This document shows positions 1 to 64,000 of a stretch of 64,000 bases of DNA, in pieces. The number at the start of each line of letters is the position of its first letter. Position 1 is the stretch's first letter. This stretch comes from Mobula hypostoma (taxonomy: Eukaryota): contig NC_086108.1 in the NCBI RefSeq assembly GCF_963921235.1, forward strand, positions 5,146,001-5,210,000, written 5' to 3'. The translations under genes and the position numbers were made by a program. The notes beneath the pieces are model-generated. The model was not told where the DNA came from and searched no databases. It saw nothing but the letters and a program-made list of their open reading frames with translations.

Positions 1-3000
1 AATCCCTGTACGAGTGTCAGTGGTTACAGTGACGGGGGGGAATCCCTGTACGAGTGTCAGTGGTTACAGTGAGGGAGGGAATCCCTGTACGAGTGTCAGT
101 GGTTACAGTGAGGGCAGGGGGGAATTCCCGTACGAGTGTCAGTGGTTACAGTGAGAGGGGGTATCCCTGTACGAGTGTCAGTGGTTACAGTGAGGGGGGA
201 ATCCCTGTACGAGTGTCAGTGGTTACAGTGACGGGGTGGAATCCCTTACGAGTGTCAGTGGTTACAGTGAGGGAGGGAATCCCTGTACGAGTGTCAGTGG
301 TTACAGTGAGGGGGAGGGAGGAATCCCTGTACGAGTGTCAGTGGTTACAGTGAGAGGGGGAATCCCTGTACGAGTGTCAGTGGTTACAGTGAGGGAGGGA
401 ATCCCTGTACGAGTGTCAGTGGTTACAGTGAGGGGGGAATCCCTGTACGAGTGTCAGTGGTTACAGTGAGGGGGGGAATCCCTGTACGAGTGTCAGTGGT
501 TACAGTGAGGGGAGGAATCCCTGTACGAGTGTCAGTGGTTACAGTGAGGGGGGATCCCTGTACGAGTGTTAGAGGTTACAGTGATGGGGTGGAATCCCTG
601 TACGAGTGTCAGTGGTTACAGTGACGGGGGAATCCCTGTACGAGTGTCAGTGGTTACAGTGAGGGAGGGAATCCCTGTACGAGTGTCAGTGGTTACAGTG
701 AGGGGAGGGGGGAATTCCCGTACGAGTGTCAGTGGTTACAGTGAGAGGGGGAATCCCTGTACGAGTGTCAGTGGTTACAGTGAGGGGTGGGGGAATCTCT
801 GTACGAATGACAGTGGTTACAGTGAGGGGGGGGAAATCCCTGTACGAGTGTCAGTGGTTACAGTGAGGGGGGGAATCCCTGTACGAGTGTCAGTGGTTAC
901 AGTGAGGGGGGATCCCCGTACGAGTGTCAGTGGTTACAGTGGGGGGGAGGAATCCCTGTACGAGTGTCAGTGGTTACAGTGACGGGGGGTAATCCTTTAC
1001 GAGTGTCAGTGGTTACAGTGAGGGAGGGAATCCCTGTACGAGTGTCAGTGGTTACAGTGAGGGGAGGGGGGAATTCCCGTACGAGTGTCAGTGGTTACAG
1101 TGAGAGGGGGAATCCCTGTACGAGTGTCAGTGGTTACAGTGAGGGGGGGGGGGAATCCCTGTACGAGTGTCAGTGGTTACAGTGGGGGGGGGGAATCCCT
1201 GTACGAGTGTCAGTGGTTACAGTGACGGGGTGGAATCCCTTACGAATGTCAGTGTTTACAGTGAGGGGGAGGGAATCCCTGTATGAGTGTCAGTGGTTAC
1301 AGTGAGGGGGGAATCCCTGTACGAGTGTCAGTGGTTATAGTGAGGAGAGGAATCCCTGTAAGAGTGTGAGTGGTTATAGTGAGGAGAGGAATCCCTGTAC
1401 GAGTGTCAGTGGTTACAGTGGGGGGGGGAATCCCTGTACGAGTGTCAGTGGTTACAGTGAGGGCGGGGGTATCCCTGTACGAGTGTCAGTGGTTACAGTG
1501 AGGGCGGGGGGTATCCCTGTACGAGTGTCAGTGGTTACAGTGAGGGGGGGGTATCCCTGTACGAGTGTCAGTGGTTACAGTAAGGGGGGGGGAAATCCCT
1601 GTACGAGTGTCAGTGGTTATTGTGAGGGGGGGAATCCCTGCACGAGTGTCAGTGGTTACAGTGAGGGGAAGAATCGCTGTACGAGTGTCAGTGGTTACAG
1701 TGAGGGGGGATCCCTGTATGAGTGTCAGTGGTTACAGTGACGGGGTGGAATCCCTTACGAGTGTCAGTCGTTACAGTGAGGGGGAGGGAGGAATCCCTGT
1801 ACGAGTGTCAGTGGTTACAGTGAGAGGGGGAATCCCTGTACGAGTGTCAGTGGTTACAGTGAGGGGGGAATCCCTGTACGAGTGTCAGTGGTTACAGTGA
1901 GGGGGGGAATCCCTGTACGAGTGTCAGTGGTTACAGTGACGGGGGTTTTCCTTTACGAGTGTCAGTGGTTACCGTGAGGGAGGGAATCCCTGTACGAGTG
2001 TCAGTGGTTACAGTGAGGGGAGGGGGGAATTCCAGTACGAGTGTCAGTGGTTACAGTGAGAGGGGAAATCCCTATACGAGTGTCAGTGGTTACAGTGAGG
2101 GGGGGGGAATCCCTGTACGAGTGTCAGTGGTTACAGTGAGGGGGAGGGAGGAATCCCTGTACGAGTGTCAGTGGTTACAGTGAGGGGAGGAATCGCTGTA
2201 CGAGTGTCAGTGGTTACAGTGAGGGGGGGAATCCCTGTACGAGTGTCAGTGGTTACAGTGAGGGGGGGAATCCCTGTACGAGTGTCAGTGGTTACAGTGA
2301 CGGGGGGTTTTCCTTTACGAGTGTCAGTGGTTACAGTGAGGGAGGGAATCCCTGTACGAGTGTCAGTGGTTACAGTGAGGGGAGGGGGGAATTCCCGTAC
2401 GAGTGTCAGTGGTTACAGTGAGAGGGGGAATCCCTGTACGAGTGTCAGTGGTTACAGTGAGGGGTGGGGTAATCTCTGTACGAATGACAGTGGTTACAGT
2501 GAGAGGGAGGAATCCCGGTACGAGTGTCAGTGGTAACAGTGAGGGGGGAAATCCCTGTACGAGTCTCAGTGGTTACAGTGACGGGGGGGAGTCCCTGTAC
2601 GAGTGTCAGTGGTTACAGTGAGGGGTGCGGGAATCCCTGTACGAGTGTCAGTGGTTACAGTGAGGGGGGGAATCCCTGTACGAGTGTCAGTGGTTACAGT
2701 GGGGGGGTGGAATCCCTGTACGAGTGTCAGTGTTTACAGTGAGGGGGGGTATCCCTGTAAGAGTGTCAGTGGTTACAGTGAGGGGACGAATCGCTGTACG
2801 AGTGTCAGTGGTTACAGTGAGGGGGGATCCCTGAACGAGTGTCAGTGGTTATAGTCAGTGGGGGGAATCCCTTTACGAGTGTCAGTGGTTACAGTGAGAG
2901 GGGGAATCCCTGTATGAGTGTCAGTGTTTACAGTGAGGGGGAGGGAATCCCTGTATGAGTGTCAGTGGTTACAGTGAGGGGGGAATCCCTGTACGAGTGT

Positions 3001-6000
3001 GAGTGGTTATAGTGAGGAGAGGAATCCCTGTAAGAGTGTGAGTGGTTATAGTGAGGAGAGGAATCCCTGTACGAGTGTCAGTGGTTACTGTGGGGGGGGG
3101 GAATCCCTGTACGAGTGTCAGTGATTACAGTGAGGGGGGTATCCCTGTACGAGTGTCAGTGCTTACAGTGAAGGAGGGGTATCCCTGTACTATTGTCAGT
3201 GGTTACAGTGAGGGGGTGAATCCCTCTACAAGTGTCAGAGGTTACAGTGAGGGGGGGGGAATCCCTGTAGAAGTGTCAGTGGTTACAGTGAGGGGAGGAA
3301 TCGATGTTCGAGTGTCAGTGGTTACAGTGAGGGGGGATCCCTGAACGAGTGTCAGTGGTTACAGTGAGGGGGGAGAATCCCTGTAGAAGTGGCAGTGTTT
3401 ACAGTGAGGGGGGGGAAATCCCTGTACGAGTGTCAGTGGTTACAGTGAGAGGGGCAATCCCTGTACGAGTGTCAGTGGTTACAGTGAGGGGGGGAATCCC
3501 TGTACGAGTGTCAGTGGTTACAGTGAGGGGGGGAACCCTGTACGAGTGTCAGTGGTTACAGTGACGGGGGGAATCCTTCACGAGTGTCAGTGGTTACAGT
3601 GAGGGAGGGAATCCCTGTACGAGTGTCAGTGGTTACAGTGAGGGGGAGGGGGGAATTCCCGTACGAGTGTCAGTGGTTACAGTGAGGGAGGGAATCCCTG
3701 TACGAGTGTCAGTGGTTACAGTGAGAGGTGGAATCCCTGTACGAGTGTCAGTGGTTACAGTGAGGCGTGGGGAAATATCTGTACGAATGACAGTGGTTAC
3801 AGTGAGAGGGGGTAGTCCCTGTACGAGTGTCAGTGGTGACAGTGGGGAGGGGGATCGCTGTACAAGTGTCACTGTATACAGTGAGGGGGAGGGAATCCTT
3901 GTACGAGTGTCAGAGTTTACAGTGAGTGGGTAATCCCTGTACGAGTGTCAGTGGTTACAGCGAGGGGGGAATCCCTGTATGAGTGTCAGTTGTTACAGTG
4001 AGGGGGGAAATCCCTGTACAACTCTTAGTGCTTACAGTGAGGGGGGCAATCCCTGTACGAGTGTCAGTGGTACAGAGAGGGGGGGAATCCGTGCACGAGT
4101 GTCAGAGGTTACAGTGAGGGGGGAATCCCTTTACGAGTGTCAGTGGTGACGGGGGGGGTGGATCGCTGTACGAGTGTCACTGCACACAGTAAGGGGGAGG
4201 GAATCCCTGTATGAGTGTCAGTGGTTACAGTGAGGGGGGAATCCCTGTATGAGTATCAGTGGTTACAGTTAGGAGGGGAATCCCTGTAGGGGTGTCAGTG
4301 GTTACAGTGAGGGAGGAATCCCTGTACGAGTGTGAGTGGTTACAGTGAGGGGTGGAATATCTGTACGAGTGTCAGTGGTTCCAGTGAGGGGGGGGGAATC
4401 CCAGTACGAGTGTCAGTGGTTACAGTGAGGGGAGATCCCTGTATGAGTGTCAGTGGTTACAGTGACGCGGTGGAATCTCTTACGAGTGTCAGTGGTTACA
4501 GTGAGGGAGGGAATCTCTGTACGAGTGTCAGTGGTTACAGTGAGGGGGAGGGAGGAATCCCTGTACGAGTGTCAGTGGTTACAGTGAGAGGGGGAATCCC
4601 TGTACGAGTGTCAGTGGTTACAGTGAGGGAGGTAATCCCTGTACGAGTGTCAGTGGTTACAGTGAGAGGGGACACCCTGTACGAGTGTCAGTGGTTACAG
4701 TGAGGGGGGGAATCCCTGTACGAGTGTCAGTGGTTACAGTGAGGGGAGGAATCGCTGTACAAGTGTCAGTGGTTACAGTGAGGGGGGATCCCCGTACGAG
4801 TGTCAGTGGTTACAGTGGGGGGGAGGAATCCCTGTACGAGTGTCAGTGGTTACAGTGACGGGGGTTTTCCTTTACGAGTGTCAGTGGTTACCGTGAGGGA
4901 GGGAATCCCTGTACGAGTGTCAGTGGTTACAGTGAGGGGAGGGGGGAATTCCCGTACGAGTGTCAGTGGTTACAGTGAGAGGGGGAATCCCTGTACGAGT
5001 GTCAGTGGTTACAGTGAGGGGTGGGGGAATCTCTGTACGAATGACAGTGGTTACAGTGAGGGGGGGGGAAATCCCTGTACGAGTGTCAGTGGTTACAGTG
5101 AGGGGGGGAATCCCTGTACGAGTGTCAGTGGTTACAGTGAGCGGGGGGAATCCCTGTACGAGTGTCAGTGGTTACAGTGAGGGGGGGGAATCCCTGTACG
5201 AGTGTCAGTGGTTACAGTGAGGGGGGGAATCCCTGTACGAGTGTCAGTGGTTACAGTGAGGGGGGGGGGAAATCCCTGTACGAGTGTCAGTGGTTATTGT
5301 GAGAGGGGGAATCCCTGCACGAGTGTCAGTGGTTACAGTGAGAGGGGGAATCCCTGTACGAGTGTCAGTGGTTACAGTGGGGGGGGGAATCCCTGTACGA
5401 GTGTCAGTGGTTACAGTGAGTGGGGGAATCCCTGTACGAGTGTCAGTGGTTACAGTGAGGGGGGGAATCCCTGTACGAGTGTCAGTGGTTACAGTGGTGG
5501 GCGGGGGGAATCCCTGTACGAGTGTCAGTGGTTACAGTGAGGGGAGGGATCCCTGTACGAGTGTCAGTGGTTACAGTGAGGGGGGGGGAATCCCTGTACG
5601 AGTGTCAGTGGTTACAGTGAGGGGGAGGGAGGAATCCCTGTACGAGTGTCAGTGGTTACAGTGAGGAAGGGAATCCCTGTATGAGTGTCAGTGGTTACAG
5701 TGAGGGGGGCGGGAATCCCTGTACGAGTGTCAGTGGCTACAGTGAGGGAGGTAATCCCTGTACGAGTGTCAGTGGTTACAGTGAGGGGGGGAATCCCTGT
5801 ACGAGTGTCAGTGGTTACAGTGAGGGGAGGAATCCCTGTACGAGTGTCAGTGGTTACAGTGAGGGGGGATCCCCGTACGAGTGTCAGTGGTTACAGTGAG
5901 GGGGGGAATCCCTGTACGAGTGTCAGTGGTTACAGTGAGGGGGGGAATCCCTGTACGAGTGTCAGTGGTTACAGTGAGGGGGTGGAATCCCTGTACGAGT

Positions 6001-9000
6001 GTCAGTGGTTACAGTGAGCGGGGGGAATCCCTGTACGAGTGTCAGTGGTTACAGTGAGGGGAGGAATTGCTGTACGAGTGTCAGTGGTTACAGTGAGGGG
6101 GGAATCCCTGTACGAGTGTCAGTGGTTACAGTGAGGGGGGGAATCCCTGTACGAGTGTCAGTGGTTACAGTGAGTGCGGGAATCCCTGTACGAGTGTCAG
6201 TGGTTACAGTGAGGGGGGAATCCCTGTACGAGTGTCAGTGGTTACAGTGAGGGGGGGAAATCCCTGTATGAGAGACAGTGGTTAGAGTCGGGGGGGAATC
6301 CCTGTACGAGTGTCAGTGGTTACAGTGAGCGGGGGGAATCCCTGTACGAGTGTCAGTGGTTACAGTGAGGGGAGGAATCGCTGTACGAGTGTCAGTGGTT
6401 ACAGTGAGGGGGGGAATCCCTGTACGAGTGTCAGTGGTTACAGTGAGGAAGGGAATCCCTGTACGAGTGTCAGTGGTTACAGTGACGGGGTGGAATCCCT
6501 GTACGAGTGTCAGTGGTTACAGTGAGGGGGGGAATCCCTGTACGAGTGTCAGTGGTTACAGTGAGGGGAGGAATCCCTGTACGAGTGTCAGTGGTTACAG
6601 TGAGAGGGGGAATCCCTGTACGAGTGTCAGTGGTTACAGTGAGGGGGGGAATCCCTGTACGAGTGTCAGTGGTTACAGTGAGGGGAGGAATCCCTGTACG
6701 AGTGTCAGTGGTTACAGTGAGGGGGGAATCCCTGTACGAGTGTCAGTGGTTACAGTGAGGGGGGGAATCCCTGTACGAGTGTCAGTGGTTACAGTGAGGG
6801 GGGGGGGAATCCCTGTACGAGTGTCAGTGGTTACAGTGAGGGGGGGAATCCCTGTACGAGTGTCAGTGGTTACAGTGAGGGGGGGAATCCCTGTACGAGT
6901 GTCAGTGGTTACAGTGAGGGGGGGAATCCCTGTACGAGTGTCAGTGGTTACAGTGAGGGGGGGGGGAATCCCTGTACGAGTGTCAGTGGTTACAGTGTGG
7001 GGGGGAATCCCTGTACGAGTGTCAGTGGTTACAGTGAGGGGGGGAATCCCTGTACGAGTGTCAGTGGTTACAGTGAGGGGGGAATCCCTGTACGAGTGTC
7101 AGTGGTTACAGTGAGGGGGGGAATCCCTGTACGAGTGTCAGTGGTTACAGTGAGGGGAGGAATCCCTGTACGAGTGTCAGTGGTTACAGTGAGGGGGGAA
7201 TCCCTGTACGAGTGTCAGTGGTTACAGTGAGGGGGAGGAATCCCTGTACGAGTGTCAGTGGTTACAGTGACGGGGGGGAATCCCTGTACGAGTGTCAGTG
7301 GTTACAGTGAGGGAGGGAATCCCTGTACGAGTTTCAGTGGTTACAGTGAGGGGGAGGGGGGAATTCCCGTACGAGTGTCAGTGGGTACAGTGAGGTAGGG
7401 AATCCCTGTACGAGTGTCAGTGGTTACAGTGAGAGGGGGAATCCCTGTACGAGTGTCAGTGGTTACAGTGAGGGGTGGGGGAATCTCTGTACGAATGTCA
7501 GTGGTTACAGTGAGGGGGGAGTCCCTGTACGAGTGTCAGTGGTGACAGTGGGGAGAGGGATCGCTGTACGAGTGTCACTGTATACAGTGAGGGGGAGGGA
7601 ATCCCTGTACGAGTGTCAGTGGTTATAGTAAGGGGGGAATCCGTGCACGAGTGTCAGTGGTTACAGTGAGGGGGGGGAATCCCTGTACGAGTGTCAGTGG
7701 TTACAGTGAGGGGGAGGGAATCCCTGTACGAGTGTCAGTGGTTACAGTGAGGTGGGAATCCCTGTATGAGTGTCAGTGGTTACAGTGAGGGGGTAATCCC
7801 TGTACGAGTGTGAGTGGTTACAGTGAGGGGAGGAATCCCTGTACGAGTGTCAGTGGTTACAGTGAGGGGGAGGGGAATCCCTGTACGAGTGTCAGTGATT
7901 ACAGTGAGGGGGGAATCCCTGTACGAGTGTCAGTGGTTACAGTGAGGGGGGGGAATCCCTGTACGAGTGTCAGTGGTTACAGTGAGGGGGGGAATCCCTG
8001 TACGAGTGTCAGTGGTTACAGTGAGGGGGGAAACCCTGTACGAGTGTCAGTGGTTACAGTGAGGGAGGGAATCCCTGTACGAGTGTCAGTGGTTACAGTG
8101 AGGGGGGGAATCCCTGTACGAGTGTCAGTGGTTACAGTGAGGGGGGAATCCCTGTACGAGTGTCAGTGGTTACAGTGAGGGGGGAATCCCTGTACGAGTG
8201 TCAGTGGTTACAGTGAGGGGGGGAAATCCCTGTATGAGAGTCAGTGGTTAGAGTCGGGGGGGGGTGTGGGAATCCCTGTACAAAAGTCAGTGGTTACAGT
8301 GAGGGGAGGGATCCCTGTACGAGTGTCAGTGGTTACAGTGAGGGGGGAATCCCTGTACGAGTGTCAGTGGTTACAGTGACGGGGGGGAATCCCTGTACGA
8401 GTGTCAGTGGTTACAGTGAGGAAGGGAATCCCTGTATGAGTGTCAGTGGTTGCAGTGAGGGGGGCGGGAATCCCTGTACGAGTGTCAGTGGCTACAGTGA
8501 GGGAGGTAATCCCTGTACGAGTGTCAGTGGTTACAGTGAGGGGGGGAATCCCTGTATGAGTGTCAGTGGTTACAGTGAGGGGGGGGAAATCCCTGTACGA
8601 GTGTCAGTGGTTACAGTGAGGGGGGGAATCCCTGTACGAGTGTCAGTGGTTACAGTGAGGGGGGAATCCCTGTACGAGTGTCAGTGGTTACAGTGAGGGG
8701 GGGAATCCCTGTACGAGTGTCAGTGGTTACAGTGAGGGGTGGAATCCCTGTACGAGTGTCAGTGGTTACAGTGAGGGGGGATCCCCGTACGAGTGTCAGT
8801 GGTTACAGTGGGGGGGAGGAATCCCTGTACGAGTGTCAGTGGTTACAGTGACGGGGGGGAATCCCTTACGAGTGTCAGTGGTTACAGTGAGGGAGGGAAT
8901 CCCTGTACGAGTGTCAGTGGTTACAGTGAGGGGAGGGGGGAATCCCTGTACGAGTGTCAGTGGTTACAGTGAGGGGGGGAATCCCTGTACGAGTGTCAGT

Positions 9001-12000
9001 GGTTACAGTGAGGGGGGGGAATCCCTGTACGAGTGTCAGTGGTTACAGTGAGGGGGGAATCCCTGTACAAAAGTCAGTGGTTACACTGAGAGGGGTGATC
9101 CCTGTACGAGTGTCAGTTGTTACAGTGAGGGGGGATCCCTGTACGAGTGTCAGTGGTTACAGTGGGGGGGAGGAATCCCTGTACGAGTGTCAGTGGTTAC
9201 AGTGACGGGGGGGAATCCCTGTACGAGTGTCAGTGGTTACAGTGAGGGAGGGAATCCCTGTACGAGTGTCAGTGGTTACAGTGAGGGGAGGGGGGAATTC
9301 CCGTACGAGTGTCAGTGGTTACAGTGAGGGGTGGGGGAATCTCTGTACGAATGACAGTGGTTACAGTGAGAGGGAGGAATCCCGGTACGAGTGTCAGTGG
9401 TTACAGTGAGGGGGGAATCCCTGTACGAGTGTCAGTGGTTACAGTGAGGGGGGGGGAATCCCTGTACGAGTGTCAGTGGTTACAGTGAGGGGGGGGAATC
9501 CCTGTACGAGTGTCAGTGGTTACAGTGAGGGGGGATCCCTGTACGAGTGTCAGTGGTTACAGTGAGGGGGGAATCCCTGTACGAGTGTCAGTGGTTACAG
9601 TGAGGGGGGGAATCCCTGTACGAGTGTCAGTGGTTACAGTGAGGGGGGGAATCCCTGTACGAGTGTCAGTGGTTACAGTGAGGGGGGGAATCCCTGTACG
9701 AGTGTCAGTGGTTACAGTGAGGGGGGAATCCCTGTACGAGTGTCAGTGGTTACAGTGAGGGAGGGAATCCCTGTACGAGTGTCAGTGGTTACAGTGAGGG
9801 GGGGGGAATCCCTGTACGAGTGTCAGTGGTTACAGTGAGGGGGGGGAATCCCTGTACGAGTGTCAGTGGTTACAGTGAGGGGGGGAATCCCTGTACGAGT
9901 GTCAGTGGTTACAGTGAGGGGGGGGGAATCCCTGTACGAGTGTCAGTGGTTACAGTGAGGGGGGGGAATCCCTGTACGAGTGTCAGTGGTTACAGTGAGG
10001 GGGGGGGAATCCCTGTACGAGTGTCAGTGGTTACAGTGAGGGGGGGAATCCCTGTACGAGTGTCAGTGGTTACAGTGAGGGGGGGAATCCCTGTACGAGT
10101 GTCAGTGGTTACAGTGAGGGGGGGGGAATCCCTGTACGAGTGTCAGTGGTTACAGTGAGGGGGGGAATCCCTGTACGAGTGTCAGTGGTTACAGTGAGGG
10201 GGGAATCCCCTGTACGAGTGTCAGTGGTTACAGTGAGGGGAGGAATCCCTGTACGAGTGTCAGTGGTGACAGTGAAGGAGGGGAATCCCTGTACGAGTGT
10301 CAGTGGTTACAGTGAGGGGGGGAATCCCTGTACGAGTGTCAGTGGTTACAGTGGGGGGGGAATCCCTGTACGAGTGTCAGTGGTTACAGTGAGGGGGGAA
10401 TCCCTGTACGAGTGTCAGTGGTTACAGTGAGGGGGGGAAATCCCTGTACGAGTGTCAGTGGTTCCAGTGAGGGGAGGGGAATCCCTGTACGAGTGTCAGT
10501 GGTTACAGTGAGGGGGGGATCCCTGTACGAGTGTCAGTGGTTACAGTGAGGGGGGAATCCCTGTACGAGTGTCAGTGGTTACAGTGAGGGGGGGAATCCC
10601 TGTACGAGTGTCAGTGGTTACAGTGAGGGGGGGAATCCCTGTACGAGTGTCAGTGGTTACAGTGAGGGGGGGAATCCCTGTACGAGTGTCAGTGGTTACA
10701 GTGAGGGGGGGGGGATCCCTGTACGAGTGTCAGTGGTTACAGTGACGGGGGGGAATCCCTGTACGAGTGTCAGTGGTTACAGTGAGGGGGAGGGGGGAAT
10801 TCCCGTACGAGTGTCAGTGGTTACAGTGAGAGGGGGAATCCCTGTACGAGTGTCAGTGGTTACAGCGAGGGGGGAATCCCTGTACGAGTGTCAGTGGTTA
10901 CAGTGAGGGGGGAATCCCTGTACGAGTGTCAGTGGTTACAGTGAGGGGGGGAATCCCTGTACGAGTGTCAGTGGTTACAGTGAGGGGGGGAATCCCTGTA
11001 CGAGTGTCAGTGGTTACAGTGAGAGGGGGAATCCCTGTACGAGTGTCAGTGGTTACAGTGAGGGGGGGGGAATCCCTGTACGAGTGTCAGTGGTTACAGT
11101 GAGGGGGGAATCCCTGTACGAGTGTCAGTGGTTACAGTGAGGGGGGACATCCCTGTACGAGTGTCAGTGGTTACAGTGAGGGGGGGGAATCCCTGTACGA
11201 GTGTCAGTGGTTACAGTGGGGGGGGGGAATCCCTGTACGAGTGTCAGTGGTTACAGTGAGGGGGGGGTATCCCTGTACGAGTGTCAGTGGTTACAGTGAG
11301 GGGGGGGGGAATCCCTGTACGAGTGTCAGTGGTTACAGTGAGGGGGGGGAATCCCTGTACGAGTGTCAGTGGTTACAGTGAGGGGGGGAATCCCTGTACG
11401 AGTGTCAGTGGTTACAGTGAGGGAGGGAATCCCTGTACGAAGTGTCAGTGGTTACAGTGAGGGGGGAATCCCTGTACGAGTGTCAGTGGTTACAGTGAGG
11501 GGGGGAATCCCTGTACGAGTGTCAGTGGTTACAGTGACGGGGGGGAATCCCTGTACGAGTGTCAGTGGTTACAGTGAGGGGGGGGAATCCCTGTATGAGT
11601 GTCAGTGGTTACAGTGAGGGGGGAATCCCTGTACGAGTGTCAGTGGTTACAGTGAGGGGGGGAATCCCTGTACGAGTGTCAGTGGTTACAGTGAGGGGGG
11701 GAATCCCTGTACGAGTGTCAGTGGTTACAGTGAGGGGGGGAATCCCTGTACGAGTGTCAGTGGTTACAGTGAGGGGGGGGGGAATCCCTGTACGAGTGTC
11801 AGTGGTTACAGTGAGGGGGGAATCCCTGTACGAGTGTCAGTGGTTACAGTGAGGGAGGGGAATCCCTGTACGAGTGTCAGTGGTTACAGTGAGGGGGGAA
11901 TCCCTGTACGAGTGTCAGTGGTTACAGTGAGGGGGGGAATCCCTGTACGAGTGTCAGTGGTTACAGTGAGGGGGGAATCCCTGTACGAGTGTCAGTGGTT

Positions 12001-15000
12001 ACAGTGAGGGGGGGAATCCCTGTACAAGTGTCAGTGGTTACAGTGGGGGGGGGAATCCCTGTACGAGTGTCAGTGGTTACAGTGAGGGGGGAATCCCTGT
12101 ACGAGTGTCAGTGGTTACAGTGAGGGGGGGCGGGAATCCCTGTACGAGTGTCAGTGGTTACAGTGAGGGGGGGAATCCCTGTACGAGTGTCAGTGGTTAC
12201 AGTGGGGGGGGTAATCCCTGTACGAGTGTCAGTGGTTACAGTGAGGGGGGGAATCCCTGTACGAGTGTCAGTGGTTACAGTGAGGGGGGGGGAAATCCCT
12301 GTACGAGTGTCAGTGGTTACAGTGAGGGGGGGAATCCCTGTACGAGTGTCAGTGGTTACAGTGAGGGGGGGAATCCCTGTACGAGTGTCAGTGGTTACAG
12401 TGAGGGGTGGAATCCCTGTACGAGTGTCAGTGGTTACAGTGAGGGGGGAATCCCTGTACGAGTGTCAGCGGTTACAGTGAGGAGGGAATCCCTGTACGAG
12501 TGTCAGTGGTTACAGTGAGGGGGAGGGGGGAATCCCTGTACGAGTGTCAGTGGTTACAGTGAGGGAGGGAATCCCTGTACGAGTGTCAGTGGTTACAGTG
12601 AGAGGGGGAATCCCTGTACGAGTGTCAGTGGTTACAGTGAGGGGTGGGGGAATCTCTGTACGAATGACAGTGGTTACAGTGAGAGGGGGGAATCCCGGTA
12701 CGAGTGTCAGTGGTTACAGTGAGGGGGGAATCCCTGTACGAGTGTCAGTGGTTACAGTGAGGGGGGGGATCCCTGTACGAGTGTCAGTGGTTACAGTGAG
12801 GGGGAGGGAATCCCTGTATGAGTGTCAGTGGTTACAGTGAGGGGGGAATCCCTGTACGAGTGTCAGTGGTTACAGTGAGGGGGGGAATCCCTGTACGAGT
12901 GTCAGTGGTTACAGTGAGGGGGGAAACCCTGTACGAGTGTCAGTGGTTACAGTGAGGGGAGGAATCGCTGTACGAGTGTCAGTGGTTACAGTGAGGGGGG
13001 GAATCCCTGTACGAGTGTCAGTGGTTACAGTGAGGGGGGAATCCCTGTACGAGTGTCAGTGGTTACAGTGAGGGGGGGAATCCCTGTACGAGTGTCAGTG
13101 GTTACAGTGAGGGGAGGGGGGAATTCCCGTACGAGTGTCAGTGGTTACAGTGAGGGAGGGAATCCCTGTACGAGTGTCAGTGGTTACAGTGAGAGGGGGA
13201 ATCCCTGTACGAGTGTCAGTGGTTACAGTGAGGGGGGGGAATCCCTGTACGAGTGTCAGTGGTTACAGTGAGAGGGGGGAATCCCTGTACGAGTGTCAGT
13301 GGTTACAGTGAGGGGGGAATCCCTGTACGAGTGTCAGTGGTTACAGTGAGGGGGGGAATCCCTGTACGAGTGTCAGTGGTTACAGTGAGGGGGGGGAATC
13401 CCTGTACGAGTGTCAGTGGTTACAGTGAGGGGGGAATCCCTGTACGAGTGTCAGTGGTTACAGTGAGGGGGGAATCCCTGTACGAGTGTCAGTGGTTACA
13501 GTGAGGGGGGGGAATCCCTGTACGAGTGTCAGTGGTTACAGTGAGGGGGGGAATCCCTGTACGAGTGTCAGTGGTTACAGTGAGGGGGGAATCCGTATAC
13601 GAGTGTCAGTGGTTACAGTGAGGGGGTAATCCCTTTACGAGTGTCTGTGGTTACAGTGAGGGGGGAATCCCTGTATGAGTGTCAATGGTTACAGTGAGGG
13701 GGGGAATCCCTCTACTAGTGTCAGTGGTTACAGTGAGGGGGGGGAATCCCTGTACGAGTGTCAGTGGTAACAGTGAGGGGGGGAATCCCTGTACAACTGT
13801 CAGTGGTTACAGTGAGGGGGGAATCCCTGTATGAGTGTGAGTGGTTAATGTGAGGGGGAAATCCGTATACGAGTGTCACTGGTTACAGTGAGGGGGAGGG
13901 AATCCCTGTACATGAGTCAGTGGTTATAGTGAGGGGGGAATCCCTGTACGAGTGTCAGTGGTTACAGTGAGGGGGGGAATCCCTGTACGAGTGTCAGTGG
14001 TTAAAGTGAGGGGGGATTCCTTGTACGAGTGTCAGTGGTTACAGTGAGGGGGAGGAATCCCTGTACGAGTGTCAGTGATTACAGTGAAGGGTGTATCCCT
14101 GTAGGGGTGTCAGTGGTTACAGTGAGGGGGGGAATCCCTGTACGAGTGTCAGTGGTTACAGTGAGGGGGGGAATCCCTGTACGAGTGTCAGTGGTTACAG
14201 TCAGGGGAGGAATCGCTGTACGAGTGTCAGTGGTTACAGTGAGGGGGGATCCCTGTACGAGTGTCAGTGGTTACAGTGGGGGGGGGAATCCCTGTACGAG
14301 TGTCAGTGGTTACAGTGAGGGGGGGAATCCCTGTACGAGTGTCAGTGGTTACAGTGAGGGGGGGAATCCCTGTACGAGTGTCAGTGGTTACAGTGAGGGG
14401 GGGGAATCCCTGTACGAGTGTCAGTGGTTACAGTGAGGGGGGAATCCCTGTACGAGTGTCAGTGGTTACAGTGAGGGGGTAATCCCTGTACGAGTGTCAG
14501 TGGTTACAGTGAGGGGGGAATCCCTGTACGAGTGTCAGTGGTTACAGTGAGGGGGGGGAATCCCTGTACGAGTGTCAGTGGTTACAGTGAGGGGGGGAAT
14601 CCCTGTACGAGTGTCAGTGGTTACAGTGGGGGGGGGAATCCCTGTACGAGTGTCAGTGGTTACAGTGAGGGGGGAATCCCTGTACGAGTGTCAGTGGTTA
14701 CAGTGAGGGGGGGAATCCCTGTACGAGTGTCAGTGGTTACAGTGAGGGGGGGGAATCCCTGTACGAGTGTCAGTGGTTACAGTGAGGGGGGAATCCCTGT
14801 ACGAGTGTCAGTGGTTACAGTGAGGGGGGGGAATCCCTGTACGAGTGTCAGTGGTTACAGTGAGGGGTGGGGGAATCCCTGTACGAGTGTCAGTGGTTAC
14901 AGTGAGCGGGGGGAATCCCTGTACGAGTGTCAGTGGTTACAGTGAGGGGGGAAACCCTGTACGAGTGTCAGTGGTTACAGTGAGGGGGGGGGATCCCTGT

Positions 15001-18000
15001 ACGAGTGTCAGTGGTTACAGTGAGGGGGAGGGAATCGCTGTACGAGTGTCAGTGGTTATAGTAAGGGGGGAATCCGTGCATGAGTGTCAGAGGTTACAGT
15101 GAGGGGGGAATCCCTTTACGAGTGTCAGTGGTTACAGTGAGGGGGGAATCCCTGTACGAGTGTCAGTGGTTACAGTGAGGGGGAGGGAATCCCTGTACGA
15201 GTGTCAGTGGTTACAGTGAGGGGGGAATCCCTGTACGAGTGTCAGTGGTTACAGTGAGGAGGGGAATCCCTGTAGGGGTGTCAGTGGTTACAGTGAGGGA
15301 GGAATCCCTGTACGAGTGTGAGTGGTTACAGTGAGGGGGAGGGGAATCCCTGTACGAGTGTCAGTGATTACAGTGTGGGGGGAGAATCCCTGTAGAAGTG
15401 TCAGTGGTTACACTGAGGGGGGTGAATCCCTGTACGAGTGTCAGTGGTTACAGTGAGGGGGGGAATCCCTGTACGAGTGTCAGTGGTTACAGTGAGGGGG
15501 GGAATCCCTGTACGAGTGTCAGTGGTTACAGTGAGGGGGGAATCCCTGTACGAGTGTCAGTGGTTACAGTGAGGGGGGGAAATCCCTGTACGAGTGTCAG
15601 TGGTTACAGTGAGGGGTGGGAATCCCTGTACGAGTGTCAGTGGTTACAGTGAGGGGAGGGATCCCTGTACGAGTGTCAGTGGTTACAGTGAGGGGGGGAA
15701 TCCCTGTACGAGTGTCAGTGGTTACAGTGAGGGGGGGGGAATCCCTGTACGAGTGTCAGTGGTTACAGTGAGGGAGGGAATCCCTGTACGAGTGTCAGTG
15801 GTTACAGTGAGGGGGGGGAATCCCTGTACGAGTGTCAGTGGTTACAGTGAGGGGGGGGAAATCCCTGTACGAGTGTCAGTGGTTACAGTGAGGGGGGGAA
15901 TCCCTGTACGAGTGTCAGTGGTTACAGTGAGGGGGGAATCCCTGTACGAGTGTCAGTGGTTACAGTGAGGGGAGGAATCGCTGTACAAGTGTCAGTGGTT
16001 ACAGTGGGGGGGAGGAATCCCTGTACGAGTGTCAGTGGTTACAGTGACGGGGTGGAATCCCTTACGAGTGTCAGTGGTTACAGTGAGGGAGGGAATCCCT
16101 GTACGAGTGTCAGTGGTTACAGTGAGGGGGAGGGGGGAATCCCTGTACGAGTGTCAGTGGTTACAGTGAGAGGGGGAATCCCTGTACGAGTGTCAGTGGT
16201 TACAGTGAGAGGGGGAATCCCTGTACGAGTGTCAGTGGTTACAGTGAGGGGGGGAATCCCTGTACGAGTGTCAGTGGTTACAGTGAGGGGGAGGGAATCC
16301 CTGTACGAGTGTCAGTGGTTACAGTGAGGGGGGAATCCCTGTACGAGTGTCAGTGGTTACAGTGAGGGGGGAATCCCTGTACGAGTGTCAGTGGTTACAG
16401 TGAGGGGGGGGGGAATCCCTGTACGAGTGTCAGTGGTTACAGTGAGGGGGTGGGAATCCCTGTACGAGTGTCAGTGGTTACAGTGAGCGGGGGAATCCCT
16501 GTACGAGTGTCAGTGGTTACAGTGAGGGGGGGAATCCCTGTACGAGTGTCAGTGGTTACAGTGAGGGGGGAATCCCTGTACGAGTGTCAGTGGTTACAGT
16601 GAGGGGGGGAATCCCTGTACGAGTGTCAGTGGTTACAGTGAGGGGGGGAATCCCTGTACGAGTGTCAGTGGTTACAGTGAGGGGGGAATCCCTGTACGAG
16701 TGTCAGTGGTTACAGTGTGGGGGGTAATCCCTGTACGAGTGTCAGTGGTTACAGTGAGGGGGGGAATCCCTGTACGAGTGTCAGTGGTTACAGTGAGGGG
16801 GGAATCCCTGTACGAGTGTCAGTGGTTACAGTGAGGGGGGGAATCCCTGTACGAGTGTCAGTGGTTACAGTGAGGGGGGAATCCCTGTACGAGTGTCAGT
16901 GGTTACAGTGAGGGGGGAATCCCTGTACGAGTGTCAGTGGTTACAGTGACGGGGGGGAATCCTTTACGAGTGTCAGTGGTTACAGTGAGGGAGGGAATCC
17001 CTGTACGAGTGTCAGTGGTTACAGTGAGGGGAGGGGGGAATTCCCGTACGAGTGTCAGTGGTTACAGTGAGGGGGGGAATCCCTGTACGAGTGTCAGTGG
17101 TTACAGTGAGGGGTGGGGGAATCCCTGTACGAGTGTCAGTGGTTACAGTGAGAGGGGGGAATCCCGGTACGAGTGTCAGTGGTTACAGTGAGGGGGGAGA
17201 CCCTGTACGAGTGTCAGTGGTTACAGTGAGGGGGGGAATCCCTGTACGAGTGTCAGTGGTTACAGTGAGGGGGGGAATCCCTGTACGAGTGTCAGTGGTT
17301 ACAGTGAGGGGGGGAATCCCTGTACGAGTGTCAGTGGTTACAGTGAGGGGGGATCCCTGTACGAGTGTCAGTGGTTACAGTGAGGGGGGGAATCCCTGTA
17401 CGAGTGTCAGTGGTTACAGTGGGGGGGGGATCGCTGTACGAATGTCACTGCATACAGTGAGAGGGAGGGAATCCCTGTATGAGTGTCAGTGGTTATAGTG
17501 AGGGGGGGGGAATCCTTGTATGAGTGTCAGTGGTTACAGTGAAGGAGGGGTATCCTTGTACTATTGTCAGTGGTTACAGTGAGGGGGGGAATCCCTGTAC
17601 GAGTGTCAGTGGTTACAGTGAGGGGGGGAATCCCTGTACGAGTGTCAGTGGTTACAGTGAGGGGGGAATCCCTGTACGAGTGTCAGTGGTTACAGTGAGG
17701 GGGGGAAATCCCTGTACGAGTGTCAGTGGTTACAGTGAGGGGGAGGGGAATCCCTGTACAAGTGTCAGTGGTTACAGTGAGGGGGGGGGATCCCTGTACG
17801 AGTGTCAGTGGTTACAGTGAGGGGGGATCCCTGTACGAGTGTCAGTGGTTACAGTGAGGGGTGGAATCCCTGTACGAGTGTCAGTGGTTACAGTGAGGGG
17901 GGGAATCCCTGTACGAGTGTCAGTGGTTACAGTGAGGGGGGGAATCCCTGTACGAGTGTCAGTGGTTACAGTGAGGGGGGGAATCCCTGTACGAGTGTCA

Positions 18001-21000
18001 GTGGTTACAGTGAGGGGGGGGAATCCCTGTACGAGTGTCAGTGGTTACAGTGAGGGGGAGGGGGGAATCCCTGTACGAGTGTCAGTGGTTACAGTGAGGG
18101 GGGGAATCCCTGTACGAGTGTCAGTGGTTACAGTGAGGGGGGATCCCTGTATGAGGGTCAGAGGTTACAGTGAGGAGGGAATCCCTGTACGAGTGTCAGT
18201 GGTTACAGTGGGGGGGGGATCCCTGTACGAGTGTCAGTGGTTACAGTGAGGGGGGGGGATCCCTGTACGAGTGTCAGTGGTTACAGTGAGGGGGGGAATC
18301 CCTGTACGAGTGTCAGTGGTTACAGTGAGGGGTGGGGGAATCCCTGTACGAGTGTCAGTGGTTACAGTGAGGGTGGATCCCTGTATGAGTGTCAGTGGTT
18401 ACATTGAGGGGGGAATGCCTGTACGAGTGTGGGTGGTTACAGTGAGGGGGTGGGAATCCCTGTACGAGTGTCAGTGGTTACAGTGAGGCGGGGGAATCCC
18501 TGTACGAGTGTCAGTGGTTACAGTGAGGGGGGGAATCCCTGTACGAGTGTCAGTGGTTACAGTGAGGGGGGGAATCCCTGTACGAGTGTCAGTGGTTACA
18601 GTGAAGGAGGGGAATCCCTGTACGATTGTCAGTGGTTACAGTGAGGGGGGAATCCCTGTACGAGTGTCAGTGGTTACAGTGAGGGGGGGAATCCCTGTAC
18701 GAGTGTCAGTGGTTACAGTGAGGGGGGAATCCCTGTACGAGTGTCAGTGGTTACAGTGAGGGGGGGAATCCCTGTACGAGTGTCAGTGGTTACAGTGAGG
18801 GGGGGGTATCCCTGTACGAGTGTCAGTGGTTACAGTGAGGGGGGGGAAATCCCTGTACGAGTGTCAGTGGTTACAGTGAGGGGGGAATCCCTGTACGAGT
18901 GTCAGTGGTTACAGTGAGGGGGGGAATCCCTGTACGAGTGTCAGTGGTTACAGTGAGGGGGGGAATCCCTGTACGAGTGTCAGTGGTTACAGTGAGGGGG
19001 GGAATCCCTGTACGAGTGTCAGTGGTTACAGTGAGGGGGGGGAATCCCTGTACGAGTGTCAGTGGTTACAGTGAGGGGGGGAATCCCTGTACGAGTGTCA
19101 GTGGTTACAGTGAAGGAGGGGAATCCCTGTACCAGTGTCAGTGGTTACAGTGAGGGGGGATCCCCGTACGAGTGTCAGTGGTTACAGTGAGGGCGGGAAT
19201 CCCTGTACGAGTGTCAGTGGTTACAGTGAGGGGGGAATCCCTGTACGAGTGTCAGTGGTTACAGTGAGGGGGGGAAATCCCTGTACGAGTGTCAGTGGTT
19301 ACAGTGAGGGGGGGAATCCCTGTACGAGTGTCAGTGGTTACAGTGAGGGGGGGAATCCCTGTACGAGTGTCAGTGGTTACAGTGAGGGGGGGCGGGAATC
19401 CCTGTACGAGTGTCAGTGGTTACAGTGAGGGGGGGAATCCCTGTACGAGTGTCAGTGGTTACAGTGAGGGGGGGGGAATCCCTGTACGAGTGTCAGTGGT
19501 TACAGTGAGGGGGGGAATCCCTGTACGAGTGTCAGTGGTTACAGTGAGGGGGGGAATCCCTGTACGAGTGTCAGTGGTTACAGTGAGGGGGGGAATCCCT
19601 GTACGAGTGTCAGTGGTTACAGTGAGGGGGGGAATCCCTGTACGAGTGTCAGTGGTTACAGTGAGGGGAGGAATCACTGTACAAGTGTCAGTGGTTACAG
19701 TGAGGGGGGAATCCCTGTACGAGTGTCAGTGGTTACAGTGAGGGGGGAATCCCTGTACGAGTGTCAGTGGTTACAGTGAGGGGGAGGGGGGAATCCCTGT
19801 ACGAGTGTCAGTGGTTACAGTGAGGGAGGGAATCCCTGTACGAGTGTCAGTGGTTACAGTGAGAGGGGGAATCCCTGTACGAGTGTCAGTGGTTACAGTG
19901 AGGGGTGGGGGAATCCCTGTACGAGTGTCAGTGGTTACAGTGAGGGGGGGAATCCCTGTACGAGTGTCAGTGGTTACAGTGAGGGGGGAATCCCTGTACG
20001 AGTGTCAGTGGTTACAGTGATGGGGGGAATCCCTGTACGAGTGTCAGTGGTTACAGTGAGGGGGGGGGGAATCCCTGTACGTGTGTCAGTGGTTACAGTG
20101 AGGGGGTGGGAATCCCTGTACGAGTGTCAGTGGTTACAGTGAGGGGGGAATCCCTGTACGAGTGTCAGTGGTTACAGTTAGGAGGGGAATCCCTGTAGGA
20201 GTGTCAGTGGTTACAGTAAGGGGGGAATCCCTGTACGAGTGTAAGTGGTTACAGTGAGGGGAGGAATCCCTGTACGAGTGTCAGTGGTTCCAGTGAGGGG
20301 GGGGGAATCCCTGTACGAGTGTCAGTGGTTACAGTGAGGGGGGAATCCCTGTACGAGTGTCAGTGGTTACAGTGAGGGGGGGAATCCCTGTACGAGTGTC
20401 AGTGGTTACAGTGAGGGGGAGGGGGGAATTCCTGTACGAGTGTCAGTGGATACAGTGAGGTAGGGAATCCCTGTACGAGTGTCAGTGGTTACAGTGAGAG
20501 GGGGAATCCCTGTACGAGTGTCAGTGGTTACAGTGAGGGGTGGGGGCATCTCTGTACGAATGACAGTGGTTACAGTGAGAGGGGGGAATCCCGGTACGAG
20601 TGTCAGTGGTTACAGTGGGGGGGAATCCCTGTACGAGTGTCAGTGGTTACAGTGGGGAGGGATCCCTGTACGAGTGTCAGTGGTTACAGTGAGGGGGGGG
20701 AATCCCTGTACGAGTGTCAGTGGTTACAGTGGGGGGGGAATCCCTGTACGAGTGTCAGTGGTTACAGTGAGGGGGGGAATCCCTGTACGAGTGTCAGTGG
20801 TTACAGTGAGGGGGGGGAATCCCTGTACGAGTGTCAGTGGTTACAGTGAGGGGGGGAATCCCTGTACGAGTGTCAGTGGTTACAGTGAGGGGGGAATCCC
20901 TGTACGAGTGTCAGTGGTTACAGTGAGGGGGGAATCCCTGTACGAGTGTCAGTGGTTACAGTGAGGGGGGAATCCCTGTACGAGTGTCAGTGGTTACAGT

Positions 21001-24000
21001 GAGGGGGGGGAATCCCTGTACGAGTGTCAGTGGTTATTGTGAGGGGGGGTATCCCTGCACGAGTGTCAGTGGTTACAGTGAGGGGGGGGGTATCTTTGTA
21101 CGAGTGTCAGTGGTTACAGTGAGGGGGGGAATCCCTGTACGAGTGTCAGTGGTTACAGTGAGGGGGGGAATCCCTGTACGAGTGTCAGTGGTTACAGTGA
21201 GGGGGGGAATCCCTGTACGAGTGTCAGTGGTTACAGTGGGGGGGGGAATCCCTGTACGAGTGTCAGTGGTTACAGTGAGGGGGGAATCCCTGTACGAGTG
21301 TCAGTGGTTACAGTGAGGGGGGGAATCCCTGTACGAGTGTCAGTGGTTACAGTGAGGGGGGAATCCCTGTACGAGTGTCAGTGGTTACAGTGAGGGGGGG
21401 GGGAATCCCTGTACGAGTGTCAGTGGTTACAGTGAGGGGGGAATCCCTGTACGAGTGTCAGTGGTTACAGTGAGGGGGGAATCCCTGTACGAGTGTCAGT
21501 GGTTACAGTGAGGGGGGGAATCCCTGTACGAGTGTCAGTGGTTACAGTGAGGGGGGGAATCCCTGTACGAGTGTCAGTGGTTACAGTGAGGGGGGGAATC
21601 CCTGTACGAGTGTCAGTGGTTACAGTGGGGGGGGAATCCCTGTACGAGTGTCAGTGGTTACAGTGGGGAATCCCTGTACAGTGTCAGTGTTACAGTGAAG
21701 GAGGGGAATCCCTGTACGAGTGTCAGTGGTTACAGTGAGGGGGGGAATCCCTGTACGAGTGTCAGTGGTTACAGTGAGGGGGGGAATCCCTGTACGAGTG
21801 TCAGTGGTTACAGTGGGGGGGGAATCCCTGTACGAGTGTCAGTGGTTACAGTGAGGGGGGGAATCCCTGTACGAGTGTCAGTGGTTACAGTGGGGGGGGA
21901 ATCCCTGTACGAGTGTCAGTGGTTACAGTGAGGGGGGAATCCCTGTACGAGTGTCAGTGGTTACAGTGAGGGGGGAATCCCTGTACGAGTGTCAGTGGTT
22001 ACAGTGAGGGGGAGGGAATCCCTGTACGAGTGTCAGTGGTTACAGTGAGGGGGGAATCCCTGTACGAGTGTCAGTGGTTACAGTGAGGGGGGATCCCTGT
22101 ACGAGTGTCAGTGGTTACAGTGAGGGGGGGAATCCCTGTACGAGTGTCAGTGGTTACAGTGAGGGGGGGAATCCCTGTACGAGTGTCAGTGGTTACAGTG
22201 AGGGGGGGAATCCCTGTACGAGTGTCAGTGGTTACAGTGGGGGGAATCCCTGTACGAGTGTCAGTGGTTACAGTGAGGGGGGAATCCCTGTACGAGTGTC
22301 AGTGGTTACAGTGAGGGGGGAATCCCTGTACGAGTGTCAGTGGTTACAGTGAGGGGGGAATCCCTGTACGAGTGTCAGTGGTTACAGTGAGGGGGGAATC
22401 CCTGTACGAGTGTCAGTGGTTACAGTGAGGGGGGAATCCCTGTACGAGTGTCAGTGGTTACAGTGAGGGGGGGGGAATCCCTGTACGAGTGTCAGTGGTT
22501 ACAGTGAGGGGGGAATCCCTGTACGAGTGTCAGTGGTTACAGTGAGGGGGGGAATCCCTGTACGAGTGTCAGTGGTTACAGTGAGGGGGGAATCCCTGTA
22601 CGAGTGTCAGTGGTTACAGTGAGGGGGGGAATCCCTGTACGAGTGTCAGTGGTTACAGTGAGGGGGGGAATCCCTGTACGAGTGTCAGTGGTTACAGTGA
22701 GGGGGGGAATCCCTGTACGAGTGTCAGTGGTTACAGTGGGGGGGGAATCCCTGTACGAGTGTCAGTGGTTACAGTGAGGGGGGAATCCCTGTACGAGTGT
22801 CAGTGGTTACAGTGAGGGGGGGGAATCCCTGTACGAGTGTCAGTGGTTACAGTGAGGGGGGGAATCCCTGTACGAGTGTCAGTGGTTACAGTGAGGGGGG
22901 GAATCCCTGTACGAGTGTCAGTGGTTACAGTGGGGGGGGGAATCCCTGTACGAGTGTCAGTGGTTACAGTGAGGGGGGAATCCCTGTACGAGTGTCAGTG
23001 GTTACAGTGAGGGGGGGAATCCCTGTACGAGTGTCAGTGGTTACAGTGAGGGGGGGAATCCCTGTACGAGTGTCAGTGGTTACAGTGAGGGGGGAATCCC
23101 TGTACGAGTGTCAGTGGTTACAGTGAGGGGGGAATCCCTGTACGAGTGTCAGTGGTTACAGTGAGGGGGGGGAATCCCTGTACGAGTGTCAGTGGTTACA
23201 GTGGGGGGGGAATCCCTGTACGAGTGTCAGTGGTTACAGTGAGGGGTGCGGGAATCCCTGTACGAGTGTCAGTGGTTACAGTGAGGGGGGGAATCCCTGT
23301 ACGAGTGTCAGTGGTTACAGTGAGGGGTGGAATCCCTGTACGAGTGTCAGTGGTTACAGTGAGGGGGGAATCCCTGTACGAGTGTCAGTGGTTACAGTGA
23401 GGGGGGGGGGAATCCCTGTACGAGTGTCAGTGGTTACAGTGAGGGGGGGTATCCCTGTACGAGTGTCAGTGGTTACAGTGAGGGGGGGGGAATCCCTGTA
23501 CGAGTGTCAGTGGTTACAGTGAGGGGGGGGAATCCCTGTACGAGTGTCAGTGGTTACAGTGAGGGGGGGAATCCCTGTACGAGTGTCAGTGGTTACAGTG
23601 AGGGGGGGAATCCCTGTACGAGTGTCAGTGGTTACAGTGAGGGGGGGAATCCCTGTACGAGTGTCAGTGGTTACAGTGAGGGGAGGAATCCCTGTACGAG
23701 TGTCAGTGGTTACAGTGAGGGGGGACTCCCTGTACGAGTGTCAGTGGTTACAGTGAGGGGGGAATCCCTGTACGAGTGTCAGTGGTTACAGTGAGGGGGA
23801 GGGGGGAATCCCTGTACGAGTGTCAGTGGTTACAGTGAGGGGGGGAATCCCTGTACGAGTGTCAGTGGTTACAGTGAGAGGGGGAATCCCTGTACGAGTG
23901 TCAGTGGTTACAGTGAGGGGTGGGGGAATCTCTGTACGAATGACAGTGGTTACAGTGAGAGGGGGGAATCCCGGTACGAGTGTCAGTGGTTAGAGTAAGG

Positions 24001-27000
24001 GGGGAATCCCTGCACGAGTGTCAGAGGTTACAGTGAGGGGGGAATCCCTGTACGAGTGTCAGTGGTTACAGTGAGGGGGGGAATCCCTGTACGAGTGTCA
24101 GTGGTTACAGTGAGGGGGAGGGAATCCCTGTACGAGTGTCAGTGGTTACAGTGAGGGGGGAATCCCTGTACGAGTGTCAGTGGTTACAGTTAGGAGGGGA
24201 ATCCCTGTAGGAGTGTCAGTGGTTACAGTAAGGGGGGAATCCCTGTACGAGTGTAAGTGGTTACAGTGAGGGGAGGAATCCCTGTACGAGTGTCAGTGGT
24301 TACAGTGAGGGGGGGGGAATCCCTGTACGAGTGTCAGTGATTACAGTGAGGGGGGAATCCCTGTACGAGTGTCAGTGGTTACAGTGAGGGGGGGAATCCC
24401 TGTACGAGTGTCAGTGGTTACAGTGAGGGGGAGGGGGGAATCCCTGTACGAGTGTCAGTGGTTACAGTGAGGGGGAGGGGGGAATCCCTGTACGAGTGTC
24501 AGTGGTTACAGTGAGAGGGGGAATCCCTGTACGAGTGTCAGTGGTTACAGTGAGGGGTGGGGGAATCTCTGTACGAATGTCAGTGGTTACAGTGAGAGGG
24601 GGGAATCCCGGTACGAGTGTCAGTGGTTACAGTGAGGGGGGAGTCCCTGTACGAGTGTCAGTGGTGACAGTGGGGAGAGGGATCGCTGTACGAGTGTCAG
24701 TGGTTACAGTGAGGGGGAGGGAATCCCTGTACGAGTGTCAGTGTTTACAGTGGGGGGGGAATCCCTGTACGGGTGTCAGTGGTTACTGTGAGGGGGGAAA
24801 TCCATGTATGAATGTCACTGGTTACAGTGAGGGGGAGGGAATCCCTGTACGAGTGTCAGTCGTTACAGTGAGGGGGGGGAATCCCTGTACGAGTGTCGGT
24901 GGTTACAGTGAGCGGGGAATCCGTATACGAGTGTCAGTGGTTACAGTGAGGGGGTAATCCCTTTACGAGTGTCAGTGGTTACAGTGAGGGGGGAATCCCT
25001 GTACGAGTGTCAGTGGTTACAGTGAGGGGGGGAATCCCTGTACGAGTGTCAGTGGTTACAGTGAGGGGGGGAATCCCTGTACGAGTGTCAGTGGTTACAG
25101 TGAGGGGAGGGGGGAATTCCCGTACGAGTGTCAGTGGTTACAGTGAGAGGGGGGAATCCCTGTACGAGTGTCAGTGGTTACAGTGAAGGAGGGGAATCCC
25201 TGTACTAGTGTCAGTGGTTACAGTGAGGGGGGGAATCCCTCTACGAGTGTCAGTGGTTACAGTGAGGGGGGGGAATCCCTGTACGAGTGTCAGTGGTTAC
25301 AGTGATGGGGGGGGAATCCCTGTACGAGTGTCAGTGGTTACAGTGAGGGGGGGAATCCCGTACGAGTGCAGTGGTTACATGAGGGGGGATTCCCTGTACG
25401 AGTGTCAGTGGTTACAGTGGGCGGGGGGAATCCCTGTACGAGTGTCAGTGGTTACAGTGAGGGGGGGAATCCCTGTACGAGTGTCAGTGGTTACAGTGAG
25501 GGGGGAATCCCTGTACGAGTGTCAGTGGTTACAGTGAGGGGAGGGAAATCCCTGTACGAGTGTCAGTGGTTCAGTGAGGGGGGGGATCCCTGTACGAGTG
25601 TCAGTGGTTACAGTGAGGGGGGGAATCCCTGTACGAGTGTCAGTGGTTACAGTGGGGGGGGAATCCCTGTAGAGTGTCAGTGGTTACAGTTGAGGGTAAT
25701 CCCTGTACGAGTGTCAGTGGTTACAGTGAAGGAGGGGTATCCCTGTACGAGTGTCAGTGGTTACAGTGAGGGGGGGGGAATCCCTGTACGAGTGTCAGTG
25801 GTTACAGTGAGGGGGGGAAATCCCTGTATGAGTGTCAGTGGTTACAGTGGGGGGGGGAATCCCTGTACGAGTGTCAGTGGTTACAGTGAGGGGGGGAATC
25901 CCTGTACGAGTGTCGAGGTTACAGTGAGGGGGGGGAATCCCTGTACGAGTGTCAGTGGTTACAGTGAGGGGGGAATCCCTGTACGAGTGTCAGTGGTTAC
26001 AGTGAGGGGGGAATCCCTGTATGAGTGTCAGTGGTTACAGTGAGGGGGAGGGAATCCCTGTACGAGTGTCAGTGGTTACAGTGAGGGGGGAATCCCTGTA
26101 CGAGTGTCAGTGGTTACAGTGAGGGGGGGGATCCCTGTACGAGTGTCAGTGGTTACAGTGAGGGGGGGGATCCCTGTACGAGTGTCAGTGGTTACAGTGA
26201 GGGGGGGAATCCCTGTACGAGTGTCAGTGGTTACAGTGAGGGGAGGAATCCCTGTACGAGTGTCAGTGGTTACAGTGAGGGGTGTAATCCCTGTATGAGT
26301 GTCAGTGGTTACAGTGAGGGGGGAATCCCTGTACGAGTGTCAGTGGTTACCGTGATGGGGGGAATCCCTGTACGAGTGTCAGTGGTTACAGTGAGGGGGG
26401 AATCCCTGTACGAGTGTCAGTGGTTACAGTGAGGGGGGATCCCTGTACGAGTGTCAGTGGTTACAGTGATGGGGGAAATCCCTGTACGAGTGTCAGTGGT
26501 TACAGTGAGGGGGGAATCCCTGTACGAGTGTCAGTGGTTACAGTGAGGGGGGGAATCCCTGTACGAGTGTCAGTGGTTACAGTGAGGGGGGAATCCCTGT
26601 ACGAGTGTCAGTGGTTACAGTGAGGGGAGGAATCCCTGTACGAGTGTCAGTGGTTACAGTGAGGGGGGGAATCCCTGTACGAGTGTCAGTGGTTACAGTG
26701 AGGGGGGGAATCCCTGTATGAGTGTCAGTGGTTACAGTGATGGGGGGGGGAATCCCTGTACGAGTGTCAGTGGTTACAGTTAGGGGGGAATCCCTGTACG
26801 AGTGTCAGTGGTTACAGTGAGGGGGGGAATCCCTGTACGAGTGTCAGTGGTTACAGTGAGGGGGCAAATCCCTGTACAAGTGTCAGTGGTTACAGAGAGG
26901 GAGGGAATCCCTGTCTGAGTGTCAGTGTTTACAGTGGGGGGGGGGTGAATCTCTGTACGAGTGTCAGTGGTTACAGTGAGGGGGGAATCCCTGTATGAGA

Positions 27001-30000
27001 GTCAGTGGTTACAGTGAGGGGGGGATCCCTGTACGAGTGTCAGTGGTTACAGTGAAGGGGGAATCCCTGTACGAGTGTCAGTGGTTACAGTGAGGGGGGA
27101 TCCCTGTACGAGTGTCAAGTGGTTACAGTGAGGGGGGAATCCCTGTACGAGTGTCAGTGGTTACAGTGAGGTGGGGGGAGTCCCTGTACGAGTGTCAGTG
27201 GTTACAGTGAGGGGGGGAATCCCTGTACGAGTGTCAGTGGTTACAGTGAGGGGTGGGGGAATCTCTGTACGAGTGTCAGTGGTTACAGTGAGGGGGAAAT
27301 CCCTGTACGAGTGTCAGTGGTTACAGTGAGGGGGGAATCCCTGTATGAGAGTCAGTGGTTACAGTGAGGGGGGGAATCCCTGTACGAGTGTCAGTGGTTA
27401 CAGTGAGGGGGGGAATCCCTGTACGAGTGTCAGTGGTTACAGTGAGGGGTGGGGGAATCTCTGTACGAGTGTCAGTGGTTACAGTGAGGGGGAAATCCCT
27501 GTACGAGTGTCAGTGGTTACAGTGATGGGGGGGAATCCCTGTACGAGTGTCAGTGGTTACAGTGAGGGGGGAATCCCTGTACGAGTGTCAGTGGTTACAG
27601 TGAGGGGGGAATCCCTGTACGAGTGTCAGTGGTTACAGTCAGTGGGGGAAATCCCTGTACGAGTGTCAGTGGTTACAGTGGGGGGGGGGGGGAATCCCTG
27701 TACGAGTGTCAGTGGTTACAGTGAGGGGGGGAATCCCTGTACGAGTGTCAGTGGTTACAGTGAGGGAGGGGAATCCCTGTACGAGTGTCAGTGGTTACAG
27801 TGAGGGGGGGAATTCCTGTACGAGTGTCAGTGGTTACAGTGAGGGGGGCAAATCCCTGTCTGAGTGTCAGTGGTTACAGTGACGGGGGGTAATCCTTTAC
27901 GAGTGTCAGTGGTTACAGTGAGGGGGGAATCCCTGTACGAGTGTCAGTGGTTACAGTGAGGGGGGGAATCCCTGTACGAGTGTCAGTGGTTACAGTGAGG
28001 GGGGGAATCCCTGTACGAGTGTCAGTGGTTACAGTGGGGGGGAGGAATCCCTGTACGAGTGTCAGTGGTTACAGTGAGGGGGGGAATCCCTGTACGAGTG
28101 TCAGTGGTTACAATGAGGGGGGAATCCCTATACGAGTGTCAGTGGTTACAGTGATGGGGGGAATCCCTGTACGAGTGTCAGTGGTTACAGTGAGGGGGGA
28201 ATCGCTGTACGAGTGTCACTGGTTACAGTGAGGGGGGATCCCTGTACGAGTGTCAGTGGTTACAGTGAGGGGTGGAATCCCTGTACGAGTGTCAGTGGTT
28301 ACAGTGAGGGGGGAATCCCTATACGAGTGTCAGTGGTTACCGTGATGGGGGGAATCCCTGTATGAGTGTCAGTGGTTACAGTGAGGGGGGAATCCCTGTA
28401 CTATTGTCAGTGGTTACAGTGAGGGGAGGAATCCCTCTACGAGTGTCAGTGGTTACAGTGACGGGGGGGAATCCCTGTACGAGTGTCAGTAGTTACAGTG
28501 AGGGGGGGAATCCCTGTACGAGTGTCAGTGGTTACAGTGAGGGGGGGAATCCCTGTACGAGTGTCAGTGGTTACAGTGAGGGGGGAATCCCTGTACGAGT
28601 GTCAGTGGTTACAGTGAGGGGGAGAATCCCTGTACGAGTGTCAGAGGTAACAGTGAGGGGGCAAATCCCTGTACAAGTGTCAGTGGTTACAGAGAGAGGG
28701 AATCCCTGTCTGAGTGTCAGTGTTTACACTGGGGGGGGGAGGTGAATCTCTCTACGAGTGTCAATGGTTAAAGTGAGGGGGGAATCCCTGTACGAGTGTC
28801 AGTGGTTACAGTGAGGGGGGAATCCCTGTACGAGTGTCAGTGGTTACAGTGAGGGGGGAATCCCAGTACGAGTGTCCGTGGTTACAGTGAGGGGGGATCC
28901 CTGTACGAGTGTCAGTGGTTACAGTGAGGGGGGAATCCCTGTACGAGTGTCAGTGGTTACAGTGTGGGGGGGGGAATCCCTGTACGAGTGTCAGTGGTTA
29001 CAGTGAGGGGGGGGAATCCCTCTACGAGTGTCAGAGGTTACAGTGAGGGGTGGGGGAATCCTTGTACGAGTGTCAGTGGTCACAGTGAGGGGGAAATCCC
29101 TGTACGAGTGTCACTGGTTACAGTGAGGGGGGAATCCCTGTATGAGTGTCAGTGGTTACAGTGAGGGGAGGGAATCCCTGTACGAGTGTCAGTGGTTACA
29201 GTGAGGGGGGGAATCCCTGTACGAGTGTCAGTGGTTACAGTGAGGGGTGGGGGAATCCCTGTACGAGTGTCAGTGGTTACAGTGAGGGGGAAATCCCTGT
29301 ACGAGTGTCAGTGGTTACAGTGATGGGGGGGGAATCCCTGTACGAGTGTCAGTGGTTACAGTGAGGGGGGAATCCCTGTACGAGTGTCAGTGGTTACAGT
29401 GAGGGGGGAATCCCTGTACGAGTGTCAGTGGTTACAGTGAGGGGGGGAAATCCCTGTACGAGTGTCAGTGGTTACAGTGGGGGGAATCCCTGTACGAGTG
29501 TCAGTGGTTACAGTGAGGGGGGTAATCCCTGTACAAGTGCCAATGGCTACAGTGAGGGAGGGTGAATCCCTGTACGTGAGTCAGTGTTTACAGTGAGGGG
29601 GGCAAATCCCTGTCTGAGTGTCAGTGTTTACAGTAGGGGGGGAATCTCTCTACAAGTGTCAGTGGTTACAGTGAGGGGGAAATCCCTGTACGAGTGTCAG
29701 TGGTTACAGTGAGGGGGGGAATCCCTGTACGAGTGTCAGTGGTTACAGTGAGGGGGGAAATCCCTGTACGAGTGTCAGTGGTTACAGTGGGGGGGAGGAA
29801 TCCCTGTACGAGTGTCAGTGGTTACAGTGAGGGGGGGAATCCCTGTACGAGTGTCAGTGGTTACAGTGAGGGGGGAATCCCTGTACGAGTGTCAGTGGTT
29901 ACAGTGAGGGGGGAATCCCTGTATGAGTGTCAGAGGTTACAGTGAGGGGGGGGATCCCTGTACGAGTGTCAGTGGTTACAGTGGGTGGGGGGAATCCCTG

Positions 30001-32018
30001 TAGCAGTGTCAGGGGTTACAGTTGGGTGAACCCCTGTAGAGTATCAGAGGTTACAGTGATGGCTGGGAATCCCTCTACGAGTGTCAGTGTTTACAGTGAG
30101 GGGGGAATCCCTGTACGTGAGTCAGTGTTTACAGTGAGAGGGGCAAATCCCTGTCTGAGTGTCAGTGTTTACAGTAGGGGGGGATTCTCTCTACAAGTGT
30201 CAGTAGTTACAGTGGGGGGGGGTGGAAATCCCTGTACGAGTGTCAGTGGTTACAGTGATGGGGGAATCATTGTATGAGAGTCAGTGGTTAGATTCGGGGG
30301 GGGGAATCCCTGTACGAGTGTCAGTGGTTACAGTGAGGGGGGTAATCCCTGTACGAGTGTGAGTGGTTACAGTGAGGGGAGGGGGAATCCCTGTATGAGT
30401 GTCAGAGGTAACAGTGATGGGAGGGGGAATCCCTGTACCAGTGTCAGTGGTCACATTGAGGGGGGATTCCCTATACGAAGGTCAGTGGTTACAGTGAGGG
30501 GGGGAATCCCTGTACGAGTGTCAGTGGTTACAGTGAGGGGGGGAATCCCTGTACGAGTGTCAGTGGTTACAGTGAGGGGGGAAATCCCTGTATGAGACTC
30601 AGTTGTTAGATTCGGGGGGAGGATCCCTGAACGAGAGTAAGTGGTTACAGTGAGGGGGGTGATCCCTGTACGAGTGTCCGAGGTTACAGTGAAGGGGGAA
30701 TCCCTGTACGAGTGTCAGTGGTTACAGTGAGGGGGGGAATCCCTGTACGAGTGTCAGTGGTTACAGTGAGGGGGGGTAATCCCTGTACGAGTGTCAGTGG
30801 TTACAGTGAGGGGGGGGAATCCCTGTACGAGTGTCAGTGGTTACAGTGAGGGGGGAATCCCTGTACGAGTGTCAGTGGTTACAGTGAGGGGGGGATATCC
30901 CTGTACGAGTGTCAGTGGTTACAGTGAGGGGGGAATCCCTGTCTGAGTGTCAGTGTTTACAGTGAGGGGCGGAATCCCTGTACGAGTGTCAGTGGTTACA
31001 GTGAGGGGAGGGGGAATCCCTGTACGAGTGTCAGTGGTTACAGTGATGGGGGGGGGGAATCCCTGTACGAGTGTCAGTGGTTACAGTGAGGGGGGGAATC
31101 GCTGTACGAGTGTCAGTGGTTACAGTGAGGGGGGAATCCCTGTACGAGTGTCAGTGGTTACAGTGAGGGGGGGAATCCCTGTACGAGTGTCAGTGGTTAC
31201 AGTGAGGGGAGGGGGAATCCCTGTACGAGTGTCAGTGGTTACAGTGATGGGGGGGGGAATCCCTGTACGAGTGTCAGTGGTTACAGTGAGGGGGGAGATC
31301 CCTGTACGAGTATCAGTTGTTACAGTGAGGGGGGGAATCCCTGTACGAGTGTCAGTGGTTACAGTGAGGGGGGAATCCCTGTACGAGTGTCAGTGGTTAC
31401 AGTGAGGGGGGGAATCCCTGTACGAGTGTCAGTGGTTACAGCGAGGGGGGAATCCCTGTACGAGTGTCAGTGGTTACAGTGAGGGGGGAATCCCTGTACG
31501 AGTGTCAGTGGTTACAGTGAGGGGGGGAATCCCTGTACGAGTGTCAGTGGTTACAGTGAGGGGGGGAATCCCTGTACGAGTGTCAGTGGTTACAGTGAGG
31601 GGGGGAATCCCTGTACGAGTGTCAGTGGTTACAGTGAGGGGGGAATCCCTGTACGAGTGTCAGTGGTTACAGTGAGGGGGGACACCCTGTATGAGTGTCA
31701 GTGGTTACAGTCAGTGGGGGAAATCCCTGTACGAGTGTCAGTGGTTACAGTGAGGGGGGGGGAATCCCTGTACGAGTGTCAGTGGTTACAGTGAGGGGGG
31801 AATCCCTGTACGAGTGTCAGTGGTTACAGTGAGGGGGGGATCCCTGTACGAGTGTCAGTGGTTACAGTGAGGGGGGAAATCCCTGTACGAGTGTCAGTGG
31901 TTACAGTGAGGGGGGGGAATCCCTGTATGAGTGTCAGTGTTTACAGTGAGGGGGGGGAATCCCTCTACGAGTGTCAGTGGTTACAGTGAGGGGGAAATCC
32001 CTGTACGAGTGTCAGTGG
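1..32018 (+). repeat. Large tandem satellite/minisatellite array, ~38-41 bp unit AATCCCTGTACGAGTGTCAGTGGTTACAGTGA(G)5-9, about 800 copies; runs off the left window edge
   Basis: A nearly invariant 32-nt core repeats head-to-tail, separated by G-runs with occasional A/T/C interruptions. Copy number is estimated as 32 kb / ~39 bp. The + strand is strongly G-rich. Confidence 0.99.
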
Positions 32019-32026
32019 ATGGAATG

Positions 32027-32028
<2 letters not shown>

Positions 32029-32065
<37 letters not shown>
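32029..32065 (+). repeat. (TG)n microsatellite capping the array
   Basis: About 18 perfect TG units immediately after the last partial unit. Confidence 0.97.
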
Positions 32066-32066
<1 letters not shown>

Positions 32067-32189
32067 CACACTGAGGGAATCCCAGTGTGTGTCATTGTTT
32101 ACCCCGAGGGATCTCTGTGTGTGGGTCAGTGTTACCAGTGTGGAAATGCTGCCTTGTTACTCTGTTCATAGCAGTGATATTCTACCACT

Positions 32190-32560
32190 TTGCTTGTGTT
32201 GATGGGCGGGAGATTGCTGCCTCTGTTCCGGGGTTGATACTGGGGGAGGGGGCGATGCTGCCTCCGTGTTAGTGTTTATCCGGGGTAAGGGTTGAGGATG
32301 CTGCCTCTGTGTTGGTGTTTACACTGGGGGGTGTTGCTGCCTCTGTGCCAGTGTTTACACCGGGGGGGGGGGGGGCGCTGCCTCTGTGCCAGTGTTTACA
32401 CCGGGGGGGGGGGGTCCGCCTCTGTGCCAGTGTTTACACCCGCGGGGGGGTGCCACTGTGCCAGTGTTTACACCGGGGGGGGGGGGTGTCTGCCTCTGTG
32501 CCAGTGTTTACACGGTGGGGGCGATACTGCCTCTGCGCTGGTGTTCACAGTGCATGAATG
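32190..32560 (+). repeat. Second short minisatellite, unit ~GCTGCCTCTGTGCCAGTGTTTACACC(G)n, ~35-40 bp
   Basis: About 9-10 units. The central copies (32336-32520) are near-identical and the flanking ones are degenerate. Confidence 0.9.
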
Positions 32561-32867
32561 CCCTGTGTCTATCACAGATTTTTCCGATGGGGAGTACCCA
32601 AGAGTGTGAAATGTCTCCAGTGGGATCATTCAGGGGCAGGCACTGTTACCGCCCTGCTGCCCTGAACGTTCCACTCCTTGGTGGCAATTTGTGGGACTGT
32701 ATTGACATTTAAAAGGCTGCATTTTCAGGAATGTCTCTTGGAAACCAGCTACGTATTAACTTTGAGGGGTATTCTCTGTGTGGGAAGTCAACCTTTCAAT
32801 CTAATTACAAATTCCTGCATTGTCTCCTGAATCAGCGTGAAAGATTGTTCCTGTGTTGTGTGGCATA

Positions 32868-32881
32868 CCGCCCTCCAGTGG
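32868..32881 (-). promoter_or_regulatory. Candidate CTCF motif
   Basis: The minus strand reads CCACTGGAGGGCGG, a 13/14 match to CCASYAGRKGGCRS, in non-repetitive-looking DNA. Motif match only. Confidence 0.4.
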
Positions 32882-33409
32882 TCACCCTGTTAATTACATA
32901 ACCGTGTTCCTTTATGAGATATTGATCCATGAAATGGCCCGAAAATCTGACGCTCTGGGTGGATCAATGGGACAATAGAATTATCAACTCTGTAACAATT
33001 GATTACTTTACTTCCTAAATGCCTGTAAATGTGGCAACCTCCCCTGAGAACATGCTAACAGGAGCTTGTTTAGACCAGAGTCTGTTTCACCGTTCAATGG
33101 CTGGCTTGTATCCCAACCCATTCTTTCCACTTCGCCTTCTTAACCCTTTACATTCTTCCCAAAAAATCTATTCAGCTCCTTTTTAAAGTTTTTATTACCC
33201 ACGCACCCCCCCCCCCCCGCATCCTCAGTATCTGTGATGTTTTCTGTGGAGAGGAGTGGCTCTCTGCAGCTCTCGCCTCCCTGTGGTGAAGAGTTCCCTG
33301 AATGGCTGGACGCGCATTTTAAAATCTGCCCCCAACCCTTGGTTTTGACTGACCAACCAAAAGGCAATTTCTCGACCTCCACCCATTCACCATCATTAAC
33401 CCCTTAGCT

Positions 33410-33976
33410 AGGTATTGAACATAGGGCCTTACGGCACAGCACAATACTGGCACCACAATGTTTAGCCGACCTTTTAATCTACACTATCACCTTTTAATCT
33501 ACACTATAATCACTATGACCCTTCCTTCCCACAAGGCCCTCCATTTTTACTTCTTCATTTGCCTATCTAAGAGTCTCTTAAATGTCCCTGATGAATCTGT
33601 CTCCAGCACCATCCTTGGCAGTAAGTTCCAAGCATTGACCACTTTCTGTGTAAGATGTTTACCTCTGACATCCCCCCCCCCCACCATACTTTCCTCCAAT
33701 CTTCTTAAAATTATGCCCCCTTGTACAGCCATTTCCGCCCTTGGAAAAAGTCTCTGGCTGCCCACCTGAACTGTGCCTCTTATCATTTAGAATGCTTCTA
33801 TAAAGTCACCTCTCATCCTCCTTCACTCCAAAGAGGAAAGCCCGAGCTCACTCAACATGTCCCGATAAGTCACGCTCTCTAATCCAGGCAGCATCCTGGT
33901 AAACCTCCTCTGCACCCTCTCCAGAGCTTCCACATCCTTCCTATAATAATGGACCAGAACTGAACACAATATTCCA
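33410..33976 (-). mobile_element. 5'-truncated CR1 LINE 3' fragment
   Basis: ORF 33547..33786(-) ...QRLFPRAEM...VVNAWNLLP...GTFKRLLDRQM is the CR1 ORF2 C-terminus. It matches the CR1 at 36318..36956. Confidence 0.9.
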
Positions 33977-34693
33977 GCATCCAGTTACAAAATAAAAAGC
34001 AGAATATTTCATTCCATAAAAATCTAAGGTTATAAATGAGTCAGTGCTTGGGTCTGTTAATGCCTTGGGGAAGGAACATGAAGCAGCTAGTGTTTAAACA
34101 GCTCTAATCCGTCGGTCCCAGGACTGGGATTTACGAATCACTCCAGTAACTCAGCTCCGACAGGCTGCTCTGGTGACCAACGGTTCCAGTCTTCCAGATT
34201 CGTGACTTCCTGTGGCCAGGACACTGACTTTTCTCATTTGTTTAGAGGTACAGCACAGTAACACACCCTTCTGGCTCGACAAGCCCGCGCTGCCCAATTC
34301 AACGTTCAAAGTACGTTTATTGTCAAAGTATGTGTACCTTATACAACCTTGAGATTCCTCTCCTAACAGGCAGCCATGTAACAACGAAACCCAACAGAGC
34401 CCATTAAAACAAAAGACCATCTAACGCTCAATGTGCAGAGAAAGAGAGACAAATCATGCAAACAGTAAAAGTAAGCTGAAGTTTACAGAAGTGAGTCCAC
34501 AGCCATCCCTGCAGCCCATCCAGGAGCCTGTTAGTTGCAGGGCACAGCTTCAGTTCAGCACAGTGACGAGTAGACCTCACTGAGCAGCAAGCTGAACCAG
34601 CCCGTCCCTCACCTCTGGCCCCGATACCCTAACCCCTCCAATCCGGCCTGCCGCTTAAAACCTCCCAATCTCAGGTCATTCCTTGTTCTCAGG
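33845..34693 (-). repeat. Left arm of a long-range inverted duplication (partner 62489-63335)
   Basis: Near-identical reverse complement. ORFs 34151..34420(-) and 62762..63031(+) differ at only 3 of 89 residues. Confidence 0.97.
34298..34693 (-). mobile_element. Truncated non-autonomous retroposon; its 3' tail resembles those at 41185 and 49250
   Basis: Shared tail TTCAAAGTA(C)..TTTATT(G/A)TCAAA...TACAACC(T/C)TGAGATT at about 34305, 41195 and 49256. Confidence 0.65.
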
Positions 34694-35496
34694 AGGAAAT
34701 CTATGAGGTCAGAATCAGGTTTAATATCACCGGCATATGTCATGAAATTGTTCTTTTGTGGCAGCAGTGCATTGTGATACATAACAATAAAAAACCTGTG
34801 AATTACTGTAAGTATGTGCACAATAAAAGTAGTGTGGTAGAGCTCATGGGTTCAATGTCCATTCAGAAGAGGGGGAGATGTTCCTGGTTCGTTGAGTGTG
34901 TGGTCGACCAATTAACCAATTAACCAATTAACCTGGATGTCCTGTGCGAGGAAAGTGGAGCACCCGGAGGAAACCGATGCGGTCATCAGGAGAACATACT
35001 TGTTAGCAACCACCTCCCAGAGATGTTCACACATCTCCTCATGCTGGAGACTCAATCCAGAGAGTTTAGATTGAATAGGGAGTTCAGTTAGGTTTGGGAT
35101 GTAAAGCTAGTCTTCGTTACCATGATCCTGAAACTTTGTCTTGCCACCCCTTCCTCATTCAGCTCTGTTTGTGACCGCAGGCTCGTGGTATCTGAAGTGT
35201 CCCAAAGCGTCACCACTAAGCAAAATGGGATTGATACCCCACCAGCATGGGGGAACCTTGGGCAGGAGGTAGAAACAGTAACAGTGGTGACTTTCCCACT
35301 CCAGCTGCGTCCGTCAGTCACACACCCGTCCCATAGATTGTACGAGATGATGGACTCTCGGCCTCACAATCAGCCTTGTCGTGGCCCATGCACTTTATGT
35401 TTGCCTGCACTGGACTTTCTGTCCAACACTTCATTCCACGTTCTGTGATGGCTTTTCCCTTTGCCCTGCCTCGATGTACTGATGTGATGAAATGAC

Positions 35497-35770
35497 CTTT
35501 AACGATCACCTTTAGTTGTTACACATATATTGAGACATTTCTGAAGATTGGCTGAAATGCGTCATTTGCATCAACGAGCAACACAGTCCGAGGATGTGGT
35601 GGGGGCAGCCCGCAAGTGTCGCCACGCTTCCGGCGCCAAAAAGCATGTCTGCAGCTTACTAACCCGTACATCTTTGGGATATGGGAGGGAACCAGAGCAC
35701 CTGGAGGAAACCCATGTGGTCATAGGGAGAACGTACAAACTCCTTACATATAGCAGAGGGAAATTAACCA
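35497..35770 (-). mobile_element. tRNA-derived SINE
   Basis: Core GGGAGG(G/A)AACCAGAGCACC(T/C)GGAGGAAACCCATGTGGTCA, shared with copies at about 34905-35000, 60310-61112 and 61900-62075. Confidence 0.8.
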
Positions 35771-35898
35771 GTGTGTTAGGGCTTATTCTAGTGTTAGAGT
35801 ATATAACAGATATTAACTCAATAGCCGCCAATCTTCAGACATGAATGTATATTGTAAGTTAAATTTAAAATGCAACCCTAAAAAATAAGTATGCTGTT

Positions 35899-38212
35899 TT
35901 GGATACTTTTGTGAAGGATGACACCCCCCCCCCCGCCCCCGGGGAATGCCACAGAGACCGGGTTACTGGCACTGAGCAAGGGTCAATGGTGCAGCAGGGA
36001 AAGAGGGAGAAGAGGGGAGCAGTAGTGATAGGGGATTCAATGGACAGGAGATCTTGTGGATGTGAACAGGACACCCGGATGGTATGTTGCCTCCCAGGTG
36101 CCAGGGTCAGGGATGTCTCAGATCGCATCCCCGGCATTTTAGAGAGTGAGGGAGAGCAGCCAGATGTCTTGGTACATACTGGTACCAATGACATAGGAAG
36201 GAAAAGTAAAGAGGTGCTGAAAGAGATTTTAGAAACATAGGAAACCTACAGCACAATACAGGCCCTTCGGCCCACAAAGTTGTGCTGAACATGTCCCTAC
36301 CTTAGAAATTACTAGGCTTACCCATAGGCCTCTATTTCTCTAAGCTCCATGTACCTATCCAAAAGTCTCTTAAAAGACCCTATCGTATCCGCCTCCACCA
36401 CCATCACCGGCAGCCCATTCCATGCATTCACCACTCTCCGCGTAAAAAATTTACCCCTGACATCTCCTCTGTACCTACTCCCCGGCACCTTAAACCTGTG
36501 CCCTCTTGTGGCAACCATTTCAGCCCTGGGAAAAAGCCTCTGACTATCCACACGATCAATGCCTCTCATCATCTTATACACCTCTGTCAGGTCACCTCTC
36601 ATCCTCCGTCGCTCCAAGAAGAAAAGGCTGAGTTCACTGAACCTGTTTTCATAAGGCATGCTCCCCAATCCAGGCAACATCCTTGTAAATCTCCTCTGCA
36701 CCCTTTCTATGGTTTCCACATCCTTCCTGTAGTGAGGTGGCCAGAACTGAGCACAGTACTCCAAGTGGGGTCTGACCAGGGTCCTATATAGCTGCAACAT
36801 TACCTCTCGGCACCTAAATTCAATTCCACGATTGATGAAGGCCAATACACCGTATGCCTTCCTAACCAGAGTCAACCTGTGCAGTTGCTTTGAGCGTCCT
36901 ATGGACTCGGACCCCAAAATCCCTCTGATCCTCCACACTGCCAAGAGTCTTACCATTAATACTATATTCTGTCATCATATTTGACCTACCAAAATGAACC
37001 ACTTCACACTTATCTGGGTTGAACTCCATCTGCCACTTCTCAGCCCAATTTTGCATCCTTATCAATGTCCCAATGTAACCTCTGACAGCTCTCCACACTA
37101 TCCACAACACCTCCAATTTTTGTGTCATCAGCAAACTTACTAACCCATCCCTCCACTTCCTCATCCAGGTCATTTATAAAAATCACGAAGAGTGAGGGTC
37201 CCAGAACAGATCCCTGAGGCACCCCACTGGTGACTGACCTCCATGCAGAATATGACCCATCTACAACCACTCTTTGCCTTCTGTAGGAAATCCACTTCTG
37301 GATCCACAAAGCAATGTCTCCTTGGATCCCATGCCTCCTTACTTTCTCAATAAGCCTTGCATGGGGTACCTTATCAAATGCCTTGCTGAAATCCATATAC
37401 ACTACATCTGCTGCTCTTCTTTCATCAAAAAATTCAATCAGGCTCCTAAGGCATGACCTTCCTTTGACAAAGCCATGCTGACTATTCTTAATCATATTAT
37501 ACCTCTCTAAGTGTTCATAAATCCTGCCTCTCAGGATCTTCTCCATCAACTTACCAACCACTGAGGTAAGACTTACTGGTCTATAACTTCCTGGGCTATC
37601 TCTACTCCCTTTCTTGAATAAAGGAACAACATCTGCAACCCTCCAATCCTCCAGAACCTCTCCTGTCCTCATTGATGATGCAAAGATCATCACCAAAGGC
37701 TCAGCAATCTCCTCCCTCACCTCCCACAGTAGCCTGCGGTACATCTCATCCAGTCCTGGCGACTTATCCAACTTGATGCTTTCCAAAAGCTCCAGCACAT
37801 CCCCTTTCTTAATATCTACATGCTCAAGCTTTTCAGTCTGCTGCAAGTCATCCCTACAATCGCCAAGATCCTTTTCCGATGATCCTTCATTAGAGAGGAA
37901 GGAAAAGCAATGAAGTTCTGAAGAGAGAATTTAAAGAGTTAGGGGGAAAGCTGAGAAGCAGGACTTCCAGTGTAGTAATTTCTGGATTGCTGCCTGTGCC
38001 ACACGCCAGTGAGGGTAGAAACAGGATGATTTGGCAGATTAATGCGTGGCTGAGAAGCTGGTGCTGAGGACAGGGCTTCAGGTTCTTGGATCATTGAGAT
38101 CTCTTCTGGGGGAGGTATGACCTGTACAAAAGTGATGGGTTTCACCTGAACCTGAGGGGGACCGATATTCTCATGGGCAGGTTTGTTAGAGTTGTTGGGC
38201 AGGGTTTAAACT
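35899..38212 (+). pseudogene. CR1 ORF1 (SGNH/GDSL esterase-like), split at 36232/37896
   Basis: ORF 35899..36240 ends ...GTNDIGRKSKEVLKE. The reading resumes near 37900 with ...EFKELGGKLRSRTSSVVISGLLPVP. Confidence 0.85.
36228..37875 (-). mobile_element. Nested antisense 5'-truncated CR1 (RT + 3' end), better preserved than its host
   Basis: ORFs 37040..37846, 36862..37173 and 36318..36956 carry YRPVSLTS, DFSKAFDKVPH, GVPQGSVLGP and FADDTK. The tail TTTCTAAA lies near 36230. Confidence 0.96.
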
Positions 38213-38385
38213 AATCTGCCAGAATGAGGGGACTCAGGATAGGACGGATGGTAAAAAAGCAAAGATAGTGTGCGGTCAGACTGTCAGGAAGGGCAGGCAG
38301 ATGATAGGACAAAACTGCAGCCAGCAGGGTGAGTAAAAGTGCATTAGGGATGCAGAATCAAAAAGGGTAGCAAATACAGTACTCA

Positions 38386-40490
38386 GTGTTATATCTCAAT
38401 GCACAGAGTATAAGAAATAAATTGGATGATCTTGTTGCACTATTACAGATTGTCAGGTATGATGTTGTGGCCATCACTGAACTGTGGCTGAAGGATGGTT
38501 GTAGTTGGGAGCTGAATGTCCAAGGTTACACGTTGTATCGAAGGGACAGGAGGGTCGGCAGAGGTGGTGGCGTGGCATCAAATCAGTAGAAAGATTTGAT
38601 AGTAGATAGGATCGCAAGATGTTGAATCCTTGTAGGTTCAGTTAGGAAACTGCGAGGGTAAAAGAGCTCTGGTGGCAGTTATATCCAGGCCTCCCAACAG
38701 CAAATGCATGTGGACCACAGATTACAACGGGGAATAGAAAAGGCTTGTCAAAAGGACAATGTTATCATAGTCATGGGAGATTTCAACATGCAGGTCAATT
38801 GGAAAAATCAGGTTGGAAATGGTTCTCAAGAAAGTGAGTTTGTTGAGTGCCTATGGGATGGCTTTTCAGAGCAGTTCGTTGTTGAGCCTACTAGAGGATC
38901 AACTATACTGGCTTAGGTGTTATGTAATGGACCGGAGGTGATTAGGGAGCTTAAGGTAAAGGAACCCTTAGGAGTCAGTGATCATAATATGATTGAGTTC
39001 AACTTGAAATTTGATAGGAAGAAAGTGAAGTGTGACATAACAGTATTTCCGTGGAGTAAAGGAAATTACAATGATATGAGAGAGGAGTTGGCCAAAGTAA
39101 ATTGGAAGGAGCTGCTGGCAGGGATGACAGCAGAGCAGTAATGGTGTGAGATTCTGGAAAATATGAGCAAGGTGCAGGTCAGAAGAAATACTCAAATGGC
39201 CAAATAGAAATTATAGACCAGTCAGCCTGACCTCAGTGGCTGGGAAGATGTTGGAGCCAATTGTTAAGGCTGAGGTTATAGAGTACTTGGTGACACAGAA
39301 CAAGATAGGACAAAGTCAGCACGGTTTCCTTAGGGGAAAATCTTGCCTGACAAACCTTTTGGAATTCTTTGAGGAGATTACAAGTAGGATAGATAAAGGG
39401 GATCCTGTGGATGTTGTATATTTGAACCTTAAGAAGGCCTTTGACAAAGTGCCACACATGAGGCTGCTTACCAAGTTAAGAGTCCATGGTATTACAGGAA
39501 AGTTACTGGCATGGTTAGAGCATCGGCTGATTGGTAGGAGGCAGCGAGTGAGAATAAAAGGATCCTTTTCTGGTTGGCTGTCAGTGACTGGTGGTGTACT
39601 GCAGAGGTCTGTGTTGGGACCACTTCTTCTTATGCTGTATATCAATGATTTAGATGATGGAATAGATGGTTTTGTTGCCAAGTCTGCAGCTGATATAGTG
39701 GAGGGGCAGGTAGTATTGAGGAAACAGGTAGGATGCAGAAGGACTTAGACAGATTAGGAGAATGGGCAAGAAAGTGGCAAATGAAATACATTGTTGGAAA
39801 ATGCATGGTCATGTACTTAGGTAGTAGAAATAAATATGCAGACTATTTTCTAAACGGGGAGAAAATCCAAATATCTGAGATGCAAAGGGACTTGGGAGTC
39901 TTTGTGCAAAATACCCTAAAGGTTAACTTGCAGGATGAGTCAGTGGTGAGGAAGGCAAATGCAATATTAGCTTTCATTTCAAGAGGTCTAGAATACAAGA
40001 GCAAGGATGTGATGCTGAGGCTTTATAAGGCACTGGTGAGGCAGTACCTTGTATACTGTGAACAGTTTTGGGCTCCTCATCTAAGAAAAGATGTGCTGGC
40101 ATTGGAGAGGGTCCAGAGGAGATTCACAAGGATGATTCTGGTAATGAAAGGGTTATCATATGAGGAATGTTTGATGGCTCTGGGTCTGTACTCACTGGAA
40201 TTTAGAAGGATGAGGGGGGGGATCTCATTGAAACCTTTCGAATGTAGAAAGGCCTAGACAGTAGATGTGGACAGTATGTTTCCCATAGTGGGGGAGTCTA
40301 GGACAAGAGGGCACAGCCTCAGGATAGAGGGGCACCATTTAAAACAGAGATGCGGAGAAATTTCTCTAGCCAGAGGGTGGTGAATTTGTGGAATTTGTTA
40401 CCACATTCAGCTGTGGAGGCCAGGTCATTGGGTGTATTTAAGGCAGAGATTGATAGGTTCTTGATTGGACACGGCATGAAAGGTTATGGG
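38386..40490 (+). pseudogene. CR1 ORF2 (APE endonuclease + reverse transcriptase), frameshifted
   Basis: Collinear fragments 38386..38589, 38704..38916, 38917..39141, 39236..39748 and 39733..40257. Confidence 0.93.
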
Positions 40491-40794
40491 GAGATGGCTG
40501 GGGAGTGGGGCTGAGGAGGGGTAAATAAAAGGATCAGCCATGATTGAATGGTGGAGCAGACTCGATTGGCCAAATGGCCTAATTCTGCTTCTATGTCTTA
40601 TGCTCTTATGAAGACCCACAGCTCAGGGTTCAACAACAGCTTCTTCCACACCACCATCAGGTTCCTGAACTGACCTGAAGAACTCTAATTCTACCTTGGG
40701 GTATGCTTCTTTCAACTTTGTCTTATGGTTTTCTTGGCGCTGTGGACAACTGTCAATTGCAAACCAGACAATGCTGATTATCATTCATTCTGGA

Positions 40795-41018
40795 TGTCTG
40801 GAGTGTGGGTGCAAAGGAGGTGTGTGTGAAAAGTATATGTAATTCATTGTAGATACGTTATGACTATAGAATTCTCCTGCTGTTACCTTTGATCTTTACT
40901 ATATAAGATGTCATGTCTCATTGGGTCTTCCTCCAAGAGTGCCTCATTTTGTTGAATAAAACACTTCTGTATTCACTAGCTTCAGCAACTCTCCGCTGAC
41001 TTTGTTCATGTTGCAACA
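40795..41018 (+). mobile_element. LTR-like fragment; homologue at 60475-60742
   Basis: Both copies run TGTCTGGA(G/A)TGTGG...TTGAATAAAACAC...CAACA, with a TG...CA boundary and a poly(A) signal. Confidence 0.65.
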
Positions 41019-41184
41019 ACCAGTGGGATAAAACATTACAGTGACTGCTACGTTAACATGCCGTCCCTCTGTATGGACGGCATTCAAAACTAAGTATTTC
41101 CCCGTACTGCACTGTACGTGGGACAATACAGTCTTTCTCCATTGCGCAGCCAGCAGTGCATGTCCTCAGTTCTGAACTTCATAT

Positions 41185-42380
41185 TAGTTCAAAGTTCAAA
41201 GTAAATTTATTATCAAAATACATATATGTCACCATCTACAACCCTGAGATTTGTTATCTTGTAGGCATACTCAATAAATTCATAACAGAATCAATGAAAG
41301 ACCAAACACACTTGGGCATTCAACCAGAGTGTAAATGACAACAAGCTGGAAATACAAAAATAAATCATCATCATCAACATTATCATTATGCATCATGTCT
41401 TATGACGTGGTGATCATGCTCTCATGACTATGATTGTTCTTGGAAAATTTTTCTACAGAAGTGGTTTGCCATTGCCTTTTACTGCAGACGGTGTCTTTAC
41501 AAGACAGGTGACCGCAGTCATGATCAATACTCTTCAGAGATTGTCTGCCTGGCATCAGTGGTCACATAACCAGGACTTGTGATGCACCGGCTGCTCGTAT
41601 GACCATCCACCACCTGATCCCATGATAAGGACGTATCTGCATCTGCAACCCGCTACCTGAAATAATAATAAATAAATAAATAAATAAGCAATAAATATCG
41701 AGAACATGAGATGAAGAGTACTTGAAAGTGAGTCCATTGGTCATGGGAACATTTCAATGTTGGGGCAAGTGAGGTTGAGTGAAGTTATCCCCTTTGGTTC
41801 AGGAGCCTGATGGTTGAGGGTTGTAACTGTTTCTGAACCTGGTAGTGAGAGTCTTAAGTTTCCTCCACCTTCTTCCTGATGGCTTCAGTGAGAGAGAGAG
41901 TCCTGGGTGGACAGGGGTCCCTGATGATGGATGCTGCATCTGTGTTCCATGTGGATGTGTTCAATGGTTGGGAGGGCTTTACCCATGATGGACTGGGCAG
42001 TATCACTGCTTTGTGTAGGATTTTCTATTCAAGGGCATTGGTGTTTCCATACCTGGCTGTGATGCAGCCAGTCAATGTACTCTCCACTGCACATCTGTAG
42101 AAGTTTGTCAAAGTTTCAGACGTCGTGCTGAATCTCTGCAAACTCCTAAGGAAGTAGAGGTGCTGCCGTGCTTTCTTCGTAGCTGTGTTTATGTGCTGGG
42201 TCCAGGACAGGTCCTCCAAAATAATAACATTGAGGAATTTAAAGTTGCTAACCTTCTCCACATCTGATCCTCTGAGAAATACTGGCTTATGGACCTATGG
42301 TTTCCTTCTCCTGAAGTCGATAATCAGCTCTTTGGTCTTACTGACGAATATGACACTGGAGCTGTGCTTGGCCACGGTCC
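41185..42380 (-). mobile_element. Rex1/Babar-like LINE 3' portion, with a ~290 bp (CAT)n-tailed insertion at about 41365-41655
   Basis: ORF 42025..42261(-) FKFLNVIILEDLSWTQHI...KKARQHLYFLRSL...FYRCAVESTLTGCITARYG. Tail (TTTGAAC)n. Confidence 0.85.
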
Positions 42381-42776
42381 AAGATTTACCAGTCAGAAGG
42401 TTGCAAATTGCAAATTGCCCCGTGTTAAATAGGTGGGTTCTCATGTAGCATGGTTTGTTAGGCCAGAAGGGCTTGTTTCACGCTGTATCTCTTTTTCAAT
42501 ATTTTTATTGATTTCTTACATAGAAGAATACAGAGTACAGTAGGATATAATATATCAATTAAAATATATTGGAATCACAAATATAGTCTCATTACTCCAT
42601 ATCTGTATAAATTAAATTTAAACATAATATTGAAAAGAGATCATTTTATTATACAAAAAAAATCTAAACCCACTACCAGAAAAAAAACAGCTGTTTGGTT
42701 AAAAAGAAAGAAAAGGAAAAAGTCCTTATCACATAATAAAACATACTGTTAGCCAACATCTATGCTTAATAGCAAA

Positions 42777-45700
42777 TCAAAGATTTTGAAAATAATTCAA
42801 AAAAGGTCCCCACAATGTTAAAAAATCTTGTCTCGGTTCAGAAATTGAACAGCGGATCTTCTCTAAATGTAAACATGACACAACATCATGTAACCAGTGA
42901 GTATGAGTAGGTGGAGAGGCATCCTTCCACTTCAGCAACAATGCCCTCCTGGCTATAAGAGAAATAAAGGCCAAAATATGCAAATCATGTGACTCCAGCA
43001 TAATATCATTTCCTCCAACGATACCAAATAAGGCAGTCAAAGGATTAGGTTTAAAATTTACTTTAAAAAGCACCAAAGAAGTTTGGAACACTTCCTTCCA
43101 ACATTTTCCAAGACTCGGACAAGTCCAGAACATATGGATTCGTGAAGCTTCTCCATTGTTACATCTATCACAATAGGGAGATATGTCCAAATAAAAACCA
43201 GACAGCTTATTTTTAGCCACTTTAAATTGTAGAAGGGAATGATGGGCACATAGCGATGAGGTATTAACCAATTTAAAAATTTCATTCCAAGTATCCTCAG
43301 AAATTGGAATCTGTAAATCTTGTTCCCAGAGATTTTTAATTTTCTAAAAGAATATTTCTCATTCCGAACAACATACCATAAATATTAGACAGAGATCCAT
43401 TATGGAAGGGTTTCAAATTAAAAATTGTATCAAGTAAATTCTTATCTGGACTTTTAGGAAATGTATGTAATTGAGAATGCAAAAAGTCGCTAATTTGTAA
43501 GTATCGAAAAAAGTGGGTTTTGGGTAGGCTATATTTAGCTAACAGTTGTTCAGATGAAGAGAGACTATCTCCAACAAACAAATCCCGAAAACGTTTCATA
43601 CCCAATCTATTCCACTCTTTAAAAACTACATCTGTCATAGGTTTAAAAAAATAGTTAGAAAAAATGGGACTTGAAAGTGAAAAACTCAATATACCAAAAT
43701 ATTTTCTAAATTGTACCCAAATCCTCAAGGTGTGTTTAACTACAAAATTATCAGTTAAATTACTTAAAGATAAAGGAATTGAGGATCCGAGAAGAGAAAT
43801 GATGGAAAATTTATTAACAGAATTATCTTCCAAAGAAAACCAGACCGGACAGTCCTCTCGATTAATATAATATAACCAAAACGTAAGAATCCGTATGTTG
43901 ACTGCCCAGTAATAAAACCTAAAATTGGGTAAGGCTAAACCTCCATTCTTTTTAGCTTTTTGAAGATGAACTTTATTTAATCGAGAAATTTTATTTTTCC
44001 ATATATAAGGAGATATAATAGAATCCAGAGAATCAAAAACGGATTTCGGAATAAAAACAGGTACGGCCTGAAATAAATATAAAAATTTAGGCAAAATATT
44101 CATTTTAATAGAATTAATTTGACCAATCAACAATAAAGAGAGGGGTGACCAATTTGATGGTGCCTTCTTAACATAATTCAGAAGTGTAAAAAAATTTACT
44201 TAAAAAAGGAATTTATAATTCCTGGTAATTGTTATGCCCAAATAAGTAAATTGATTTCTTACAATTTTAAAAGGAAGGTTAGTATTAACTAATACCAAAT
44301 TATACCAAGAAAAAAGTTCACTCTTATGAAAGTTAAGTTTATATCGTGAAAACTGACTAAAGCAGGAGAGTAAAGAGAGTACGGAAGGTAAAGAAGACTC
44401 CACATTAGAAATGTAGAGCAAAAGGTCATCAGCATAAAGCGACACTTTGCGAGTAATACCCCTCCTTAAAATACCAGTGATATCATTAGATTCCCAGAAA
44501 GCAATAGCTAAAGGTTCTAAGACCAAATCAAAAAGCAAAGCACTCAAAGGACAACCTTGTCTAGTTCTACGTTGAAGTTTAAATGGTTTAGAATTCTGGG
44601 AGTTAGTAAGAACCTGAGTGGTGGGAGATAAATAAAGTAATTTAATCCATTTAATAAAATCGGGCCCAAAGTTAAATTTCTCTAAAGTTTTAAATAGATA
44701 ATTCCATTCAACCTGATCAAAAGCTTTCTCAGCATCTAAGGATATCACGCATTCCAATATCTCTTTATTGACAATAAACTGGACTGGTCAAAGAACACCG
44801 AGGCCGTCTACAAGAAGGGTCAGAGCCGTCTCTATTTCCTGAGGAGATTGAGGTCCTTTAACATCTGTCAGACAATGCTGAGGGTGTTCTACGAGTCTGT
44901 GGTGGCCAGTACTATCATGTTTGCTGTTGTGTGCTGGGGCAGCAGGCTGAGGGTAGCAGACACCAACAGAATCAACAAACTCATTCGTAAGGCCAGTGAT
45001 GTTGTGGGGATGGAACTGGACTCTCTGATGGTGGTGTCTGAAAAGAGGATGCTGTCCAAGTTGCATGCCATCTTGGACAATGTCTCCCAACCACTACATA
45101 ATGTACTGGTTGGGCACAGAAGTACATTCAGCCAGAGACTCATTCCACCGAGATGCAACACAGAGCATCATAGGAAGTCATTCCTGCCTGTGGCCATCAA
45201 ACTTTACAACTCCTCCCTTGGAGGGCCAGACACCCTGAGCCAATAGGCTGGTCCTGGCGTAATTTACATATTATTATTTAATTATTTATGGTTTTATATT
45301 GTTATATTTATGCTCTGTTCTTGGTTGGTGCAACTGTAACAAAACCAAATTTCCCTCGGGATCAATAATGTATGACTACAACTATGACTATGAGAAGGAG
45401 AATAAATAACATTCTATAAATGACGAATATTAAAGTAGGAGTATCGATTTTTGATAAATCCCATCTAATCATCAGAAATAATAGATGGCAAAATATTTTC
45501 AATCCTACAAGCCAAAAGTTTAGATAGAATTTTAGTATCAACATTAAGTAAGGAAATTGGTCTATAAGAAGAACATTCAGTTGGATCCTTATTCTTTTTA
45601 AGAATAAGTGAAATAGAGGCTTCATAAAAAGATTGTGGAAACCTACCTAATTTAAAAGAGTCAGAAAGGACTGAATATAAGTGTTGTATAAGCAAAGAGG

Positions 45701-47140
45701 GAAAAGCCTTATAAAACTCTCCAGAAAATCCATCAGGACCCGAAGACTTCCCCAAGTGCAAAGAGTGAAAAACCTCGGCAATTTCCTCATAAGAAATGGG
45801 TTGATCCAGCAATTTTCGATTATCATCAGAAACTGTAGGAATGCTTAATCAATCTAAGAAATTAATCATTACAGTATTATCTTTAGGAGAATCGGAACTA
45901 TAAGGTTTAGAATAGAATTCTCTAAAAGTATCATTTATTTCTAAATGATCAGATGTTTTATCACCATTAGCTTTACAAATTTCTTTAATTTGGCACTTAA
46001 CTATAAAGGTCTTTAATTGGTTAGCCAATAGTTTACCCATTTTATCTCCATGAACATAAAATTGACTTTTATCTTTTAAAAGTTGAGTTTCAATTGGATA
46101 AGTTAAACGCAGACCGCATTTAGTTTTAATTTCAACACGTCTTTTATATAAAACAGGATCTGGAGCCAAAGCATATTTTTGGTCTAATTGTTTCAAATGA
46201 TTGCCTAATTCAATTCTCTCCTTATTAGCTTTTTTCTTAATACTTGCGGTAAAAGGAATAATTTGTCCTCTAATATAAGCCTTAAAAGCATCCCATAACG
46301 TAAGGCTAGAAGTCTCTTCTAGTGTATTCTCTTCAAAAAAAAAGTAATTTGTCTCTCCAAAAATTCTTTAAAATCCTTATCAGATAACAAAGTTGGATTA
46401 AAATGCCAGAATCTGTTTATTTGGGAGACACCCGGAAGATTTAAAGATAAAAACACAGGATCTGAAACAGCAATTTCTTTATATTCACAGGATTGAACCA
46501 ATGGAATCCATTGACTATCAACAAAAGAAAATCAATCCTGGAATATGTATGATGAACGTGAGAAAAAAATGAGTACTCTTTATCTGTTGAATGCAAAAAG
46601 CACCAAACATCAACAATATCACATTTCATTAGAAAAGATTGGAAAAGGAGGCAGATCTACTAAAAGTCAATTGTTTAAAAGATGAGCAATCTAAAACAGG
46701 GTCTAAACAACAGTTGAAGTCTCCTCCTAAAACCAGATAATACAGACTTAAATCTGGTAAAAGCAAAAGAAAGCACCTGGATCAAAAAAACCTGGATCAT
46801 CTATATTTGGGGCATACAAATTAGGAAAAACCATTAATTTATTATCTAATTTCCCTGACACTATAACAAAATGCCCATTGGTATCAGACACTACACTATG
46901 TTGAACGAAAGAAACTGAATTGTCTATAAGAATTGAAACTCCTCTGGCCTTAGCCTGAAAGGAAGAATGAAAAAATAAGCCCTTCCAATGGCTGTAAAGA
47001 CGTAAATTATCACATTTACGAACATGTGTTTCTTGTAAAAAAATTGAGACATTCAATTTCTTAATGTAATTAATTATTTTATTTCGTTTCACAGGATGGT
47101 TTAATCCTTTCACATTAAAACTAAGTAAATTAATACTTTA
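42777..47140 (-). pseudogene. L1-type ORF2 (endonuclease, RT, C-terminal cysteine-rich domain)
   Basis: KGLNHPVKR, FLQETH, YSRIDF, GPDGFSGEFYK, YRPISLLNVDTKIL, SLDAEKAFD, RQGCPLS, LYADD and CDRC...HMFWTCP, with many frameshifts. Confidence 0.95.
44769..45392 (+). mobile_element. Rex1-like LINE 3' fragment nested in the L1 RT, antisense to it
   Basis: ORF 44848..45246 FYESVVASTIMFAVVCWG...RKSFLPVAIKLYN. Tail (CTATGA)n. Higher GC than the L1 host. Confidence 0.9.
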
Positions 47141-47723
47141 ATTTACTTTTAAATATTGCTTAAAAGAGTGGTTAGAATAAAAACTGCTGGAATGTATATT
47201 AAATCCAAACAATGAGCTTTAAGATAAAGTAACCAAGCAACAAATGAAGCTAAGAGAACCAAACAGCTGATAGAAAAGAAGAAATCCACCCCCCACCCCC
47301 ACCCAAAGAGAGAAAGTCAACCAAAGGGCAGTCGACAGCTAAACCTACCAACATTTCCCTCCCAAAACAATCTACTGGCTGAGCTCCAAAAAATTTTGAA
47401 GGCTAACTGCATTCCAACAAGACACAACAAAAAACAGAGCAAAATTAAACTTATTTTAAAAAAGCCTCATGAAAAAATATAGTATAAAATATTAAAAAGA
47501 ACTAAGAAAATTCAGAACATATTAACTTGGAAAGTATTAACTCAATGAAAACTGACTGATGTTAAATCCTTAATTTTCTAAGCAAAGAAATAAAAGTACA
47601 AAAACAAATTAGATACGAAGGTATACCAAAAGTAAAAAAAAAATTGTTCATAAAAGGAAGTTAGACTGCTGATTCTAAAAAAAGGATCCATCAGGCAGAC
47701 ACAACATAGATTTATGTAGGGAA

Positions 47724-48518
47724 TTATTGAACAGTTAAACTTCTGATACTGATTCGGAAATTTAAAAAATCCTGCTCCTCTTGAGTCGAAAAGAACCATT
47801 TCTGAGAGCCATTTTTCAAAATGATTCTAAGACGAGCGGGGTAATGAAGAGAGGGTTTAAAACCTTTATTATACAATTCCGACATAACTTTTTTAAACTT
47901 GAAGCATTCATTCAACACCTCAGGTGAAAAATCCTCCACAATTCTGATCTTCTGGCCTTCATAATCAATTATTCCTTTTTTACGAGATTCATGAATTAAA
48001 AGTTCCTTTGTTTGAAAGTCATGAAGACAAATTATCACTGAGTGAGGTCGTTCACCTGGAGGGTCTATTTTAGGTGGAGATTTAAAAATATTTGGAAATA
48101 AGTTAGCAAAAAGGTTTGCAAAAAATTCCGAAGGCTGATTGCCCTCCATTAATTCCTTAAAACCCAGAATTCATAAATTATTTCTTCTGCTTCTATTTTC
48201 TAAATCGATAATCTTCTGTCTTAATTTTTCATTAATCTTTGACTGTTTATCACAGATCTTTTCCAGATCATCAATCTTCGCATCCAACATCGTCAAAGTG
48301 TCTTCATTCTCTTTTATCCATTTATCGTGTTCACTTAAAATTTTTTGAATAGAATCCAATTTTACATCCATTTGTTTAAATTCAGCACTGAGTTGCCAGA
48401 ATTTCTGCAGGAACTCCTCTGAAAGTTCATTTTTATGCTTCCAAAGTGTCTCTATAATAGATTCCAAAGTTATAGGAGGGTCCTCTTCTTTTTTAGTAGC
48501 TTTGGCACCCCTCATCAT
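47724..48518 (-). pseudogene. L1-type ORF1 (coiled-coil + RRM-like domain)
   Basis: IIDLENRSRRNNL, then after a stop IRIVEDFSPEV and YPARLRI. Confidence 0.9.
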
Positions 48519-49736
48519 AAAACAATATTGTGTTTAAAAGTAAGTTTTCAAAACAAGTTGGAAACAGTAAATTAAGTAGAGTAGGAACGACTATAAAAAC
48601 ACTGCTACTCCATCAACAGCCAGTAGGTTTCTTCACTATATCTCAATAAATAAAATAGATCAATAAAACACCAGTATCTGATGTGGTTGCACACATAGGA
48701 ATGTGTGAATCTCTCTGGCATGGTATGCCCTACAACATTCCTCCCTTGCCTCCTTGTCTCAGACAAGGTTGCTGTATTAATAGATTTGCAATACTTGCTT
48801 ACTTTTGTGTGAAATGGAGACATTTAGAGTCAGTGATTTGCTGTCAGCTGGGGGGGGGCATTTGATTCTGCTTTGCTTGACTTGACACTTCCAATTGATT
48901 TTTGTCTCTTCTGATGACAGCTCTGTCTTATGTTTTGCAAAAAAAGTTCATTAGCTATTGAGACTGCTGTTCATGCAGTGAGAAATGGTTGACTGTTGTG
49001 CTGAGGTGGTGTTATCATTACAGAGGACCTGTCCTGGGCCCAACACGTAAGCATGGCAATGTCTCTACTTCCTTAGGAGTTTGTGAAGATTCGGCATGAT
49101 TCTGCATCACTTCTATAGATGTGTAGTTGATTCCAGGGGTATCTCTTGCTGCAGGGAGCACATTTTATGCGTTGTTGTTGAAAACCTGTGGCCCAGCATT
49201 ATGGACAGAATCGATAAAAGATGACCAGTTTTGTACTGTATTTCTGTTATCAGAGATTCAAGGTACATTTATTATCAAAGAATATATACAACCCTGAGAT
49301 TCCTCTTCCCACAGACAGTCACGAAACGATGAAACACTATGGAACCCATTCAAGAAAAGCATCAAACACCCAAGGCGTAAAAAAAGAACAAATCACACAA
49401 ACGGCAAATACATATGAGCAAAAAATACAGAAAATTGAACATCAAACCACAGAGTAACTGAAACAGTCTGGGACTGTTCAGTTCAGTTCAGTTCAGTTCA
49501 ATTTGGCGCGGTGTTGTTCGTTGACTGCAGGCCACAAAAAGTGGCAGGTCGCAAAAAAAAGATCAAATCGCACAAATGCCATGAAAAAAGATGAGCAAGT
49601 AACACAGAATAGGAAACACAAAGACATCGAAAGAGCCCAGGCACGAGGAATTCTGCAGATGCTGGAAATTCAAGCAACACACATCAAAGTTGCTAGTGAA
49701 CGCAGCAGGCCAGGCAGCATCTCTAGGAAGAGGTAC

Positions 49737-49772
49737 AGTCGACGTTTCAGGCCGAGACCCTTCGTCAGGACT
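49737..49772 (-). ncRNA. Minimal type-I hammerhead ribozyme motif
   Basis: Minus strand: AGUC-CUGACGA-AGG GUCUCGG CCU-GAAA-CGUC-GACU. Stem I is AGUC/GACU, stem II is AGG/CCU, and palindromic ACGU replaces helix III. Confidence 0.8.
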
Positions 49773-50117
49773 AATTGAAAGAAGAGATAGTAAGAGATTT
49801 GAAAGTGGGGGGGGGAGGGGGAGATCTAAAATGATAGGAGAAGACAGGAGGGGGAGGGATGGAGCCAAGAGCTGGACAGGTCTCTCTTTCTTTTTTCTCC
49901 CTCTGTCCCTCTCACTATACCCCTTGCCCATCCTCTGGGGTTCCCCCTCCCCCTTTTTCTTCTCCCTGGGCCTCCTGTCCCATGATCCTCTCATATCCCT
50001 TTTGCCAATCACCTGTCCAGCTCTTGGCTCCACCCCTCCCCCTCCTGTCTTCTCCTTCATTTTGGATCTCCCCCTCCCCTCCCACTTTCAAATCTCTTAC
50101 TAACTCTTCCTTCAGTT

Positions 50118-50153
50118 AGTCCTGATGAAGGGTCTCAGCCCGAAACGTCGACT
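50118..50153 (+). ncRNA. Minimal type-I hammerhead ribozyme motif
   Basis: AGUC-CUGAUGA-AGGG UCUCAG CCC-GAAA-CGUC-GACU. Predicted cleavage is after GUC (50149). Confidence 0.78.
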
Positions 50154-50976
50154 GTACCTCTTCCTAGAGATGCTGCCTGGCCTGCTGTGTTCACCAGCAA
50201 CTTTGATGTGTGTGGCTTGAAAGAGTCCAGGCATATTCAGTTCAGTTCAATCCAGTCTCTTGCTAACTGCAGACTACAGACCTAGTCTATCCCGAACAAA
50301 ATTAAACAAAAAAAGAAGCGACCAGAAAGCAGAAACACATCATAACATGAACTACAGAGTCCAATCCACAAACTGCATCGATGAAAACTTGTTCAAGCCC
50401 CTGGACTCCAGCACAATCCTTCGGCAGCATTAAGCGAGAACGAGAGAGAGAGAGAGAGCGTTCACACTCAGGCACCTTCCTTTAGCAGCAATGAGTGAGA
50501 CAGAGAGATAGAGATACTGGTCACACGTCGACACCTTCCTCCGGGAGCAGCAAGCAAAGGGGAGAGAGGGAGAGAGAGAAACCGCTCACACGCAGGTAGA
50601 AGGGGCCTGTCCTCCGCTCTTGTCCTCTTCGATTTCAATCTTCCTCAATGCTTCAATCAGCGGGACCGGCAAGAAATGGAGTTGATCATGGGCGCGCACC
50701 CCGTCTCCAGCCTTCTTAGCCTCAAAGTCGCATGCTTTGTTCGAAACCCCGTCAAACTCCCTCAGAGACAGCAAATCACTAGGTCGCTCAATCAGCCCAA
50801 AATCACACCACCAAAATGTAGCTCATAAGCTCCAACAGGAGCAGAACCACAGCTGAAAGAAAAATGAAATAAAACAAGTGAAACAAGTAAAAGAAATTTC
50901 AGGAACCATTGTTCACTGGTGTCATCTTCTTCCAGAAGATGATATCCTCTTCCAGAAGATGATCAGAGATATTCGG

Positions 50977-51290
50977 ACCATAAGACATAAGAGCAAAATT
51001 AGGCCATTCAGCCCATCGAGTCTGCTCCACCACTCCATCCTGGCTGATATATTTTCCCTCTCAGCCTCATTCTCCTGCCTTCTGCCCGTAACCTTTGATG
51101 CCCTGACTGATTAAGGACCTTTTGAACTCCGCTTTAAATGTACCCAATGACCTGAGGCAATGAATTCCACAGATTCACCACCCTCAGGCTAAGAAAATTA
51201 CTCCTCACCTCTGTTCTAAAGGGTGTGCCTACTGGTCCTAGACTCCCCCACTGCAGGAAACATGCTCCCCACATCCCACATCCACTCTAT
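50977..51290 (-). mobile_element. CR1 3' end fragment
   Basis: CATAAGACATAAGAGCA..ATTAGGCCATTCAGCCC is the reverse complement of the CR1 3' UTR type seen at 40530-40609. Confidence 0.8.
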
Positions 51291-51359
51291 CTTGTTTGAT
51301 ATGAGTTCCTGTGCCAGCCAAACAGCTGCCTCTCAAAATTCATTCTTGCCTTGTTTAGA

Positions 51360-54290
51360 GCAACACACACAAAATACCGGAGGAACTCGGCAGGTCAGAG
51401 AGCGTCTGTGGAGAGGAATAAACATTTGACGTTTTTGAACCGAGACCCTTCATCAGGACTTGAGAAAAAGGGGGTAGAAGCCAGAATAAGAAGGTGGTCG
51501 AAAGGGAGGGGGGAGGAGTACAAGGAGGCAGGTGATAGGTGAGACCAGGTGAGGGGGAAGATGGGTGGGTGGGGCATGGTGTGAAGCTGGGAGTCGATAG
51601 GTGAAAAAGGTAAAGGGCTGAAGAAGGAATCTGATAGGAGGTGGCAGTGGACTATGGGAGGAAGAGGGGAACTAGAGAGAGCGATGGGCTGGTGAGAAGA
51701 GAAAGGGGTGTGAAACTACTGGAAGTTAGAGAGATTGGTGTTCATGCCATCTAGTTGGAGGCTACCCAGATACAATGTGAGATGTTGCTCCTCCAACCTG
51801 AGGGTGGCCTTGTCATCACCATAGACGTGTTAGAGTGGGAGCGGGAAGTAGAATTAAAATGGATGGCCTCTAGGGAAGCCTGCCACTTGTGGCGATGGAG
51901 CAAAAGTGCTCAACAAGGCAGTCTCCCAATCTACGTTGGGTCTCATCGATGTAGAAGTGGTCGCACTGGGAGCACTGGATACAGTAGATGACCCCGACAG
52001 ACTCGCAGGTGAAGAGTCGCCTCACCTGGAAGGAACATTTGGGACCCTGAGTGTGGGTGAGGGAGGAGGTGAATGGGCAGGTGTAGCATGTCTGTCACTT
52101 GCAGGGAGATTAGTGGGGAGGAACAAGTGGACAAAGAAATCACAGAGGAAGTAATCCCTGTGGAAAGCGGAGAGTGAGGGGTGGGGTGGGAGGGAAAAAT
52201 GTGTTTGATGGTAGGATCCCATTGAAGATGGCAGAAGCTATGAAGAATGATGCACAGGTTTGTGGTAAGGACAAGGACAATTCTATCTCTGTTATGGTGG
52301 CAGGAAGATGGAGTGAGGGTGGATGTCTGGGAAATGGAGGAGATGTGGGTGATGGCAGCTTCAGTGGTGGAGGAAGGGAAACCCCGTTCTTTGAAGAAGA
52401 TGAACATCTATGATGCCTTGGAAAGCCTCATGCATTGGAGATGAAGGAACTGAGAAAAGAAATGGGATTTTTACAAGAGGCAGGGTAGGAAGAGGTATAG
52501 TCAAGATAGCTGTGGAAATTGGTAGGTTTAGAAAAGATACTGGTAGACAACTTGTCTCCAGAGATGGAGGCAGAGAGATTGACAAAAGGACCAAGTGAAT
52601 TTAAGGCCAGGGAGAAAGCTGGGGGAAATGTTGGTGAAATTGATGGGTGCATGAAGCAGCACCAATGCAGACGTCAGTGTAACAGAGGAAAAGTTGGTGA
52701 GCCTCACCAGGGAAGGCTTGCAAGGCTTATTCTACATAGCCAATGAAAAGGCAGGCATAGCTGGGCCCATTGATTGCCCATGGCCACCCCTTGAATGTGG
52801 GAGGAGACGAAAGAGAAATTATTGAGGGTGAGGATCACTCCTGCCAGATGGACGAGGGTGGTGATAGAGGGTGGTTGCATCTGTTTAGAAAAAAAGCAGA
52901 GAGCTTTAAGGCCTTCCTGATGGGGGATAGAAGTATATAGGGACTGGACATCCATGGTGAAAATGAGGCAGTCAGGACTAGGGAATTGAAGAGATCACAA
53001 GTATGTGAAGTGTCACTGTCACCGTCTGGTCCGTGAAGCCCGCATTCCGGTTCACGGTCCGGTCTGTGGATTTCGTATTCCGGCTATTCCTTTTATCCCT
53101 TGTTCCATTGGGCGCCTTAATTGAGGCGCCTGATTCTCGTTTCGGGCTGGACCGTTCTGTAATAAGAGGGTGATGGAAGTGGACCCAAATGCAAGACACA
53201 GTCACTGAAGTACTAGGAGCTGGACTATGCTTATTAAGAATGCTAGGGAAGCCAAGGAGTGAGGACAAAGTGATAACACGAAGGTAGACGAAGAATGACA
53301 CACCGGGAATCCTGGACTTCGACTTGGGACGAGAACTTGACAAGGGAACTCAGGTCATGACTCGGGACTCAGGTCTTGGCAGGGACTCTGTATCTGGGTC
53401 TAGACTTGGCTCTTGACTAGAACTAGGACTTGGCTTGGACTGGACTCGGACTAGGCTTGGACTTGACTCTTGGATTGGACTAGGCTCAGACTGGACTTAG
53501 ACACAGGACACGGAACACTGAGCCGGGGCTCCTCCTTGGACACGGGACATGAAGAGACAGTTCCCAACTCAGAGTAGCGGCGAAACGGCTGGACTGTCCT
53601 CGGCAGTAACCTCATCAGTAACTTCGTTGGTAACTTCGTCTCCACTGGGTAGGTCTGGCCGTTTTGCTGCTACCCTGAGTGGGGAATTGACTCTTCGTGT
53701 TCTCATCTCCACTGAGTAGGACCGGCCAGTTCGCAGCTAATCTTGAATTGGGAACTGTCTCTTCATGTCCTGTGTCCAAGGAGGAGCCCCGGCTCAGTGT
53801 TCCGTGTCCTGTGTCTAAGTCCAGAATGAGCCTAGTCCAAGTCAAGAGTCAAGTCCAAGCCTAGTCCGAGTTAAGTCTAAGCCAAGTCTAGACCCAGATA
53901 CCGAGTCCCTGCCAAGACCTGAGTCCCGAGTCATGACCTGAGTTCTCTGTCAAGTTCTCGTCCCAAGTCCAAGTCCAGGTTTTCCGGTTTGTCTCTCTTC
54001 GTCTACCTTCGTGTTATCACTTTGTCCTTGCTCCTTGGCTTCCCTAGCATTCTTAATAAACATAGTCCAGTTCCTAGTACTTCAGTGACTGTGTCTTGCA
54101 TTTGGGTCCACTTCCATCACCCCCGTATGACAGTCACAGATGTCAGTGGGAAGGGACTGAAGCAAGGGGGACAAAATGGAGACAAGATATGCAGGCACAA
54201 TCAGTAGGACAGGAGCATGCAGAAACAATGGGCCTACCCAGACAGTCAGAGGTTTGTGGATCTTGGGTAGGAGGTAGTGTGGTGTAAGAG
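51360..54290 (-). mobile_element. Decayed Penelope-like element (RT + GIY-YIG endonuclease + terminal repeat)
   Basis: Minus-strand YLLPKIHKP (~54260), MDVQSLYTSIPHQEG...LTLNNFSF...GVAMG (52704..52955), FFKERGFP, and FTCESVGVIYCIQCSQCDHFYIDETQRRLGDCLVEH (~51905-52015). A degenerate hammerhead lies at 51424-51460. Confidence 0.92.
53017..54132. mobile_element. Solo-LTR-derived insertion with a long internal inverted repeat
   Basis: TGTCA...TGACA termini and a 5-bp TSD GTCAC (53012-53016 / 54133-54137). Arms at about 53158-53570 and 53743-54132. Confidence 0.88.
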
Positions 54291-54309
54291 AACTATGAGG
54301 TGATAGCAG

Positions 54310-54715
54310 TCTCTCTCTCACGCTCTCTCTCTCTGTCTTGTTCCTTCCCTCTCTATTGTCCATCCCCTTCCTCTCTATCTCACTGTGTCCCTTTGTCTCT
54401 CCGTTTCTCTTTCTCTCTCTCCCTCTCTCCCTCCCATTCTGTCTGTATAGTTATCTGTCTATCTCTTTCTCTCTGTCTTATTCCTTCCTCCTCCATCGTC
54501 CCTTCCGTCCCCGTCTCATTTTTATATCTCTCCCTGTTCTCTATCCATCTGTCTGTCATTGTCTCTCTTTCTCCCTCTTGTTCCTTCCCCCTCTATAGTC
54601 CCATCCCCCCATCTCCCTTGCTCGTTCCTTCCCCCACCGTCCTATCCCCCTCTCTCTTTCTTTTCCTTTTCCCTCTATCATTACTTTCCCCCCCCCCTCT
54701 TATTCTGCCCCCGCA
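54310..54715 (+). repeat. CT-rich low-complexity tract
   Basis: About 400 bp of degenerate (CT)n. Confidence 0.9.
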
Positions 54716-54719
54716 CCCA

Positions 54720-55575
54720 TTGTGCGTGGCTCTGGGAGTCGCACCACAAGAAGGATCTGGAGGCTTTTGAAGCTTGGAGAGTGTACAGAAGAGATGCTGG
54801 CTGGATTAAAGGGTATCATCTTTAAAGAGAAACTTGGGTTTTCTCTGGAACAGCAGTGGCTGAACGGAGACCTGATGGAAGTTTATACAATTACGAGGGA
54901 CTCACATAGAGTTGACGGTCAGGATCCTTTCCCCAGGTAGAAATGTTCATTTTATAGAGTGCAGAATACACCCTTCCAGCCATTCGAGTCGACTGCTCAG
55001 CAACCCCAATTTAACCTTAACCCAATCACAGGAAAATTTAAAATCACCAATTAAACTACTAACTGGTATGTCTTTGGACTGTGGGAGGAAACCCACACAT
55101 TCCACAGGGACATGGGATTCCCAATCTTTTTATGCCGACTGATACCATTAAGCAAGGAGCCCAGGCTGGGAACCCCTGCACGGGGAGGGCATAAAGATTC
55201 CTCACAGATGACGTCAGATTTGAACTTCGAACTCCGACGCCTCGAGCCCTACTAGCATCACAGCGACCGCCATGCTACCGTGGCACTGACAGGGCAGTGC
55301 TTTAAGGTGAGGAGGGAAGGTTTAAAGGAGAGGTGCAGGGCAAGTTTTTCCACCCAGAGGGTGGTGAGTGACTGGAACATCCTATGAAGGTTAGTCATCG
55401 GAACAGATATGACAGGGATGTTGAAGAGACTTTCAGATTAGCACACAAATATATGGGGAATGGAGAAAGATGGATTGCATGCAGGCAGAAGGATTAGTAC
55501 ATTTTGGTGTCATGTTTGGCACAGATGTCATGGATCAGACAGCCTGTTCCTGTGCTGTGCTGTTGTACGTTCTAT
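54720..55575 (+). mobile_element. Old CR1 3' fragment interrupted by an antisense SINE (~54950-55285)
   Basis: KLGFSLEQQWLNGDLMEVY...DGQDPFPR, resuming with TTTAAGGTGAG...CACCCAGAGGGTGGTGAGTG. SINE core ATGTCTTTGGACTGTGGGAGGAAACC. Confidence 0.75.
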
Positions 55576-55597
55576 ATTCTCTCTCTATCTCTCACTC

Positions 55598-55631
<34 letters not shown>

Positions 55632-55805
55632 TGTCTGATTTCCTCCTCCCTCTTTCTCTCTACCCTCTCTTCCCTAGTCTCTCCATTTCTCTCTCTCTCC
55701 TCCTACCTGTCTCTCTCTCCCCTTCTCCATCTCCCCCCGCTCTCTCTCTCTCCCCTTGTCTCTTTTTCTCTCCCGCCTCTCTTTCTGTCTCCCGTTCTGG
55801 TTTCT
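55575..55805 (+). repeat. (CT)n/(CA)n low-complexity tract
   Basis: Visible directly in the sequence. Confidence 0.9.
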
Positions 55806-55818
55806 CCTTCCACCTCAC

Positions 55819-55973
55819 CAGTAGCTTTGTGTCCCTCAGTGGAATTAGCTGGTTTTTCAGACTGCTTGAAGCTTCTGTTGGGCAAATTGTGGATGAAATG
55901 AAGACCCACCTCAGTGCCTTGCTGTCATCTGAAACTGAGGTATCCAGGAGGCACATCTCCAAACTGAGATACC
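55819..55973 (-). other. Candidate 155-nt spliced exon of an unknown transcript
   Basis: Minus strand: CTGAC-TTGTTTTTCTGCTTCAG|GG acceptor and CTG|GTGAGG donor. One frame is open throughout (YLSLEMCLLDTSV...PLRDTKLL). No homology recognised. Confidence 0.3.
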
Positions 55974-56459
55974 CTGAAGCAGAAAAACAAGTCAGACCCT
56001 AGTTATGCACTCACCTCTGATACTTCTGACTGATGCATTAATCTCCTGTAGTTTCTGGTGAGTACTTAACTTTCTGAGGACCTGCTTCAGTTTACCCGGT
56101 CAGATTTGAAACTCTGAAACAGGCAGACTAATTTACCAAGCTGATGATTCATGAAGAAAATAAATCCAATTTTGTTGAGCTTTGAAATAGTTTCACCAGC
56201 CATTGTCCATTCACATTCACATTATTCAAATTCCTGACAACCCTTGATCACTTGCTTTAATTTTTCCAGATTCAAATGTTCCCTGCTTCTCTGGGATCCA
56301 TAAAAATCCTGTCAACCATCAATCATTAGGCTCCTGAACCAAAGGGGATAACTTTACTCAATTACATTCACCCCATCACTGAATTGTTCCTGTTCCGGCA
56401 GATTTTGGAGATACAACATAGCAAATATTAATTCAACACCAACCAGCCTTCAGATCTGA

Positions 56460-56672
56460 GCACAAACAAGAGAAAATCTGTAGATGCTGTAAATCCAAGC
56501 AACACACACAAAATGCTGGAGGAACTCAGCAGGCCAGGCAGCATCTATAGAAAAAAGGTACAGTCAACATTTCGGGCCAACTCAGTCCTGCCAAAGGGTT
56601 TCGGCCCAAAACATGGACTGTACATTTTTCCATGGATGCTGCCTGAGTTCCTCAAGCATTTTGTGCGTGTTG
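56460..56672. mobile_element. Short palindromic PLE-derived element
   Basis: Inverted arms AGCAACACACACAAAATGCTGGAGGAACTCAG / CTGAGTTCCTCAAGCATTTTGTGCGTGTTGCT. TSD CTTCAGATCTGA at 56448-56459 and 56673-56684. Confidence 0.88.
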
Positions 56673-57084
56673 CTTCAGATCTGAATATGGATTGTAGATT
56701 GAATTTAAAACACAGCTTGGAACAGTAAATTGCAGACTAGGAAATACCCTATTAACTGATATATGTCTGCATATGCATGAACGCAATTGACACCCACTTT
56801 GCATGAACACAACCCAGAGATGGCAGCACCTGGAGTAAGTTGCAGACCAGGAGACATCTAAGTGACTGAGATGTCTGCATATGCATGAATGCAATCAACT
56901 CCCCAGTGCATGAATACGACTCAGAGATCATAGTAATTAACACTTATTTTGGGTGTGTTGATGGGAAGTCCCAGGAATTTGAAAATTACATGTAACTCTG
57001 AAGACCTTGATATTTTTTCTTATTAATTTATTATGCTTATTTATTTTTTCTTTATTTTGGTATATATAATAATATAGAAACATA

Positions 57085-57460
57085 TAAAATTATGAAAAGG
57101 ATAGATAAGATAGAGGCAGGACAGTTGTTTCCACTGGTAGGTGAGACTAGAGCTTGGGGACATAGCCTCAAGATTTGGGGGAGCAGATTTAGGATGGAGA
57201 TGAGGAGGAACTATTTTTCCCAGAGAGTGGAGAATCTGTGGAATTCTCTGCCTAATGAAGCAGTGGATGCTACCTCAGTAAATATATTTAAGACAAGGTT
57301 GGATAGATTTTTGCATAGTAGGGGAATTAAGGGTTGTGGGGAAAAGGCAGGTAGGTGGAGATGAGTCCATGGTCAGATCAGCCATGATCTTATTGAACGG
57401 CAGAGCAGGCTCGACGGGCCAGATGGCCGACTCCTGCTCCTATTTCTAATGTTCTTCTGT
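57085..57460 (+). mobile_element. CR1 3' end fragment
   Basis: ORF 57092..57364 LFPLVGETRAWGHSLKI...FSQRVENLWNSLP...FKTRLDRFL, followed by the CR1 3' UTR. Confidence 0.92.
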
Positions 57461-57602
57461 CTTCCCATGCTCTCTTTTTGCTACTACCATCAGGCAGGAG
57501 GTACAGGAGCCTCAGGGTCCTCAACAACAGGTTCAGGAACAGTTACTATCCTAACAACTATCAGGCTGCTGAACCAGCATGGATAACTTCACTCACCTCA
57601 AC

Positions 57603-58345
57603 TGTTAGGTAACAGGCAACAATGAATATCAATTGAGGCAGGTTATATAAAAACAACCAAACATTTATTAAACACGGATAAACAATGAAAAAAACAAACG
57701 AAAACCTTAACCAGAAGTTAATCGCTAATGCAGCCGTTCAACAAATCGTCACTCGGCACTAGTTCTTAACGTGTTAAATGCGAAAACAGTTCTTAAAGTG
57801 GTGAAGTCAGATATAGTTATTAAAATGGTAAATTCGAAAGTCCAACAGATTTATACGTTCAATTGGGGGAGACTTCTCTGGAGAAGGATTCCTTCATAGA
57901 CGCGACTTTCCTGCTGGTTCTGTCCAAAGGATTCACGATGCCGGAAATAAACAGTTTAAAACAACTGACCTTAAGTTTTTCTAGAGAGCAAATCCTGCAT
58001 GAACTCCTTGCTCTTTTGGCAAGAGTTATCTTCGATGCAGGTCACTACTCCTTCAATGAAGACTCAATAAGGTCGATCCTTTGTTAAAGTGCCGAACGAT
58101 ACCAACTCCTCTCAATCCTTTGGGTCCTGTACTTCGATAAGTCTTTACTCTCCCGTACCACTGCTGGAATAAGGTACATCAACACATCTAGCAAAAATTG
58201 CCAGTCCAGCACTATTGTACCTTGCAACAGAACGTAACAACAGTTTTAAAAATGAAACTGCGTCATAAAAAACAAATACGCAGCAGAAACGGAGACACAG
58301 TACATTCTAGCTGGAAATCTAAAAACTAAAAATCGAGATGGACAC
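57603..58345 (-). mobile_element. Probable LTR-like insertion
   Basis: Starts abruptly with TGTTAG inside a Rex1-like tail and has TTTATT (minus-strand polyA-type signal) near that end. No TSD was found. Confidence 0.4.
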
Positions 58346-58369
58346 TACGGAGGTTCTGGCGCAGGCAAA

Positions 58370-58680
58370 CACAAAGCAGGTGCAAGCCTTTTTAGAAGTG
58401 TGGTTCTCTTCTGATAACTCCGTAAACAAAATATCGGAATAGATACCATCTATCAACCCTAAGAGCCAAAGAAACCTGAGCCAATAGAATTCAAAGGTCA
58501 CCTGAAGGGGGCAGCCAATCAGGACTAAGACAAGTGAATGGTGGGGTGGGGGTGGGCTATATAAATGCGAGCACTTCCAGAGAGAAACACCAACAACTGC
58601 ATTCTGAGGATGTCTCCTTGATCGGTGATGAACTGTCCGTAAGCTAATTGCCAAGCTCAGCGCACACCACAACATCAGTC
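58370..58680 (+). mobile_element. 3' end of a second Penelope-like family with a degenerate hammerhead
   Basis: FLEVWFSSDNSVNK...DTIYQP resembles a PLE endonuclease C-terminus. CTGAGGA-TGTCTCC TTGATC GGTGAT-GAACTGTC at 58604-58637. Confidence 0.6.
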
Positions 58681-58941
58681 TCCTCATTCTCACGGTGAAA
58701 CTCATCGGCCAATCAAAACAATAGTACGTGCAGCGAGCGTAACTCGGTGCTTGATGCTGGCCCAAGTGCAGAGGGAGAAACAAGGACACGGAATGAACAA
58801 TTCACTGAGCTTTCATGAGAACTGTACGGACTGAGAGGAAAATAACAAACACTAAGGCCAACAAGACTGCTAACTAAAACTCTCAAACACTACAGCTCGG
58901 GACAGTGCTCCTTTACAGTGTTAATCTAAACTGAAATCTTC

Positions 58942-59120
58942 ACAAACAAGACAAAATCTGCAGATGCTGGAAATGCTGGAGGAACTCAGCAGGCCAGGCA
59001 GCATCTGTGGAAAAACATACAGGAGTCCTGCCAAAGGGTTCCAGCCCGGAAGGTCGACTGTATTTTTTTTTCCATAGATGCTGCCTGGTCTGCTGAGTTC
59101 CTCTAGCATGTTGTGTGTGT
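58942..59120. mobile_element. Short palindromic PLE-derived element
   Basis: Same family as 56460. TSD TAAACT(GA/AT)AATCTTC at 58927-58941 and 59121-59135. Confidence 0.88.
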
Positions 59121-59400
59121 TAAACTATAATCTTCTTTCCTGGAACATGGACTAAGGGATGTCCATTTAGAACTGAGATGAGGTTCACACTCACCTTCTC
59201 AAGGGTCACTTAGGGACAGTTGTTTGTTGGTTGTTTGTTCATCAGTCTTTGTTTGTGTATAGTTTTCCATAAGTTCTATTGCAATTCTTTATTTTCCTTT
59301 AAGTGCCTGCAAGAAAATGAATCTCAGCAGTAGATGGTGACATATACAAAGTGTGAAAATAAATTTACTTGGAACTTCACTTTCTCTATTTTACACAAAT

Positions 59401-59450
59401 ATCCCTCAGTGGGATTTGAACCCACAGCTCTCTGTCTCAGAGCACTGAGC
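59401..59450 (-). other. tRNA-like/SINE head fragment (Pol III B-box)
   Basis: Minus strand GTGGGTTCAAATCCCAC forms a T-arm hairpin. There is no full cloverleaf. Confidence 0.55.
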
Positions 59451-59838
59451 ATGTTCTGTGGATGCAGGCTGCTCATTATTCCCGTTTCCCAGTTCGGACT
59501 TCCACCTGCGGTACTGTGTGGAGCGCAGTCTTTCACTCCCCCTGGGTGTGTGTTCAAACCCACAGATCAGTCGGGTCGGGCTGGATTCCGGTTGGGTTGA
59601 GTTGTTCTCTGATCTTGACAATTTAGTTGCAAAGGTTTCACCGCCATGCAAGGAGGCATTGTTGGTGTGCTGTTCGATTGTGGTGTGTCCTCCGAATGCT
59701 TGGCCGTTTTATACTTTTCAAATGGTTGATTGGTCGTCATTTCAGAAACTCAGTTGTGATGTGGGGAGGAAATCTCGTTGCTGATTGGCTGTGTGGTGAA
59801 CTTTGTGCATTGTTGTCAGCATGTCTGTTTGCAGGATT

Positions 59839-60033
59839 ACAATGCTGGAGGAACTCAGCAGGCCAAGCAGTACCTATGGATAAAAAGTACAGTCAATGTT
59901 TCAGGCTGAAATCCTGCAGAAGGGTTTTGGCTCAAAATATCGACTGTACCTTTTTCCTGCCTGGCCTGCTGAGTTCCTCAGCATTTTGTGTGTGTTGCTC
60001 TGGATTTCCAGCATCTGCAGATTTTCTCTTGTT
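59839..60033. mobile_element. Short palindromic PLE-derived element, opposite orientation
   Basis: Same family. TSD TCTGTTT(G/A)CAGGATT at 59824-59838 and 60034-60048. Confidence 0.88.
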
Positions 60034-60309
60034 TCTGTTTACAGGATTGTTCACGGAAAACCACGCTTCTGGGAATTCTCTTGATTGCTGTGTGTTCCCT
60101 TATGTCATGACTGATGCCCAGTCGAATTTGTACCCCTCTCAATCTTCATGGGGAGAGATTACAGAGAGTCAGTCATGATGCTTAATGGTAGCCAGTTGAT
60201 GTTCATGGATCTGTGGGGATAGTTTTCTCCCAGTCTGGTTTGGTTCTTTTCACCTCTCCCTTGGTAACTGCTAACTGGTTGATTATTGTCACATGTACAG
60301 TGGAATAGC

Positions 60310-61112
60310 TTTGTTAGCTTAACACTTCACAGCAACAGCGATCTTGGTTCAATTCCTGCTGCTGTCTGTAAGGAGTTTGTGTGTTCTTGTTATGTATTTA
60401 ATACTGTACCTCAGAAATATTTGAGTAATCTTACGTATATAAGTTGGTTGATTTAAGCATTCTTGTTTGTTTGGTGTCTGGAATGTGGATGCAAAGAAGG
60501 AGGTGTGTGGAAAAACTATATGTAATTCAGAGGAAGCATTGTAGACACATTGTAACTATAGAATTGCCGTCCTGTCACCTTTGATCTTTAGAATATAAAA
60601 CGGCATGTAATATTGGGTCAGACAGTCTCTCTTCTTTCAAGAGTGTCTCAATATGATGCCTATTGCTCACTTTTATTGAATAAAACACTCCTATATCCAC
60701 TAGCTTTAGTATCTCTCCGGTGACTTTATGCATGTCACAACATTAATTACGGGTTATATCTAAAAATACGTTAATTACATGTGATACGTGAGTGCTTTGC
60801 TTAAAGTACAGATGAAGTTACACCCATATTTCAGACTCCTGAATTCTTCGGAATTAGTTTACTGTTTTGAAGTTATAAAAGTTAACAGTTCTCCCTATGA
60901 CCATGTAGCTTTCCTTTGGCTGCTCAGGTTTCCTCCCACAGTGATGGGTTAGGGTGAGTAAGTAGTGGGCAGGCTATGTTGGTGCCTGAGGCGTGGCGAC
61001 ACTTGTGGCCTCCCCGCAGCACACCCCTGCATTGTGTCGGTTGTTGACACAAATGACACATTTCACTGTAAGTTTTGATGTACGTGTGACAACTAAAGCT
61101 GATCTTGAAAGA
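60310..61112 (+). mobile_element. tRNA-SINE split by a solo LTR
   Basis: Head GGTTCAATTCC...CTGTCTGTAAGGAGTTTGT. The body resumes at 60888 with GTTCTCCCTATGACC. Confidence 0.82.
60388..60887. mobile_element. Solo LTR containing a second LTR-like piece (60475-60742)
   Basis: TGTTA...TAACA termini and a 5-bp TSD GTTCT (60383-60387 / 60888-60892). Confidence 0.82.
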
Positions 61113-61204
61113 TCATTTCATCGCATCAGTACGTCGAGGCAAGGCAAAGGGAAAAGCAATCACAGAATATGGAATAAAGTGTTGGAGAGAAAGTCCAGTG
61201 CAGG

Positions 61205-61865
61205 TCCCATTCCAATATTGATGACGTTCCAATGTCCGACACATTCCAATGTTGGTTCTGTTCCAAAGTCCAATCCTTTCTAATGTTGGACCCATTCTAA
61301 TGTCACATCTCAGCGGCCTGTGCGATCCATTCCAGTGTCAGTCCCACTCCAATGTCGATCCCGTTCCAATGTCTGACCCGTTTCAATGTCCGACCCATTC
61401 CAATATCCAATACATTCCAATATCTGACCCATTCCAATGTTGATCCCATTCTAATGTTGGTTCTGTTCCAATGTCTGACCCATTCCAATGTCGGTCCTAT
61501 TCCAATGTCATATCTCAGCGGCCTGAAGAACATCGAACCCATTCCAATGTCCAATCCCTTCTAATGTCTGAACCATTCCAATGTCCAACCTGTTCCAATA
61601 TCGGTCCCATTAAAATGTCTGATCCATTCCAATGTCGATTCCCATTCCAATGTCGATTCCCATTCCAATATCAATCCTGTTCCATTGTCGGTTCCATTCC
61701 AATGTGTGATCTGTTCCGATGTCCGACCCATTCTAACTTTGGACCCATTCCAATGTTAGACTTGTTCCAACGTCAGATCTGTTCAAATGCTGGACCCATT
61801 CCAATGTTGGATCTCATTTGCCTGAGGGACCCGTTCCAAAGTCAGACCTGTTCCAATGCTGGACT
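61205..61865 (+). repeat. Degenerate 17-18 bp minisatellite, unit ~CCCATTCCAATGTCGATT
   Basis: About 35 diverged units with a CCATTCCAATG core. Confidence 0.92.
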
Positions 61866-61899
61866 CTAACTCCCTGAATCGTGAGATCACAGATGACCG

Positions 61900-62075
61900 T
61901 GGCTCTGTTACATGCCAGTTGTCCTACTGTAGCACCAGTGAGCCGGGTTTAGTTCCACTGCTGTCTGTAAGGAGTTGGTACGTTCTTCCCATGACCACAT
62001 GGGTTTCCTCCGGGTGCTCTGGTTTCCTCCCACATTCCAAAGACATATGGATTAGTAGGTTAGTTAATCACATGG
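61900..62075 (+). mobile_element. tRNA-SINE fragment
   Basis: CTGTCTGTAAGGAGTT...GGGTTTCCTCCGGGTGCTCTGGTTTCCTCCCAC core. Confidence 0.82.
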
Positions 62076-62488
62076 GTGACTTCTGAGCAACCACTTGCTG
62101 GTGGCAAATAAAATAAAGAAAACAACTAAATACTCTATTAAACGCACTTTTTCTGGTAAATAATCACTGCAAACAATAGCCTGTAATGTCCCTGTTGTTG
62201 TTGAACTGTTGAACTGCCTGTACGACATGACCTGACATTTTTGTGGTGAGAACTGAAGTCTTGAAGGTGAAGGAGGGTTGCGGCGCGGTGTGTACCGACC
62301 GAATCGAGGCGGCAAGAGGGAAATGAGACAATTAATGGCCATTGCTGGAGGCAATTCAATGTGACAGAACCGAGGCAAGGTGGAGCCTGGGCCCTAGAGC
62401 GAGGAACGGCCTGCAGTTTGATCGATTTCAGCACCGAGCCCAATTGGAAAGGTTCAGTATGGGTGAAGTTGAGGAGCCAGGGCTCAGG

Positions 62489-63335
62489 CCTGAGAACAAG
62501 GAATGACCTGAGATTGGGAGGTTTTAAGCGGCAGGCCGGATTGGAGGGGTTAGGGTATCGGGGCCAGAGGTGAGGGACGGGCTGGTTCAACTTGCTGCTC
62601 AGTGAGGTCTACTCGTCACTGTGCTGAACTGAAGCTGTGCCCTGCAACTAACAGGCTCCTGGATGGGCTGCAGGGATGGCTGTGGACTCACTTCTGTAAA
62701 CTTCAGCTTACTTTTACTGTTTGCATGATTTGTCTCTCTTTCTCTGCACATTGAGCGTTAGATGGTCTTTTGTTTTAATGGGCTCTGTTGGGTTTCGTTG
62801 TTACATGGCTGCCTGTTAGGAGAGGAATCTCAAGGTTGTATAAGGTACACATACTTTGACAATAAACGTACTTTGAACGTTGAATTGGGCAGCCCGGGCT
62901 TGTCGAGCCAGAAGGGTGTGTTACTGTGCTGTACCTCTAAACAAATGAGAAAAGTCAGTGTCCTGGCCACAGGAAGTCACGATGCTGGAAGACTGGAACC
63001 GTTGGTCACCAGAGCAGCCTGTCGGAGCTGAGTTACTGGAGTGATTCGTAAATCCCAGTCCCGGGACCGATGGATTAGAGCTGTTTAAACACCAGCTGCT
63101 TCATGTTCCTTCCCCAAGGCATTAACAGACCCAAGCACTGACTCATTTATAACCTTAGATTTTTATGGAATGAAATATTCTGCTTTTATTTTGTAACTGG
63201 ATGCTGGAATATTGTGTTCAGTTCTGGTCCATTATTGTAGGAAGGATATGGAAGGTCTGGAGAGGGTGCAGAGGAGGTTTACCAGGATGCTGCCTGGATT
63301 AGAGAGCGTGTCTTATCAGGACAGGTGAGCTCGAG
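62489..63335 (+). repeat. Right arm of the inverted duplication (partner 33845-34693)
   Basis: Begins CCTGAGAACAAGGAATGACCTGAG, the exact reverse complement of 34670-34693. Confidence 0.97.
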
Positions 63336-63825
63336 CTTTTTATTTTGGAGCAGCGGTTCCCAACCTGGGTCCAGAGACCCTTTGCTTAATGGTATTGGTT
63401 CAAAGCAGGTTGCGAACCCCAGCTTTAGAGCAAAGGTGGATGAGAGGTAACTCGACAGAGGAGTACGTGATGATCAGAAGCATAGATAGAGTGGACAGCC
63501 AGAGACTTTGTCCAAGGGCAGAAATGGCTAATATGAGGGGCCATAATATAAGGTGATTTGGGGAAAGCGTAGCAGGGATGTCGGACGTAGGTTTTTTACA
63601 CAGAGAATGGTGGGTGTGTGGAATATACTGAAAGGGCTGGTGGTAGAGGCAGATACACTAGGGACATTTAAGAAACTCTTAGATAGGCACATGGATGATA
63701 GAAAACATGGAGGGCTATGTGGGAAGGAAGGTTAGATCGATCTTGGAATAGGTTAAATCTGCAGCACATCTTTGTGGGCTGAGGAGCCTGTATGGTGCTG
63801 TGGTGTTCTGTACTTGATGTTCTAT
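63203..63825 (+). mobile_element. 5'-truncated CR1 3' fragment
   Basis: ORF 63553..63735 RRFFTQRMVGVWNIL...GTFKKLLDRHM. Confidence 0.9.
63351..63422. mobile_element. 72-bp hAT-type MITE inside CR1
   Basis: Imperfect TIRs CAGCGGTTCCCAACCTG / CAGGTTGCGAACCCCAG. Candidate 8-bp TSD TTTTGGAG / CTTTAGAG. Absent from the CR1 at about 33830. Confidence 0.72.
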
Positions 63826-64000
63826 GCCGAGATATCTGGGCCACCCGAACACGTGCTCTGCCAGTCAGCCAGCAAGTGAACAAAAAGGCTTTCTCATCCC
63901 CAGTTCCCCCCAAACTTGCTGATCTAGTTGTACTACCTCCAAGTGACCCTGAAGCATTGCTGGATGTTACAAGATGTCATCAAAAATGTTTGATGGTTGG

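Follow-up and report, generated by a model that had tools for sequence, protein, structure and literature searches.

A 64,000-nt stretch of the Mobula hypostoma genome (NC_086108.1, positions 5,146,001 to 5,210,000 of the forward strand; hereafter 'the window') holds four short fold-back elements close to a long element with reverse transcriptase (RT) and GIY-YIG endonuclease coding sequence, which raises the question of whether the short elements propagate as a family in their own right or arise one at a time as insertion products of a Penelope-like element (PLE). A sequence-only reading of the window had described them as palindromic, hammerhead-bearing PLE derivatives that move as a unit, with the long element as their helper.

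Architecture and target site duplications

Four fold-back elements without ORFs lie where that reading placed them, at 49644-50218 (A), 56460-56672 (B), 58942-59120 (C) and 59839-60033 (D), and their whole-element RNA folding energy was matched by 0/15 shuffles (A) and 0/60 shuffles (B, C and D), with z values of -8 to -32. Each consists of two PLE 3′ ends placed head to head:

49644..49881, minus strand: tailed arm of A, a 238-nt PLE 3′ end (element sense minus) with a 28-nt tail, the pseudo-LTR (pLTR) and 109 nt of sequence on the upstream side of hammerhead helix I
49882..50218, plus strand: tail-less arm of A, a 337-nt PLE 3′ end, the first 129 nt being an unpaired spacer
56460..56579, minus strand: tailed short arm of B, with a 37-40 nt tail, ending within hammerhead helix II
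56580..56672, plus strand: tail-less long arm of B, beginning 0-3 nt before helix I (56584), hammerhead core broken
58942..59022, minus strand: tailed short arm of C, with a 20-nt internal deletion, ending 2 nt before the hammerhead cleavage position
59023..59120, plus strand: tail-less long arm of C, beginning at helix I (59024), core broken
59839..59911, minus strand: tail-less short arm of D, its outer end falling some 12 nt short of the usual position, ending in the helix II loop
59912..60033, plus strand: tailed long arm of D, beginning 2 nt inside helix I, core broken, with a tail of about 34 nt

All four elements thus consist of an inverted, 5′-truncated PLE copy with a one-sided tail, a tail of 28-40 nt being present in exactly one arm (4/4). 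The description 'palindromic' is apt as regards self-complementarity but not symmetry, given this extra tail and the unequal arm lengths, the longer arm being tail-less in A, B and C and tailed in D. The arms of any one element belong to the same subfamily (4/4; 196/208 positions are identical between the arms of A), an observation compatible with one RNA, with self-copying or with two RNAs alike. A represents a subfamily distinct from B-D, which have the same linker type in common. A shared terminus, with variants, had also been proposed; only the tailed arm of B has the 42-nt terminus unchanged, the sequence having diverged elsewhere, with 3-14 ungapped mismatches in the six other ends listed by the scan, from which the tailed-arm ends of A and D were absent owing to indels. 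The tail-less outer ends of A, B, C and the long element (4/5) coincide within 6 nt.

Each fold-back element is abutted by its own, different direct repeat of 12-15 bp (4/4), as had been claimed, and these target site duplications (TSDs) vary in both length and sequence:

49629..49643 and 50219..50233, no strand: TSD of A, 15 bp, 1 mismatch
56448..56459 and 56673..56684, no strand: TSD of B, 12 bp, exact
58927..58941 and 59121..59135, no strand: TSD of C, 15 bp, 2 mismatches
59824..59838 and 60034..60048, no strand: TSD of D, 15 bp, 1 mismatch

Amongst 2000 random window pairs used as a control, 26 reached the lowest score of A-D and 7 the highest. Such TSDs bear directly on whether the elements are DNA-transposon MITEs moved by a transposase, which they resemble in being short, self-complementary and without an ORF. 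There is next to no chance of this, since the TSDs are 12-15 bp long and all different, refuting the idea in 4/4 copies, the tips, with a tail on one side only, do not mirror each other as inverted repeats, and the terminus is that of an RT/GIY-YIG element. In this respect the sequence-only reading, which took them for products of PLE target-primed reverse transcription, stands on the long differing TSDs, the asymmetric ends with a PLE tail and the RT/GIY-YIG-linked terminus.

The RT/GIY-YIG element and the hammerhead motifs

The long element (P) comprises two features:

51359..51460, minus strand: 3′ pLTR of P, a tail-less end with a broken hammerhead core, linker subfamily different from A-D
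51734..54324, minus strand: coding region of P (RT, CX4CxxC linker and GIY-YIG), 5′-truncated, with frameshifts and stops, of Neptune/Nematis type

An insertion at 53017-54133 splits the coding region, and no TSD, tail or inverted arm was found for P. Pieces of its RT match PLE-derived proteins of rays at 50-68% and can be aligned with P0010 and P0003 (Pfam RVT_1), and its endonuclease piece is 73% identical to P0013, a protein with VIY-YIGET and the downstream motifs; direct Pfam scans of seven window fragments gave no significant domain. The linker is CX4CxxC in P and CX3CxxC in P0013. A CX2-5CxxC linker upstream of GIY-YIG is given for Neptune/Nematis and not for Penelope/Poseidon in the available text of PMC8557442, and the CX4CxxC linker of P led us to drop Poseidon in favour of Neptune/Nematis as its clade. 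The fold-back terminus is thereby tied to a predicted PLE-type RT with a C-terminal GIY-YIG endonuclease, the arrangement of endonuclease-bearing (EN+) PLEs, and P itself reads as a dead Neptune-like PLE of another subfamily than A-D.

The proposal that the same terminus caps P holds for a related terminus (at 51359, 42/49 nt identical to B), but not for the same subfamily. With P dead and only ~70-85% identical to A-D, the proposed retrozyme-like pairing of parasite and helper finds no support; P was ruled out as helper, being broken and of another pLTR subfamily, and no intact helper element was found within the window.

The description 'hammerhead-bearing' is correct for A, where a strict motif scan finds an intact minimal motif in each arm, the two lying on opposite strands, but not for B, C and D, which have broken cores:

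49737..49772, minus strand: intact minimal type-I hammerhead motif, tailed arm of A
50118..50153, plus strand: intact minimal type-I hammerhead motif, tail-less arm of A

B, C and D retain one hammerhead-homologous segment apiece, sharing a C at core position 6 in addition to private core-breaking changes, and the hammerhead of P is likewise broken. A6C is a natural hammerhead variant with altered metal preference (PMC7151607). Rfam reported no hammerhead at E<=1, its sole match being a chance miRNA-hairpin in C, far under the cut-off, and isolated sense arms folded no better than shuffles.

Minimal hammerheads are on record from Xena, Poseidon and Neptune elements of fish (PMC4209133, Cervera and De la Peña, 2014), and those of metazoan PLE pLTRs, as far as that account describes them, are similarly of type I with a 4-bp helix I, a palindromic vestigial helix III and one additional base separating positions 9 and 10.1; from these, B, C and D differ by the common C at position 6 and the private core-breaking changes. 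Dual motifs on opposite strands, as in A, occur 100-700 bp apart in Schistosoma (PMC4209133). Only 1/8 inner arm ends falls within 3 nt of the ribozyme cut, which ruled out ribozyme cleavage as the source of the junctions, and, with most arm ends away from its cut site, the hammerhead would play a passenger role.

Animal non-LTR retrozymes (bioRxiv 10.64898/2026.07.22.740005; PMC7229834) resemble A-D in being non-coding and pLTR-related and in having type-I hammerhead sequence. As characterized in the available text, retrozymes are head-to-tail tandem units with at least two intact same-strand ribozymes, whereas in A-D the arms face head to head, each insertion stands singly, and a strand holds no more than one motif, mostly a broken one. 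This orientation of the arms tells against A-D being non-LTR retrozymes, as does the finding that nowhere in the window do two intact motifs lie on the same strand.

Inner junctions and the proposed propagation as a unit

The inner junctions of the four window copies all differ (0/6 pairs alike), with microhomology of at most 3 nt in 4/4. A private junction in every copy is what the sequence-only reading had named as the refutation of propagation as a unit, and its derivation series from 575 to 180 bp finds no support, for the same reason and because A belongs to another subfamily than B-D.

The junction of B was examined in assembled contigs of four sequencing runs (X1, X5, X9 and X17), none recorded as RNA; nor was there an RNA run among the 24 listed, which has no bearing on expression. 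Contigs with the terminus exceeded 10^5 per large run, and three runs were flagged as saturated, X17 being unsaturated. Depth at 56580 was 261 (X1), 535 (X5), 52 (X9) and 0 (X17); in the same order of runs it was 15,583, 47,036, 6,682 and 2,926 at the position 6 nt to the left, and at the position 13 nt to the right it was 97,584, 341,478, 75,847 and 6,281, so that depth across this one junction was <2% of flanking depth in 4/4 runs, with saturated counting, which again tells against a non-autonomous family moving as a unit. No piece among the 32 listed spanned the junction. A recurring junction may nonetheless exist elsewhere in the genome. On the tail-less side, the top three loose-end positions in the three large runs (56497, 56498 and 56501) were the same places.

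The 15 of 448 joints listed had at most 10 contigs per run, and amongst these neither a centre joint near 56584 (the unsaturated X17 included) nor an empty site, i.e. a joint skipping B, was found; two of the listed joints lie at 56584-56585. Longer-centre junctions were spread across 328 entries, 12 of which were listed. Opposite-strand joints at 56548-56621 and 56554-56614 were rejected as single arms switching between the arms of B over a variable A-run. Amongst the best-supported joints, a tailed end was joined directly to a tail-less end in 7+7, 4+7, 3+3 and 0+1 contigs, the form that tandem or circular units would be expected to give.

These few end-to-end joins, together with a breakpoint near the same point in all three short copies, are what would be left by a palindromic master that is transcribed whole and then retrotransposed with PLE proteins supplied in trans, one-sided deletions having afterwards altered a shared hairpin centre differently in B, C and D; non-autonomous PLEs and trans-mobilization by pLTRs are on record (PMC8557442, PMC3846280, in the sections available). 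We consider such a master quite improbable, given that the window copies have no common junction, that no centre joint near 56584 appears among the listed joints, that the RNA 5′ end would have to lie exactly at the antisense inner start site, that the unrelated subfamily A has the same architecture with its own junction, and that the hammerheads of B-D are broken with no intact helper in the window.

A probable two-ended insertion and a possible helix I boundary

The two-armed anatomy, the TSDs, the one-sided tail, the differing junctions and the PLE identity of the terminus are direct observations, and from them we think it probable that A-D are separate, strongly 5′-truncated inserts of a very abundant Neptune-type PLE, the fold-back arising anew each time. 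By analogy with in vitro data on another PLE, we infer two-ended target-primed reverse transcription, in which the GIY-YIG endonuclease would nick both target strands 12-15 bp apart and each nick would prime reverse transcription on the 3′ pLTR of the element, the tailed arm starting from an outer site and the tail-less arm from an inner one. Both cDNAs would end prematurely and be joined head to head, gap filling would generate the TSD, and a fold-back would thus be produced de novo at every insertion.

In the published accounts, so far as available, an adjoining inverted 5′-truncated copy with a one-sided 30-40 bp tail is the PLE norm and the origin of tandem and inverted PLE structures is termed undefined (PMC8557442), rotifer inserts have inverted pLTRs, 8-10 bp TSDs and a one-sided tail (PMC3846280), and a purified PLE protein, predicted to be dimeric, cuts and extends both strands from two start sites that delimit the tail, ribozyme cleavage being dispensable (PMC11167929). 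The median length of new PLE insertions can be 128 bp (PMC9977147).

One alternative would use a single cDNA, in which the end of the first arm pairs with itself through a short inverted match within the hammerhead region and is extended on its own sequence to give the second arm. Arms of one subfamily in 4/4 elements, the abundance of 4-6 nt inverted matches in the hammerhead region and a junction in C that misses by only 3 nt the position expected from helix I pairing are consistent with this, but it does not account for why, in A, B and C, the second arm should stop at the inner start site, and it fits poorly with junction microhomology of at most 3 nt in 4/4, making it highly improbable.

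A different question is posed by the long-arm ends of B, C and D, which fall at -3 to +2 of hammerhead helix I (3/3). Clustering within ~6 nt has a chance probability of 0.9-1.7% for a 100-nt range and 3-6% for 50 nt, in a post hoc comparison with n=3. The same point in A is preceded by a putative signal:

50098..50115, plus strand: branch-point-like heptamer, pyrimidine tract and CAG just before helix I of A, 3′ splice-acceptor-like

This pattern occurs six times in the 62,000 nt scanned and is degraded in the other arm of A; an acceptor-like context is found at the helix I point in A, P and B. There is here a hint that the template of B, C and D may have had a fixed 5′ end at helix I. That such a splice-acceptor-like boundary existed in any form, whether in a short non-autonomous RNA made into a hairpin at each insertion, in paired 'strong-stop' cDNAs of an autonomous mRNA or in a palindromic unit with tandem or circular intermediates (for which the rare tailed/tail-less joins would speak), is doubtful.

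The version that keeps the two-ended chemistry and a fold-back arising anew, with either a SINE- or retrozyme-like pLTR-monomer RNA or an autonomous mRNA whose 5′ end or splice acceptor follows internal initiation in the 5′ pLTR, is in our view unlikely. It draws on the clustered arm ends with their shared core variant, on the acceptor-like contexts, on the D. virilis Penelope intron, whose end coincides with the 5′ border of helix I (PMC4209133), on internal initiation demonstrated in vitro (PMC11167929), both as given in the available text, on a Hypanus sabinus gene model (P0012, protein only) spanning head-to-tail pLTR monomers that each end just beyond the helix I point, and on the two joints at 56584-56585. 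However, the cluster was spotted post hoc in three copies, the bases upstream of the helix I point differ among B, C and D, leaving no common first exon, an alignment start at 56584 is expected regardless because the preceding bases of B are private, and the arms of A extend 109 and 236 nt beyond this point.

Counter to separate truncated insertions, random truncation of a long RNA leaves the helix I clustering and the shared core C and linker of B, C and D unexplained, differing junctions could also come from later one-sided central deletions of one palindromic master, and direct tailed/tail-less joins rank among the best-supported contig joints.

Compared with EN+ PLE insertions (Craig et al., 2021, PMC8557442; Arkhipova et al., 2013, PMC3846280), as portrayed in the text available, A-D share outward 3′ ends, a tail at one end, a TSD of variable length and heavy 5′ truncation; they differ in that both arms are cut to 70-340 nt with no ORF left and that the TSDs are 12-15 bp rather than the 8-10 bp of the rotifer examples (PMC3846280). 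The Anolis Poseidon element PAc studied in vitro (Frangieh et al., 2024, PMC11167929) agrees with the two-ended model in its two RT start sites delimiting the tail, an AC-rich cDNA start, cutting and extension of both strands and a dispensable hammerhead, although PAc is of Poseidon type whereas the element here has a Neptune/Nematis linker, and the PAc data in that account concern start sites and strand cutting whereas complete two-armed inserts are seen here.

Pattern scans for further copies returned 0 loci in viral, metagenome and prokaryote genome collections, as expected of an animal repeat. Fold-back junctions of other copies, sought via spurious ORFs, gave 0 matches and then one with tandem monomers and no fold-back. 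Searches of open papers (without supplements), by title and the start of the abstract, revealed nothing relevant on these elements in sharks and rays or on twin priming in PLEs.

A-D neatly illustrate a way of inserting already known for PLEs, and they carry a warning, since two-armed PLE inserts resemble MITEs and would be misassigned by repeat classifiers. With the terminus at very high copy number in the genome, counts of TSDs, outer ends and inner junctions could pit two-ended priming against self-copying. A fixed inner boundary, if upheld, would mark the template 5′ end or a short parasite RNA, and the very numerous copies in ray genomes would then be a base-resolution record of the RNA 5′ end and of two-ended PLE priming.

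Fold-back elements of Penelope-like origin

Four short fold-back elements, A to D, lie in the window:

Fold-back elements with arm lengths (tailed/tail-less) and inner ends (tailed, then tail-less), the latter on a scale where hammerhead helix I starts at 0 and the cut site is +31/+32.
49644-50218: element A; arms 238/337 nt; inner ends -109 and -236
56460-56672: element B; arms 120/93 nt; inner ends +19 and -3 to 0
58942-59120: element C; arms 81/98 nt; inner ends +34 and about 0
59839-60033: element D; arms about 122/73 nt; inner ends +2 and +15

As the sequence-only reading had proposed, cross-comparison within the window confirmed that the four elements match one another and share their terminus with the end of P, a long Penelope-like element (PLE), whilst none of the shuffled sequences (15 for A and 60 for each of the other three) equalled them in RNA folding. 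All are directly adjoined by direct repeats of their own, which differ between the elements (A and D, 15 bp with 1 mismatch; B, 12 bp exact; C, 15 bp with 2 mismatches), again as claimed; the lowest of the four repeat scores was reached by 26 of 2000 random window pairs, the highest by 7. These 12-15 bp target site duplications (TSDs) have no motif in common, and none is TA or 8 bp long; a MITE, to which we give practically no probability, was excluded.

All four elements consist of two outward-facing PLE 3' ends joined head to head, with an extra tail of 28-40 nt on one arm and none on the other. In A, B, C and P the tail-less end occupies nearly the same position, with a spread of no more than 6 nt, and in D it is about 12 nt shorter. 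The 3' ends, the one-sided tail and the match to P uphold a PLE origin. The arms of A are identical to each other at 196 of 208 positions and carry diagnostic bases of their own, B, C and D make up a second subfamily, and the pseudo-LTR (pLTR) of P, with a different linker and about 70-85% identity, a third. The supposed size series from 575 to 180 bp is not supported, since it mixes subfamilies.

The long element and the hammerheads

The domains of P and the intact hammerheads found by a strict motif scan are:

54324 to about 52180, minus strand: RT motifs of P
to 51734, minus strand: GIY-YIG domain of P
50118-50153, plus strand: intact hammerhead of A
49772-49737, minus strand: intact hammerhead of A

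The closest named protein matches to P belong to the rays and skates Mobula, Hypanus and Amblyraja, so that the host is most likely a batoid; one Hypanus gene model has an intact GIY-YIG domain with 73% identity to that of P. Because a CX4CxxC linker precedes the endonuclease, the linker criterion of PMC8557442, which divides Neptune/Nematis from Penelope/Poseidon, places P putatively with the former. P has no tail, inverted arm or TSD, and its flanks hold no direct repeat of the quality seen in A-D (best score 7). P had been cast as helper in a parasite/helper pair; we rejected this, P being a dead relative of another subfamily whose coding region lies in three frames, contains stops and is split by a 1117-bp insertion. 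That insertion (53017-54133, in the RT) has TG...CA ends and a 5-bp target duplication (53012-53016/54134-54138), LTR-like ends that contrast with its fold-back body, in which short-period repeats accompany a palindrome spanning about 1 kb (53157-54133; 82% overall).

On both strands of the window, the strict scan found intact minimal type-I hammerheads only in the two arms of A; a third match, in D, was rejected as chance because its middle does not pair. B, C and D each retain one hammerhead-homologous segment, in which position 6 of the core is cytosine and other core positions are changed as well, and P has lost G12 and helix I, so that 'hammerhead-bearing' stands for A and fails for B, C and D. 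The copies in B, C and D are not expected to cleave. Since A6C is already known as a natural variant (PMC7151607), the ancestor of the B/C/D subfamily may have been active. An Rfam search reported no hammerhead, and isolated sense arms folded no better than shuffles.

Junctions and the terminus in sequencing runs

The inner ends lie at differing positions, and therefore all four junctions differ; in A, B and C it is the tail-less arm that reaches further inward, in D the tailed arm. Junction microhomology is at most 3 nt, and of the 8 inner ends a single one lies close to the hammerhead cut site. In B, C and D (n=3) the longer arm stops no more than about 6 nt from helix I, a post hoc clustering with a simulated chance of 0.9-1.7% over 100 nt and 3-6% over 50 nt. 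Directly before helix I, a candidate branch-point-like heptamer, pyrimidine tract and AG form a splice-acceptor-like context, clearest in the tail-less arm of A (50098-50119), and P and B have a pyrimidine-AG context likewise; the intron of D. virilis Penelope ends at the same hammerhead position (PMC4209133), and tandem pLTR monomers in the Hypanus gene model P0012 (protein only) stop just past it. Together these suggest a fixed template end at helix I for B, C and D, which we consider unlikely; that the shortest copies reflect either a fixed template boundary or a unit intermediate is slightly less doubtful.

Contigs from 4 of 24 listed runs were aligned at 80% likeness to B, the only element compared, and its flanks. 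The matches (164,796 of 29.4 million; 157,546 of 34.2 million; 117,899 of 20.9 million; 16,104 of 1.7 million) make the PLE terminus extremely abundant, as contig counts and not copy number; three of the runs were flagged as saturated. Summed depth in the four runs was 261, 535, 52 and 0 at the B junction (56580), 15,583, 47,036, 6,682 and 2,926 at 56574, and 97,584, 341,478, 75,847 and 6,281 at 56593. The junction was crossed by none of the 32 longest pieces listed (379,220 more lie beyond these); repeats interrupt contigs, and no listed piece bridged the locus of B itself. Any of the best 15 of 448 joints had at most 10 contigs per run, longer-centre junctions being tabulated separately (best 12 of 328 rows). 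On the outer side, the three large runs had their best-supported loose ends at 56497, 56498 and 56501, with agreement on the tail in about half. The depth drop and these positions show that the B junction is private and that many ends fall at the inner start site. With four different junctions, one of them private, a separate family propagating as a unit is not supported. The unit model of the first reading, taken as a palindromic master with central deletions afterwards, is improbable.

Among the top joints, tailed ends joined directly to tail-less ends (56461 to 56497/56498, opposite strands) were seen in each of the four runs in small numbers of contigs (7+7, 4+7, 3+3 and 0+1), about 0.01% of matched contigs. 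Tandem or circular fold-back units would give such joins, as would nested insertions, and they count against the two-ended priming that we favour below.

In run X17, one contig (depth 880.8) joins 56554 back to 56471, repeating the pLTR end head to tail; a tandem array or a circular RNA could account for it, X17 being only guessed to be RNA. A 57-nt tandem unit from the pLTR end (56541 back to 56501), whose 16 intervening letters are identical in X1 and X5, is a possible PLE-born minisatellite. Elsewhere, the window holds a minisatellite array (1 to about 32500, about 800 copies of 38-39 bp), a degenerate tandem repeat of 17-bp period (61208-61844) and an inverted pair about 28 kb apart (33855-34693 and 62489-63326; 704 nt at 99% and 143 nt at 96%), either one repeat present in two very young copies or an inverted duplication.

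Insertion mechanism and known families

The observed anatomy is probably best explained by two-ended priming at two start sites. The endonuclease would nick both target strands 12-15 bp apart, each nick would prime cDNA from the pLTR, one per start site, and both cDNAs would stop early and then be joined. This chemistry is inferred from the purified PLE protein of Frangieh et al. (PMC11167929), which cut and extended both strands, began cDNA at two sites bounding the genomic tail, could dispense with ribozyme cleavage and was predicted to be dimeric. Self-copying of a single cDNA would not explain why the second arm has a fixed outer end, and is very unlikely.

It is normal for PLE inserts to be very short (median 128 bp; PMC9977147), and an adjacent inverted 5'-truncated copy with a one-sided tail of 30-40 bp is typical of PLEs (PMC8557442, PMC8969392), with TSD-flanked examples in a rotifer (PMC3846280); paired minimal hammerheads on opposite strands, 100-700 bp apart, were noted previously (PMC4209133). 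A search confined to open-access literature found no description of short two-armed inserts in rays. Retrozymes are in print as non-autonomous PLE derivatives (bioRxiv 10.64898/2026.07.22.740005), described there as head-to-tail tandems with intact ribozymes; A-D differ from these, and their supposed retrozyme-like nature is not supported. Seen in protein sequence only, the Hypanus sabinus gene model P0012 (residues about 146-310) reads through some four pLTR monomers arranged head to tail, with the frame shifting between them; every monomer spans the hammerhead, which makes this stingray sequence a tandem array of retrozyme-like form. Whilst a separate unit-propagating family is unsupported, A-D are a real feature of this ray's DNA, and their PLE origin is right.
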